Source: Bugula neritina (Eukaryota > Animalia > Bryozoa). Taken from it: 64,000 nucleotides of DNA. Location of the stretch: assembly GCA_964035545.1 (NCBI GenBank), contig OZ037765.1, forward strand, positions 31,247,504 through 31,311,503, in the 5' to 3' direction. Position numbers and translations under genes: made by a program. Within the stretch, counting starts at the first letter, position 1, and each line of letters opens with the position of its first letter. Below are positions 1 to 64,000 of this stretch, in pieces. The notes beneath the pieces were generated by a model. That model saw only the letters and a program-made list of their open reading frames with translations, ran no database searches and had not been told where the DNA came from.

Positions 1-566
1 ACCTCAGTGATAAATTTTCATTAGCCTCTCCTACACACCTGGCACTGTTTTTTAAAGACATTTTGATTTATTTCTGGATTTCATGTTGATTTTTTCCAAA
101 TTCCATTGCTTATTGATAAAATGCAAGTCCACACAAAATAGCTGTCACTGCCTTGCTGAGGCCACATTATTGGTATATTATAAGAATTCAGTCCCGGCAA
201 ACAAAACTTCACATAATTGTGCTAGAATTAAAATTTAAAAACCATGTTTTAGATCTTCCTGTTCCTTAGAGCACCTGCTTTTTGAGTTTTCAATAATTTT
301 TGCAAAGTTATAGACAAAAATCTTCTCATTTTTGGCCAGTTTTACCTGAAAAATTTATTTTTCAATCCCTGCCAAATATCTCAGCAGGAAAGCATGGTAT
401 TCGAATAAAACAAACACTGTCGGAAACCTGAGAAATTTATGCATGGCAACCTTTTTGATCTTTTCAATAGCCTTCATAGATTTTCTACAAGTTAGTGATA
501 TGTACACCGAAAATAAAAGATTTTTTCAATAGTAATCACCAATGCACAGCACTTCGTGCTTCAGTG
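1..566. mobile_element. Possible right end of a DNA transposon (CAC...GTG-terminated type), truncated by the window edge
   Basis: Non-coding segment ending ...GTGCTTCAGTG at 566 (reverse complement starts CACTGAAGCAC, like Chapaev/CMC-type ends). The other end is outside the window, so neither TIR nor TSD can be confirmed. Confidence 0.2.
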
Positions 567-2525
567 AACACGTAGAGATGAGAAGTTGGAATATTGATAG
601 CTGCATATTATTCATAGTATAATCCCAGGCTAAACAATCACAAGTAGGCAACACGCATGCCACCCACATAGCTTCAACATTACAAGAACTTAAATTAGAT
701 CGTGAGCGAAATTGATGATATTCCCAGTGAGGATGCCAATCAGCAAAGTGTACCAGGTAAATACTTCACCATTATAAATTATATAAATCGGCAATCGGTT
801 GTACCTGTCGATGGCAACTTTAGACGGTGAAGACGGCATCTCCCTCGTAAATTCGTAACTTTATTTCAAATTTGTACCAGTCCTTTATACTTTCTTTATG
901 TTGGAGCAACTTTTTATTACATTCTCTTTTTTCTAAAATAGATAATTGAATTCCAAATTTTTATAATAGACCCTTTTTCAGAAGTCCATGATATACCCTT
1001 TACAAATAAGAGTTGTGTCCTCCCAAATAGGGTTATTCTGGTGAGTTATTTCTCATCTTACATTGTCCACTATTATCATTATGTGTTGCTAAAGTTACAA
1101 AATTACTTAAGGGATGTTGTTAGTAACATAATACAACTTTTAATGTGTGATGAGCATTTCCATGATATGTCTAGCCAGTAACAATGAAACATAACCAATA
1201 CCAAAACCAAATGCCTAAATTTAGTTTATATTTACTTGAATTGAAATCAACACAGAAATATTTGTAGATGCTTACAGCTATTGCATAGAACAACTAGTAG
1301 TAGTACAACTAGTTGCCTATATCAATAGACGACTAGAACTAGCAAGTTAGTAAGTTATTTACTTACTTTTTGTACATAATCATAATGCAACTTTAAACTA
1401 TAGGAATAAGGCAGCTCTTATAAGTCAGATAAAAATGAAGTAGTTGATACTGGATGCAACATTTCAGGTCAAACTTTTGAGCTAGAAGTAGAATATAAAA
1501 ATGATAAACTATAAAATCTCTACCGACTGTGATACTGCCTGAACTTTTGAAGTTAAACTGAATAGTCTAGACAGCTAGTGTAGCTTTAAATTTTAAAAAC
1601 ATTGCTCAGTATGACTTTTTTTTATAAAACTAAAAGTCTTCAGACCTCAGTTTAAAGCAGGAAGTCTAAACAAAAACAATAATTGAACTTTTCATACAAC
1701 CTACAAGATACATTTATAGAGTTAAATAAAACAAACGCAGTTTTATAATGATGAATAGAGAATAGTCATACTCATAAGTCATAGTGCTAGCAGTAGTACG
1801 ACCTTATACTATATAGTTATATTTACTTTTAGATTAAGTTCAACTTAGAATCAGTATGACTATGAAGTTAAACACTAATAAAAATGATAACATTATGATT
1901 ATAACCATCAAGTTCAACATTAATATTGATAATTCAAATTATCATTAATATAGTAATCACTAATCAGTAATACCATCGGCATCATATTGATTAAAGGGTA
2001 ATATAAATATGCATCAGCATGGCCAAGTGATTATCATTATAATTATGTACTTGTAGTAGATATTCATATTAAATAATTATTAAATTTAAATAGCACTGAA
2101 ACTGAAAGACAATATGAATAAAAATTCTACTATAAAGTCTTATAATTGTGGTCTATGAGCACAAAAATCCTAATCATCAAAGTAATATAAATCTTGAGTG
2201 TAAATCGTCTAGTAGTGATACTAATACTAATAGTAATAGAAATAGTATTACTATTCAATAACCTTTTAATCATTAATGTGCAAGAACCGATATCTAAAAT
2301 TAGCTGAATTTAGCTAAGTGGTTACCGCGGTGATTTGCCTGTGCTAATTGAGCTCTCAGTAAAATAGTTGCAAATACTTCATCAAAAGTAGTATTCTTAT
2401 TTGTTGAAAACTTTAAACCTCAGTCTAAAACTTGCTCTCTCACATTTCTTTCTTTAAATGAACAAGCTGATTCAAGCGACCTCATTGGTAGGACGGTATA
2501 TTACCCAAAACACCTTTTGTATCCG

Positions 2526-2546
2526 TCTTTTCTAGCGTAGTGCGAG
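2526..2546 (+). promoter_or_regulatory. RPS15A: RPS15A 5'TOP/TCT-like start and non-coding first exon
   Basis: Pyrimidine tract TCTTTTCT at 2526-2533, then a short exon ending GAG|GTAAGT (donor 2547). Acceptor TTTCAG at 2888 precedes the ATG. Typical ribosomal protein gene architecture. Confidence 0.7.
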
Positions 2547-2905
2547 GTAAGTAATGCGTCACATTTTCTCCTTCATTTTTAAAAATCGTTCGACATCTAA
2601 ATTGTAGGAGTATGTCGACTGTTGTTCGCTATGGCTATACATACTTATGAAAAGTAGAAATGTCTAAAATGATTAGTTGTTATTTTGTTGTATGAGATGC
2701 TGTGAAAATCCTTTCTCTGTAGGCAACATACTTTTTACGATGTTGATTTAAACGTTAGTTTAATATCATTTGTATTAGCATACATGGACGCAAATTATTA
2801 AGATTTTTATAATTAGCTGATAGTAAATCTGATTTTGTGATCAACTTTTTTCATTTTGATTTCAAGTTTTTAACCATTTTTATTTCAGGTCTCCAACCTA
2901 TCAAG

Positions 2906-4301
<1,396 letters not shown>

Positions 4302-4471
4302 AACAATAAAATGGTGAACTGAAAAAAAATCTTGTTATTAATACTATTCTTTATTTCTTTTGCTGTGACAAGTCATGCATTTTGGTGGTCAGTAATTATT
4401 AAAAATTATAAAAAGCACGAAACTACATAATTTAAAATTACATAAAATACTAGGATTTTGGCAAAAATAAG

Positions 4472-11952
<7,481 letters not shown>

Positions 11953-13275
11953 CTTATAATTGATAAACCTAAAACTAAAGAGAAGTGAAATGTACATTTG
12001 TAAGCAACATAGAACAGCAGGTATTATTTTTTATGACGATCAGGTAGAGGATTGCGCACTAATAATGCACCACTATCAAATTAATTTATAACAAAATAAA
12101 CTCAAACTGATCATTATTTACTAGTTCAAAAGCATGGTGTTTTATTAGGATCTTCTAAAATAGTCTGTTTAAATAATTATTTCTACAGAAATAAAATTTA
12201 AGGTACCATAAACATAAGCTTTGTAGCCCATTACTACCATTAGTCGTCTAAATATTTTCAGTTTCAAAACTCTCATAGCCTTTTCCAATTTCAGTTTAGA
12301 AATAAAAATATTACAGTTATAAATCTGTCATTTGTTAACTATCAGCTTAAATTTTAATACTAACAGTTTATCCCATTTAAATGTAAGACTAACAAAACAT
12401 GTATATTATTATTATTATCACCAAAACTTAACACTGGGCTATTTATTAATATTATTTTTTACATCATGATTATGTCATAGTTAATCAGATTAAATCTAAT
12501 ATTAATATTAAATATAAATTAGGTAATGGTCATTGTGATAGTCATACACTCATAATCATACTGATAGTGATAAGATTAAGTATAACTATCAGACTAAGAC
12601 TATGCAGTTGTACATATTCTAAGAGTATGTACAAATTACAGTTACTGTTAGACTCAGTGTTACTCAATACTTATCGTTAACTTATACTTAAAGTTATATT
12701 AATCTAAATATTGAGTGTCTTTAATATATACATTTACATTATATTAATTTTACTTTATAATATTACTATTATTATTAAATGTAATTGCAATTTTATTTAC
12801 ATAAACAATAGTTAAATTCAATGTTAATGTTATACTCAAAGTTAAAGTAAAACTACAACTCAAAGTGAAAGTAAAAGTAAAATCTAATTTAATATAAATG
12901 AAATTTACCAATTAGTAATAATGATACCAACACTAATAGTAGCAACTAACTATTTAAAAAATTATTACTTGATAATTATAATAATATAAAGTTATTATAA
13001 ATACTATGATCATTAAGATTTATTTAAATTTGAATTATAAATTTATGAATCATTATGATTATGATTATTCGAATAGCAAATGAAATGTGATACTCATACT
13101 AATAATAATGTAATAACAACGCCAATAGACAACAGCTGATATAACAAAAGTTACAACAAGAATAAATGGTAAAAATTATATGAATAATTATGCGTTCATT
13201 GTCATATTTAATAAGAACTCAATTCAAAAACTTATTATCCTTTATTAAATTTAATAATAGTTTTATAAAAAAAAA

Positions 13276-13300
13276 ACCATTTGCCCGGGACCGGAAACTA
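13276..13300. promoter_or_regulatory. Probable Miro core promoter region (GC patch with ETS-like CCGGAA)
   Basis: GCCCGGGACCGGAAACT is an isolated GC-rich patch in AT-rich DNA upstream of Miro. The TSS was not determined. Confidence 0.35.
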
Positions 13301-13671
13301 CTAGAGACTATCTTTGTAATGTCAAGGCCATATTAGTGTGACCTTCTTTTGCGTTCAACTTGTTTGTGTAAAGCAACTCCTATACAGTGATCAGTTTTTT
13401 ATTAAAGGATTTGTGTCCTCTTTTTGCCACAGCCACGACCAATAATAGCGCTAGATACTTGTAAACAACTTTAAAATGGTTTCGCTTTCAGTTTCATAGA
13501 TGGCACACTGCGACTATTTCTTTCAAGAACCTTATTCATAAAGTTGTTCTAAGAATTAGCTTCAAAGTTTTGCAGTGGTATTGATTTATTATATTAAACA
13601 TTGTTTAAAAATACGTTAAACTTAGTTTGCCAAATATGTTTCTCAATGAATAAACTATTAGTATTAGTATT

Positions 13672-13862
13672 TGTTATAGTGGCACGCTGAGAGTTTAGCT
13701 AATGACAATAGCCTATCAGATACGTGAGCTATAGTGTTACTAAGAGTTGCCCTACCAGCCACCGTATAGCTGAGATAGCTACAAGCTAAGGCAGATAAAA
13801 CCCAGACAAACAGAGTGAACGGTCTCCTTCATCTAGCAGCTTTATCACTGATTGCTATAACA
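13672..13862 (+). repeat. 5' LTR
   Basis: TG...CA with an 8-bp terminal inverted repeat. Identical to the 3' LTR except TACGTG vs TACATG. Confidence 0.97.
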
Positions 13863-13876
13863 TGGCGCAGTCAGCA
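13863..13876 (+). other. Primer binding site, tRNA-Ser-like
   Basis: TGGCGCAGTCAGCA directly after the LTR. Resembles the complement of a tRNA-Ser 3' end (...GACUGCGCCA). Confidence 0.7.
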
Positions 13877-13996
13877 TTTTAACGAACCTGCCAGTGAGAA
13901 ACTCTTTCTGTCCTTACAACTATAGATGATAGATAAGTACTTTCTTCAATTAATCATTATCAGTTGCAAGTGTTTTGAATATAATATAATAATATA

Positions 13997-14157
13997 AGTG
14001 TAGTGTAGTGTAGTGTAGTGTAGTGTAGTGTAGTGTAGTGTAGTGTAGTGTAGTGTAGTGTAGTGTAGTGTAGTGTAGTGTGGTGCAGTGCTACTGTTGG
14101 TGCAGTGTTATTGTTAGTGCAGTGTTATTGTTAGTGTTGTGTTATTGTTAGTGTAGT
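13997..14157. repeat. (TAGTG)n microsatellite in the retroelement leader
   Basis: About 16 perfect TAGTG units to 14080, then degenerate units. Confidence 0.95.
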
Positions 14158-14365
14158 CTAATGAGTGATAATCGTAATTTGATATCGTGATTCACAGCTG
14201 GCAACTGTGATACTACAGTCATTTACAACAAGTGACCGAAACAGTGATACTCAGTGTTTAAGATATTTTGTGATTGGCATCTTGACATAACACACGAGTA
14301 AATCAAGGCTCCAAGCTAGTACAAGTAGTAACCTTTGTAGCACAGGGAATCGTAACAACAAAGTC

Positions 14366-15502
14366 ATGGATTTAAATTCATTTCCAAGACTTCAATTGAA
14401 TTGTAATGATGTGACAGGATCATGGAATGATTGGCTAGCTCAATTTGAGATAACAGTAGAGTTAACTACTTTGAATCTGGGAAAAGAGACAGTGGAGGGT
14501 GTAGAAGTAAATAAATTTAGAGGTAGGACTAAGTTGTTAGCATTGTTGAGCGCAATAGGCAATGATGGTAGAGCCACGTTACAATCTCTTGGCTTTGATT
14601 TAAGAAACAATGGGAATGAAGGCTATGAGCAAGCATTAGGTCTACTTAGGGGCCACTATGATAGGTCAGATAGCTTTTATGTTAAAACAATGAGGTTTGT
14701 GACAGTGTCACAGGCCATTGATGAGGATGAAAGAGAATACTTGCTGAGAGTAGAAAAACTTAGTAGAGAATTAGGTTTAGGTGCTGGGACCGAGGATGTT
14801 AGAAGGAGACTTAGTGTTGCCTTAGCAGTAAATGGCTTGCGCGATACTAATGCTAGGAGACAATTATTGCAAGAACCCGATTTATCCTGGGACGACTTAA
14901 ATACCAAGCTTAAAGCAAAAAAGCTAGCTAGAGACTCAGACCTACTTTTAAATGAAGCTAGGACAATAGTGGAAGTCAAACAAGAAGTCGGGGCTGTAAG
15001 TTCTCTTAAGCAGACTAGAAACAGTAGCAATGACACCTGTGACAGTTATTCTGTTAATAGGGTTTCTAGATCTAGAATAAAGTGGAGACCTTATTTGAGA
15101 AGTAGCCTTAGGAATAGTGACCACTATAGAAGTAGAAGCTCGAGTGGATCTAGTAATAGCTCTGATGATCATAGTAAACGACATTACAATAGTAGGGATA
15201 AATTCTGTTCAAGCCAACGAAGGAGGAGGGATGAAAAACCTCTCGTAGATAGACTGAATTCGGGTTACTATCATTCTAGGTCTAAAAGGTTTAGCTCCCC
15301 TAGAAGAGAAGGAAATCTTTGCTATCATTGTAAAAAACATGATCATAGAATTAGGGACTGCCCTGATGTAAGGTGCTTCGTATGTAACTGCCGAGGGCAC
15401 ACCACTAAAGATTGCCCCGAAAGAGAGACCAAACCTTATAGGTCAAGTAGTGGGAGTAGTGATAGGAATAAGGGTTATAGGAGAGTCAGATTTGCAAGCT
15501 GA
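14366..15502 (+). CDS. gag: Gag (capsid-like N-terminus, Ser/Arg-rich linker, two CCHC knuckles)
   Basis: 378-aa ORF. WNDWLAQFE...LLSAIG...YEQALGLLRGHY pattern typical of Mag-type Gypsy Gag. Knuckles CYHCKKHDHRIRDC and CFVCNCRGHTTKDC. Confidence 0.9.
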   Translation: MDLNSFPRLQLNCNDVTGSWNDWLAQFEITVELTTLNLGKETVEGVEVNKFRGRTKLLALLSAIGNDGRATLQSLGFDLRNNGNEGYEQALGLLRGHYDRSDSFYVKTMRFVTVSQAIDEDEREYLLRVEKLSRELGLGAGTEDVRRRLSVALAVNGLRDTNARRQLLQEPDLSWDDLNTKLKAKKLARDSDLLLNEARTIVEVKQEVGAVSSLKQTRNSSNDTCDSYSVNRVSRSRIKWRPYLRSSLRNSDHYRSRSSSGSSNSSDDHSKRHYNSRDKFCSSQRRRRDEKPLVDRLNSGYYHSRSKRFSSPRREGNLCYHCKKHDHRIRDCPDVRCFVCNCRGHTTKDCPERETKPYRSSSGSSDRNKGYRRVRFAS

Positions 15503-15622
15503 CTATATGATGGCAATGACAGCAAGTTATTTCCTCCTGAACAAGGAGAAATTACGGATACTAGACGGGGGAGACTAAGCAAACCTCCTAATAGACTAAA
15601 CATGCAGAGGTATAAATATTAA
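15503..15622 (+). pseudogene. In-frame post-stop extension carrying a Pol/integrase C-terminus-like motif
   Basis: After TGA, in frame: LYDGNDSKLFPPEQGEITDTRRGRLSKPPNRLNMQRYKY*. TRRGRLSKPPNRL resembles the TRSGRxxxPPxRL tail of Gypsy/Mag Pol. Confidence 0.6.
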
Positions 15623-15691
15623 TGTGTTTTTATAGATATCGTTTTAGAAAACTTGAGAAAAACAATATATAGATAGAGAAAGAGACAAACA

Positions 15692-16732
15692 ATGAGCAAT
15701 AGTGAGAAAGAGAAGGAAGGTATAGGGGAACCCGACATGGACTCTTGGTCTAAAGCCGGACCCTCAGGAAGACATAAAGAAACGGTAAAAGTAGCTAACC
15801 CCCAGGGTAAGCCCAAGAATACAGAAGATAAGGCTAAGCTTAAGAAGCCACATGAGGTATGTGGCAACAAGGGCACAATTAGGTGTGCCATCTGTAGATG
15901 CTTCAGGGATCACTCTGCCCGAGACTGTCCCAATAATAAGTGTTACAGGTGTGGGCAGAAAGGTCATTGGGTGGAGGACTGCAGAGAAGTCTATTGCAGT
16001 TGGTGTTGTGTCGCAGCCGAACACAAAACCTCAGACTGTAGTCACGCACCTTCTAGCTTCAAGCGGAAGGCTGTTAATGGTGTTGACTTTCAAGATCTAG
16101 CACCAAAATTAGCCAAGGTTTCAGGTAGTCAGAAATCAAACTATGCAAGTGTTGCCTCTGGTGGTGTAGCTACATCATCAAGCTATGTTCATGCATTAAA
16201 GCCTAAAAATGTTATTGTCAGTGAAGTTTCAGGGTTCCTGAATGGCTTGACTGGGTGCGACTTCCTGGATGGGGAGGCTTATGCACTAAGGAAAGAGGAA
16301 TTAAATAGAAAAAAGCAAAAACTTCAACGAAAGTTCAACAGGCAAATGGAAGAGATCAGTGAGCAAGAGAGTCTCTTGGAAAAGGAGTATCAGTGCTCAA
16401 TGGCTATTAAAGTAGCAATCGAAAACTGGGCCAACGTGGCCAACGTGCATTCCAGAGGGTTGGGTAGCACGATACTAAACCCTGCAACCACAGTTGCGGA
16501 AGGTCCCAGTGGTAACCAGGAGGAGTCAAAGGCCGTAGAGGAGTCGCCGACCCCAGGTCGCCCTCGGGACGACACTTGGGAGGAGTCAATGGCCGTAGAG
16601 CCCCAGACCCCCGGTGTACATGGTGGTTCAGACCTTGGTCTGAGACCGACCTACAGTCCTAGTCAGCCTCAGGCAACTGAGACTGGGGAGGTGAAGATGG
16701 AAACATCTTCTAATCCCGAAGCACTGCATTGA
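15692..16732 (+). CDS. Retroelement ORF2: three zinc knuckles, coiled coil and acidic disordered tail
   Basis: 346-aa intact ORF. CAICRCFRDHSARDC, CYRCGQKGHWVEDC, CSWCCVAAEHKTSDC; NYASVA motif; heptad-like LRKEELNRKKQKLQRKFNRQMEEISEQESLLEKE; repeats EESKAVE/EESMAVE. Confidence 0.85.
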   Translation: MSNSEKEKEGIGEPDMDSWSKAGPSGRHKETVKVANPQGKPKNTEDKAKLKKPHEVCGNKGTIRCAICRCFRDHSARDCPNNKCYRCGQKGHWVEDCREVYCSWCCVAAEHKTSDCSHAPSSFKRKAVNGVDFQDLAPKLAKVSGSQKSNYASVASGGVATSSSYVHALKPKNVIVSEVSGFLNGLTGCDFLDGEAYALRKEELNRKKQKLQRKFNRQMEEISEQESLLEKEYQCSMAIKVAIENWANVANVHSRGLGSTILNPATTVAEGPSGNQEESKAVEESPTPGRPRDDTWEESMAVEPQTPGVHGGSDLGLRPTYSPSQPQATETGEVKMETSSNPEALH

Positions 16733-17069
16733 GGTTCTGGTCAGTCTCAGGCAACTGAGACTGAGGGAGAAGAGGGTGGGAACATCCTCCGATTCCAACT
16801 CACTTACTTACACACTTACCGACACACTAAACAACCTACTCACCTAACTTACTCACCTACTTATTTACTCACACACTCAACGACACACTGACTCGCGAAC
16901 TACTAAATTACAAATAGTTAAAGCTTGTGTTTACAGTTTCTGGCATATAGAGGTGAGTAAGTTTACCCACAGACATGTGGTACTCATCAGCTTATAGCTT
17001 TTAGAAATAGTATGTAATTGAAATGCTTAGTTTTAGCAGGTGGTCACCAGCCTTTATTGGAAGGGGGCA

Positions 17070-17260
17070 TGTTATAGTGGCACGCTGAGAGTTTAGCTAA
17101 TGACAATAGCCTATCAGATACATGAGCTATAGTGTTACTAAGAGTTGCCCTACCAGCCACCGTATAGCTGAGATAGCTACAAGCTAAGGCAGATAAAACC
17201 CAGACAAACAGAGTGAACGGTCTCCTTCATCTAGCAGCTTTATCACTGATTGCTATAACA
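17070..17260 (+). repeat. 3' LTR
   Basis: Direct repeat of 13672-13862, preceded by the polypurine tract. Confidence 0.97.
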
Positions 17261-17789
17261 GTATTGCTATTTGCATATAATTTTATCGCCATCACTTAAT
17301 TTCAGACGTACTCTGAGACTCACAGTCAATCACATTGGCAGTCTTACTCTTTACCTTGATCTTAGCGATATTCAAATGAGTGTCAAAGTACCATTAAGAA
17401 TTACATCTATTTAAGCAAATTTAAATATCTATTTGTAAATGCAACTCTTCTTTTTTTTTTGTCATCCTTGTTAATGTAAAGCTGCAAATAACTAAGAAGC
17501 GTCAGTCACTCTCTCAGTCAAAGTGAAACTGAAGCTCAAATGCAAACTCAGTGTTTTAAGACTACTCACAAAAATAAGTTTTTCAATTTTAAGCAATATT
17601 ATGGTCGGTAAGATTAGGTATTTTGCTAAATTAAGATTTGCAGCAAGTCAATTAATATTGTGTTTATTCAAGTCACTGTTTTGACTAGTGAAGTACCTAA
17701 GCCAGTAAGTTCTTTAGTCGTTATTAGTTGAATTTGACAACTTGAAAAAAATATTTGTTTGTTACTTAACTTTTACTTTGTAGAATTAA

Positions 17790-20700
17790 ATGGCTCGCAG
17801 AAATATTGAAGCAGCCATTCAGGCAAGCCAAGAATTGGAGTTAGAAGGTGAGTGCAGAAGACCACTAATTTATAATGTTTTTCAGTTATTATTTATTATC
17901 ACAGACATATTTTAATTTACGGCATGTATTGGTAATGATTTAGTGAAGTGATCTTTTGAGAAAGAAATCTATTTTTGTTTCAGGAAAATTGTTGCCGTGT
18001 AAAATACCAAACTCCTACAGCAAGTTGGAGTCTTATAAAGTAATCAGTAGCCAGCAAGAATTAGATGGAGTGTATAGTTTGCAATATTCCCCTGATGGTT
18101 CAATGTTAGCAGTTGGGACAGGAAATGAAGCTATGAGGGTTAGTTGTAGTTTCCCAACAAAATACAGTACAGCTAGTACAACAAAGTACTTTTTTCTTCA
18201 AAAAGGGGGGGGGGAGCTCAACAAATCTGTTTGATGATTACTACAGCATGTTACCTGTTTCATAAAAATTGAGAAAACTGAAAAATTACTATAACATAAA
18301 TGTAGATATTATAATGCAAAAAACAAAAATATCTTTGAAAGATATTGTTTTAGCTTGTATAAAGCCTTTTTGGAACATTCTTGCATTTTTATATCATAGA
18401 ATTAGTTTTTTTTGATACAGAAATTTTTATGTATAATCCAAAAAACCTCAAAATTTTTAGTTATAATTAAGTTATAAGTAAGTGTTATTTTCAATGTTAT
18501 GTTTGAGTTCTTTCTAATGCTGATTTATGTTGAAAGTTGTATGACACGGCATCTGGAAAACATATCGAAGACCTGCGTCAGCCAAGATATGGCGGATTTC
18601 CTGTCAAGAGTCTTAGGTGGCATCCTTATGATCACCATATTCTGTACGGTGCAACTTGCAACGGGATGATCTATGCACTGAATGTAAAGTCACACACCTG
18701 CACAGCTGTTGTCAGCGGTATGTTGCATCTAGCTGTCTGCTGCCATCTTATTTAAAATCTTATTATTGTGAAATTAATTTACTTTTATTGATATTTTAAC
18801 CTGTGTAGTTTTATAGTATAATGAAAGAAATTTCACGACTTGTAGACTGGTATTATTGCTTAGTGCTAGGCCTGCTGTACATGCATGTAAGCTGATGTAT
18901 AAGTTGCTAGGCAACGCTAAATGCAACCATTAAAATCAAATACCAAGAAATATTCAAAGTAAATGTAGAAGAGGTAATGTCTTTAACTAATTATAATAAC
19001 CAGTCAGTGAAAAATAAATCTTTGCTTTTCTAATAACTATTCATTCATGTTTCAGAAATTTTTTTTTATAAAGTAAAGCATAAGTTGCATTTCAGAAGGA
19101 GCGCTAACCTGTGTTCTTTTCAAAACTAACAGTTTGAATTATGGGCTATTATGCAGATCTGCAATTTATAATATATTTCTGCTGACAGTCAAACTCTCTC
19201 TGCAATGATTGTTCACTATTGTTCAATGTTTGTATATTGGATTTCATTATATGCAAAAGTATATGCATGTCTGTCTTTTAAGAACGAAAAAATGAAATAA
19301 ATTGCCTCGACTTCAGTGCAGACGGTTCAACATTCGCTACAGCTGGTAAAGACCTGGCTGTTAGAATATACGACACAAAAACTTGTAAGGTATATTCTAC
19401 ATAAACTGTGTCAGTATTCTTGAATACTACCTTGTAATATCGATATAATACACTTGCAAGTAATGCTTTTATTGAAGTATGTTTCATAGAAACAATGCTA
19501 TTCATTAGATATTAATTTAGCTGAAGCTTACAGTATTAAAATAACCTGTTTTCCTCAGTTTTATTAGAGATTTTATTTGGGTTGTCAAGCAGCGTTAGCT
19601 GAAATTTTATCCCTCAAAAGAGGAATAACCAGTCACACTACTGTATATATTGAGATGTGTCTACTGGGTTTAATTTAATGTGCAGAGTATTACATTAGTT
19701 GGAATATTTGTAACAAATCAATAATCTTAAAAAAGTGTACAAAACAAGTTGTATAAAGTTAGAATTCAAGCTGTAAATCATTCAGAAAGACATTTACTTT
19801 GCCTCTTTAAAGTTATTTAAAGGCTTAAATCGGAGAAGATTTTTAATGGTTTAGTTTTTAATAATGGATGTTTTAAAATAACAAAATAAATCAATACTTT
19901 GAATATAACAGCAGCTTTTATACAGTCTTTCTGCAGTTGCTTCTTAGAACAGCATTCATAATGGGTCTCTTTTATTCACCATCTTTTCAGCATTTCAACT
20001 GATGTTTTTTAAATGTCATTTCCTGTTTAATATTTTCTATCCTAAAGCTTTTGTGATTCACTGAATCTAACGTGCATTAAACTATTTGTATCAGGAAAAT
20101 AGACTTTATACTATAGGTGGGCTAAAGTACGTTGCAGAATCTATTTAGAAAGCACTTGTCAAAGTTGTGAAATATTAAGCTATTTAATAATCTAAGAAAT
20201 GCTATCAGTGGGAGACATGAAAATGCGCACACTATTTAATACCTAACTATATAGATATAGATTTCAAACATGAGTATATGAAAATATGATTAGATGTGAA
20301 GTTTTGTCATGTTGGAAATTAATAGAAAGTTTTTGCATTTTATAATCATCTGGGATAACAAAAAATATAGTAAACAAAGAAGTTTTCAACTGAACAAAAT
20401 ATAATGTTATAAATGAATTTTTTATATCAAGTCAATGTATAATGATGCACTTTAGTGATTTTCCTCTTATTTTGTTTTTGGTGTGTAGGAAATAAAATGC
20501 TATGAAGGTTATAGCAGTTCGACACCTGCAGAAGACACTGAAGTTCAAGGTCATGGAATGAGAGTGTTTGCACTGAAGCATTCACCTGATAACAGTCACA
20601 TCTTACTCTCAGGGGGCTGGGATAATCACATTAAGGTAAGTCTTGTATTACATCCTTATATAGCTGTACTTACACTAGTATAATATCTTATACACTTACA

Positions 20701-23305
20701 CTAGTATAATATCTTATACACTTACACTATTATGATATCTTATACACTTACACTAGTATAATATCTAATACACTTACACTATCATAATATCTTATACACT
20801 TACACTATTATAATATCTTATACACTTACACTAGTATAATATCTTATACACTTACACTATCATAATATCTTATACAGTTATACTTACACTAATTTGATAT
20901 CACACACTGATATCATTATAATACTAAATTGTTAAGTTGAAAATTATTGTCTGATAATAAGTAGCTGCCATAAAGAAAAGCTAGTTGCTATTTATAGTAT
21001 AATCATACACACTTAAAGATATTGCTACATTATGCTGCTTTGTATTTACATATTAGTAGAGGTGTTTAACATGAAGAGTTTGTATGCCGTGTATAACTAT
21101 ATACTGGACTGTAGCTATTTACTTGACTGTATTGTATATGTGTGACAAGAGACCTCATTGCATATCAATGTGTTAACAATGATGTCTATCTGCAAACTAT
21201 ATAAGCTAAGTATCACTAAGTTAACAATCATGACAGATTTAGATTCAGCTCTTCTTTTAATTTATAAAATGGTTGCTTCTTGTAGGTGTGGGACATAAGA
21301 ACTAGTGATGGTGTTAAAAGAACAATAGCTGGACCCCATATTTGTGGAGATGCACTTGATTTGAAGGTGAAGATTTTTTCATAAGTTTTATTTTAAGTAG
21401 CACTTTTTACTTCAACAGAGATTAGTTGTGTATTTAGGATCTAAATTCTAAATTATTCTCAACACAAAAGTTGAAAGTAATTATTTTAGGCTAACTTCAG
21501 CTGACTTAATGAACAAGTTTGAGTTTCAAAACTTACTCATTAAAGGAAAATTTGGTTAAATAATTTTATTTAATTTTTATGACAAATAAGAGCGTTCACA
21601 CATTCAGATCCTAAACATATAACCAACAATAAGATTTCTTGGAAAGCTGTACTTCTTCTAAACAAATAAAATACTAGACATTTAGGGACATGTAATCTAC
21701 ATTCTTCTGAACACTACTAAGAAATCAATTCAACTGGGCAGAAAATACATCAAAAATACTTTCACTCATTTTGTTGTGCAAAGTTTTACCAACTCTAATG
21801 ATAAACTGTAAGTTTAGCTTTTTTCTAGTGTTATATCAGCCTAAATTTTTCTGATATATACTACTCTTAGCCTAGGGCCACACTGTGCGTATTTTCGCAT
21901 GCGAAAATTGAAATCACAAGTAGCAAAGGTGTCCACTGTACACGTTGAGAAAACATTCGCACTTGTCACTCAGCATTCCCAACGCAAGTGCGAATCGTCT
22001 CTGTCGTCGTCACCTAATTGGCTGGTAGTTATTCAGCGCGCCCAATTTCTTTATTTTAGTGCTACATTCCAGTAAATTGCGTTTTATTGAAAGCGAGTGC
22101 GATTTAAAAATGAAAGCTTTATTTATCACGCATCACTGATGCTACAGTGGACACCTTTGCTACTTGTGATTTTAATTTTCGCATGCGAAAATACGCACAG
22201 TGTGGCCCTAGGCTTAGTGTTTCTGTGAAAGAAAATATGCGTTGCATATTTTTATCAAAATAGTGAGGGTTGTCTAATAAATATTGTTTTGTAAAAGGAC
22301 GACAACTTAAAAATATATATTTTGAACTTATTTGGCTTGAATAATAAGTAATACGACATACTGTAATTCCAAAAGTTTGAAGATTTGCAGTAAATTTGAT
22401 TAATTGCTGTAAATATAATTTCTGTTCTACTCTATTTTGATAAGTTTTCTAAGTTGTGACCAGAACCAAGCTTTTGTAGCTTCATTAGTCTATGCATGTA
22501 GGCCTGTAGGCAACTAGGCTTACAGTAGTACTGAGATACACAAGTGTATTAATGTGGCTGTTTCAGGGCCTACGAATACTCACTGGCTCATGGGTTGGTG
22601 AAAACTCGCTACAGTTATGGGACTACACTTCTGGTAATCTTATTAAAAACATTTCATTTCCAAGCGGCCATGATGGGGAATATCTCTACGCTGCTCAGTT
22701 CTGTGAGAATGACACAGTTGTTGCTGGCGGCAGCGGTACAAAAAGTATCAAGGCTATCAACAGCACTACATGCGAGGTGAAATTCATAGTAGTAGTAAAG
22801 TATATGTTCATATTCAGAAAAAAGCTCGTTACATTTGGTACACCAAATTATTGAAATTACTATAAAACTTTTGGCTTTTGGCAATTCCCTACTAATTTCA
22901 AAATCTTGGTTAAATTAAAATAAAATAAAGCAACACGGTTGAATGACATCATTTATTAAATGAATGCTTAGTGCCAAGATTATAAAATGGTGAGACACAT
23001 ATATGAAGTTAATTTAGCTAATAACAGATGATGATATGCAAATTAATTTTATTCCAACCACTTCAAACAGTAAAACCTACCAATTTTCATATAGAAGTGA
23101 TGGCTGTGTTACAGCTCCATCAGCCAATATAATGATTGCAATGTTCTACACATACAAAAACATGCTTTTCCTTGTATTTTCGCAGGTTCTAGGAGAAATA
23201 GAGCTCAATGGGAAATGTGTAAACACTTTAGACACTACAAGGGGAGGGCAGTTAGTGGCTGTTGGTGGAATGATTAATTCTGTAACAATTGGAGTGATTA
23301 GTTAG
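17790..23305 (+). CDS. WD40-repeat protein, paralogue A (8 coding exons)
   Basis: Exons 17790-17847, 17984-18138, 18537-18717, 19283-19389, 20489-20635, 21286-21366, 22567-22776, 23186-23305. Motifs YSLQYSPDGSMLAVG, LDFSADGSTFATAGKDLAVRIYD, SGGWDNHIKVWDIR, GPHICGDALD. A non-coding exon donor is likely at 17608. Confidence 0.9.
20668..20900. repeat. 26-bp minisatellite (about 8 copies)
   Basis: Unit CTTACACTAGTATAATATCTTATACA. Confidence 0.9.
21870..22213. mobile_element. MITE, PIF/Harbinger (Tourist)-like
   Basis: About 71-bp near-perfect TIRs starting GCCTAGGGCCACACTGTGCG. TTA target duplication at 21867-69 and 22214-16. No ORF. Confidence 0.9.
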
Positions 23306-24792
23306 CAGAGATCATTGTCACACTGTTATTCAATGCTGAGTCACCATTATTACAGAGTCACAGGACTTGTGACTTGAGTTTTATTATTTATTTATTTTTA
23401 TGATTATGTTGCAAAGCAATATTTGAGTATTGTGATAGAATATATATAATAAATATTATATTTAATTATAATATTATATTATTACATTATATTATAATAT
23501 AATGATATATTGTTTTATTATAATTAAATATGATATGTATTATATTATGCTACATGTATTATGATATAATGTATATTACAATTTAATATGTATTATAATA
23601 TAACACAATTATATTATAATTGTTTTTATATTATGAGTTAGTGGCGTTTGTTTTATTACTATATCATGATATTGTATTATAATATATTTTTGCTGTTTGT
23701 ATTGTTAGTTAGCGTGTGGAACTTGAATAAAGATTTTAACCCAACAACCAGCAGTGTTGTAGACACACAGTGCAACCCGTGTTTATATTTTGATTGGAAC
23801 CTGCACTAGCTAGCTAATGTAATTGCAACTGTTGTTACTAAAAGCATAGAAAATGAATGACTAGCCAACATTCTAAGCCATTTTTTTTAAAACACTCAAC
23901 CTAATACATACACTTGCTGCATGTCTGCAGTATATATTTTCACAGATGTTATACGCTAGTATTTATAGCCTTTGTACTACGAATGAATAAAGTATCAGCT
24001 ATAAATTATCTTGTCCACTCAAATTACTGGAGTTTTGTTCTCCTCTCTTTGGGCCCAGCAAAATCATGTGTTGAATGTTAGAAAAGTTGTCCATGTTATA
24101 CATATCAAGCCAAAGCATAGTTTGTAAATCTACTAACAACTATGAACACTCACCATACTAAACAATAATAAACAGTTATGTAAGCATTTAGTGTGAAATA
24201 TTGTAGCTGTTCTGAATTTTTACTTACTTGCGTATTATTTAAGATGATGGGGGAATAATAACTTGGGCACAACAGGCTGGTTACTTACTAACAAAAATTG
24301 CTTTTAGACTCTAGTAACATAGCAAACGTTGTTAGATTGAATTTCATATTTATAATTGGCTATATAATTACAGTGAGTTGTAATATTAATACATAGTATA
24401 TTATAATGTTTATATTTTAAGTAACTATGGGTAACCTGGCAAGCTGCTCAAGGACGGAAAATCATTCTGTAATGACAAAAGATTGTTCACATGATAGCTA
24501 GGTTACTTTGAAATCAAATGCTTTAATCTCTATTGATATTAAACCCTATTTCATCTTTTACTTTCTTCACATTTTAAATATGCTAAGTCCATCTAGACTT
24601 GTAGTATTTTCATTTAGTTTGTAATATAAACAAATATTTATTAAGAATTGTATAGCATGCACATAATTACGTTTTATATCTTAGCATGTTTACTAAGCTG
24701 AAACTAAGCTAGGGTTAGGATTGCACAATTCCAGTAGATTATGTCAGTCAGCGCTGCCGTAGACCTATACACATCTTTTATATGACACTAAA

Positions 24793-30792
<6,000 letters not shown>

Positions 30793-31751
30793 AATTTGCT
30801 ACAAATTTAATCAATAAATTACTTCCAAGATGGATCTTTGCAGCCATGTTTTTTTGCATATAGCATGTAAACAAGTAATAACATAACACAAAGCACTTTT
30901 GACCTTTCTTTCATGGGAAGTTAGTGCAGAAATATACCATGACTTGGACAAAATCCTTGGTTTAATGGTCTGTATTGAATTCATAGCTTCAATTTCTCTG
31001 CACAAGAGTTAAAATTCAAATAAATATTTTAGGCCAAAATTTCAAGTTTGCATACAAAAAACGACTTCACCATAATAGCAATTCAAACTTTTAACCAGAG
31101 CTATGCTCTATAAATAAGAGATGCCAACTCAGATCATTTGTGTAACAGTTTAGGAATAAACAGGTCAGTACCCTATAGCTCCACATCACAGAAATGTATT
31201 ATTATTGATTTGTAAATGGCACAGTATTATTCAACAAATGTAAGAAGTTCGATACGATTACAGTTTATGACAGTTTTGTTGCTGCTATAGGCTACTTCTT
31301 ATGAGAAAATCACTAGTTTCGTTACATTTATAGACAAGTATTGCATTATAGCATTCCTTATAGCAAATATCTATAGAATCCAACAAAAACATCTTTTGAT
31401 TTTTAAACTGTTGAAAGAATGCACCTTTCTAAGGCTACAACAAACTAAAATATAAAAATTATAAAATCTATTTTTCGTCACTACAGTATAAAATTAGAAA
31501 TTATACATTTCTTCACCATTCAACACATATACACTTGCGTGCAAAAATAAAAAGACGGCACCAAAAAAAAAGAAAACGAAATAAGCAATATCAAATAGTA
31601 ATGGGAAGAAAAGTCATTTACAACATACAAAACTGTACATGAAAATTGATTGCCATTACAAATTTCAAGTTAGAACATTTCAAATTAAAAAATGATTATA
31701 GTTATAATAGAAAGAGATTTTAGGCGAGTAGGAATGCTGCCTTAGCTAGTA

Positions 31752-34700
31752 TTATACAGGTTCCAAATTGACAATGTCAACTTTTCCATCAAACTTCAAC
31801 CTAATCCTTTTGATATTTCGGTGTGAAACAATTTGATTATAATCTATATGATCAGTGAAAAAGTCATCAATAGAAGATTGGCTACTGACGTCGTCTTGTG
31901 AGAAGACCGTACTGCGACTACTATCATCTTCCAACAATAGACGGTTATCGGAGAGTACTGCAGCCGGAGTGTCCACCTCACGGGCTAAAATTTCATAGAG
32001 AGGTTGGGGAGTGTCTGCCCCGGTTACTGATGAATCAGTTTCTGTGTCACTCAGTCTTGATTTACGTAACTTAAGTTTGGGTACTTTCTGTGCACGCTGA
32101 TGTAGATGAGAGACGTGGGGTTCTGTAGAGGAGTTGGAGTGTTTGGTGACATCACACGGGTCAGCTGTGGTGGTTGTACTGGAGGAGCAGCTGCTTCGAG
32201 AGTGAACAGAACTTCTGGTGCTTGGAGCACCAATAGGATGTCGGCTGATGACCCGTTCTGATTTTATTTGTGGCAGCGGGTATCCCTGAGCTAACAAGAG
32301 TTCGGCATCGTATCTGGTGATGCCGCGAGCTTTCAACTCTGATTTGGTGAGCAGATGCGCTTTTTTATGTAAGTTTTGAGATCTTTTGTTCCAAGAATCT
32401 GAAGAGTAAGTAAAGTAAGTAAGTAAAGTAAGTAAATTAGTAAACATTGATCAGTGTGGCAGCAATTGTAGCAGGCAGCAGTATTACTTCACAAAACTCT
32501 GACACGCAAATGTCTCACCATATGAAGCTCTAATTAACTCTATGAACACATATATATAAATAAGAAATAGACATACATACTCAACCTTTGAGAAAAAATC
32601 AAAACCCTTGGAATTCAAAAAGTTATACATCTTTAGAAGACACATATTTTCTCATTTATATTTTAATTAAATACATAAATTTCAAAACTCAACTGTTGGA
32701 AGGAACTCTACTTCAAATGAACAAACCTGAACGACTGGGGGAGTCGATCAATTTGTTCCGAGCTGATTGTTTTAGTCTGGTAGAAGATTTAACAGAGAGG
32801 ACAGCTTCTACTTCTGACTTTACTGGGGCTACATTCTCAGTAGGTTTCACTTGGGAGACAGGCTTTACGTCAGCAGCTTGTTTTGGCTCCACTACTTCAG
32901 AATCCTTGATGTCAGAGGAGCTGTTCACGTGCTTCAGACGCATCTCCGTATGACGTAGGCTGTACCCGTTTTTAGATTTGAGTTTTATGGGTGAAGCAGG
33001 CTTAAACTTTCCAGTACATCTCCTGAATGCAACAAGCAACTATTAACATATATGCCTGGAGTGTAGCTGTGAATTTGTAGCTGAATCATTACGCAAACAG
33101 AAATACAGTGCATGGGACACTTGGCGCTTGCCCTACTGGGTAGCTGTCATTTGCTTTCTCTGCCAACTTTTTTCTCGCATAGAGAACAAATATTTGCAGC
33201 AAGCAAAGTCATATACAGTTGGGTCAGCTTAACTTTGCTATACAAAGGCTGGTTGCAGACACACACAGATTATCCGAGATGTAATAACTCTTTGATGAAC
33301 TACATGGTTATGAACTTCGTATTGCAATCTTAGACATTTGAAAACAAAGACGATAGCATTGTAGAAACATACTTTTCACAGGTTGTGCATTCACAAAGAC
33401 TGTTTCCATCTCCAAAGAAGTCGTCGCCATAGTAACACGTGATCTCATCACCAATATCTATGTCACGTAGAGCTATAACACAGGCTGTGTCTCGACCAGT
33501 TGGAACAAACTGTGTAGAAACAAGAACAACGCACTGCTGTATACTGCTACACGCCACTACCGACACAAATAAGTAATTTACAGAAGCACATTTACATAGA
33601 CAATGGTGAAAAAGACCAACATGAAGTAATGATATGCAAAAACAGTTGAAAATTCTGAATTCATCTACTTTTCAAGAAAACACAAGACGACTCGGAGAGA
33701 CAGAGGAGGTTGTATTTATAACATTGCAATAGAGTGTAGCACAAAATAATCTACAGAGTAACTTTATCAACATACTTTACAGTTAGGCTTGCAATCATGA
33801 TTGATAAAGGAGGCTGGACCAAGCCACAATTGAGCACAGTTCTTTCGGCACGAGTACATCACACTGAAGTCGTTTTTTCCGGGCCGTAAAATTTGTGCCT
33901 CTTCTTCCTTGGTCAGCTCTGCTATGCAGCCAACAAGCAGCGGGATCTTCTCATCTCTAACCCTAAACACATGAAATACCCCCTGAGCTGTAACTACAAA
34001 CTTACAAAACATATGGAAAGCTGAGATAACCTTGCAACAGCTGACTGAAGCACCGTTTCTTAGGCTAGCGATGAGTTAACCATTATATCAAAAACTTCTC
34101 CCTTCATAATAAAGTATGAATAAAAAATAAAACTTCACTGCTCAGCAAAATTAGACCTTTAAGAAAACTTCATATAACTAAAAACATAAGAGTCAATTGA
34201 AAAATAGCTATGCACCGAGTATGTGCTAAAGATGCTGCACTTTCAGCTCATGCCAATTGATGCAACTATTAGAGAAACTTTGACTATGGGAGATGAAGAT
34301 GAAGCCACAGCATTACACAACTAAATATAGTAAATGTCTCCATGTTGTACAATTATATAGAAAACAATTATACAACATAACATGATATTAGCCTATAGTA
34401 TTAAATGCCCCTACCAATCTTGCGTAGCGCAGATCCTACCACCAACATTTCCTTCCATCGAGTAGCGCTGACACGACGTTATTTCATAACCAGCTTCATT
34501 GGAAAATGTTTTCAAATACCTAAAGGCCTAAAGTAGCAAACATAGTAAACACTAGTAAAAGTTTTTCGGTAAATTTGAATAAAATGTTAGAGTAAATCGT
34601 ACAAAGACAGAAATAAGAAAGAAAACTAACATGTTCTTTAAATAATTGGAGTTGACGAGAGTTTTTCTTTTGAAATTGAACTTTAACCCATTCATTAGAT

Positions 34701-35091
34701 AAAAACTCATTAATGGCCATGTCGATATCCTGGTTTATTCGATATTTCTCTACAATGGCCTTCCATTCCTCTTGCTTCCCTTTGACTGGTCGAAATCTAC
34801 CAAAACACATGCTTTAATGAGTTAAAAAAAATAAAGTTTTACTAAACCATTGCAGAGATTACAAGCTAATAAAATCAGAATCAAATTCACACTCTTTTGA
34901 AACCCATAGCGGCATGACATTTCAATAAACTTTAGACATCATACAACAAGCAATACCTACCGTGTGTTCATTTTATGAGTAGTGAAATTGAGAAATGGGT
35001 CAATGATAAGACTAGTGCACAGGTCATCAAAATCACACAGTTCTCTAGCATTCATGCCTATGGAAGGCATTAGGCGACCCTCCACCACCAT
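31752..35091 (-). CDS. KMT5B: Histone H4K20 methyltransferase SUV4-20 (KMT5B/C family)
   Basis: Exons 35091-34961, 34796-34631, 34527-34415, 33962-33776, 33509-33373, 33022-32727, 32398-31752. [28 protein letters not shown]; [37 protein letters not shown]; post-[27 protein letters not shown]; C-terminal KRIRL motif. Confidence 0.95.
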
Positions 35092-36759
35092 TGCAACCCT
35101 CTATAGTTCTTCTGCAACAAACAGTCCACCAAAATACTATTCAACTCAAGAAAATTGCTTATATAACATACCAATATTAGTTATAGGCAATTTGCAGCTT
35201 ATAAAAGACCAATGACTTTAAATTCCATAACTACTTGCCAAATAAAGTATGTGCTACTAAAAACATTTATAGGTGGATTGAAGAACTTACACAAACATAC
35301 ATAACTAATATTATAACTATAACAGTAATAGTAAATGAATTTATGAAAGTTATAGCTAAAATGAGTATTAGTTGTAGTCATATTGATATGAGTTATAGTT
35401 TTTTAACTAATAGTTTTAATGTGATCATGATGTTAAACTTCAAGTTCATGTTCATATTTATTTATTACATAGCTATACTTATACTAATACTTATAGTATT
35501 ACTATTAGACTAAAAGTAATACTATTACTATTAGTATTAGTATTACTATTAGACTAAAAGTAATACTATTACTATTAGTATTAGTATTACTATTAGATTT
35601 CCTTTTAGTTTTACCATAACCATGTCCATTGCATGATATTGATTGCCTAGTCTTACACTTACACTAAGAGTAAGAGTAAGTCTAACACCGATACTCATAC
35701 AGCATACTCAACTCCTAGGGCTAGAGTAGCCTAGTGAATGTGATAGTCATAGTCATACTGAAAGTGAATGACATTAAGTTTAAATATAACTACAATTCTA
35801 ATATTAAGTAGAACTATAACATTAACAATAACTATAACTATGAGTATCAGTAGTATAAGTTGCTGTTAGTATAACTATAAGATTAAGATTATCAAGTTTA
35901 ATTTGAAGTGTAAGATTAAGAAATTGAATAACTAATTGAATAAGTCTAAGACAGTTTGAGTTACTTATTAGTTATTACTAAGAACAAAGAGTAAGACTAA
36001 GAGTAAGAGTGACTGTGATACTCATACTGATAGTGATGGTGCCATAATCTACCAAAGGTGTTTTGAATAGTTTAATAAACAGTTTGCACCTTTTAAGTGT
36101 TAGAATTATTTGCTTTTAGATACAAATGGTGGCATTGAAATTTTTTCAAGTGACAAAGCATATAAATTATAATAACAGTAATTATATATTTGCACGGGTT
36201 TCAACACGGTTAATTGGCCTTTAGGGGAAATTTGCCTTCGATTTACATTGTTTCGATATAGGATACATTGCCGCACTAAAAAGGGGTGCTTTGCAGTTAT
36301 AACCTTGCAGTTGTTGTAATAACAATTTTATTATTGATTTTTTTTACTTGATAGATAGTACAAATTTTTTTACAACATTATTTACAAATAATAAGCTAGA
36401 TTTTAGTTATTTCCCGTTTCTCTTATTACTGCACCAAATTCCGTAGTAGAAATTAAGAAAAAATTCATTTTCGCTTTTAAAGATTTACCTTATTCCTAAA
36501 TAATAATTTAGCACTTTATACTAATAAAAACATAAGTTATATTGTAAGTTGAAAAAATTACGTGCGTGCATTATATGATTCATTTTATTTTTTTGCTATA
36601 ATTCTAAATAAAAATAATTTGGTACGCAATCATTTTATGCAATTTACTCCTAATAATTTTTTTAGAATAAGGTAAACTTACGCTTCAGCTAGTCAGAAAT
36701 CGCACACGTGAGGAAACAAGCTAATAAGGAACACAAAGACTTCGCTGCCTGTTGAAAAG

Positions 36760-39700
36760 ATGCCTTCTCTTGCTACTAAATGTGAGCCTGTAGTGGCCAC
36801 AGATTCAGCAGACATGTCAAAAACTATAGTGGTAATGATGGAAAAGAAAATTAGAAATTTGGAAAAACGCAAGGTAAGAGTAAGACTCTGACAGTGAGTG
36901 TGACTCAAAGTGAAAGTTTAAGTAAAAAGCGCTGCGACCGTCAGTGTGAATAAATTTCCTTATTTATGTCCTGTGCCTGTTGTAAATAATAAATAAAAAT
37001 CAGTTTTAATTTCAGGTATTTCAATTTGTTAAGCTAAACTAAAAATAAAACTGTAAAAGTAAATTCAAATTCAAATTGAAATTGAGTAAAACTTTAACTT
37101 AAACTAAACGATAAAACTAAAAGTAAAACTAAAAGACAAAACATTTTAAAACTGAAAGTAAATCACTAAAAAGTCAGTAAATGATAGTTCAATTTCATTG
37201 ATAATGTTATGATTATTTTATATAAAAAGTGAGAGTCCTCGGGCTTATGTTCATGTTGATCATGATGATTATTATTTATAATTATTGCATTCACTGCTAG
37301 TGCTAGTTCCACTAGGCTGAAGTGGATAGGACTTTCCTCCAGATGTTATCTATTTTATTATCATTATGATTATCTTTATTATAAATATAAGACTAAGTAA
37401 AATAATAATGAATTGCATTTAAAATTTCTTCAGTTGTCAAACTGAATCTAATAGTAATACTCTGACTACCTTTACTAGAACTATAGAGTTAAACTTGAAG
37501 TTGGTGCAGTCCAAGTCTTAGACTTAGAGTTAGTATCAACATTAAATAAAAGTACTTATAAATTTACCACACAAAATTTAACTCACATTTGTGATTCTAG
37601 CGTTATGATCAAGGTTAGCTGAATAATCCAGTAAATAATTAAGTTTAAAAATAGAAAATGCCTTTGGGAAACTTACATGCAATAACAATACTGGTTGTTA
37701 TATGCTAAGTTCTGACCGTTGGTTAATATATATTAGAATATCCAATAAATTTAATATAACTCTATGTCCATCACAATATTTATTTTACTTCTTCCCACTC
37801 CCAGCATTATAATTATCACATTTGTATCAATTTAAGAAAGACATCAGTATGGTAGGTGGATTTAAATCAACTCAAGTCGAAATTTTTTTAGTTAGGCCTG
37901 ATATTCACATTGATGTGGCTTCAATGTTCAATTTATTTGGCTGGTGACTCATTATGAGAACTGTAAATATGCTCAAAGTTACAGTAGTTGGTACTGTAAT
38001 TAAAGCTACATGTAATTGAACTTGTTATTAATAAATAATTACAAATTGGTATTAACTGGTTACATGTAGAATGTGAAGATCTGTCATTTAGTGACTTGAT
38101 TAGTAATAACCTAATGTACTGTTCTGCTATATTTACTCATACTGGTGTATACTTTATAGTAGTAATGATGCTTTATATATTAATAAAGTTTTACTGGTGT
38201 AATGTGCTATGCTCGTCGATATTTGGCCCCTACATGCTACAGTAGGTGTTTAGATTTCTCCCATTGAAGTTTACCATATCATAGTGTAACTAAATTAATA
38301 CTGAAATAATGGAATAAATCAGTTAAAATAGTGAATCAATGATTTTGGCACTGTATGTATTTATTATATCAAATAGTAATTTTTATGAAGCTGTAAATAT
38401 TCCAACCACATTAATTATTATTTCATATTTACTTGTAACTTATTTTTATCTCTCAATGTTTCAGGGAAAGCTGGAAGATTATCGGAAGAAGCAATCTCAT
38501 GGACAGACCTTGACTGATGAACAGTTGAGTGCGGTGGCAAAGCTAGATGACGTTTTGTCGCAAATTGACTTGCTTCAAGATTTCATAAAGCAATTCAACG
38601 CTTATGCTGCTGACGTAAGTTTTACTCATGCTACTACTTCTGTATGTATTCAATGTAACATGTTGCTAAGTGCATCTCATTATGATCTGATATCACGTCA
38701 GGTGGTCAAGCAGCAAAAGAAGCAGCAGAAAAGAGAGCGTTTTGAGCAAATTGAAAATGAACGGAAACGGATTCTTAGCATCCTGCAGGTACAGACTGTC
38801 TTGAACGCTCTCGGTGAAGAGGAGACCAGAAAGGTATTCACTGAAGGTTCTGGCGGTGCTGTGAAGCTGGAGGAGACGGAATTGAATCACTTGGATGAAC
38901 TCTACAAAATTATTAATCCCGAGCGTGGCGCCGAAGAAAGGTATGAGTTTTATTATATTCTATTTGATGACATCATTTTGCTCTACACTAAAAAGTTTTT
39001 TATATTCATGAGCTGCCTTTGTCCAGGAAATATTAAGATGTAGTTTAATTGTTGGACATCGCGTATGTTTGTAGTCTGGTGGACTCGCTGAAGCCAGCAT
39101 CTGAACATATGCAGTCGTTACTGGATGCCCGAGACAAAGCCGTTTGCGGAACTACTTATCGTGAACTCAACAATCTGATCACAAAAATTCAACACTGCCC
39201 TTTCTTCACCGAGAGGCCCCGATCTCCTGAGACCAAAGAAGTCAAGAGTGAGTTACGTCTTGTGGCCTTTCTCTGGTATTTCTTTCAAATTGCTAGTTTT
39301 TGAGTCTTTAGTAGTGATGAATATATATTTACTGATGTTGATGTTTTATGTGCACTTCATTTTATTTATTAGGGTGGCAAGAAAATTTAAAGTCATACAT
39401 TCTGAGCTTCGTATAAGTGTACTCCACTAGAGCAATTCTGATGTTTCTATATGACATTGGTTATGCATTGTGCTACCATACAAATTAAACCGTGTGGATA
39501 TCACCGCATTTTCTAACTAGTTGAGTATAGAATATATGGCTATGCTTGATGTATATCTTCTCTCTCACACGTGTAGCCAAGTATGTCTGACTGCTTACCT
39601 GATGAACTCTGCTGTTTCACAGACGACGTGGAAGCTGCCACAGAGGACGGATATGTACACATACAAGCCGAGGAGGTGCCCCATGCTGACTCAGCTGAAG

Positions 39701-42174
39701 TACAGTCTGCGCTCCCACCAGAGGTACCACCACCCGCAGAAGCTGAGGAAGCTCACCAACAACCAAACCTTCTTGCTGCTCAGCCCACTGTCAATCAGCC
39801 CAAATCCATAGAGAAGATTGTGGAGAACGTTCAAGGGCAGTTCAACTTCCTCCAGGAGTCTGAACTCGACAGAGACCGTAAGTTTCTCTCTGAGACCGAG
39901 GCGTGTTCAGACTTATCACTGCTAAGCTAACCAGTTATTGAAAGACACTCTGGTGGGCTCGGCAACCATAATTTCACAGTAGCTTCAGTTCATGAAAAAA
40001 GTGTAATTTTTCTGCCTGTCGGTATAGTTTCATATGCTTGTTTCTTCAAAATTCCAGAATTATAATTTTAAAAAAAACTTGAGCAAGCTATTCAGCTACC
40101 AACACACACTAGTCACTTGTTAGAATAGCCCCATACACAGTATCAGCCTAAGCCCTAAAATGTAATGATGAAAGACTAAATGATTCTAATGTTCCTGTAC
40201 TTGTTTTGTAAATTCTGCTCTTAGAATGTCAAACTCCTAGATATATGCTATTTATGATCAGGTCTGAATGCTGTCTATCATATAGACTAATACACTGATT
40301 GTAGCAGCTCACTCGGATCCAGCTGTCCTAGCAGTCCACTCCCTTCCAGCTCAACCCTTCCCTCAGCCCATCATGAACCACAGCCAACCACCAGCAGGTT
40401 AGTACGTCTCTTTGTTCTCACTCTACCTTCTGCACAGTTGAACGTTCTTTCACAGTTGACTGGTAATCCCAGCAAATGATTTAGACATAATATGTTTGCA
40501 TTACAGGATATGGAGAGAATAATATGATAGCTATGATGGTGATAGGTCAGTTTAGTGTGCAGTTGTTAGTGTTGTGTGATTTGTGTGGTCAGTCACTGTT
40601 TAAGTTTCTTATCCACCACTCTATGTGTTAGCATTTACTATTACGTTTACTATAGCCACACATTCCCCAGGGTGCACACAGTGCAGTATACTGGTAGACT
40701 CCCTAATAAATAGTACACCAACATGTTTATATTATGAATCTTTTTTGAGGTCAACGATTCCTCCACAATATGCCACTCACTGCCTGTATTGCTAGTTTTC
40801 TCTGCCTTGCACTGGTCGTTCATCTCCACTGTGTAAATACTGTGTTTCCACTTTCATGTGCCTTTCCTGTGTATTAAATGCATGGCCTTTGCCTTTTGTT
40901 ATATTGCGTCTCTTACTAAGGAGTTGCCCCTCCATACTGCTTGTGTTGCTACTTTGTACCTGTAGTTCCCATTTAATCTGACATTGCAGTCCAGGGCAAT
41001 TTGCAGAACCTATTAAAAATAAATTTTTTAATTTGATGTGGCAGAAATGCAGACTTTCTCTACGGAGGCAGAAGTGAGGCAGTTCGAAACCTTCCAAGGC
41101 TTGTTTTTTAATTGCTTTCAACTAGTCTCACTTGCCAACCATCCACACATATGCTACAATATTGACATTCCTGTACTTACCTGTGTTGTAGAGAACTCCG
41201 GCTATATTCCACCACCTGCCCAGGTAGCTGACAGCGCGTACCAACACTACAGTATTCAGTCAAACCCAAGCTCCACCCCTCACCCTATTCCCATGCCAAA
41301 TGAAACTCCTGTCCAGCAATCAAGTCAATCAGTCTTCTCCGCTCAACCAGAACACAACTTTGATGGCGGCCGTACGTTTGAGTCATCGAGCTACAAGCAG
41401 CAGGACAAATCCTCTGCACCCGGTGACGGTGAGTTACTTCCCTCCTGCCCTGTCTTTACTCTTTAGTGTGCGAGTCTAGTTTCTGTTTCGTGCTGACTAG
41501 TTACCAACTCTGTAATAAACACCACCATTGCCTTTTCTGAAGATGGCCCTTATCATGATGCTATTATAAATATCATACTGCTATAACCATGTGTTGCTGA
41601 ATTGTATTACTATGCCATCCACTGATGAGGCAAAAACTGGCATTGCCTAAACTTTTGACTGAATCACATTCTCAACTATGGCAGACGGAGCAGGGCATAC
41701 AGGTAGCCAGGTGTCATGTCTGTCTATCTGTTTAGACGTGCACCAGAGAGGCCAAGGGCAGATGAGAAGAGGTGGTGGCGGAGGAGGTTACCGCGGTATG
41801 CGAGGAAATCACAGTAATGGATATGGTGGCCGTGGGGGGTACCGAGGTGGCCCTTCTGACCGACCCGGTGGTGGATATCGTGGAGACAGATCCTCTGGGA
41901 GTGACAGGCCAAGACAGGGTTCACCCTCTAGAAACAATGGATTCTCCGGGGATCAAAGGAGGGGCGGCAGAGGCGGGCCCCGAGGTGGTAACAATGGTGA
42001 GTGGGCCTCAGTCTAAAGTAATGCACATTGAGCTCCTCTTTTTCTCGTTGATGGACAAGTTCTGATACAATGCTCTGGTTTGTAGGCTATCGAGGATCTG
42101 GCAGAGGGAATCGAGGCGGTAATAGAGGCGGCTTCAGGGGAGGCAACCAACAACACATGCAGCACCAGCAATAG
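36760..42174 (+). CDS. CAPRIN1: Caprin (stress-granule RNA-binding protein)
   Basis: Exons 36760-36873, 38465-38614, 38702-38940, 39075-39247, 39623-39877, 40305-40397, 41192-41428, 41736-41996, 42086-42174. HR1 EKKIRNLEKRKGKLEDY, G3BP-binding FNFLQESELD, DPAV motif, C-terminal RGG boxes. Confidence 0.93.
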
Positions 42175-44204
42175 TCGTGTTCCTTTATTCATGCAGACTA
42201 GTTTCTGACATTCCTGTTGTTACACTTTCACTTACCTCATTGACATTGTGATGTAATCACCAGAAAGTATTGGCTAATACAGCCCTCAGTTTCCTGACAT
42301 AGGAAGGTTCTTTTCAACAAGCAACAAAGTCTTAGTGTGTACAACTGGTGACAGTTGACACACATGTTTATGTGATCAAATATGTACATTAAGTCATCTC
42401 TAGCCCTCATAAATGTCATTGTAATGTATGTAAAATAACTGCTCTGTAAACAATTACTCCTATCCATATTTACTGATTTTCAGTACCAATTTTTTTTGAT
42501 CACAATAAATTAAAAAAATTGTAAACTGTAAGCCGTGTTGACTTGAGAGCATTAGGTGTGATATGGAGGCACGCCTGTGTTTGTCAATGTTCGGTTCAGT
42601 ATCTCCTTTACCAGGTCTTTTGAGTGGGACTTTTTCATCAGGTTAGGTCAACACATGTACACCACAATGCTGCTCCCACAGGTCGCTGGACGGAGATGTC
42701 ACTATTTTACGCCCAAAATTTGTGCTGAATACCTCTAACTGGAAAACAAATTGCCACAGCCTAAAAAATTTAAAGGTGAAAGTTGTTAGCTGCTATTTTA
42801 TTACTATAACAACTGCTCTTATATTATTATACTATGCAAGTGTCGTGTTTCCTGAATTGTAGTAGACAAGATCACTGGTCTGGAAGTATATTCTCTACTT
42901 AGCACAGTTTCACTTCACTTTCAAGGGTTCACATCCTTGTCATGTGAATTATATTTTCTACTACTAAACCAACATAACTCCATGTATAGACATTTTTCCA
43001 TAAACTGATTCTTGTAATATAATTAGTATGGGTATTCCTATGTTAATTATGTTCTGCACTAGGTGGCAACTAGGGCTGGCCCTGTCCAAAATCTCAAATA
43101 GCGGGTGTTTGCTGGGAAAGAACACAACTGTACGAGCATGAGCTAATCGTATAAACTATAAACTCACAATACTACCACATGGTGTGTATGTAATAAGTTT
43201 CATGCACTTTAATATGAATTGATCATTTAGAAAGTCTAACTTGTGCGAAAGGGACTGAATTGAACAGCATGTAAGCCTACATCTCAAGTTGATACTGGCG
43301 CGGCTCATAAAAGCCTCTGAAATCTAATTGTTACTTGTTGACTGCTAATTGATAAATAGGATAATATTTGACATTATAGACCCATTGAAGCCATAGCATA
43401 GCAGCTTGGTTTGTAAACATGTTGCTATCACGACGTTGGGTCTCAATCAGAACATTATACTTATAGTTAAGCGAATAATAACCTATTTTATTGCTTGATA
43501 ATCTTTTGTTCATTGTCTTGCTGTGTGTTTTGTGTCACCTAATATAATTATTTATAACATCAACAATACGCTCCAGCGTGGCTTTACGGTGTAGCCATGC
43601 AGGCTACATGCACACTATTTTGTTACCTTTTGTAAGCATTCTTTTAGAGAAATATAGCAAATGAATGCCATTCTGAGAGCACTACCTTCACGGTATTGTT
43701 CTAAATTTGTTATTTAATAAAATATTACATAGCAGCAAATTCTACCCGGTGCCTAGGTGGACCCATTTATCTTCCACAACTCTCAAGGTAAAGTTAAAAT
43801 GCATCTTTTATCAATTATTTAGATTCAACCCTAGTAACTGCTGTTCTTAGTATGTAGTAATAGAATTGCTATTAATTATTGTTGGGAGCAATTTGCCTGA
43901 AAGTACAGGTATCTTTCTAGTTTATATATATTACGTTCAGTGTAACATTCTATTGAGCCATGGAGAACATCATAGTTTGTACTTATTTTGTTTGTAGTTT
44001 ATATCATTTAGGTGCAGTAGAAGAGAAATTGACAAAACCTAAGTTCTTTAAATTTCTTTATAGATTTTGGTTTGGGACGCGGGTTGACATTTTTGTGAGA
44101 ACATAATTTCTTTTGCTACATTTCTAATCTAGAACACAGGCTTTTCTCTATTACTGCACCTACCTATTTTATATTATGTTTAGTGTAACATATTCTGTTT
44201 AGCA

Positions 44205-47200
44205 ATGGAGAACATTATGCTGCCGGGCAGCGAAAGCGTCAGCATGGAGGAGAGTGGAGTAAACCTCAATTCCCCTTCGATTATTGACGATGAGTTGATG
44301 ACGGCACTTGACGCTCTTGAAGGTCACGCTGACGACACCATTCAGGCATCGAGGAGCTCGGAGCTGTACTGGATTAAAACTGTGAATGAGAGAGATGAGC
44401 TCATTCTAGAGAACAGACAGACAATCGCGGAGTTGCAGAGTTTGAATGAGTCACTAAGTAAGGAGAACAGGGAGCTGAGAGGACAACTGCTGATGAACAA
44501 CCAAGGTGACATAGTCGGTGCTCTACAAGAAGATGCCGGGGAAAGTCGTAAACTTTCACTTCATGTAAGCATCGCCATGATGTGTATTTTCATTATAACT
44601 AGAGTATATGGTAATAGTAAATGTATATCAGAGCTTTAGATATAGTATAATGACACTAATTTCTATAGTAGTACTTTTCTAACTCAAGACATGCAGAAAA
44701 TTGACTTCAGCAACCTGAAATTAAAAAGTTATCAATATTTATTGGTAGTTAATCTATATATAAAACTTTTTAAAATGCTGATTTTACTAAGGAATCTGTG
44801 CCCTCTATGAAAATGCATGTTTTTCCAATCCTTGACTGAGTAGAAGATGTTTAGTCTACTTATTTTCTACCTCTGCAAGATCATCTTGAATGGAATCACA
44901 TATTAAATAGTACAGTTCAAATTGCATGGTTATGAAGCAACAACATACAGTGTATATACAATGTATTTAGTTAGCATTTTAAGTTAATATTTTGTTTGGT
45001 AAATTTTTATTTTCAGCTACAAGATGAGCTGGCCGAGTTACAAATGAATGTAGTTGCCAGGTTGAAAGACCAGATAAAGGCATTGCAAGGAAATTTGGTC
45101 AAATGCGGTCAAAATTATTCAGATTTGTTCAGTCGATTGCGTCAAGAGCGGCTAAGAGTGAACCCAAATATCCTGGAGATATGTGAAGAGCTGTTCAATT
45201 CGAAAAGAGAAGCTCGTACCAACCAAGAGCAGCTCAGATATAAGCAGCAGATAAGCGAACTGTGTGAGCTGTACGACACAGTCATAGATGGAGCTTGTCA
45301 AGAGTGTGAGGAGTATCTCCATAGCATTGAGAGACTGGAGTTGGAGAACAAGAACACTCGGTCGCCACCGAAGAGCCGCCCCAACATGGCCACTGATGAG
45401 TACTACATGGAGATGCTCCACTCCTCTGAGCAGTCCAACAGAGAACTTTGTGTACAGATTGAACAACTGCAAAAGGAAATGAACTCCAGAGAGCAAAGGT
45501 CGTTTAATGAAACCATGTCCAGAATTGAAAATACCAATCGAGAGCAAACTGAAAAGATGAAAATTCAAATTTCCAAACTATCACAAGAGTTATCTCTTCT
45601 AAATGTTGACAATCGTGCTCTCAGGGAAAAGATTCTTCGAACCGAAAATGACAATGAAAGTTTGATAAAACAAGTAAGTAACTCTACAGTTGTTAGTGAA
45701 GAGCTCAAAGCCCTACAGTCTAATCTTGACAACCAACTGTCTTTGAATCACAATCTAGAACTCAAAGTCCGTGAACTAGAGTTGATTCGAATGGAGCATA
45801 GTACATCTTGTGAGGCCATGAAGAGAGACTACACAGATTTGACCGAAAAGTTATTAGCATATGAAAACGAACTTCGTAACTTGCATAAAAAATTCAGCGA
45901 ATCACAAGAATTGCAGTACAAGTTTGACCAGATGAATTCACACCTCAATGAATCGATGATGCGAATTCAAACCGAAAACAATGTATTAGTCCAGGAAGTG
46001 TCAAGCGCTAGAAAAGAAGTAAGCCTGGCACACGTGGTAAGCGAGCAAGAAGCACGAAAGCAGTCTGAACATGAGGAGACAATTCTGCGTATGAAAGAAA
46101 TGGAATTAGCCCACCAGACTGAAATAAGAGAGCTGACTTCTAAACTTGAGTCTGCGGAGAAGCAACATAAAACTGCCAACTCGAAAGTCAAAGCATTGCG
46201 AGATCGTTTGAAAACAATGCAGGAGTCATGGCAGAAAGTTTCAACTAACACCGAGTCTTCTTTCACTGCCCTCCGCGATCAGTACCAGCAGCAGATTAAA
46301 GAATATAAATCTATCATTGACTCGCTGAAGTCACAGAACTCTTCACTAGGTTCGAGAATTGAGTCGCTGAAAAAGGTATCAGTTCAGAATAACAGTAGCC
46401 AAGTTGCTAATTTAGAGCAGCAGGTACGTACCACTAGCAGTCTTGTGATCATAATAATGTATCCAAATAGTGTCTGGTTGTATTGTTTGATATAAAAAGG
46501 AGGTAGCTTCATGGAAAGTTGGAATTTTCAAGTCTGCAAGCAATAAATTTTAAAACAGAGAGTAGATAACTCTGTGTTTGTTTCAAGCATAATATTATGT
46601 TGAGATGAGTAGAACCTTGCGGTATTTTAAGAAAATGTGATTGTCTTTAAAAGATATAATCATTATATCAATTTTCACAGCAAGACTTTTTTATTGTTTA
46701 TCCTTTAAATGCTTTTAAACTGCATAAACATTATTTTATTTACTTTGAGTTTTAAATTATCGCAGATGTTTGCTTAGTTCATAATCTTAATTTTCTAAGT
46801 GTTTGAAATGATGCTGTCATTTTATGCAGTAAATGTTTTTGTATGAAACTTTTTTTTCAGCTTGTAAGCATGCTATCCTGTGTTTTTAATTTATTGACAG
46901 ATTTCGGAATACAAGAGTATTATGGATGGCTATAGGGAAGAGAATATATTACTGCGCAAGGAGCTTAGTCTAATAATTGCAAGCATTCAAGTAAGTCAAT
47001 AGAAGACTAGTCAGTGTGATTGCATAACTCCCATTATGTTAACTCTTGATCATTTAAAAGGGAAAGTTCTGCATAATGAAAGATTAATTTTTTGTTTACT
47101 CATTATAGTTAATAAACATTATATTTTATTGGTGATTTATCAACATTTTTTTTATTGAAATGTCATTTTTTGGTAGCCTGTGCTGTGAGTCTAAAAATTT

Positions 47201-48973
47201 TACTCCCCCAACACCAAATTTCTGAGGTTTTATTTCTGCAACAAGTATAGTTCTAAGTTGCTGTTTCCTGTATTTAAGATGGTGGTTTTGAGATTTAATG
47301 TAGAAACAGCTGTTCACATGTATGAGGTTATTGTCTGCTGTTTTAGGATGATGACAAAGCAATGGCGTCGCGTGACCCCAAACCAGATGAGTTTGCAAGA
47401 CTTAAAGACATTCTAGATACAGCAAAATCAGAATGTCAAAGCTTGCAGCTTCACAAAACTTCCCACAGTATAAGAGCGAAACCAGCCAATGGGGCCTCTA
47501 CAAAGAATGAGTCAGCATCTTCCAATAAATACAACTCATCTGGTTTAGAATCAGACAGCGATCGGAAAATGCCTGCTGCCAGAGAAGCTGGTAGAACAAG
47601 TTACGCTGCCGATAAACCCTGGAGTCGCTATAGAGCTGCGCAAGTAAATAAATCCAAATGTTTAGAGCCTCTTGCGGTCAGCACTCCGCGCTCAACCAAA
47701 GAGGATAGCCTTAGCTCTCATAGAATATCTCTACCAGTTGTTGAAACTAAGCCACCTGAGATTAGTATGTCCACGTTGGATAGAACTCCACTACGACAAG
47801 CGCCATCTAGACAAGATCTTGCATCAAGATATTCTTCTGGACAACCTGGAGGAAGGTCTAGTTTGGACAACCCGAGTAACCTGAGATATGAGAAACTTTC
47901 AATTAGCAAGTCTGCTGCATCAACAGCATTGGCAGCCGACATTTCAAAAGTTTCTACAGATGCTGCAGATAGTAGAAACAAACCAGCAATAAGAAAGGAG
48001 GTTATTGAAATAAAGCATCGAAACTCTGCTGATTTAGACCCTAGCAAAGCTTTTAAACCAATAAATCCTGACAGCGGCCCATCTACAGTCAGAGACAGTG
48101 GCAAGTATCAGCCTATTTCTCCATACAAGTCTTCCGCGTACAGAGATCTGAGTTCCCAGTCATTAGGTTACAGGAGTACGGCTGACAGGCAACCTTATAC
48201 AGCGTATAGTAGGTCTTACCACACTAGGCCTGGCATCACATCCTATGAGCCTTCAAGTTACAAGTCCAAATACACCGGCCGCCATGAGTCCAAAGTAGCA
48301 GCTGACTACAAGAATATCTCTACCGACAGCGCTTATGGCTCACCTTCACGATCTTTCTCTAAAATTTCGTCTGTGTCAAGTTACACAAATCCTTATAAAA
48401 AGGATTACAATCTCTATACAGCACCATTTACTTACAGCAAATCCATGCCAAGGAATGACAATTCCTTATCCGAGGTACCGCCGCTCTTTTCCAGCCGCCA
48501 TCTTATAACAGCTTGAGTGTGAGTGAAAATATTAAACAGTATTCATGCTGTGTGATAACCAGCTAGTGAATGATTTGTTTAACATTGACTGTTTGAATCT
48601 TATAGTAAATCTCATCACCTTCTTTTCTATTCGTATTTATTGTCTATCCCATTATTGTTTCTAGCAATTGAAATATGAGAGCAAACAGACTGAAGTCTTG
48701 AACAGAACTCTGGACAATTTAGAAATCTCTATGGACAGTTACTCATCTGTCACTCGGGCAGACAAGCACATGTTAGATGTTGTCACAGAACCCACCTCTT
48801 CCAGATATGTGGCGCCATATGTGGCTTCTCGGACCTCTACTGATTTGAATTTCTCAACTAATCTAAATAAAACTACACAGTGTATTGCATCAGCTGTAGG
48901 CTCAAGTCATAAGATCGCAACTCCCCACACCTTTACATTTCATGGCAGTGTTGTATATGATTCTATATATTGA
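44205..48973 (+). CDS. Uncharacterised long coiled-coil protein with Ser-rich disordered C-terminus
   Basis: Exons 44205-44564, 45017-46423, 46901-46990, 47347-48474, 48665-48973, all joined in phase 0. About 600 aa of E/Q/K/L heptad-rich sequence, then an S/R/Y-rich region. No family recognised. Confidence 0.8.
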
Positions 48974-49650
48974 CACAATTACCACTGCCTTGTAGTTGCT
49001 CCATGACATTTTAGAAAAAATATTTTTAAACACTTATCTTTTTGACACAATTGTTGCTTTTACTGATAGTTTTGAAATAGTTTTGTTCAATTCACAGCAT
49101 GACATGTTTTATTGTTTATCATGACAAAGCAGGACAGTAACTTTTTAAATATTTTTATTGTTTTTTATATGTACATCCTAAAATAAATTACAACACGAAA
49201 TACTGTAACGTCTATTCAATGTGTGTTTAGAGTATGCAGGTTACTACACTATTCTAAAATGTTTTCTCTTACAACATATTTAAATTTAAAAGTTGTATAC
49301 AAAAACTAATACTTAATTTGATACATCAACGAGCATCGATATTCATAATCTTATGAAGTGTGTAAATTGCACAGGATTTAAATTGTAGCCTAAGCATTTT
49401 TCTGCTTACTTGACAATTTTTAAAAAAGTACCATCAGCACGTAATATAATATGTTTTCTGATGCGATTATTAAAACGAAATGTTTTTGAAGAATGTATAG
49501 ACTTACGAAACAACATCAAACAAAGCACTACACCACAACATATATTTTAGCTATGCACTGTGTATCTTCATTGATCTTTGTTAATCGAGATAGCCTTGAG
49601 CTAAATGCAGCTTTCAGTACAGTTCTAGCACCATCTATACCAACTCAGCG

Positions 49651-52600
49651 TCATATATCCAACCATAAGGCAAGCTGGTATTTGTTCACATTGCTCCACT
49701 CACAAGATATCATTCGATAGAATTTGTTTACTATAAAGAGTGAGCCTCGACAAGGCACTAGTATGAGTTCTCCAAATTCCCCACTCACCACCACCAGGTT
49801 GGAAGCAGATGCACCCACATCACTCGCAGAGTTATCCTCTCTCCCTGAGGCTAATCCTAAAACATGTGATTTTTACAACTATATAGTCATAACTAAAAAG
49901 CTACTGTCTTGTATGACGCACAATTATTGAATTAAATTATATTTTCGCACTCAGTATTGAAAATGGAATACTTTGCAATGCACAAAAATCTATGGTTATA
50001 CATTGCTCTCTCCATATCTCACTAACCTACTGGTCCGAAACCTCAATTGATGACATAGTAGAATACCATGATTAATTCGCGGATTCATTAAATTTGGCCA
50101 TTTTGTACCTATATAAACACATACATAAGTCACAAAACCTATGGAATTTTGTGAGAACTAGATCCGTGAGCTACGGAGGGAGCAATGTCTATGATGTGTC
50201 ATAAGCTACACCTTCTAGTACAGTGGTTTTTCTGGTTTTGACATCAAAGAAGATCAAAGAGTTGCCGTCTAGAGAGGTGACAGCTAAGTTGTAGCTTTCA
50301 GCCTCCTCAGAATTCATGAATCTCACTTCCCCGATTGACATGTGGAGGACATGTTTGTACATTTCAACCAGTGTGGCTGCAAGCATTGAGAAGTACAGTG
50401 CAAACAACTGAATGATATGGCAGCAATGCTACATAACTTCTTATTACAAACACTATGTTCTGTAGAATCATTGCTATAATAGCCTACTGAGGTAACAGCT
50501 GAATATGCTATAAAATGAGTTATGATTTTAGATTATGACCTATTCAATAACTACACATATTTTAAATAATTGTAGTCAAAATACTGCAAATATGTTGAAA
50601 TTGCAACATTTTTCTATTAGTCAGTTTGTCACAGTATACTGCTGCATGGGTAACATAGCTTATTATGGTCAATGTAGCCCATTTTATTATTATAGTAGAT
50701 TACTTGAAGTTTTCTAACAAGGATCTATAAATATATGAAATGAATGTGGATAAAACGTCCACTGTCAATTTCATAGCCTGCCTCGCCTTCAGTGGTCAAG
50801 TATGTTACAGTAAATGTTACAAAAATAAGATTTCATCTATTTGAAAAGTTCAATAGGGACACTAGCTGATACATACCATTGTCATTGAGGTAATACACGC
50901 TTAGCGTACTCGGTTTTTCCACTGCTACGATATACCTTGTGTTGTGGGAAACGTACAGTTCTCCTGACTGAAACTTGCTCACCACACTATTCATAACAGT
51001 GTCAAGGAGAAGGTTGAAATCGCCGTGATCACACTGCGCTAGAGCTAAGCCACCTACAATACAGTATTGTGAGTTGTATATCTTAAGGTAGCATGGAAAC
51101 TGCTGAATCTAGCAGTAGCAGTCAACCACAGTCTATAGATGTAAGACGATGGAAAATCATATCAAAAAGTTATTGGTTGATCTGATTTTTTTAAGGTCAG
51201 CTGGCTTAACGTTATTAGTTGTGAATACATGATTTTGCTATAAAATACATCACATACCTTTTAGAAAGGTTTTTAAAAATCATTTGCAAAAGTTAAACCA
51301 TTTTAGGTGGCATATAAATAAAGATAATACTATGTTTATTCTAATGGGAAATATATTGTTTAGTTTATATGTATGCATAGTTTTTATATATATATTTATT
51401 TTATAATATTTTATTTTGTTTATTTTAATATTGGTACAGTGCAAGCACAAACAGACCTATAGCTAAGTAATGGAGCTGCAGAACTTTGCACTTCCACTCT
51501 GTTAAGTCAAGTGCCCCGTTGTAAGTCATAGTAGCCGTGTCTAATCTGCTCAACCCATGCTGATCAAAGTGAGATGAGAAGGCGTAGCGAGAAGTTGTGT
51601 TAAATGCTGTTAGTCTGGGAACAAACAATTCTTCAACCTGCATGTCATATATCATATTATATTATATCATCATATATCATGTCCCATCATATTATATCAT
51701 ATCCCATCATATCATATCATATATCACATCATATCATGTCCCATCATGTTATATCATACATGTATACAAGACTGTTAGAATTAGTTTGTATAATGCAGAC
51801 CTGACATTACCATGTACATAGCACACATATACAACAATATGAACTATACTGCAAAGTATAGTATAGTTCATATAGTTCAAACACACACACACACACGCAC
51901 ACAAAAACAAACACGCAAAAACACAAACACAAACACACACACAAACACATACACACACACAAACAAACACACAAACACACACACACACACAAACACACAC
52001 ACAAACACACACGCACGCACGCACGCAAGCACACACGCACGAATACTACATGATAATAATATATGGTAATATATCTTATAGCTTACAGCATCAAATATAG
52101 AGTAGTGAGGCAGCAGAGAGGTGAGGGGCATGTAGGGTCCCTTGCTTGCATCACTCAGTATCATAACAGTCTGGAACTGGTACTGGTTTCCCACCAACAC
52201 CCACAGTTCATCCGTCTCCTCCATGTAGGCTATGGAAGTAGGTTTGTGCTTCAACGGCATTACCTATCACCCAAGTAAACATGTCTGTTTGCTAATTGTA
52301 TAATATTATGTAACTGTTCATGTTATTTACTAAAGAAGATCATGCTATAAAATAAAGTCATGAACTGATCTGAAAAGATAAGGACTAAAATTTGAACTAT
52401 TAGCTTGTAAATATTAAACAAGGACATTAATTGCTATAAATAATAAACAGTTGATTCTTCTTAAACTGCAGTGAAAATGATAAGTCGAAACAGTCTTCTC
52501 TTCTTTAAAAACTTCTAAGAAACTAAATCTTTGTATGACAACTCATAAGCCATTAGAAAAGACCTTCACTTTTTCTAAATTAATGAAAAATTTGTGCAGC

Positions 52601-55600
52601 AAAAAAATTTGAAAAAGCTTCTTCAAAAATAGTTTTTTAGTTAGAATATCAGCACTTAGATAGCCATGGTAAACTCAACTCACATGTTGGAGTCGTAAGT
52701 TGTCCCTCACATTGATAACCAGAATTCTGTAGAGACTGGGCTGAGAGACATACACATACTTATTATCTACATTAATAGCCACACCCCAGTCACAGCCGTC
52801 TTCATAGGAGCACAGGCTATCCAAGGTATTGCTCGACTCTAAAAAATTTATAGACTTCATTTTGTGTAAATATATAAAGCAAAGTCATCCATGTTTCACC
52901 TGTGCATTAAAAGTTAAATTTTTTTTAATGTTTGACTCCTAGAAACCATTTTTAACTTTGATTCTTTACTAATAATCTCGTTTGAGATGCAACTGCTGTA
53001 GTTGGCAGACAAATAGCAGTTTGTAAAATCATTGAATAAAGTTTGTGTCTTTCACAACATTTTCTTTAACAAATTCGATGCAAGTTTTAGCAGTAATTGT
53101 TACCCTGCATATATTATATTATTGTTAATTCATCACTATTTGTAATCAATGGGTAGATAACTCTCGTACAAACATTTTTATGAAACAGGTAAAGCATGCT
53201 ATACTCATAGATGACATTATTGTTTTTATTATGCAACCTTGGAGATTAGAGGTGAAATCTGCAGCATGTTTATCTACAGAGTGTTTTGTGAAGCAGTGTT
53301 CTGGCTCATAGGCTGTATATCCAGACTTGTGGAATACTAGATACGTTCCCTTACTTTTCACATCGTCATCTGCAGAGGAATATAAATTATACAATTTAAA
53401 TAAATTCTTGTGACATATAAACCATTTCTTACTTGTAAAGTCATGGCTAAAAATTATATTTATTGCAAACATTTAGTATTAATAAAGCAAAAATCAGGCA
53501 ATAATTTTCCTTTGTTGAATAGCAACAATAATTAGTTGGCCAAGACAAGCTAATATGGTGTACATTATATTATAATTAATAGTCTTAAAGATTTTGCATG
53601 TAAAACCCCAATAAATTTTCAAAATTAGGTTTGCATTAAAATAATGTTGAAGCTGGAAAAAGCTCATGTAGAATCATGATAAATATGTTTTATTGTGCAC
53701 AAGACATTTCAACTAGTTGAATAGTCCAGAGAGAGAGTGAAGACATCATACGCATCAAACATTAGCTATTTAGCTGAAAGCTTTTCATAGCTTTTTTTCT
53801 AAAAACTTGTATAGCTACAATTTGCTACAATAAAACTCATGATTATGCTACAACCTAGACTATAGAAAACACTAGTCTTAAGTATGACTTGAGAATTCTT
53901 ATTAGTAAAATCCTTAAAATATAATAATTCATTCTAATTTTATCTTTCACATGTTATATGCAGTGTGAAAAGTAATCTAAAGAGTTTAATGTTGTCATAG
54001 AAACTGAAAACACATACCTTGTAAGTACAGATCTAGAGGGAGGATACCGAGGTTGGTGGTGGAGGTAGACCAGGCGGTGACTGACTTGCCGATACATGTG
54101 TAGTCCCCTGAGTCTATTTGACCATTAGGGGACAGAATGGTGAGCGTGCCGTTTCCCTCTGTACACAGGGAATTGAGACTACACAACATTTTATACATCA
54201 CAAAGGTCATAAATGCTCATGACAAATTCTAATTGGGATAGCCTTGCACAAAGACGTGACAATGCAGACCAAAAAATGTACTTTTGTATGCTTTCTGGTA
54301 GTGCCGCTATAGACCAAGACCGGTTCTCCCTTCATTTTGCAGAGTCTCACAATACCAGACATGGTGCTATTAAGGGCAATATCAATACCAAAACTGCCAA
54401 ACATTCATATAAACATCGCATCCATAAACTTTTCTAATGATTCTAGCTGCTTTGCCTAACTGATTATAAGCACTTAACACCAACTCTGCTTTATATCATC
54501 TGAAGCTGTGCGGTGTATATTTATTTATTTATTTACTTTTTTTTTTTTTTCCTTTTTTTTCTCCTGGCAGTAGCTAGCTATTGAGCTTTGAATCAAAGCA
54601 TAATTAACTATATTCTTATCTCGTAGACAAAATGGTTTTCTTCCTTACTACTGATAATCTAAACAATTGTTCATACACCACTGCATCTCGATAAAGGAGC
54701 CAAAGCGCTCCGAGTGAGATTAATTAGATGAGATGAGATGAGATGAGATGAGATAAAGCTACAGCTGAAAACTGTGTCACATATCATGTCACATGAATTA
54801 TTTTGTCACATACATTACATAGTGTGTCACATGTATTTTGTGCCATATCCTCACACATAGATACTGCTTGCAACAAAAGCACAATTACAAATATATACTT
54901 TTGACTCTTCAGTTCTGCTACTAAGTGTTCTAATAAAAAGATTTTGCACTGCTTCAAATAAAGTTTCAACCATTTTAATATCATCAATTGAAATCTTTGG
55001 ATAATTTTAATATATACAGTGTATCTGGTGTGATAGATCTAATGACAAATAAATTCTCATAAAATTATGCATTTAGCCTATTTATATGTGCATTATATTA
55101 GTTCTACTAATATAATATAATGTTATTTTAGTCTGAAATATTATTTCCTGTATAACTATACAACTTACTGCTCCATTCATATCGCTGCGTGTCATGTGGC
55201 ACATTGTATTGGCCCACTTGCCACTCTGTAGTTGGCTGTGGGACTCCATCTGCATGGCATTTGAGGCTCGTGCTAGCCCCCTCCAACACGTGACCTACTT
55301 TGTTTGTTCTGACCACAGGCTTGACTGTTCAATTGAAAAGTTTCATATATAATTTTAATAGGAAAAGCAGTTTTCTTAGTACAGTTGTCGCATTATACTA
55401 GAAAGGCTTAAACTTCAGAAAAAGTCACATATATATATAGTAATAAGTTGTTGGGTTTTTACATAAGCTGGGAAAGCTTTTCCCTAATACATGATAGCAT
55501 TTCACATATCATCTTAGCTATATTATGCTTTTCCACTATCATTATAGCAAATACGCAAAAGCTAACTTTTTTACTACTATAAAGACCCAACAGTTTTTCT

Positions 55601-58600
55601 CTTATCCAGGCTTGTATCTCACACTTGTACTTGCAACTTATAAAACACTAAAACACAACATAAGTAATGTTCTTTGTACATATAATCTATAAATATATTA
55701 TTTAGACATGAATATGTGTAATCAACAGAGATTTACTGCCTTTTCTGTAGTTATCCCACCTTTAACTATAAGCAGTCGAGTTATGATAACATGAGGTTGG
55801 TCAATGTCATAGCACGTGTAGTTTCCTGTATGGTCGAGATTTACTGCAGATATGAACAGATCCTTGTTAGAGAGAACCTGCAGAAATATGACAAGTACAA
55901 ATAATTCCTGCATATTTTGACACCTGTTAGTATTAATTCTAATTTTCAGCTGACATAAAACCTGAACTCACACTCATGCTGTTTGACGTGTCAAATTCTA
56001 TCTCCACACCATTTCTCATCCACACAACCTGTTGGGACTTTGCAAGCTGACACGGCAGCTCTACTCCAGTATAGCCGTCTGCAGTGACGTAGGTTATCAT
56101 AGAGTCATCACCTGGAGGGTCAATATCCCCCTCCTCCCCCTCGTCTCCAATATCCACCTCTAGCAAATGTAACATAATTTATAAATTATGTTTTCTAGCA
56201 TATAAATACTATACAGCATAATTATTCAATGAATGTGCTGTGCAAAATTTTTAAAAACTAAGGTGTTATGGGTAGTCAAGGGTGTATGCTACTGAAATAG
56301 TTTAGTAACAACAATAATAAATGTTTAAAAGTATACACTATTAAAATAAGTTGAACTCTTAAGGGAATAATTACATTACAAACAGGGCAGCTTGTGATAC
56401 AGTATAATTACTTGTGCAATATAATTATGCTATAGCAGCATCTGTAATACACTTGACAATAGCAATAAACATTCTGCATGTGTAGTATATAGCATCTGCC
56501 GTGCTGATATTTTTATATACTTGCAATGTGTTGATAACGTAAAAACAACATTGTGATTCTGTTAATCATATTGAATAATATATTTTAAGTCGGTCATAAA
56601 ACTGCACAGAAAAAATTGAGAAAGCAACTCCCAGCATAATCCATAGCCCATATTATGTAGAAGTCAATGCAGAACATCTGCTTACAGAAACTGAGCAGCT
56701 CCAGATATCATTTATTAGTGGAAATCATCTATAAGCAGCGCCAAGTTGGGGGTCATTAAGTGTAGGAGTCTTTTTATAGAATGATTCTCTTAGTAGCCTT
56801 TTCCCTTTCACCTACCTACCAAAACATCAACTCACCAAACTCGTGGTAAAATGTCAGGCGGTCAATAGATTTCAATGTAGGCAAGGCCACCGGGCTGTAT
56901 ATTATCAGGTCTCTCAGGCTACAGATGTGAGCCAGTCTGTCCAAGTTATCAGACCTTTGCGCATACATCAGCTCCTCTAGAGATATCTCATCATTACTGT
57001 CCCTGTCGTAATACTGGAACATTCTAGAAACTACATGCTGCTTGCCGGATTTATCTACAAATATAAGTAATAGAGATATTTGAAGGTGTTACAAGACCAG
57101 TCAGTTTTCACATTGTATTATGAGCATATTATACTGTTAGCATATGTAATGCATGCTTGTGTTTCAGTACACCAGTGTATTCGGTTATATTTATAGTAGT
57201 ATTAGCAGCTTTAGGCAATATTTCGAATTTTCTCAGCGCATGATAAATCTCATGGCTAATCTAATCTGACTGAATTCTTGACATATGAAAGAAGAAAAAT
57301 ACTACAGCATGAAAAATTATCATGCATAACACCCAGGAGCTGCTGGCTTATCACACAAAGGAGCTACAGACTACATTAAACTAATTACTTTTGTCAGTAA
57401 AATAAGTTCTCTATTAGTTGATTTATCAAGGGAATTATTGTGGATGGCAGCTGCATTATGGTAAGGTGAATCAGCCATCGCAACAGCTTACATGTAGTCT
57501 GTAAACCAGCACTATTAATCATAATAATGAATGTAATAAATAATAATGCGAGGATCAATAATTTCTTGGAGTAGAATGTGGCCTTTATTGAATTTATATG
57601 TTTGGTAGAATATCAACATCTGTTTACAAATGATCCCCTTACAAAACACATGCAACTATTGAAAACCCTGCAACACCATAGAGCAATGTACATTCCATGC
57701 TGGTTCCATATTGGGGTTTACCATTCAGCCCAGCAGTTGGTTTGAGTGTAGATAAAGGCCATTGGTGATGATAGAAAGGGCATTTAATCATAATTGCTTA
57801 AAGCAAGTCTTTAGCCTAATCAAAAAGCCTTTTTCATCAGGGGTTTTTACAAGGATGGCAAGTATAAACACATGTGAATCTTAATTAACAAAAGTAAAAA
57901 GTTTAGAGCAGATGGTTGACTTGGCATGCTTCCAAAAGTTTAAAAAATAAGCAGCAAAGTTTCCTAATAGCTAAGTTTGATCTGAACACTAAAAGTCAAA
58001 GGGAACATAATCTCTAAACTTTGATATTCAAAAGCTCTATAGAAACAGTTCAAAGAGTGTCATTTAACAAGAAGTAGGAGAGGAGTTTATTAAAGCTTGT
58101 GTGATGTCACTTGGAGTTCGAATCTCTAAGTTTGAGGCTATTATAGAATATTTTATTAAAATGGTAATGTGGGAGTCCATGAGTGTCAGGGTAAAGGCAG
58201 GAAATGCAAGTGTATGACATTCCGTGAAACCTAATCTGAACAAAGTGTATAAATCTATAACTTAATCCCTAAGCAAAAAGTAAGGTAATATTTATTTGAT
58301 TTACCAAAATGCCTTTATCAAAAAATATGAACATAACTATAGTTTGAAATATGAAAAAGCATTATCTTCGCATATTAAGTTTTTATTTAAGTCTATGTGT
58401 TTATGAGGTATAGGTGCAGTCATGGAAAAATTTAGAAAAGCCTGTGTTCTAGATTAGAAATGTACCAAAAGAAGTTATGTTCTTTCCACCGAACTGAAAC
58501 TTATAGTTCAATGGTTCTTTCATCCCGAACCCCCAAACCAAAGTTCGATAAAAAAACTTAAGAACTTAGGCTATCTCAATTTCTCCACTATTGCTCCTAA

Positions 58601-61600
58601 ATGGTGTTCATAGCTCTTAAAAAACTATAAATTACCCTAATTGTTTCAACCTTCTGTGAACACAACATCATACTGACCACAAAGGCATGTAGCCTAAGGT
58701 CACATGATGAAAAGTCACTTACTTTGGCTGTCACACTTTGCAATACCCAATCTGTTGCAATGATAGATCATCAGCAGGTGCTTAAATTCACCAAACTGTG
58801 TGTGAGAACAGCTTTTGTCATATTTGTAGCTATTCCCAGCCTCAGTGGTTCGCATCACAGTCGTGGTATCTGCATATGTTAATAAATAATATTACTTTAA
58901 TGTAATAGTTTCTATAATATTTAAATAAACCATTATATTAAATCTTATTGATATTATTCTTTGGTATTATAAATGCTTATGTGTAATGTGTGATGTGTAA
59001 TGTGTGATGTGTGATGTGTAATGTGTGATGTGTAATGTGTGATGTGTGATGTGTGATGTGTGGTGTGTGGTGTGTGATGTGTGATGTGTGGTGTGTGGTG
59101 TGTGGTGTGTGGTGTGTGATGTGTGATGTGTGATGTGTGATGTGTGATGTGTGATGTGTGGTGTGTGGTGTGTGGTGTGTGGTGTGTGGTGTGTGGTGTG
59201 TGGTGTGTGGTGTGTGGTGTGTGGTGTGTGATGTGTGATGTGTGATGTGTGATGTGTGATGTGTGATGTGTGATGTGTGATGTGTGATGTGTGATGTGTG
59301 ATGTGTGATGTGTGATGTGTGATGTGTGATGTGTAAAGGCTGATGCTGAATGCAACTATTAAAAATTTCTTTTGTTTACTTATTTTCCAGTAAAGAAAAA
59401 ATATAGAAAAGTAGTTTAAAATATGGCAAAATGATTTTACTGTATTAAAATCATTTAGATGAGCATATCAAATGCTAAGCTAAGAGCATAATAATCCATA
59501 AATTTTAGCTGGAGGGTTGTATTTACCTCTCATGGATTCAGTTGGTTGAGTGTGGACAGATAATGACAAATCTTTCTTCTTAGACTGGCTAGACTTCTGT
59601 AAGTCTATACACAATAATATTATGACAATATATATGTAGATTTATTGTGTGTCTGCATGTGAAAGATAAAATTAGAATAAATTATTATATTTTAACTATG
59701 GTACAATACAACAGGAAAAATTGAAATAGTAGGTGAAATGGTTCAATAACTACAATTCTAATAATATTACATCTATTTATTTAGATATAATGAAGTCACA
59801 GCTGTAACAAAAAACAAGAGTATAATATGTGTGCGCTAGTAGCATATTCAAGCATAACACCCAAGCTACAGTTCAGTAACAGAATAAATACTAAATAAGA
59901 TTATGGAATAACATACTAGTCAAGTCCATGGAGTAAAAGGTGAGGGTACTAGTCATAATGCATTGAAGTGGATATCTCATGCTTCGTATCTTAGCAAATT
60001 AATTAAATATACCGTATTTACTATAATGGAAATTCTTTGTATTATAAAAAAACTAAATTACTAGCTCATATAATATATCGAATGTATACATAAAACTTTT
60101 GCACCATGTCATTATAATATACAAATATTTTCACATAATACTTCTGTCATAATAAGTAAAATTCTAACCAATTGTTATAGAAATTCAGCTGTCCTAAGGA
60201 AATTAGTTTGTTAGTGTGACCCAATTGCATACAAAGTGAATAAATTAGAGTAAAGGTGCCATCTTACCATTGCCAGAGCAAGCAGAGCCATCTAAATCTA
60301 CTGATATATGTTTCTGCGTGACACAAGCTCTCCTGTGTAACTCACAGTGGCTATCATACATGTTCCCATCTGATCCACACACCAGTCTATGTCCGGGTGG
60401 ACAGGACCCCGCCCCGCGACACACACACAACTCTTCGCCATTGCGGTCAACCAGACAGGTCCTCCCTGCCCCACAGTAGTCCGAATTGCTGCATTCTTTC
60501 ACAGCTAGGTAAAATAAAATCAGTACATTTATAATTTGCAGTCTTCACTTGCAATGGAGTTCGGAAGTATCTAGTCACTCTGCTTTTCTAGATTCGAAAA
60601 AATATAATCTCATTATAAGACTATAGGAGGCAATGAAGCTGTTTAACCCACTTAGGCTGTTACATTTTACTATACCATTAAAAAAGCTTTCAACATTAAA
60701 CATCTATACAATACTTTAATAAAATGGTGATCTATTTTGAAAAGCTCTAAACGAGTTATTTTACATTAAGCTTTAAATGCTTTGTGTGATTTTCTTTTCC
60801 ACACCAAGTATTCCTATGAGAGCAATGGCCACAGTGATACCTGTACTCTAAAGTAGGTTAATAATAACAAGTAGTGGGAAAAGAGGCCTTAGATTCTTGT
60901 GGTGTCAGAGCTCACAGTGAGACAGCTATCATATACAACTACAGACACAGATGAGAGTATTTATGTTTACTGGTGTAACACCAGATAGCTTGATCTGAAC
61001 CACAGGACTAGATGATGGGAAATGGAAATCAATATAGTAAGATAGGTTACTGCACAAACTTAGTATACCAATATAAGGCAGATGACATTGCTTCTCTCTA
61101 GCACATACTCTATTGATTTCCCTAGTAAATATCTAGTTGCAACAAGCTTTCGTTGGCCACTTTGTATCTTTTTTCTATTCATGCTAACCGAAATAAAAAT
61201 GTTACCAATTTCTCAAACTGGTGAGGGCGGGTTTTCTCCATTTCCTGTTTTATTTTTCAAACCAGAGTGATATTATATATACCTTTAACCCTGTGCTCCA
61301 AACAAGCCTATCAAAAAAGTGTTAGTTTTTTTTTCTATTTACCCTATTCTATTTATTTATTAGGATTAGCTCCTTGACAGCTATATAATTATTGTGCTAA
61401 CACAACTTAATGAACTAACAACTTAAAGTAGTCTGCAACATGAAAAACCAATTGATTGGTCTGCACCATGGATTGAAATATTAACTGATTGACAGGCATG
61501 TGCACAATATTAATTAATTAGTTAGTTCATTACATATTCATTAGAAAATTTGCAAAATCTTCAAGGAGCTGTACTAAAATCTAAATGAATTGTAAGTTAA

Positions 61601-62911
61601 ACTGTATTACATGCGATTTCATAAATTTCAGAGCCTTATACCATATTTTCAAAATAAGAGAAATACAAAAAGGTATATCAATAACAAAATTAGGGTAACA
61701 ATTTTATATGATTATGTCAATAAAAAGTAAGAATACATTAGACTCTTGCAAATATTAATATCTTAGTTTAATAGTCAACAAATAATTACATGTAAATGTG
61801 GTAGCTGTTACATGAAACATGTTTTTCAAGAAATGAAACTTAGTTTTTGCACTAAATTGGTTGTTCTACTTTTAATATAAAAATGTTCTATCTGACATCT
61901 GCTATATATCACATTGGGACAAACAATTCTTTCAACTAGTCTACAACACATTATAAGCAATAGAAAAACTCACTAACTCATATTGCTGTCCATTAAAATC
62001 TGGCATAATATAGATATGCAGCCCTTTTTTCTTACTAAATAAGTATTCTAACAGCTCCTATATTTGAAGTATTAATTTGATGCACATTGATTTGGTCAAA
62101 AGTTTATTTCAATGCTGGTAAATTATAACTTGGAATAGTATTAAAAATAAACATGTCCAGTTGTTAGCCACATGACAGTTGCCATATATAGCAGTGGCAA
62201 TATTATAACGATGACACTTAATACAACAATATACCTAATTAGTATATAATATATTAGCAAACAGTGTATTGAATAAATTACTTGCTAATTCATCATAGTT
62301 GGCGTGCTCAATGATTCTATATTCACTTTCTGTTTTAGCCGGTAGAAGTCGCTTCAGTTCATTTGGTACACTTTCCACATACTCTGTTGGCAAACCCACC
62401 TTTAAAGTAATTGAATATTAAAATAAAGTAAAGATAATATAACAAAACATTAAAACATAGGATAGAGCAAAACATGTTCCAAAGTATGAAATTACTTATT
62501 CAGTATCCAGTTTATTGCACATCAAACTTGAAAATATTATATGCATCTCTGTGACTTAAACACTGCTTATATTATTTGTTAATCACCTTAATACAGCTAC
62601 ATAATATATTAACGTAAAAACGATTGAACAAATTGCAACAATGTGTAATACTATTTCTGTTTGCTGAAATGAAGTGCAAGCATGAATTATTTATAAATAC
62701 AGTTATGTTATTATTATAGTATAATTATAATAGCATGGTACAAGAAGTGCACAAAGTGTATATATAATAGCTATATCCATATTTAGCAAACCTAGGGGGA
62801 TGCTGCCTAGAAAGAAACCGTTACCTTTGAAAAGTCAGCGTGGTGGTGTCTGTGCAGATTATAGCCGTGACACGACGTGAGTAAGTAAAGTAAGAGAGGC
62901 AGCGGCCACAT
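49651..62911 (-). CDS. FSTL5: Follistatin-related protein FSTL4/5-like (signal peptide, Kazal, EF-hand, two Ig, beta-propeller)
   Basis: ATG 62911 MWPLPLLLYLLTSCHG signal peptide. Kazal exon 60504-60268 (CGAGRTC...VCGSDGNMYDSHCELHRRAC). EF hand DRDSNDEISLEEL. Ig domains (VELPC...HTGNYTC; SLKCHADGVPQP...DSGDYTC). Propeller CDWGVAINVDNKYVYVSQP. Last exon ends WLDI* at 49651. Confidence 0.9.
51645..52040. repeat. Degenerate (ATCAT)n and (CA)n-rich simple repeats
   Basis: ATCAT/ATTAT units at 51645-51760; interrupted CA/CAAA array at 51881-52040. Confidence 0.85.
57730..57885 (+). mobile_element. Diverged copy of the SINE at 28685-28912
   Basis: Shares AAAGGCCATTGGTGATG, TCATCAGGGGTTT, ACAAGGAT and TATAAAC blocks with the reverse complement of the 28.7-kb copy. 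Confidence 0.75.
58980..59335. repeat. (TGTGTGA/TGTGTGG)n heptamer microsatellite
   Basis: Tandem 7-mers of GATGTGT/GGTGTGT. These produce the spurious ITHHTSH ORF. Confidence 0.95.
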
Positions 62912-63199
62912 GACGCTGCCGATACTTGACTCTCTCTTCACGTAGTAAGTATGAGGTACGTTGCTACTTATAGTCAGCGTGTAACTTCATCAGTTGAGTT
63001 GCTGACTCCCTCTTGTGGTACTTTATATTATATGAAGAACAAACTCAATTACTGCAGTTAGTATATGATCTGAGATCAATAATCTACGAGCCAATATTTA
63101 GAGGCATCACTTAATGCTGTTTCCCAGAGGAATTGCAGTTATTATGTTTATGAGATAAATTCATTTGTTATATCTAAAAAACACAGTACAGTACACATA

Positions 63200-63352
63200 T
63201 AGCATAATATAATATAATGTAATATACATACAGTATAATATAATATAGTATAATAGTATAATATAATATAGTATTTAATGCAATATAATATAATAATATA
63301 AAATAATATAATATAATATAATATAATATAATATAATATAATATGATATAGT
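63200..63352. repeat. (ATATA)n degenerate pentamer repeat
   Basis: AATAT units upstream of FSTL. Confidence 0.85.
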
Positions 63353-64000
63353 AATAAAGTTAATACTCTGAGTAAAAACATTGCAAAGATTTTGATTAAG
63401 CTTTTTTCCAAATTGTAGGGAATGTACCAACACTGTACGTTTGTAGGGAATGTACAGTTAGGTATACAAATTGCTAGATATCTTGGACAAGCATGTCACA
63501 TGATTCTTGCCATGGGAATATATATTACTGAAGTAAAACAAGTCTGGCAATTATTAATATTAAATTACAACATAATTTTTCATACAGAGAATTTCTCAAG
63601 GTAAAAGAATTAACTAAATGTGTATTATACGTTTAATCCCATGCATATACTGATATTACTCAGAATTTCACTGGTTAGTGTTACGGAGGCAAATATTACT
63701 GACATATCTTGCTTTTGTCTGATACACTATAAATGATATATAACTTTGTGTTTGTACTTTATTAACACTAACTTTATTAAAATATAATCTATAGCACAGG
63801 ACCCTATGGGAATTATATAGAAATATTAATTATTAATTGAAAGGATTTTATGGCTGATAACTCTGAATTCTGATGATGCATGAAATATGGATCACCTATT
63901 GCTATTAAAATCTCATTTTTTATAAAACTGTTACAGCTATATTGTATCATAATGTACATAGCAGAGCAACTCGAAATATACTTTTTCTTCGCCATTTTTC

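What the first reader, a model, noticed from the sequence alone, without database searches (positions are those of the whole stretch)
13672..17260. Very young pol-less LTR retroelement keeping an intact Gag plus a second zinc-knuckle protein
Seen: perfect TG..CA LTRs differing at 1 of 191 positions, intact TSD, PBS and PPT, two uninterrupted ORFs (378 and 346 aa), and no protease, RT, RNase H or integrase domain. Known: gag-only non-autonomous elements (TR-GAG) are described mainly from plants; the Gag, 5-bp TSD and short LTRs here fit the Mag group of Gypsy. Inference: this deleted form was probably itself mobilised recently, so it may be a satellite retroelement that supplies its own capsid and an accessory RNA-binding protein while borrowing Pol from a helper. 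I do not recognise this architecture from animals.
Basis: partly seen in the sequence, partly recalled or inferred. Interest (0 to 1): 0.88.

Follow-up and report, generated by a model that had tools for sequence, protein, structure and literature searches.

The report
Pol-deleted Gypsy retrotransposon copy in a bryozoan
This is a recently inserted copy of a bryozoan (Bugula) Gypsy-type retrotransposon that has lost its whole polymerase gene through one clean in-frame deletion; no other copy with that deletion turned up in a small sample, so it looks like an ordinary defective copy rather than a new kind of satellite element.

Summary
There are 191-nt TG..CA LTRs differing at one position, a 5-bp GTATT target-site duplication, a PPT, and two intact ORFs (378 and 346 aa), with no PR, RT, RNase H or IN. 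Only the PBS falls short: its first 8 nt are shared with relatives and its tRNA is unidentified.

Related copies from Bugula neritina show what it is: an internal-deletion derivative of a Ty3/Gypsy family organised as gag-UGA-pol (same frame) plus a third ORF. About 3.1-3.3 kb of pol is missing. The breakpoints lie in a 6-nt repeat, GACAGC, found at pol codons 5-6 and again 32-33 codons before the pol stop. This leaves a 39-codon in-frame pol stub.

The "second zinc-knuckle protein" is the family's normal post-pol ORF. It is intact in a full-length copy and under purifying selection (dN/dS 0.18-0.29).

None of 4 independent copies covering the gag-pol boundary, and none of 5 covering the pol-ORF2 boundary, has this junction. 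The host genome itself could not be searched, so replication in the pol-less form is untested.

An animal precedent for the gag-no pol-3' ORF layout exists (chicken EAV-HP). Interest is modest. The most novel item is the lineage-restricted third ORF.

The parts
13667..13671 (+). Left target-site duplication, GTATT
   Evidence: Identical to 17261-17265.
13672..13862 (+). 5' LTR, 191 nt, TG..CA, with 8-nt terminal inverted repeat TGTTATAG/CTATAACA
   Evidence: 190/191 identical to the 3' LTR, differing at 13724 (G). Its U5 end is about 22 nt shorter than in all sampled relatives.
13863..13876 (+). Primer-binding-site-like sequence, TGGCGCAGTCAGCA
   Evidence: TGGCGCAG directly abuts the LTR in the window, L002 and L006. 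Downstream bases differ among copies. The tRNA was not identified.
13997..14157 (+). Tandem repeats in the 5' UTR: (AGTGT)n, about 30 copies, and 17/34-nt units
14366..15502 (+). gag ORF, 378 aa. Two-domain capsid at aa 1-201. Disordered basic linker. Two CX2CX4HX4C knuckles at aa 319-350 (nt 15320-15417). UGA stop at 15500-15502.
   Evidence: 41 homologues at E<=1e-3 in the word-indexed search. (358 homologues at E<=1e-3, mostly stand-alone Gag-sized proteins). (capsid fold). (dN/dS 0.18-0.37 against other copies).
15503..15622 (+). Pol remnant in the gag reading frame. Seven pol-start codons (LYDGNDS), one junction codon (AAG), the last 31 pol codons (LFPPEQGEITDTRRGRLSKPPNRLNMQRYKY), then the TAA stop at 15620-15622.
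   Evidence: In L001, L002 and L005 the same frame runs from the gag TGA into the protease (..FTIDTGAEVS..). In L007 the same tail is the uninterrupted C-terminus of the integrase ORF.
15518..15524 (+). Deletion junction. A 6-nt microhomology GACAGC (15518-15523) plus A at 15524; the left flank ends at 15524 and the right flank starts at 15525.
   Evidence: Pol start in relatives reads ..GGCAACGACAGCAGGAGC.. Pol end in L006 and L007 reads ..ATTGACAGCGAGTTATT.. The window reads ..GGCAATGACAGCAAGTTATT.. The missing stretch is 3312 bp by L001, 3059 bp by L006 and 1038 bp by the already-deleted L002.
15692..16732 (+). ORF2, the family's post-pol ORF, 346 aa. Three zinc knuckles at aa 65-116 (nt 15884-16039): C65-X2-C-X5-H-X4-C79, C84-X2-C-X4-H-X4-C97 and C102-X2-C-X5-H-X4-C116. 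One long predicted helix at aa 194-257 (nt 16271-16462). Disordered termini.
   Evidence: (homologues found only in Bugula).. (only the helix is confident). (dN/dS 0.18-0.29 overall; 0.02-0.13 across the knuckles). (intact in the same position after pol in L006).
16733..17058 (+). 3' untranslated region with short degenerate direct repeats
   Evidence: families D3 and D6. Collinear with the 3' UTR of L002, L006 and L007.
17059..17069 (+). Polypurine tract, GGAAGGGGGCA
   Evidence: Conserved in L006 and L007, with small variations in L002 and L009, always directly before the 3' LTR.
17070..17260 (+). 3' LTR, 191 nt
   Evidence: Differs from the 5' LTR only at 17122 (A).
17261..17265 (+). Right target-site duplication, GTATT

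Best explanation
The element is a non-autonomous, internally deleted copy of a Bugula Ty3/Gypsy family.

The complete family layout is LTR - PBS - gag - UGA - pol (PR-RT-RH-IN, in the gag frame, so presumably made by stop-codon readthrough) - third ORF (three CCHC knuckles plus a long helix) - PPT - LTR.

One deletion of about 3.1-3.3 kb removed pol. The breakpoints lie between two copies of GACAGC that sit in the same codon phase, one at pol codons 5-6 and one 32-33 codons before the pol stop. The remnant therefore stays in frame.

Most likely (inferred) the deletion arose by reverse-transcriptase template switching at that microhomology. This would have happened in the replication cycle that produced this insertion, or in a recent unsampled parent. 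Integration then used RT and IN from a pol-bearing genome or particle and left the 5-bp duplication. On this reading the copy is a one-off defective product, not a proven self-propagating pol-less lineage.

Its intact gag and ORF2 reflect youth and descent from an active lineage. They do not show selection for a satellite lifestyle.

Confidence is split. The anatomy and the origin by deletion are about 0.95 certain. The value given below is for the one-off reading, meaning a deletion at or after this integration and not shared by a replicating subfamily.
For: Shown:
- Collinearity. Both halves of the element align with copies that carry pol between them: L001 (3.3 kb), L006 (3.06 kb, with RVT_1, RT_RNaseH, Integrase_H2C2 and rve hits), L007, and L002/L003 (protease retained).
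- The 6-nt microhomology at the junction, and the in-frame remnant.
- ORF2 sits after pol, intact at 346 aa, in the full-length L006.
- The junction was not seen elsewhere. All 4 independent copies covering the gag-pol boundary (L001, L002/3, L005, L006) run into the protease. All 5 covering the pol-ORF2 boundary (L001, L002/3, L004/8, L006, L007/L009) run from the integrase C-terminus.
- No Gag more than 89% identical to this copy's, and no ORF2 more than 91% identical among cluster representatives, exists in the 5.8-billion-protein database. The locus copies reach about 94%. The exact proteins are not on record. A recent burst of near-identical copies in the sequenced Bugula samples is therefore unlikely.
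- Other internal deletions occur in the family: a 2.3-kb deletion in L002, and 717 bp in L009 at the same locus as L007.
- The only complete full-length copy, L006, has LTRs 96.7% identical and a broken pol, against 99.5% LTR identity here.
Against: - The host genome could not be searched. Only about 8 independent copies were reachable, from other individuals or assemblies.
- The window copy is at least 5% diverged from every sampled copy. It has lineage-specific features that must have been in its parent RNA: a U5 end about 22 nt shorter and a different PBS tail. Unsampled members of its sublineage therefore exist, and they could share the deletion.
- Substitutions private to this copy are biased toward synonymous changes: 12 synonymous and 17 non-synonymous in gag plus ORF2, P=0.011 against neutrality. 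Its recent ancestry was therefore under protein-level selection.
- In-frame preservation of the gag-UGA context, and both ORFs being intact, also fit a form that replicates.
Confidence: 0.62

Rival explanations
1. A replicating satellite subfamily. The pol-less gag+ORF2 form is itself a multi-copy non-autonomous lineage, mobilised in trans by Pol from full-length relatives while supplying its own capsid and zinc-knuckle protein. This would resemble chicken EAV-HP, mouse IAP I-delta-1 (own knowledge) or plant TR-GAG.
For: - The insertion is very young and both ORFs are intact.
- The deletion is in frame and keeps the gag stop context, the pol terminus and the ORF2 leader.
- The lineage-specific U5 and PBS, and at least 5% distance from all sampled pol-bearing copies, imply unsampled relatives.
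- Changes private to this copy are biased toward synonymous.
- Gag and ORF2 are under purifying selection across the family.
Against: - No second copy with the junction among the 4 and 5 copies covering its two sides.
- No near-identical Gag or ORF2 in the NCBI, JGI or Logan-derived proteins.
- No intact helper pol of the family was found.
- Intact ORFs and purifying selection are equally expected for any fresh copy of an active autonomous lineage. An in-frame outcome follows automatically, because the two GACAGC repeats share a codon phase.
Confidence: 0.28
2. A post-insertion genomic deletion. A full-length copy inserted here, and pol was then lost from the chromosome by replication slippage or microhomology-mediated end joining between the two GACAGC repeats.
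For: - Microhomology deletions also arise in chromosomal DNA.
- L009 and L007 are the same locus with and without a 717-bp internal deletion.
- The 95% interval on LTR divergence is wide, 0.01-2.9%, which leaves time for such an event.
Against: - Apart from the one deletion, the copy shows no decay: no stop or frameshift in 2.2 kb of ORFs, and one LTR difference.
- L009 may be a short-read assembly chimera, since its upstream part is only 88% identical to L007.
- This rival is counted inside the 'one-off' confidence of the best explanation. About 0.2 of that 0.62 belongs here.
Confidence: 0.2
3. An assembly artefact. The junction was created by mis-assembly or collapse of a full-length copy.
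For: Nothing positive. It cannot be excluded without reads. Short-read contigs of this family do show suspect structures, such as the 5' end of L002 and L009.
Against: The junction is a clean single breakpoint at a 6-nt repeat, too short to mislead an assembler. Both flanks are otherwise perfectly collinear, and the LTRs and TSD are intact.
Confidence: 0.03

Closest known systems
Internally deleted, non-autonomous members of autonomous Ty3/Gypsy families (reported for example in mosquito LTR-element surveys, PMC3286476)
   Same: It has the same LTRs, PBS and PPT as a pol-bearing family. Internal coding sequence has been lost. It depends on RT and IN supplied by others.
   Different: The deletion here is unusually tidy. 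It removes exactly pol, stays in frame, and keeps two intact ORFs in a very young copy.
Chicken EAV-HP endogenous retrovirus (gag and env domains, no pol; 10-15 copies per genome; recent polymorphic insertions with identical LTRs; thought to need a helper) - PMC3747184
   Same: The gag - no pol - 3' ORF layout, in an animal. Young insertions. Presumed trans-complementation.
   Different: EAV-HP is a vertebrate alpharetrovirus-like provirus whose 3' gene is an envelope gene, and its pol-less form is demonstrably multi-copy. Here the 3' ORF is a CCHC and coiled-coil protein with no envelope features, and only one copy of the deleted form is known.
Plant TR-GAG elements (terminal-repeat retrotransposons with a GAG domain; the literature found is all on plants)
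   Same: Short LTR element under 4 kb, retaining gag and lacking pol.
   Different: As I recall the definition, TR-GAG elements carry gag as their only ORF and form multi-copy families. This element has a second ORF and a pol stub, is an obvious one-step derivative of an identifiable pol-bearing family, and multi-copy status is not shown.
Mouse IAP I-delta-1 and the ETn/MusD pair (own knowledge, not checked here)
   Same: Deleted LTR elements that are mobilised in trans by full-length relatives and can out-replicate them.
   Different: Those deleted forms are documented at many loci and have been shown experimentally to move. Nothing of the kind is shown here.
Ty3/Gypsy elements with an extra ORF after pol (errantivirus env, and other third ORFs; own knowledge)
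   Same: An additional ORF between pol and the 3' LTR, conserved within the family.
   Different: ORF2 has no signal peptide or transmembrane-type features in the model. It has three retroviral-type zinc knuckles plus a long helix. Homologues were found only in Bugula.

Membership tests
LTR retrotransposon (structural definition) | Two direct long terminal repeats beginning TG and ending CA, flanked by a short target-site duplication | tested here: met
   LTRs 190/191 identical, with GTATT on both sides. The relative L006 has a 5-bp TSD, CCTGG.
LTR retrotransposon (structural definition) | A PBS complementary to a tRNA 3' end directly after the 5' LTR, and a PPT directly before the 3' LTR | tested here: inconclusive
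   The PPT is present and conserved. TGGCGCAG abuts the LTR in three copies, but the following bases differ. No host tRNA gene was available to test complementarity.
Ty3/Gypsy (Metaviridae) | Pol domain order PR-RT-RNase H-IN in the family's complete members | tested here: met
   L006 has an RVT_1 start, then RVT_1, RT_RNaseH/RT_RNaseH_2, Integrase_H2C2 and rve in that order. The protease with DTG lies directly after gag in L002, L001 and L005. The window copy itself has none of these.
Ty3/Gypsy (Metaviridae) | Gag with a retroviral-type two-domain capsid and CCHC nucleocapsid | tested here: met
   The AlphaFold model has pLDDT above 90 for most of residues 1-200. The top Foldseek PDB hits are MOAP1/PNMA2, Copia, HIV and dArc capsids, with probability up to 1.00 but E-values only 4e-3 to 0.2. 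There are two CX2CX4HX4C knuckles.
Mag clade of Ty3/Gypsy | Placement of the RT/IN within the Mag clade in a phylogeny with reference elements | not tested
   No reference Mag sequences were available in the tools. The nearest named pol is only 'K02A2.6-like' at 46% identity.
TR-GAG (plant-type gag-only non-autonomous LTR elements) | Gag retained; PR, RT, RH and IN absent | tested here: met
TR-GAG (plant-type gag-only non-autonomous LTR elements) | Gag is the only ORF (as I recall the definition) | tested here: not met
   A second intact 346-aa ORF under purifying selection, plus a 39-codon pol stub.
Trans-mobilised non-autonomous subfamily (EAV-HP / IAP I-delta-1 type) | Several copies with the same internal deletion junction at different genomic sites | tested here: inconclusive
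   None of 4 copies covering the left side and none of 5 covering the right side has the junction. The host genome could not be searched. Both metagenome scans were uninformative, because known positives from the Bugula samples were not returned.
Trans-mobilised non-autonomous subfamily (EAV-HP / IAP I-delta-1 type) | A co-resident helper with matching LTR/PBS and an intact pol | tested here: not met
   The nearest pol-bearing copies have LTRs 88-92% identical and a broken pol. No pol protein above 64% identity is in the database. The sampling is incomplete.

The most novel reading that the evidence does not exclude
The pol-less form is a genuine replicating satellite retroelement of an invertebrate. 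It would carry its own capsid gene plus a lineage-specific triple-zinc-knuckle, coiled-coil protein that helps its RNA compete for the helper's Pol and particles. That would be an animal counterpart of plant TR-GAG elements with an added accessory gene.
Probability: 0.2. Interest if true: 0.6.

Novelty: new member of a known kind. Interest (0 to 1): 0.3.

Why it matters
As it stands, this is a well-resolved example of how an LTR retrotransposon loses pol. The deletion runs between two in-phase 6-nt repeats, and the resulting copy is still fresh. That makes it useful for annotating bryozoan genomes, but it is not surprising.

Two by-products are of more interest to specialists:
- The parent family places pol in the gag frame behind a UGA stop.
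- The family carries a conserved third ORF (three CCHC knuckles plus a long helix) with no homologues found outside Bugula. Its role in the retroelement life cycle is unknown.

If more copies with the same junction were found, this would be a tractable invertebrate case of a capsid-encoding parasite of a retrotransposon.

Tried and rejected
- Exact look-up of the window's Gag and ORF2 proteins in public assemblies found nothing on record.
- The search for related loci with ORF2, and a 24-mer shared by four family copies, found nothing in metagenome contigs. These negatives are uninformative. L002 and L003 contain the peptide patterns and the 24-mer and come from JGI samples, yet were not returned, so those samples are evidently not in that collection.
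- The same two queries in viral contigs found nothing.
- A search for an intact helper pol using L006's 780-aa RT-RH-IN ORF gave a best hit of 64% identity, with no family member.
- Identifying the priming tRNA failed: there are no tRNA genes in the window or in eight loci.
- Rfam found no match on the element.
- NCBIfam found no match for either protein.
- The ORF2 structure model was mostly low confidence (mean pLDDT 44), so no fold search was run on it. A PDB sequence search gave only zinc-knuckle matches.
- An empty-site test in the NCBI B. neritina assembly was not feasible. The flanking host genes have only small exons.
- The idea that ORF2 is an innovation of the deleted form was considered and rejected on L006.
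- An envelope-like role for ORF2 was considered and rejected. It has no Pfam or PDB envelope match, and the model shows knuckles, one long helix and otherwise low-confidence, probably disordered regions.
- No contig was taken to be human.
Full report
**1. Observation**

The feature is real and lies at the stated coordinates.
- Two 191-nt direct repeats (13672-13862 and 17070-17260) differ at one position, G13724 versus A17122, a CpG-to-CpA change.
- They begin TG and end CA, and carry an 8-nt terminal inverted repeat.
- They are flanked by GTATT on both sides (13667-71 and 17261-65).
- TGGCGCAGTCAGCA follows the 5' LTR directly, and GGAAGGGGGCA precedes the 3' LTR directly.
- The 28-nt LTR start occurs twice in the window, against 0 expected.
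- ORF1 (14366-15502, 378 aa) and ORF2 (15692-16732, 346 aa) are open.
- Pfam sees only CCHC knuckles in each.
- PR, RT, RH and IN proteins from related copies find nothing anywhere in the 64-kb window.
- Rfam finds nothing on the element.

**2. Host**

ORF2's only database relatives are Bugula neritina proteins and proteins from JGI samples that evidently contain Bugula DNA. The window is an AT-rich, intron-bearing animal locus with Miro-like, WD40, RPS15a and caprin-like exons. It is therefore a bryozoan sequence, from B. neritina or a close relative. It is not human.

**3. What the element is**

Loci encoding the closest Gag and ORF2 proteins were fetched and aligned to the element. In every case the element aligns as two blocks that break at element position about 1850, which is window 15517-15525. 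The relatives have extra sequence between the blocks:
- L001: 3312 bp, with RVT_1, RT_RNaseH and rve fragments.
- L006 (NCBI VXIV02002243.1): 3059 bp.
- L007 (NCBI VXIV02001205.1): pol plus a nested 6-kb insertion.
- L002, which is the same locus as L003: 1038 bp. This copy has its own 2.3-kb pol deletion and keeps the protease.

L006 is a complete 6.6-kb copy.
- Its LTRs are 213 nt and 96.7% identical, with TSD CCTGG.
- Its gag is 401 aa and open.
- Pfam hits RVT_1, RT_RNaseH/RT_RNaseH_2, Integrase_H2C2 and rve in that order.
- An open 346-aa ORF2 follows pol.
- Its pol is broken in several places.

The family is therefore Ty3/Gypsy by domain order. ORF2 is its regular third ORF, not something peculiar to the deleted copy.

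**4. Gag-pol arrangement and the deletion**

In L001, L002 and L005 the gag UGA is followed, in the same frame, by LYDGNDS.SIK.MLKVNDKEIEF(T/N)(I/V)DTGAEVS, which is the protease. More distant relatives have Gag and protease fused in one ORF (P0008, P0009 and P0020 carry PF13650/PF13975). Pol is thus presumably made by reading through the stop. That is an inference, and the UGA-CUA context fits it from my own knowledge.

In L007 the integrase ORF runs without interruption to ..IDSELFPPEQGEITHTRRGRLSKPSNRLNMHRYK*.

The window reads gag-UGA-LYDGNDS-K-LFPPEQGEITDTRRGRLSKPPNRLNMQRYKY*. That is seven pol-start codons, one junction codon and the last 31 pol codons, ending at the TAA at 15620-15622.

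At the DNA level:
- The pol start in relatives is ..GGCAACGACAGCAGGAGC..
- The pol end in the closest relatives (L006, L007) is ..ATTGACAGCGAGTTATT..
- The window is ..GGCAATGACAGCAAGTTATT..

The deletion therefore joins two GACAGC hexamers that are both in the codon phase Asp-Ser, which is why the remnant stays in frame. This is the signature of template switching by reverse transcriptase, or of microhomology-mediated deletion in DNA.

**5. The two proteins**

Gag:
- An alignment of 42 homologues gave a confident model, with pLDDT above 90 for most of residues 1-200.
- Its best PDB matches are all retroelement capsids: the MOAP1 CA-like domain (TM 0.76 normalised to the target), PNMA2, Copia, HIV-1 and dArc1. 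Probability reaches 1.00, but E-values are modest at 4e-3 to 0.2.
- A disordered basic linker and two canonical knuckles follow.
- An exhaustive search found 358 relatives at E<=1e-3, mostly stand-alone proteins of about 200-450 aa.

ORF2:
- It has three knuckles (aa 65-79, 84-97 and 102-116; the middle one is canonical).
- It has one confidently predicted long helix (aa 194-257). The rest is low confidence and probably disordered.
- The knuckle region resembles the element's own nucleocapsid (48% over 25 aa) and HIV NC or Air2 knuckles in the PDB. Nothing else matches.

Selection:
- Pairwise dN/dS between the window and other copies is 0.18-0.37 for gag and 0.18-0.29 for ORF2.
- Across the knuckles it is 0.02-0.13.
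- Both are therefore real, selected genes of the family. Since ORF2 is also present and open in a pol-bearing copy, this says nothing specific about the pol-less form.

**6. Has the pol-less form replicated?**

This is the crux, and it could only be tested weakly.

Against replication in this form:
- Four independent copies cover the gag-pol boundary (L001, L002/3, L005, L006).
- Five cover the pol-ORF2 boundary: L001, L002/3, L004/8, L006, and L007 with L009. L007 and L009 share a 3' flank and are one locus.
- None has the window's junction.
- The protein database holds no Gag more than 89% identical to the window's. It holds no ORF2 more than 91% identical among cluster representatives, or about 94% in the locus copies.
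- The exact proteins are not on record.
- No pol of the family survives as an open protein in the database; the best match is 64% identical.

For replication, or at least for unsampled kin:
- The window copy differs by 5% or more from every sampled copy.
- Its U5 end is about 22 nt shorter, and its PBS tail differs from all relatives. Both LTRs share the short U5, so that change was already in the parental RNA.
- Substitutions private to the window copy are 12 synonymous against 17 non-synonymous in gag plus ORF2. This is more synonymous than neutral expectation, P=0.011.
- About 1.3% of coding sites carry a private change. That is more than the roughly 0.26% per LTR implied by 1/191, although the interval is wide at 0.01-2.9%.
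- Its immediate ancestry was therefore an active, selected lineage that was not sampled.

Whether that lineage already lacked pol cannot be told from the data reached. The genome itself could not be searched. The metagenome scans were demonstrably uninformative, because known positive contigs were not returned.

**7. Mechanism and probabilities**

Certain, at about 0.95: this is a non-autonomous, one-step deletion derivative of a gag-UGA-pol-ORF3 Gypsy family.

| Reading | Probability |
|---|---|
| One-off event in total | about 0.62 |
| - of which born deleted by template switching in the cycle that made this insertion | about 0.4 |
| - of which deleted in the chromosome after insertion | about 0.2 |
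| Member of a replicating pol-less subfamily | about 0.28 |
| Assembly artefact | about 0.03 |

For the post-insertion reading, L009 against L007 may be a precedent, but L009 may also be an assembly chimera.

**8. Comparison with what is known**

- Internal-deletion derivatives inside otherwise autonomous LTR families are commonplace, for example in mosquitoes (PMC3286476).
- The gag - no pol - 3' gene layout exists in animals. Chicken EAV-HP has gag and env domains but no pol, is present at 10-15 copies, has recent insertions with identical LTRs, and is thought to need a helper (PMC3747184).
- Mouse IAP I-delta-1 and ETn/MusD are further precedents, from my own knowledge.
- The TR-GAG literature retrieved is entirely on plants. 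This element fails the 'gag only' criterion as I recall it, and multi-copy status is unproven.
- The Mag-clade suggestion was not tested.

**9. Verdict**

In kind, it is a new member of a known class: a young pol-deleted Gypsy copy. The features worth a specialist's note are the in-phase microhomology deletion, the in-frame UGA between gag and pol, and the Bugula-restricted third ORF.

One bench step was referred.

Noticed in passing
L004 10001-11976 and L008 6681-9305 (NCBI GCA_010799875.2): The B. neritina gene models named 'nape-2' (KAF6026879.1 and KAF6016785.1) begin with about 250 aa of this retroelement family's ORF2, at 78% identity and skipping two stops, joined to a Lactamase_B_2 part. 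This is probably an annotation chimera of a transposon ORF with a neighbouring host gene. The two contigs are 99.9% identical over 8.7 kb.
   Followed up: partly
L007 9176-10924 and L009 240-1231: The same insertion locus (identical 3' flank GTATGCTACATC.., 97% identity overall) appears in the NCBI assembly and in a JGI sample. The JGI contig lacks 717 bp of the ORF2 5' part, and its upstream part is only 88% identical. This is either a real deletion allele or a short-read chimera.
   Followed up: partly
L007 375-6447: A full-length family copy carries a nested insertion of about 6 kb inside its protease region. Its content was not examined.
   Followed up: no
window 13843-13862 and 17241-17260; L006 4851-4885: The window copy's U5 end (..CACTGATTGCTATAACA) is about 22 nt shorter than in all sampled relatives (..CACTGGTAAGACATACTATTACATTGTGGTAATCCAACA). 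This creates an 8-nt terminal inverted repeat where relatives have 4 nt. The PBS tail also differs among the window, L002 and L006.
   Followed up: partly
window 25203-25991: A (CA)n microsatellite of about 700 bp.
   Followed up: no
window 17956-18234 and about 26000-26226: Two similar WD40-type exons (..YSLQYSPDGS(M/I)LAVGTG..) about 8 kb apart on the plus strand suggest a tandemly duplicated host gene. The retroelement sits about 690 bp upstream of the first one, in the same orientation.
   Followed up: no
window 58954-59355: A degenerate short tandem repeat that reads as (HHTSHIT)n in one frame.
   Followed up: no
window 15624-15691: Pyrimidine-rich stretches ending in AG (tgtttttatag and cgttttag) lie just upstream of the ORF2 start codon. 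They could be splice acceptors for a subgenomic ORF2 message. The sequence here differs from the other copies, and nothing was tested.
   Followed up: no

What the first reader, a model, noticed from the sequence alone, without database searches (positions are those of the whole stretch)
15494..15622. Gag ends in a leaky TGA-CTA stop followed in frame by the Pol C-terminal motif: possible readthrough grafting the integrase tail onto Gag
Seen: the gag stop TGA (15500-02) is followed by CTA and 39 open codons ending TDTRRGRLSKPPNRLNMQRYKY*. Known: UGA-CUA is a classic stop-codon readthrough context, and TRSGRxxxPPxRL-like motifs end Pol in many Gypsy/Mag elements. Inference: pol was deleted except for its basic tail, which remains in frame behind a readthrough signal. 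A minor Gag isoform could therefore carry a putative nuclear/chromatin-targeting peptide, which would be a neat recoding system in a non-autonomous element.
Basis: partly seen in the sequence, partly recalled or inferred. Interest (0 to 1): 0.8.

Follow-up and report, generated by a model that had tools for sequence, protein, structure and literature searches.

The report
Pol-deleted Gypsy element, readthrough relic
This is a young Gypsy-type retrotransposon that has lost almost all of pol: its gag stop (TGA-CTA) is the family's inherited gag-pol readthrough signal and is now followed in frame only by the last 32 codons of Pol, but across 18 copies that tail drifts like unconstrained DNA, so it is most likely a leftover and not a purposeful recoding device.

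Summary
Gag (14366-15502) ends in TGA-CTA, and 39 sense codons follow, up to TAA at 15620-22.

- The element (13672-17260; 191-bp LTRs, TSD GTATT) belongs to a family of 18 pol-deleted Ty3/Gypsy copies.
- The one intact autonomous relative in the genome (L031) has the same gag-TGA-CTA junction. It is in frame with a 1063-codon PR-RT-RH-IN pol whose last 32 codons are the tail seen here.
- The deletion is 3075 nt (1025 codons), in frame, at a 3-4 nt microhomology.
- Three more distant lineages (63%, 59% and 45% PR-RT identity) also have an in-frame TGA-CTA junction. None shows a stable downstream RNA structure, so the short context is probably the ancestral readthrough signal, and it survives the deletion.

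The functional idea is not supported.
- Gag is intact in 15/15 full copies (0 indels, dN/dS-like ratio 0.38).
- The tail carries 13 variable sites in 114 nt (12 nonsynonymous, 1 synonymous) and one frameshifted copy. That density matches the intergenic spacer and the decaying ORF3.
- Several changes hit the conserved basic motif.
- All copies descend from one deletion event, so frame preservation is a 1-in-3 outcome.

A minor Gag+38-aa product is probably made, as a by-product.

The parts
13667..13671 (+). Target-site duplication GTATT (5' copy)
   Evidence: the same 5 nt flank both LTRs (13667-71 and 17261-65).
13672..13862 (+). 5' LTR (191 bp, TG...CA)
   Evidence: 99% identical to 17070-17260. 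The first 20 nt are identical to the LTR of the autonomous relative L031.
13863..13876 (+). Primer-binding site (TGGCGCAGTCAGCA)
   Evidence: it lies directly after the 5' LTR and is identical over 30 nt to the corresponding place in L031. Its role as PBS is inferred from position and the TGG start.
14366..15499 (+). gag coding sequence (378 codons, two CCHC knuckles)
   Evidence: Intact, without indels, in 15/15 full copies, with a dN/dS-like ratio of 0.38 among copies. dN/dS is 0.17 against L031 gag.
15500..15505 (+). gag stop TGA plus CTA: inherited gag|pol readthrough context
   Evidence: Invariant in all 18 copies. The same hexamer, in frame with an intact pol, is found in L031, L053-55 and L056-57 and, before a truncated 377-aa pol frame, L069. 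The UGA CU(A) motif is known from PMC4207609 and PMC13517186.
15503..15520 (+). First six pol codons (LYDGND), upstream of the deleted protease
   Evidence: aligns to L031 pol codons 1-6.
15517..15520 (+). Deletion joint with 3-4 nt microhomology (T)GAC
   Evidence: window 13672-15520 aligns to autonomous positions 1-1875 and window 15517-17248 to 4947-6665. 3075 nt (1025 codons) are missing.
15521..15619 (+). Last 32 pol codons (integrase C-terminal tail with a basic TRRGR..KPP.RLN motif) plus one private extra codon
   Evidence: Variation among copies looks unconstrained.
15620..15622 (+). Stop TAA of the extension (second of the ancestral tandem stops)
15692..16732 (+). ORF3 (346 aa, CCHC knuckle) in the env position
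   Evidence: Present and intact in L031. dN/dS is 0.21 between lineages. Broken in 12 of 15 deleted copies. No relatives by Atlas features.
17059..17069 (+). Polypurine tract (GGAAGGGGGCA)
   Evidence: lies directly before the 3' LTR and is identical to L031. Its role is inferred from position.
17070..17260 (+). 3' LTR
17261..17265 (+). Target-site duplication GTATT (3' copy)

Best explanation
Window 13672-17260 is one copy of a young, non-autonomous Ty3/Gypsy LTR retrotransposon family with at least 18 copies. The family arose once, by a 3075-nt in-frame deletion of pol at a 3-4 nt microhomology. Reverse-transcriptase template switching is the probable cause (inferred). In this clade Gag-Pol is made by reading through a leaky UGA-CUA gag stop; this follows from the in-frame arrangement and its conservation and has not been measured. 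The deletion starts 18 nt after that stop, and no downstream RNA structure appears to be needed. The deleted element therefore keeps the signal, and a small share of its ribosomes should extend Gag by 38-39 residues: six from the start of Pol and 32 from the integrase tail. That extended product is a by-product. Selection in the family acts on gag, which stays intact in every copy and is presumably needed in cis for packaging. It does not act on the tail or on ORF3, which both drift. The copies are mobilised in trans by RT and integrase from an autonomous relative such as the lineage of L031, which has identical PBS, PPT and LTR 5' end.
For: Anatomy: LTRs, TSD, PBS and PPT.
Autonomous relative L031: gag 401 aa, TGA-CTA, an in-frame 1063-codon pol with Asp_protease, RVT_1, RT_RNaseH, Integrase_H2C2 and rve domains, ORF3, and 100% identical LTRs.
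Deletion: mapped to 3075 nt with overlap 15517-15520.
Junction: TGA-CTA sits in frame before the protease in lineages at 63%, 59% and 45% PR-RT identity. Lineages at 43% or below, and one sister family, have a fused gag-pol ORF with GAA CCA in place of TGA CTA.
RNA structure: none stable 3' of the stop in any lineage, z between -1.0 and +1.1.
Literature: UGA CU(A) alone promotes readthrough in fungi and animal cells (PMC4207609), and UGA CUA is the type II viral context (PMC13517186).
Copies: all 18 keep TGA-CTA and 17 keep the frame open. Gag is intact in 15/15, ORF3 in 3/15.
Variable sites: gag 59/1134 (24 synonymous, 35 nonsynonymous), tail 13/114 (1 synonymous, 12 nonsynonymous), spacer 8/69, ORF3 95/1038. 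Fisher tests, gag against tail: p=0.026 for the synonymous/nonsynonymous split, p=0.018 for density, p=0.0027 for singleton density.
Mobilisation: six of six testable copies have their own 5-bp TSD, so the deleted form transposed repeatedly.
Against: Readthrough has not been measured in this organism. The fold tools cannot see pseudoknots or long-range pairings, so a stimulator lost with the deletion cannot be excluded. All 13 tail variants are singletons, so part of the drift may have arisen after insertion. With 114 nt and 18 young copies (96-99% identity), the power to detect weak selection on the tail is low. No tail-mutated lineage is seen to have propagated; at the 17% sharing rate of the other regions about 2 shared variants were expected and 0 were seen (P about 0.09). 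The putative RNA runs are contig sets whose RNA nature is not established.
Confidence: 0.7

Rival explanations
1. One reading: the Gag+tail readthrough isoform is a selected feature. The integrase C-terminal basic peptide, placed on a minority of Gag molecules, helps the pol-less element in cis, for example by nuclear import or chromatin tethering of its particle or by recruiting the helper's partners. The model is the gag-pol fusion protein of mouse IAP I-delta-1 elements.
For: The deletion is in frame and keeps exactly the conserved terminal motif. The motif ends Pol in lineages down to 45% identity, so it has a function in Pol. 17 of 18 copies are open and all keep TGA-CTA. No tail-mutated variant is shared by two copies. 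The deleted family outnumbers its autonomous relative 18 to 1. There is precedent for a cis-acting gag-pol fusion in a deleted element (PMC6466679).
Against: There was one deletion event, so being in frame has a prior of 1/3. Tail variants are 12 nonsynonymous to 1 synonymous. Their density is equal to the spacer and the decaying ORF3 and 2.2-2.6 times that of gag. Changes hit the core motif: R>W, R>Q, P>L, K>R, N>D, R>G, L>I. There is one frameshifted copy. Openness of 38 codons in copies this young is expected without selection.
Confidence: 0.1
2. The extension is never translated to a meaningful extent. Readthrough in the autonomous elements depends on a stimulator inside the deleted 5' pol region (a pseudoknot or long-range pairing), or Pol is expressed by another route. 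In the deleted element UGA would then terminate normally, and the 39 codons are simply 3' UTR or spacer.
For: Many viral UGA-CUA sites have an extended 3' stem-loop that raises efficiency (PMC13517186 table; PMC4207609 conclusions). The +4 base here is U, not the favoured G. The tail evolves like non-coding DNA.
Against: No lineage shows a stable structure within 120-230 nt of the stop, with z-scores near 0. The only element conserved at the junction across lineages is the hexamer TGA CTA itself. The short motif alone gives measurable readthrough in fungal and human cells.
Confidence: 0.12
3. The stretch 15521-15691 was retained for a nucleic-acid role, not for its coding frame. It could hold signals for ORF3 expression (promoter, splice acceptor, re-initiation) or for RNA packaging or dimerisation. 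The open frame would then be incidental.
For: The stretch lies directly upstream of ORF3. The 3' part from the joint onward is much closer to L031 (tail dS 0.05, ORF3 dS 0.18) than gag is (dS 0.40).
Against: ORF3 is broken in 12 of 15 copies, and an ORF3-dead lineage amplified: a 14-nt deletion is shared by 5 copies. ORF3 expression is therefore dispensable for this family. The stretch has the highest density of variable sites in the element. No canonical splice joint into it appears in the contig runs.
Confidence: 0.06

Closest known systems
Gammaretrovirus and epsilonretrovirus gag-pro-pol expression by in-frame stop-codon readthrough (MoMLV)
   Same: Gag and pol are in one frame, separated by a single stop that lies after the NC zinc knuckles and shortly before the protease DTGA motif. 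A minority Gag-Pol product arises by readthrough (PMC13517186; PMC5009743).
   Different: MoMLV uses UAG-GGA plus an essential H-type pseudoknot 8 nt downstream. Here the stop is UGA-CUA and no stable 3' structure is detected in any lineage. These are Ty3/Gypsy elements, not retroviruses.
Type II UGA-CUA readthrough of alphaviruses and Plautia stali intestine virus, and the short cellular UGA CU(A) motif (LDHB, MDH1, fungal peroxisomal isoforms)
   Same: The hexamer is identical. The PSIV context AGC UGA CUA U matches the window's through the +4 base. The short motif alone gives a few percent readthrough and can add a targeting peptide to a minority isoform (PMC4207609, PMC4359377).
   Different: In the cellular cases the extension is conserved and carries a proven signal (PTS1). 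Here the extension is a deletion remnant with no sign of constraint in its present setting.
Mouse IAP I-delta-1 elements
   Same: An internally deleted, non-autonomous LTR element that outnumbers or out-transposes its full-length relatives. Its deletion joins gag to a pol remnant in one frame (PMC6466679).
   Different: In I-delta-1 the fusion is constitutive, removes part of gag, and its product has been shown to act in cis. Here gag is complete, the pol remnant is only 38 codons, it is reached only by readthrough, and no function is shown.
Gag-only 'semi-autonomous' Gypsy families (wheat RLG_Sabrina_SA, RLG_WHAM)
   Same: These elements keep an intact gag but lack RT and integrase, and they co-exist with an autonomous partner that supplies them (PMC9744471).
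   Different: They are plant families of thousands of copies that also keep the protease. No readthrough junction or pol-tail remnant is described for them.

Membership tests
Ty3/Gypsy (Metaviridae) LTR retrotransposon | Direct LTRs with TG...CA ends, flanked by a short target-site duplication | tested here: met
   191-bp LTRs at 99% identity, TG..CA ends, 5-bp TSD GTATT. Other copies have their own 5-bp TSDs.
Ty3/Gypsy (Metaviridae) LTR retrotransposon | Pol domain order PR-RT-RNaseH-integrase | tested here: met
   Met in the autonomous relative L031 (Pfam order Asp_protease, RVT_1, RT_RNaseH, Integrase_H2C2, rve). The window's element lacks all of these because of the deletion.
Ty3/Gypsy (Metaviridae) LTR retrotransposon | Gag with capsid region and CCHC nucleocapsid knuckles | tested here: met
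   zf-CCHC above the Pfam cut-off. Atlas features are nearest to retrotransposon Gag clusters at 0.93. A capsid fold was not modelled.
   No reference set was at hand. The costly protein search was not spent on a protein already explained by Pfam.
Non-autonomous LTR retrotransposon mobilised in trans | Lacks RT and integrase but shares LTR ends, PBS and PPT with an autonomous element in the same genome | tested here: met
   PBS (30 nt), PPT and the LTR 5' end are identical to L031, which has all ORFs open.
Non-autonomous LTR retrotransposon mobilised in trans | Several copies of the deleted form at different sites, each with its own TSD | tested here: met
   18 copies share the same joint. Seven distinct TSDs were read.
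Programmed stop-codon readthrough (type II, UGA-CUA) | UGA followed by CUA, with an in-frame downstream ORF that must be expressed | tested here: met
   L031, L053-55 and L056-57 have intact pol of 1044-1063 codons in frame behind TGA-CTA. L069 has the same junction before a 377-aa truncated frame.
Programmed stop-codon readthrough (type II, UGA-CUA) | Conservation of the stop context among diverged relatives | tested here: met
   The hexamer is identical in four lineages at 45-63% PR-RT identity, while flanking codons differ. One sister family has sense codons GAA CCA instead.
Programmed stop-codon readthrough (type II, UGA-CUA) | Measured readthrough product | not testable with these tools
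   No ribosome profiling or proteome was available. The public runs held only contigs of uncertain RNA status.
Functional readthrough extension (as in LDHB or MDH1) | Purifying selection on the extension in its present context | tested here: not met
   12 nonsynonymous to 1 synonymous variant. 0.114 variable sites per nt against 0.052 in gag. One frameshift. Motif residues are hit.
Functional readthrough extension (as in LDHB or MDH1) | Extension carries a signal of demonstrated function | tested here: inconclusive
   The motif is conserved at Pol C-termini in this genome, but its function is unknown. A literature search for the motif found nothing.
IAP I-delta-1-like cis-acting gag-pol fusion | The fusion protein promotes retrotransposition of its own RNA | not testable with these tools
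   This needs a mobilisation assay (referred).

The most novel reading that the evidence does not exclude
A pol-less Gypsy element uses the clade's short UGA-CUA readthrough signal to place the integrase C-terminal basic tail on a few percent of its own Gag. That isoform acts in cis, for example by nuclear entry or chromatin tethering of the parasite's particle, or by competing for the helper integrase's host partner. This would help explain why the deleted form outnumbers its autonomous relative 18 to 1.
Probability: 0.1. Interest if true: 0.65.

Novelty: new member of a known kind. Interest (0 to 1): 0.3.

Why it matters
The locus gives a clean natural pair: an intact Gypsy element and its in-frame pol-deleted parasite. 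It shows that a clade of animal Gypsy elements probably expresses Pol by UGA-CUA readthrough without an evident RNA stimulator, next to sister families that fused gag and pol into one ORF. That makes the clade a compact system for measuring context-only readthrough. It also shows selection acting on gag, but not on ORF3 or the pol remnant, in a non-autonomous family. The attractive idea of a recoded Gag carrying an integrase targeting peptide is not borne out by the evolutionary data, so the finding is mostly ordinary transposon biology.

Tried and rejected
- RNA structure 3' of the stop was sought in five junctions at 120 nt and four at about 220 nt. No z-score went beyond -1, so an MLV-like or alphavirus-like stimulator is not supported. 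Pseudoknots were not testable.
- Independent deletion derivatives were sought in the 59% and 45% families. None was found, so there is no replicate of the 'tail kept in frame' outcome.
- L032 and L033, which carry tail-like sequence, are degraded autonomous remnants. One is interrupted by a LINE-type RT. They are not Gag-tail fusions.
- Expression was tested on four putative RNA runs. They are contig sets, and their RNA nature is a guess. They hold both deleted-type and undeleted-type sequence, and show no canonical splice into the tail or ORF3. Nothing about translation can be drawn from them.
- A literature search for the Pol-tail motif gave nothing.
- An alternative genetic code (TGA as sense) was rejected. 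Pol and many Gypsy ORFs of 1000-1370 codons contain no TGA, and gag stops are single.
- The Pfam scan of the 39-aa extension was empty.
- The large protein searches were not used, because Pfam already explains pol and gag.
The commonest state per column was used only to count variants inside scripts.

Full report
**What is at the coordinates.** The gag ORF runs 14366-15502 (378 aa, CCHC knuckles) and ends TGA (15500-02) followed by CTA. After that, 39 sense codons run to TAA at 15620-22. By composition such an open run has a 5-7% chance, and 9 of 1332 TGA trinucleotides in the window are followed by CTA.

**The element.** Two 191-bp direct repeats lie at 13672-13862 and 17070-17260, 99% identical with TG...CA ends. 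The 5-bp duplication GTATT flanks them. A PBS-like TGGCGCAGTCAGCA follows the 5' LTR, and a purine tract GGAAGGGGGCA precedes the 3' LTR. Between the LTRs lie gag, the 39-codon stretch, a 69-nt spacer and ORF3 (15692-16732; 346 aa with a CCHC knuckle). No RT or integrase is present.

**The autonomous relative and the deletion.**
- A search of the window's own 216-Mb assembly found 18 copies with the same structure, 96-99% identical. It found one longer relative on contig C8, fetched as L031.
- On its minus strand L031 has identical 211-bp LTRs, a gag of 401 aa, a pol frame of 1063 codons and an intact ORF3. The Pfam order of pol is protease, RT, RNase H, integrase zinc domain, integrase core.
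- Its gag ends AGC TGA CTA TAT GAT GGC, and the frame runs straight on into the protease DTGA motif.
- Its pol ends with the same tail as the window, followed by two TAA stops.
- Window 13672-15520 aligns to autonomous positions 1-1875, and window 15517-17248 to 4947-6665. So 3075 nt (1025 codons) are missing, the joint has 3-4 nt of microhomology ((T)GAC), and the frame is kept: pol codons 1-6 are joined to the last 32.
- PBS, PPT and the LTR 5' end are identical between the two elements. That fits a helper-parasite relation; L031 itself is a sister lineage rather than the parent (gag dS 0.40).
- Six of six testable deleted copies carry their own 5-bp TSD, so the deleted form has transposed repeatedly.

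**Is TGA-CTA a readthrough signal?**
- More distant Gypsy lineages of the same genome were read at the gag|pol junction. The lineages at 63% (L069), 59% (L053-55) and 45% (L056-57) PR-RT identity all have TGA CTA in frame a few codons before the protease. The flanking codons differ, and the 45% lineage has TGA CTA G.
- Lineages at 43% identity or less have one fused gag-pol ORF.
- A sister family of the 59% lineage has GAA CCA exactly where the others have TGA CTA.
- Pol ORFs of 1044-1063 codons stay open behind the stop in three of these lineages (L031, L053-55, L056-57), and the stop sits in frame in all four. Readthrough is therefore by far the simplest route to Gag-Pol. This is inference, not measurement.
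- No lineage shows a stable structure in the 120-230 nt after the stop, with z from -1.0 to +1.1.
- The literature supports a context-only mechanism. UGA CU(A) alone gives readthrough in fungi and human cells (PMC4207609). UGA CUA is the type II viral context, and PSIV even shares AGC UGA CUA U (PMC13517186).
- The deletion begins 18 nt after the stop, so the deleted element most likely still reads through at the ancestral low rate.

**Is the tail a Pol motif?** Yes, within this genome. L031 ends ...TRRGRLSKPPKRLNMQRYK, a degraded relative ends ...TRRGRQCKPPNRLNMRR, the 45% lineage ends ...TTRGRVSRPPKRLNL, and the 59% lineage ends ...TRSGRQIRNKRFDDYVYY. The region between the integrase core and this tail is low-complexity. 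What the motif does is unknown, and a text search found nothing.

All 18 copies keep TGA-CTA and 17 keep the frame; L003 has a 1-nt deletion at 15567. But 38 codons in copies this young would stay open anyway. The copies do carry a signal of selection, which gives the comparison some power (15 full copies):

| Region | Variable sites | Synonymous : nonsynonymous | Indel events | ORF intact |
|---|---|---|---|---|
| gag | 59 / 1134 | 24 : 35 (ratio 0.38) | 0 | 15 of 15 |
| tail | 13 / 114 | 1 : 12 | 2 (one frameshift; one 3-nt deletion at the terminal stop codons) | 14 of 15 |
| spacer | 8 / 69 | not applicable | 1 | not applicable |
| ORF3 | 95 / 1038 | 29 : 64 (ratio 0.61) | 10 | 3 of 15 |

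- One 14-nt ORF3 deletion is shared by five copies, so an ORF3-dead lineage went on amplifying.
- The tail's site density equals that of the spacer and ORF3.
- Gag differs from the tail in the synonymous/nonsynonymous split (p=0.026), in density (p=0.018) and in singleton density (p=0.0027).
- The tail changes include core-motif residues (R>W, R>Q, P>L, R>G and others).
- All copies share one joint, so the in-frame outcome is a single event with a 1/3 prior.
- No independent deletion derivative exists in the related families to serve as a replicate.

**Caveats.** All tail variants are singletons. The region is short. Readthrough is unmeasured. The public runs that hold the sequence are contig sets of uncertain RNA status; they contain both the deleted and the undeleted form.

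**Verdict.**
- The functional inference is not supported. The most likely mechanism is that a few percent of ribosomes extend Gag by 38 residues as an unselected by-product. Gag itself is what the family keeps under selection, and RT and integrase come from an autonomous relative.
- The closest known systems are gammaretroviral gag-pol readthrough, type II UGA-CUA readthrough, mouse IAP I-delta-1 (PMC6466679) and gag-only semi-autonomous Gypsy families (PMC9744471).
- I rate it a new member of known kinds, with interest 0.3. The functional reading keeps about a 10% probability.

Noticed in passing
window 15692-16732; L031:2058-3098 (-): ORF3 (346 aa, CCHC knuckle, env position) is a real gene in the autonomous lineage: dN/dS is 0.21 against L031 and it is intact there. 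It is broken in 12 of 15 deleted copies, and a 14-nt deletion at 15790 is shared by five copies. Atlas features find no relatives (best 0.77).
   Followed up: partly
window 14366-16732 against L031: Synonymous divergence from L031 is uneven: gag 0.40, ORF3 0.18, tail 0.05. The deleted family, or L031, may be a recombinant of two lineages. The switch may lie at or near the deletion joint, as expected from template switching between co-packaged RNAs.
   Followed up: partly
L014 (G000:C1:6465321-6469655), aligned to window 15582-15618: This copy has four private A>G changes within 31 nt of the tail, plus one more shared with L013, and none elsewhere in 2.7 kb. Such a cluster is what ADAR-type hyperediting of the RNA intermediate would leave.
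   Followed up: no
L070-L073 (for example G000:C1:32114721-32115324): A 12-copy sister family has sense codons GAA CCA exactly where its relatives have TGA CTA, which gives a fused gag-pol ORF. Closely related families in one genome have therefore switched between readthrough and fusion.
   Followed up: partly
window 13850-13862 and 17248-17260: Both LTRs of this copy end ...CACTGATTGCTATAACA. The other copies and L031 have a U5 end about 20 nt longer, ...CACTGGTAAGACA...GGTAATCTAACA. This copy transposed with a shortened U5 end.
   Followed up: no
window 13987-14170: A (GTAGT)n microsatellite and degenerate repeats lie in the 5' untranslated leader. Alignments between copies break here, so its length varies among copies.
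   Followed up: no
L017 and L018 (G000:C8:2196020-2199829 and C8:421396-425205): Two copies on the same contig share an inverted duplication of gag 14722-15036. This looks like a segmental duplication of a rearranged copy, not two insertions.
   Followed up: no
L029 (G000:C9:5158398-5161742), ORF 1355-2728: Another abundant Gypsy family, 67% identical in the gag N-terminal part, has gag fused to the protease in one 457-aa ORF that stops right after the protease. This is a third gag/pol arrangement in the same genome.
   Followed up: no
window 17956-18755: ORF fragments with a WD-repeat look (...YSPDGSMLAVGTG..., ...RWHPYDHHILYGA...) lie just downstream of the element. It may sit in or next to a host gene.
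   Followed up: no
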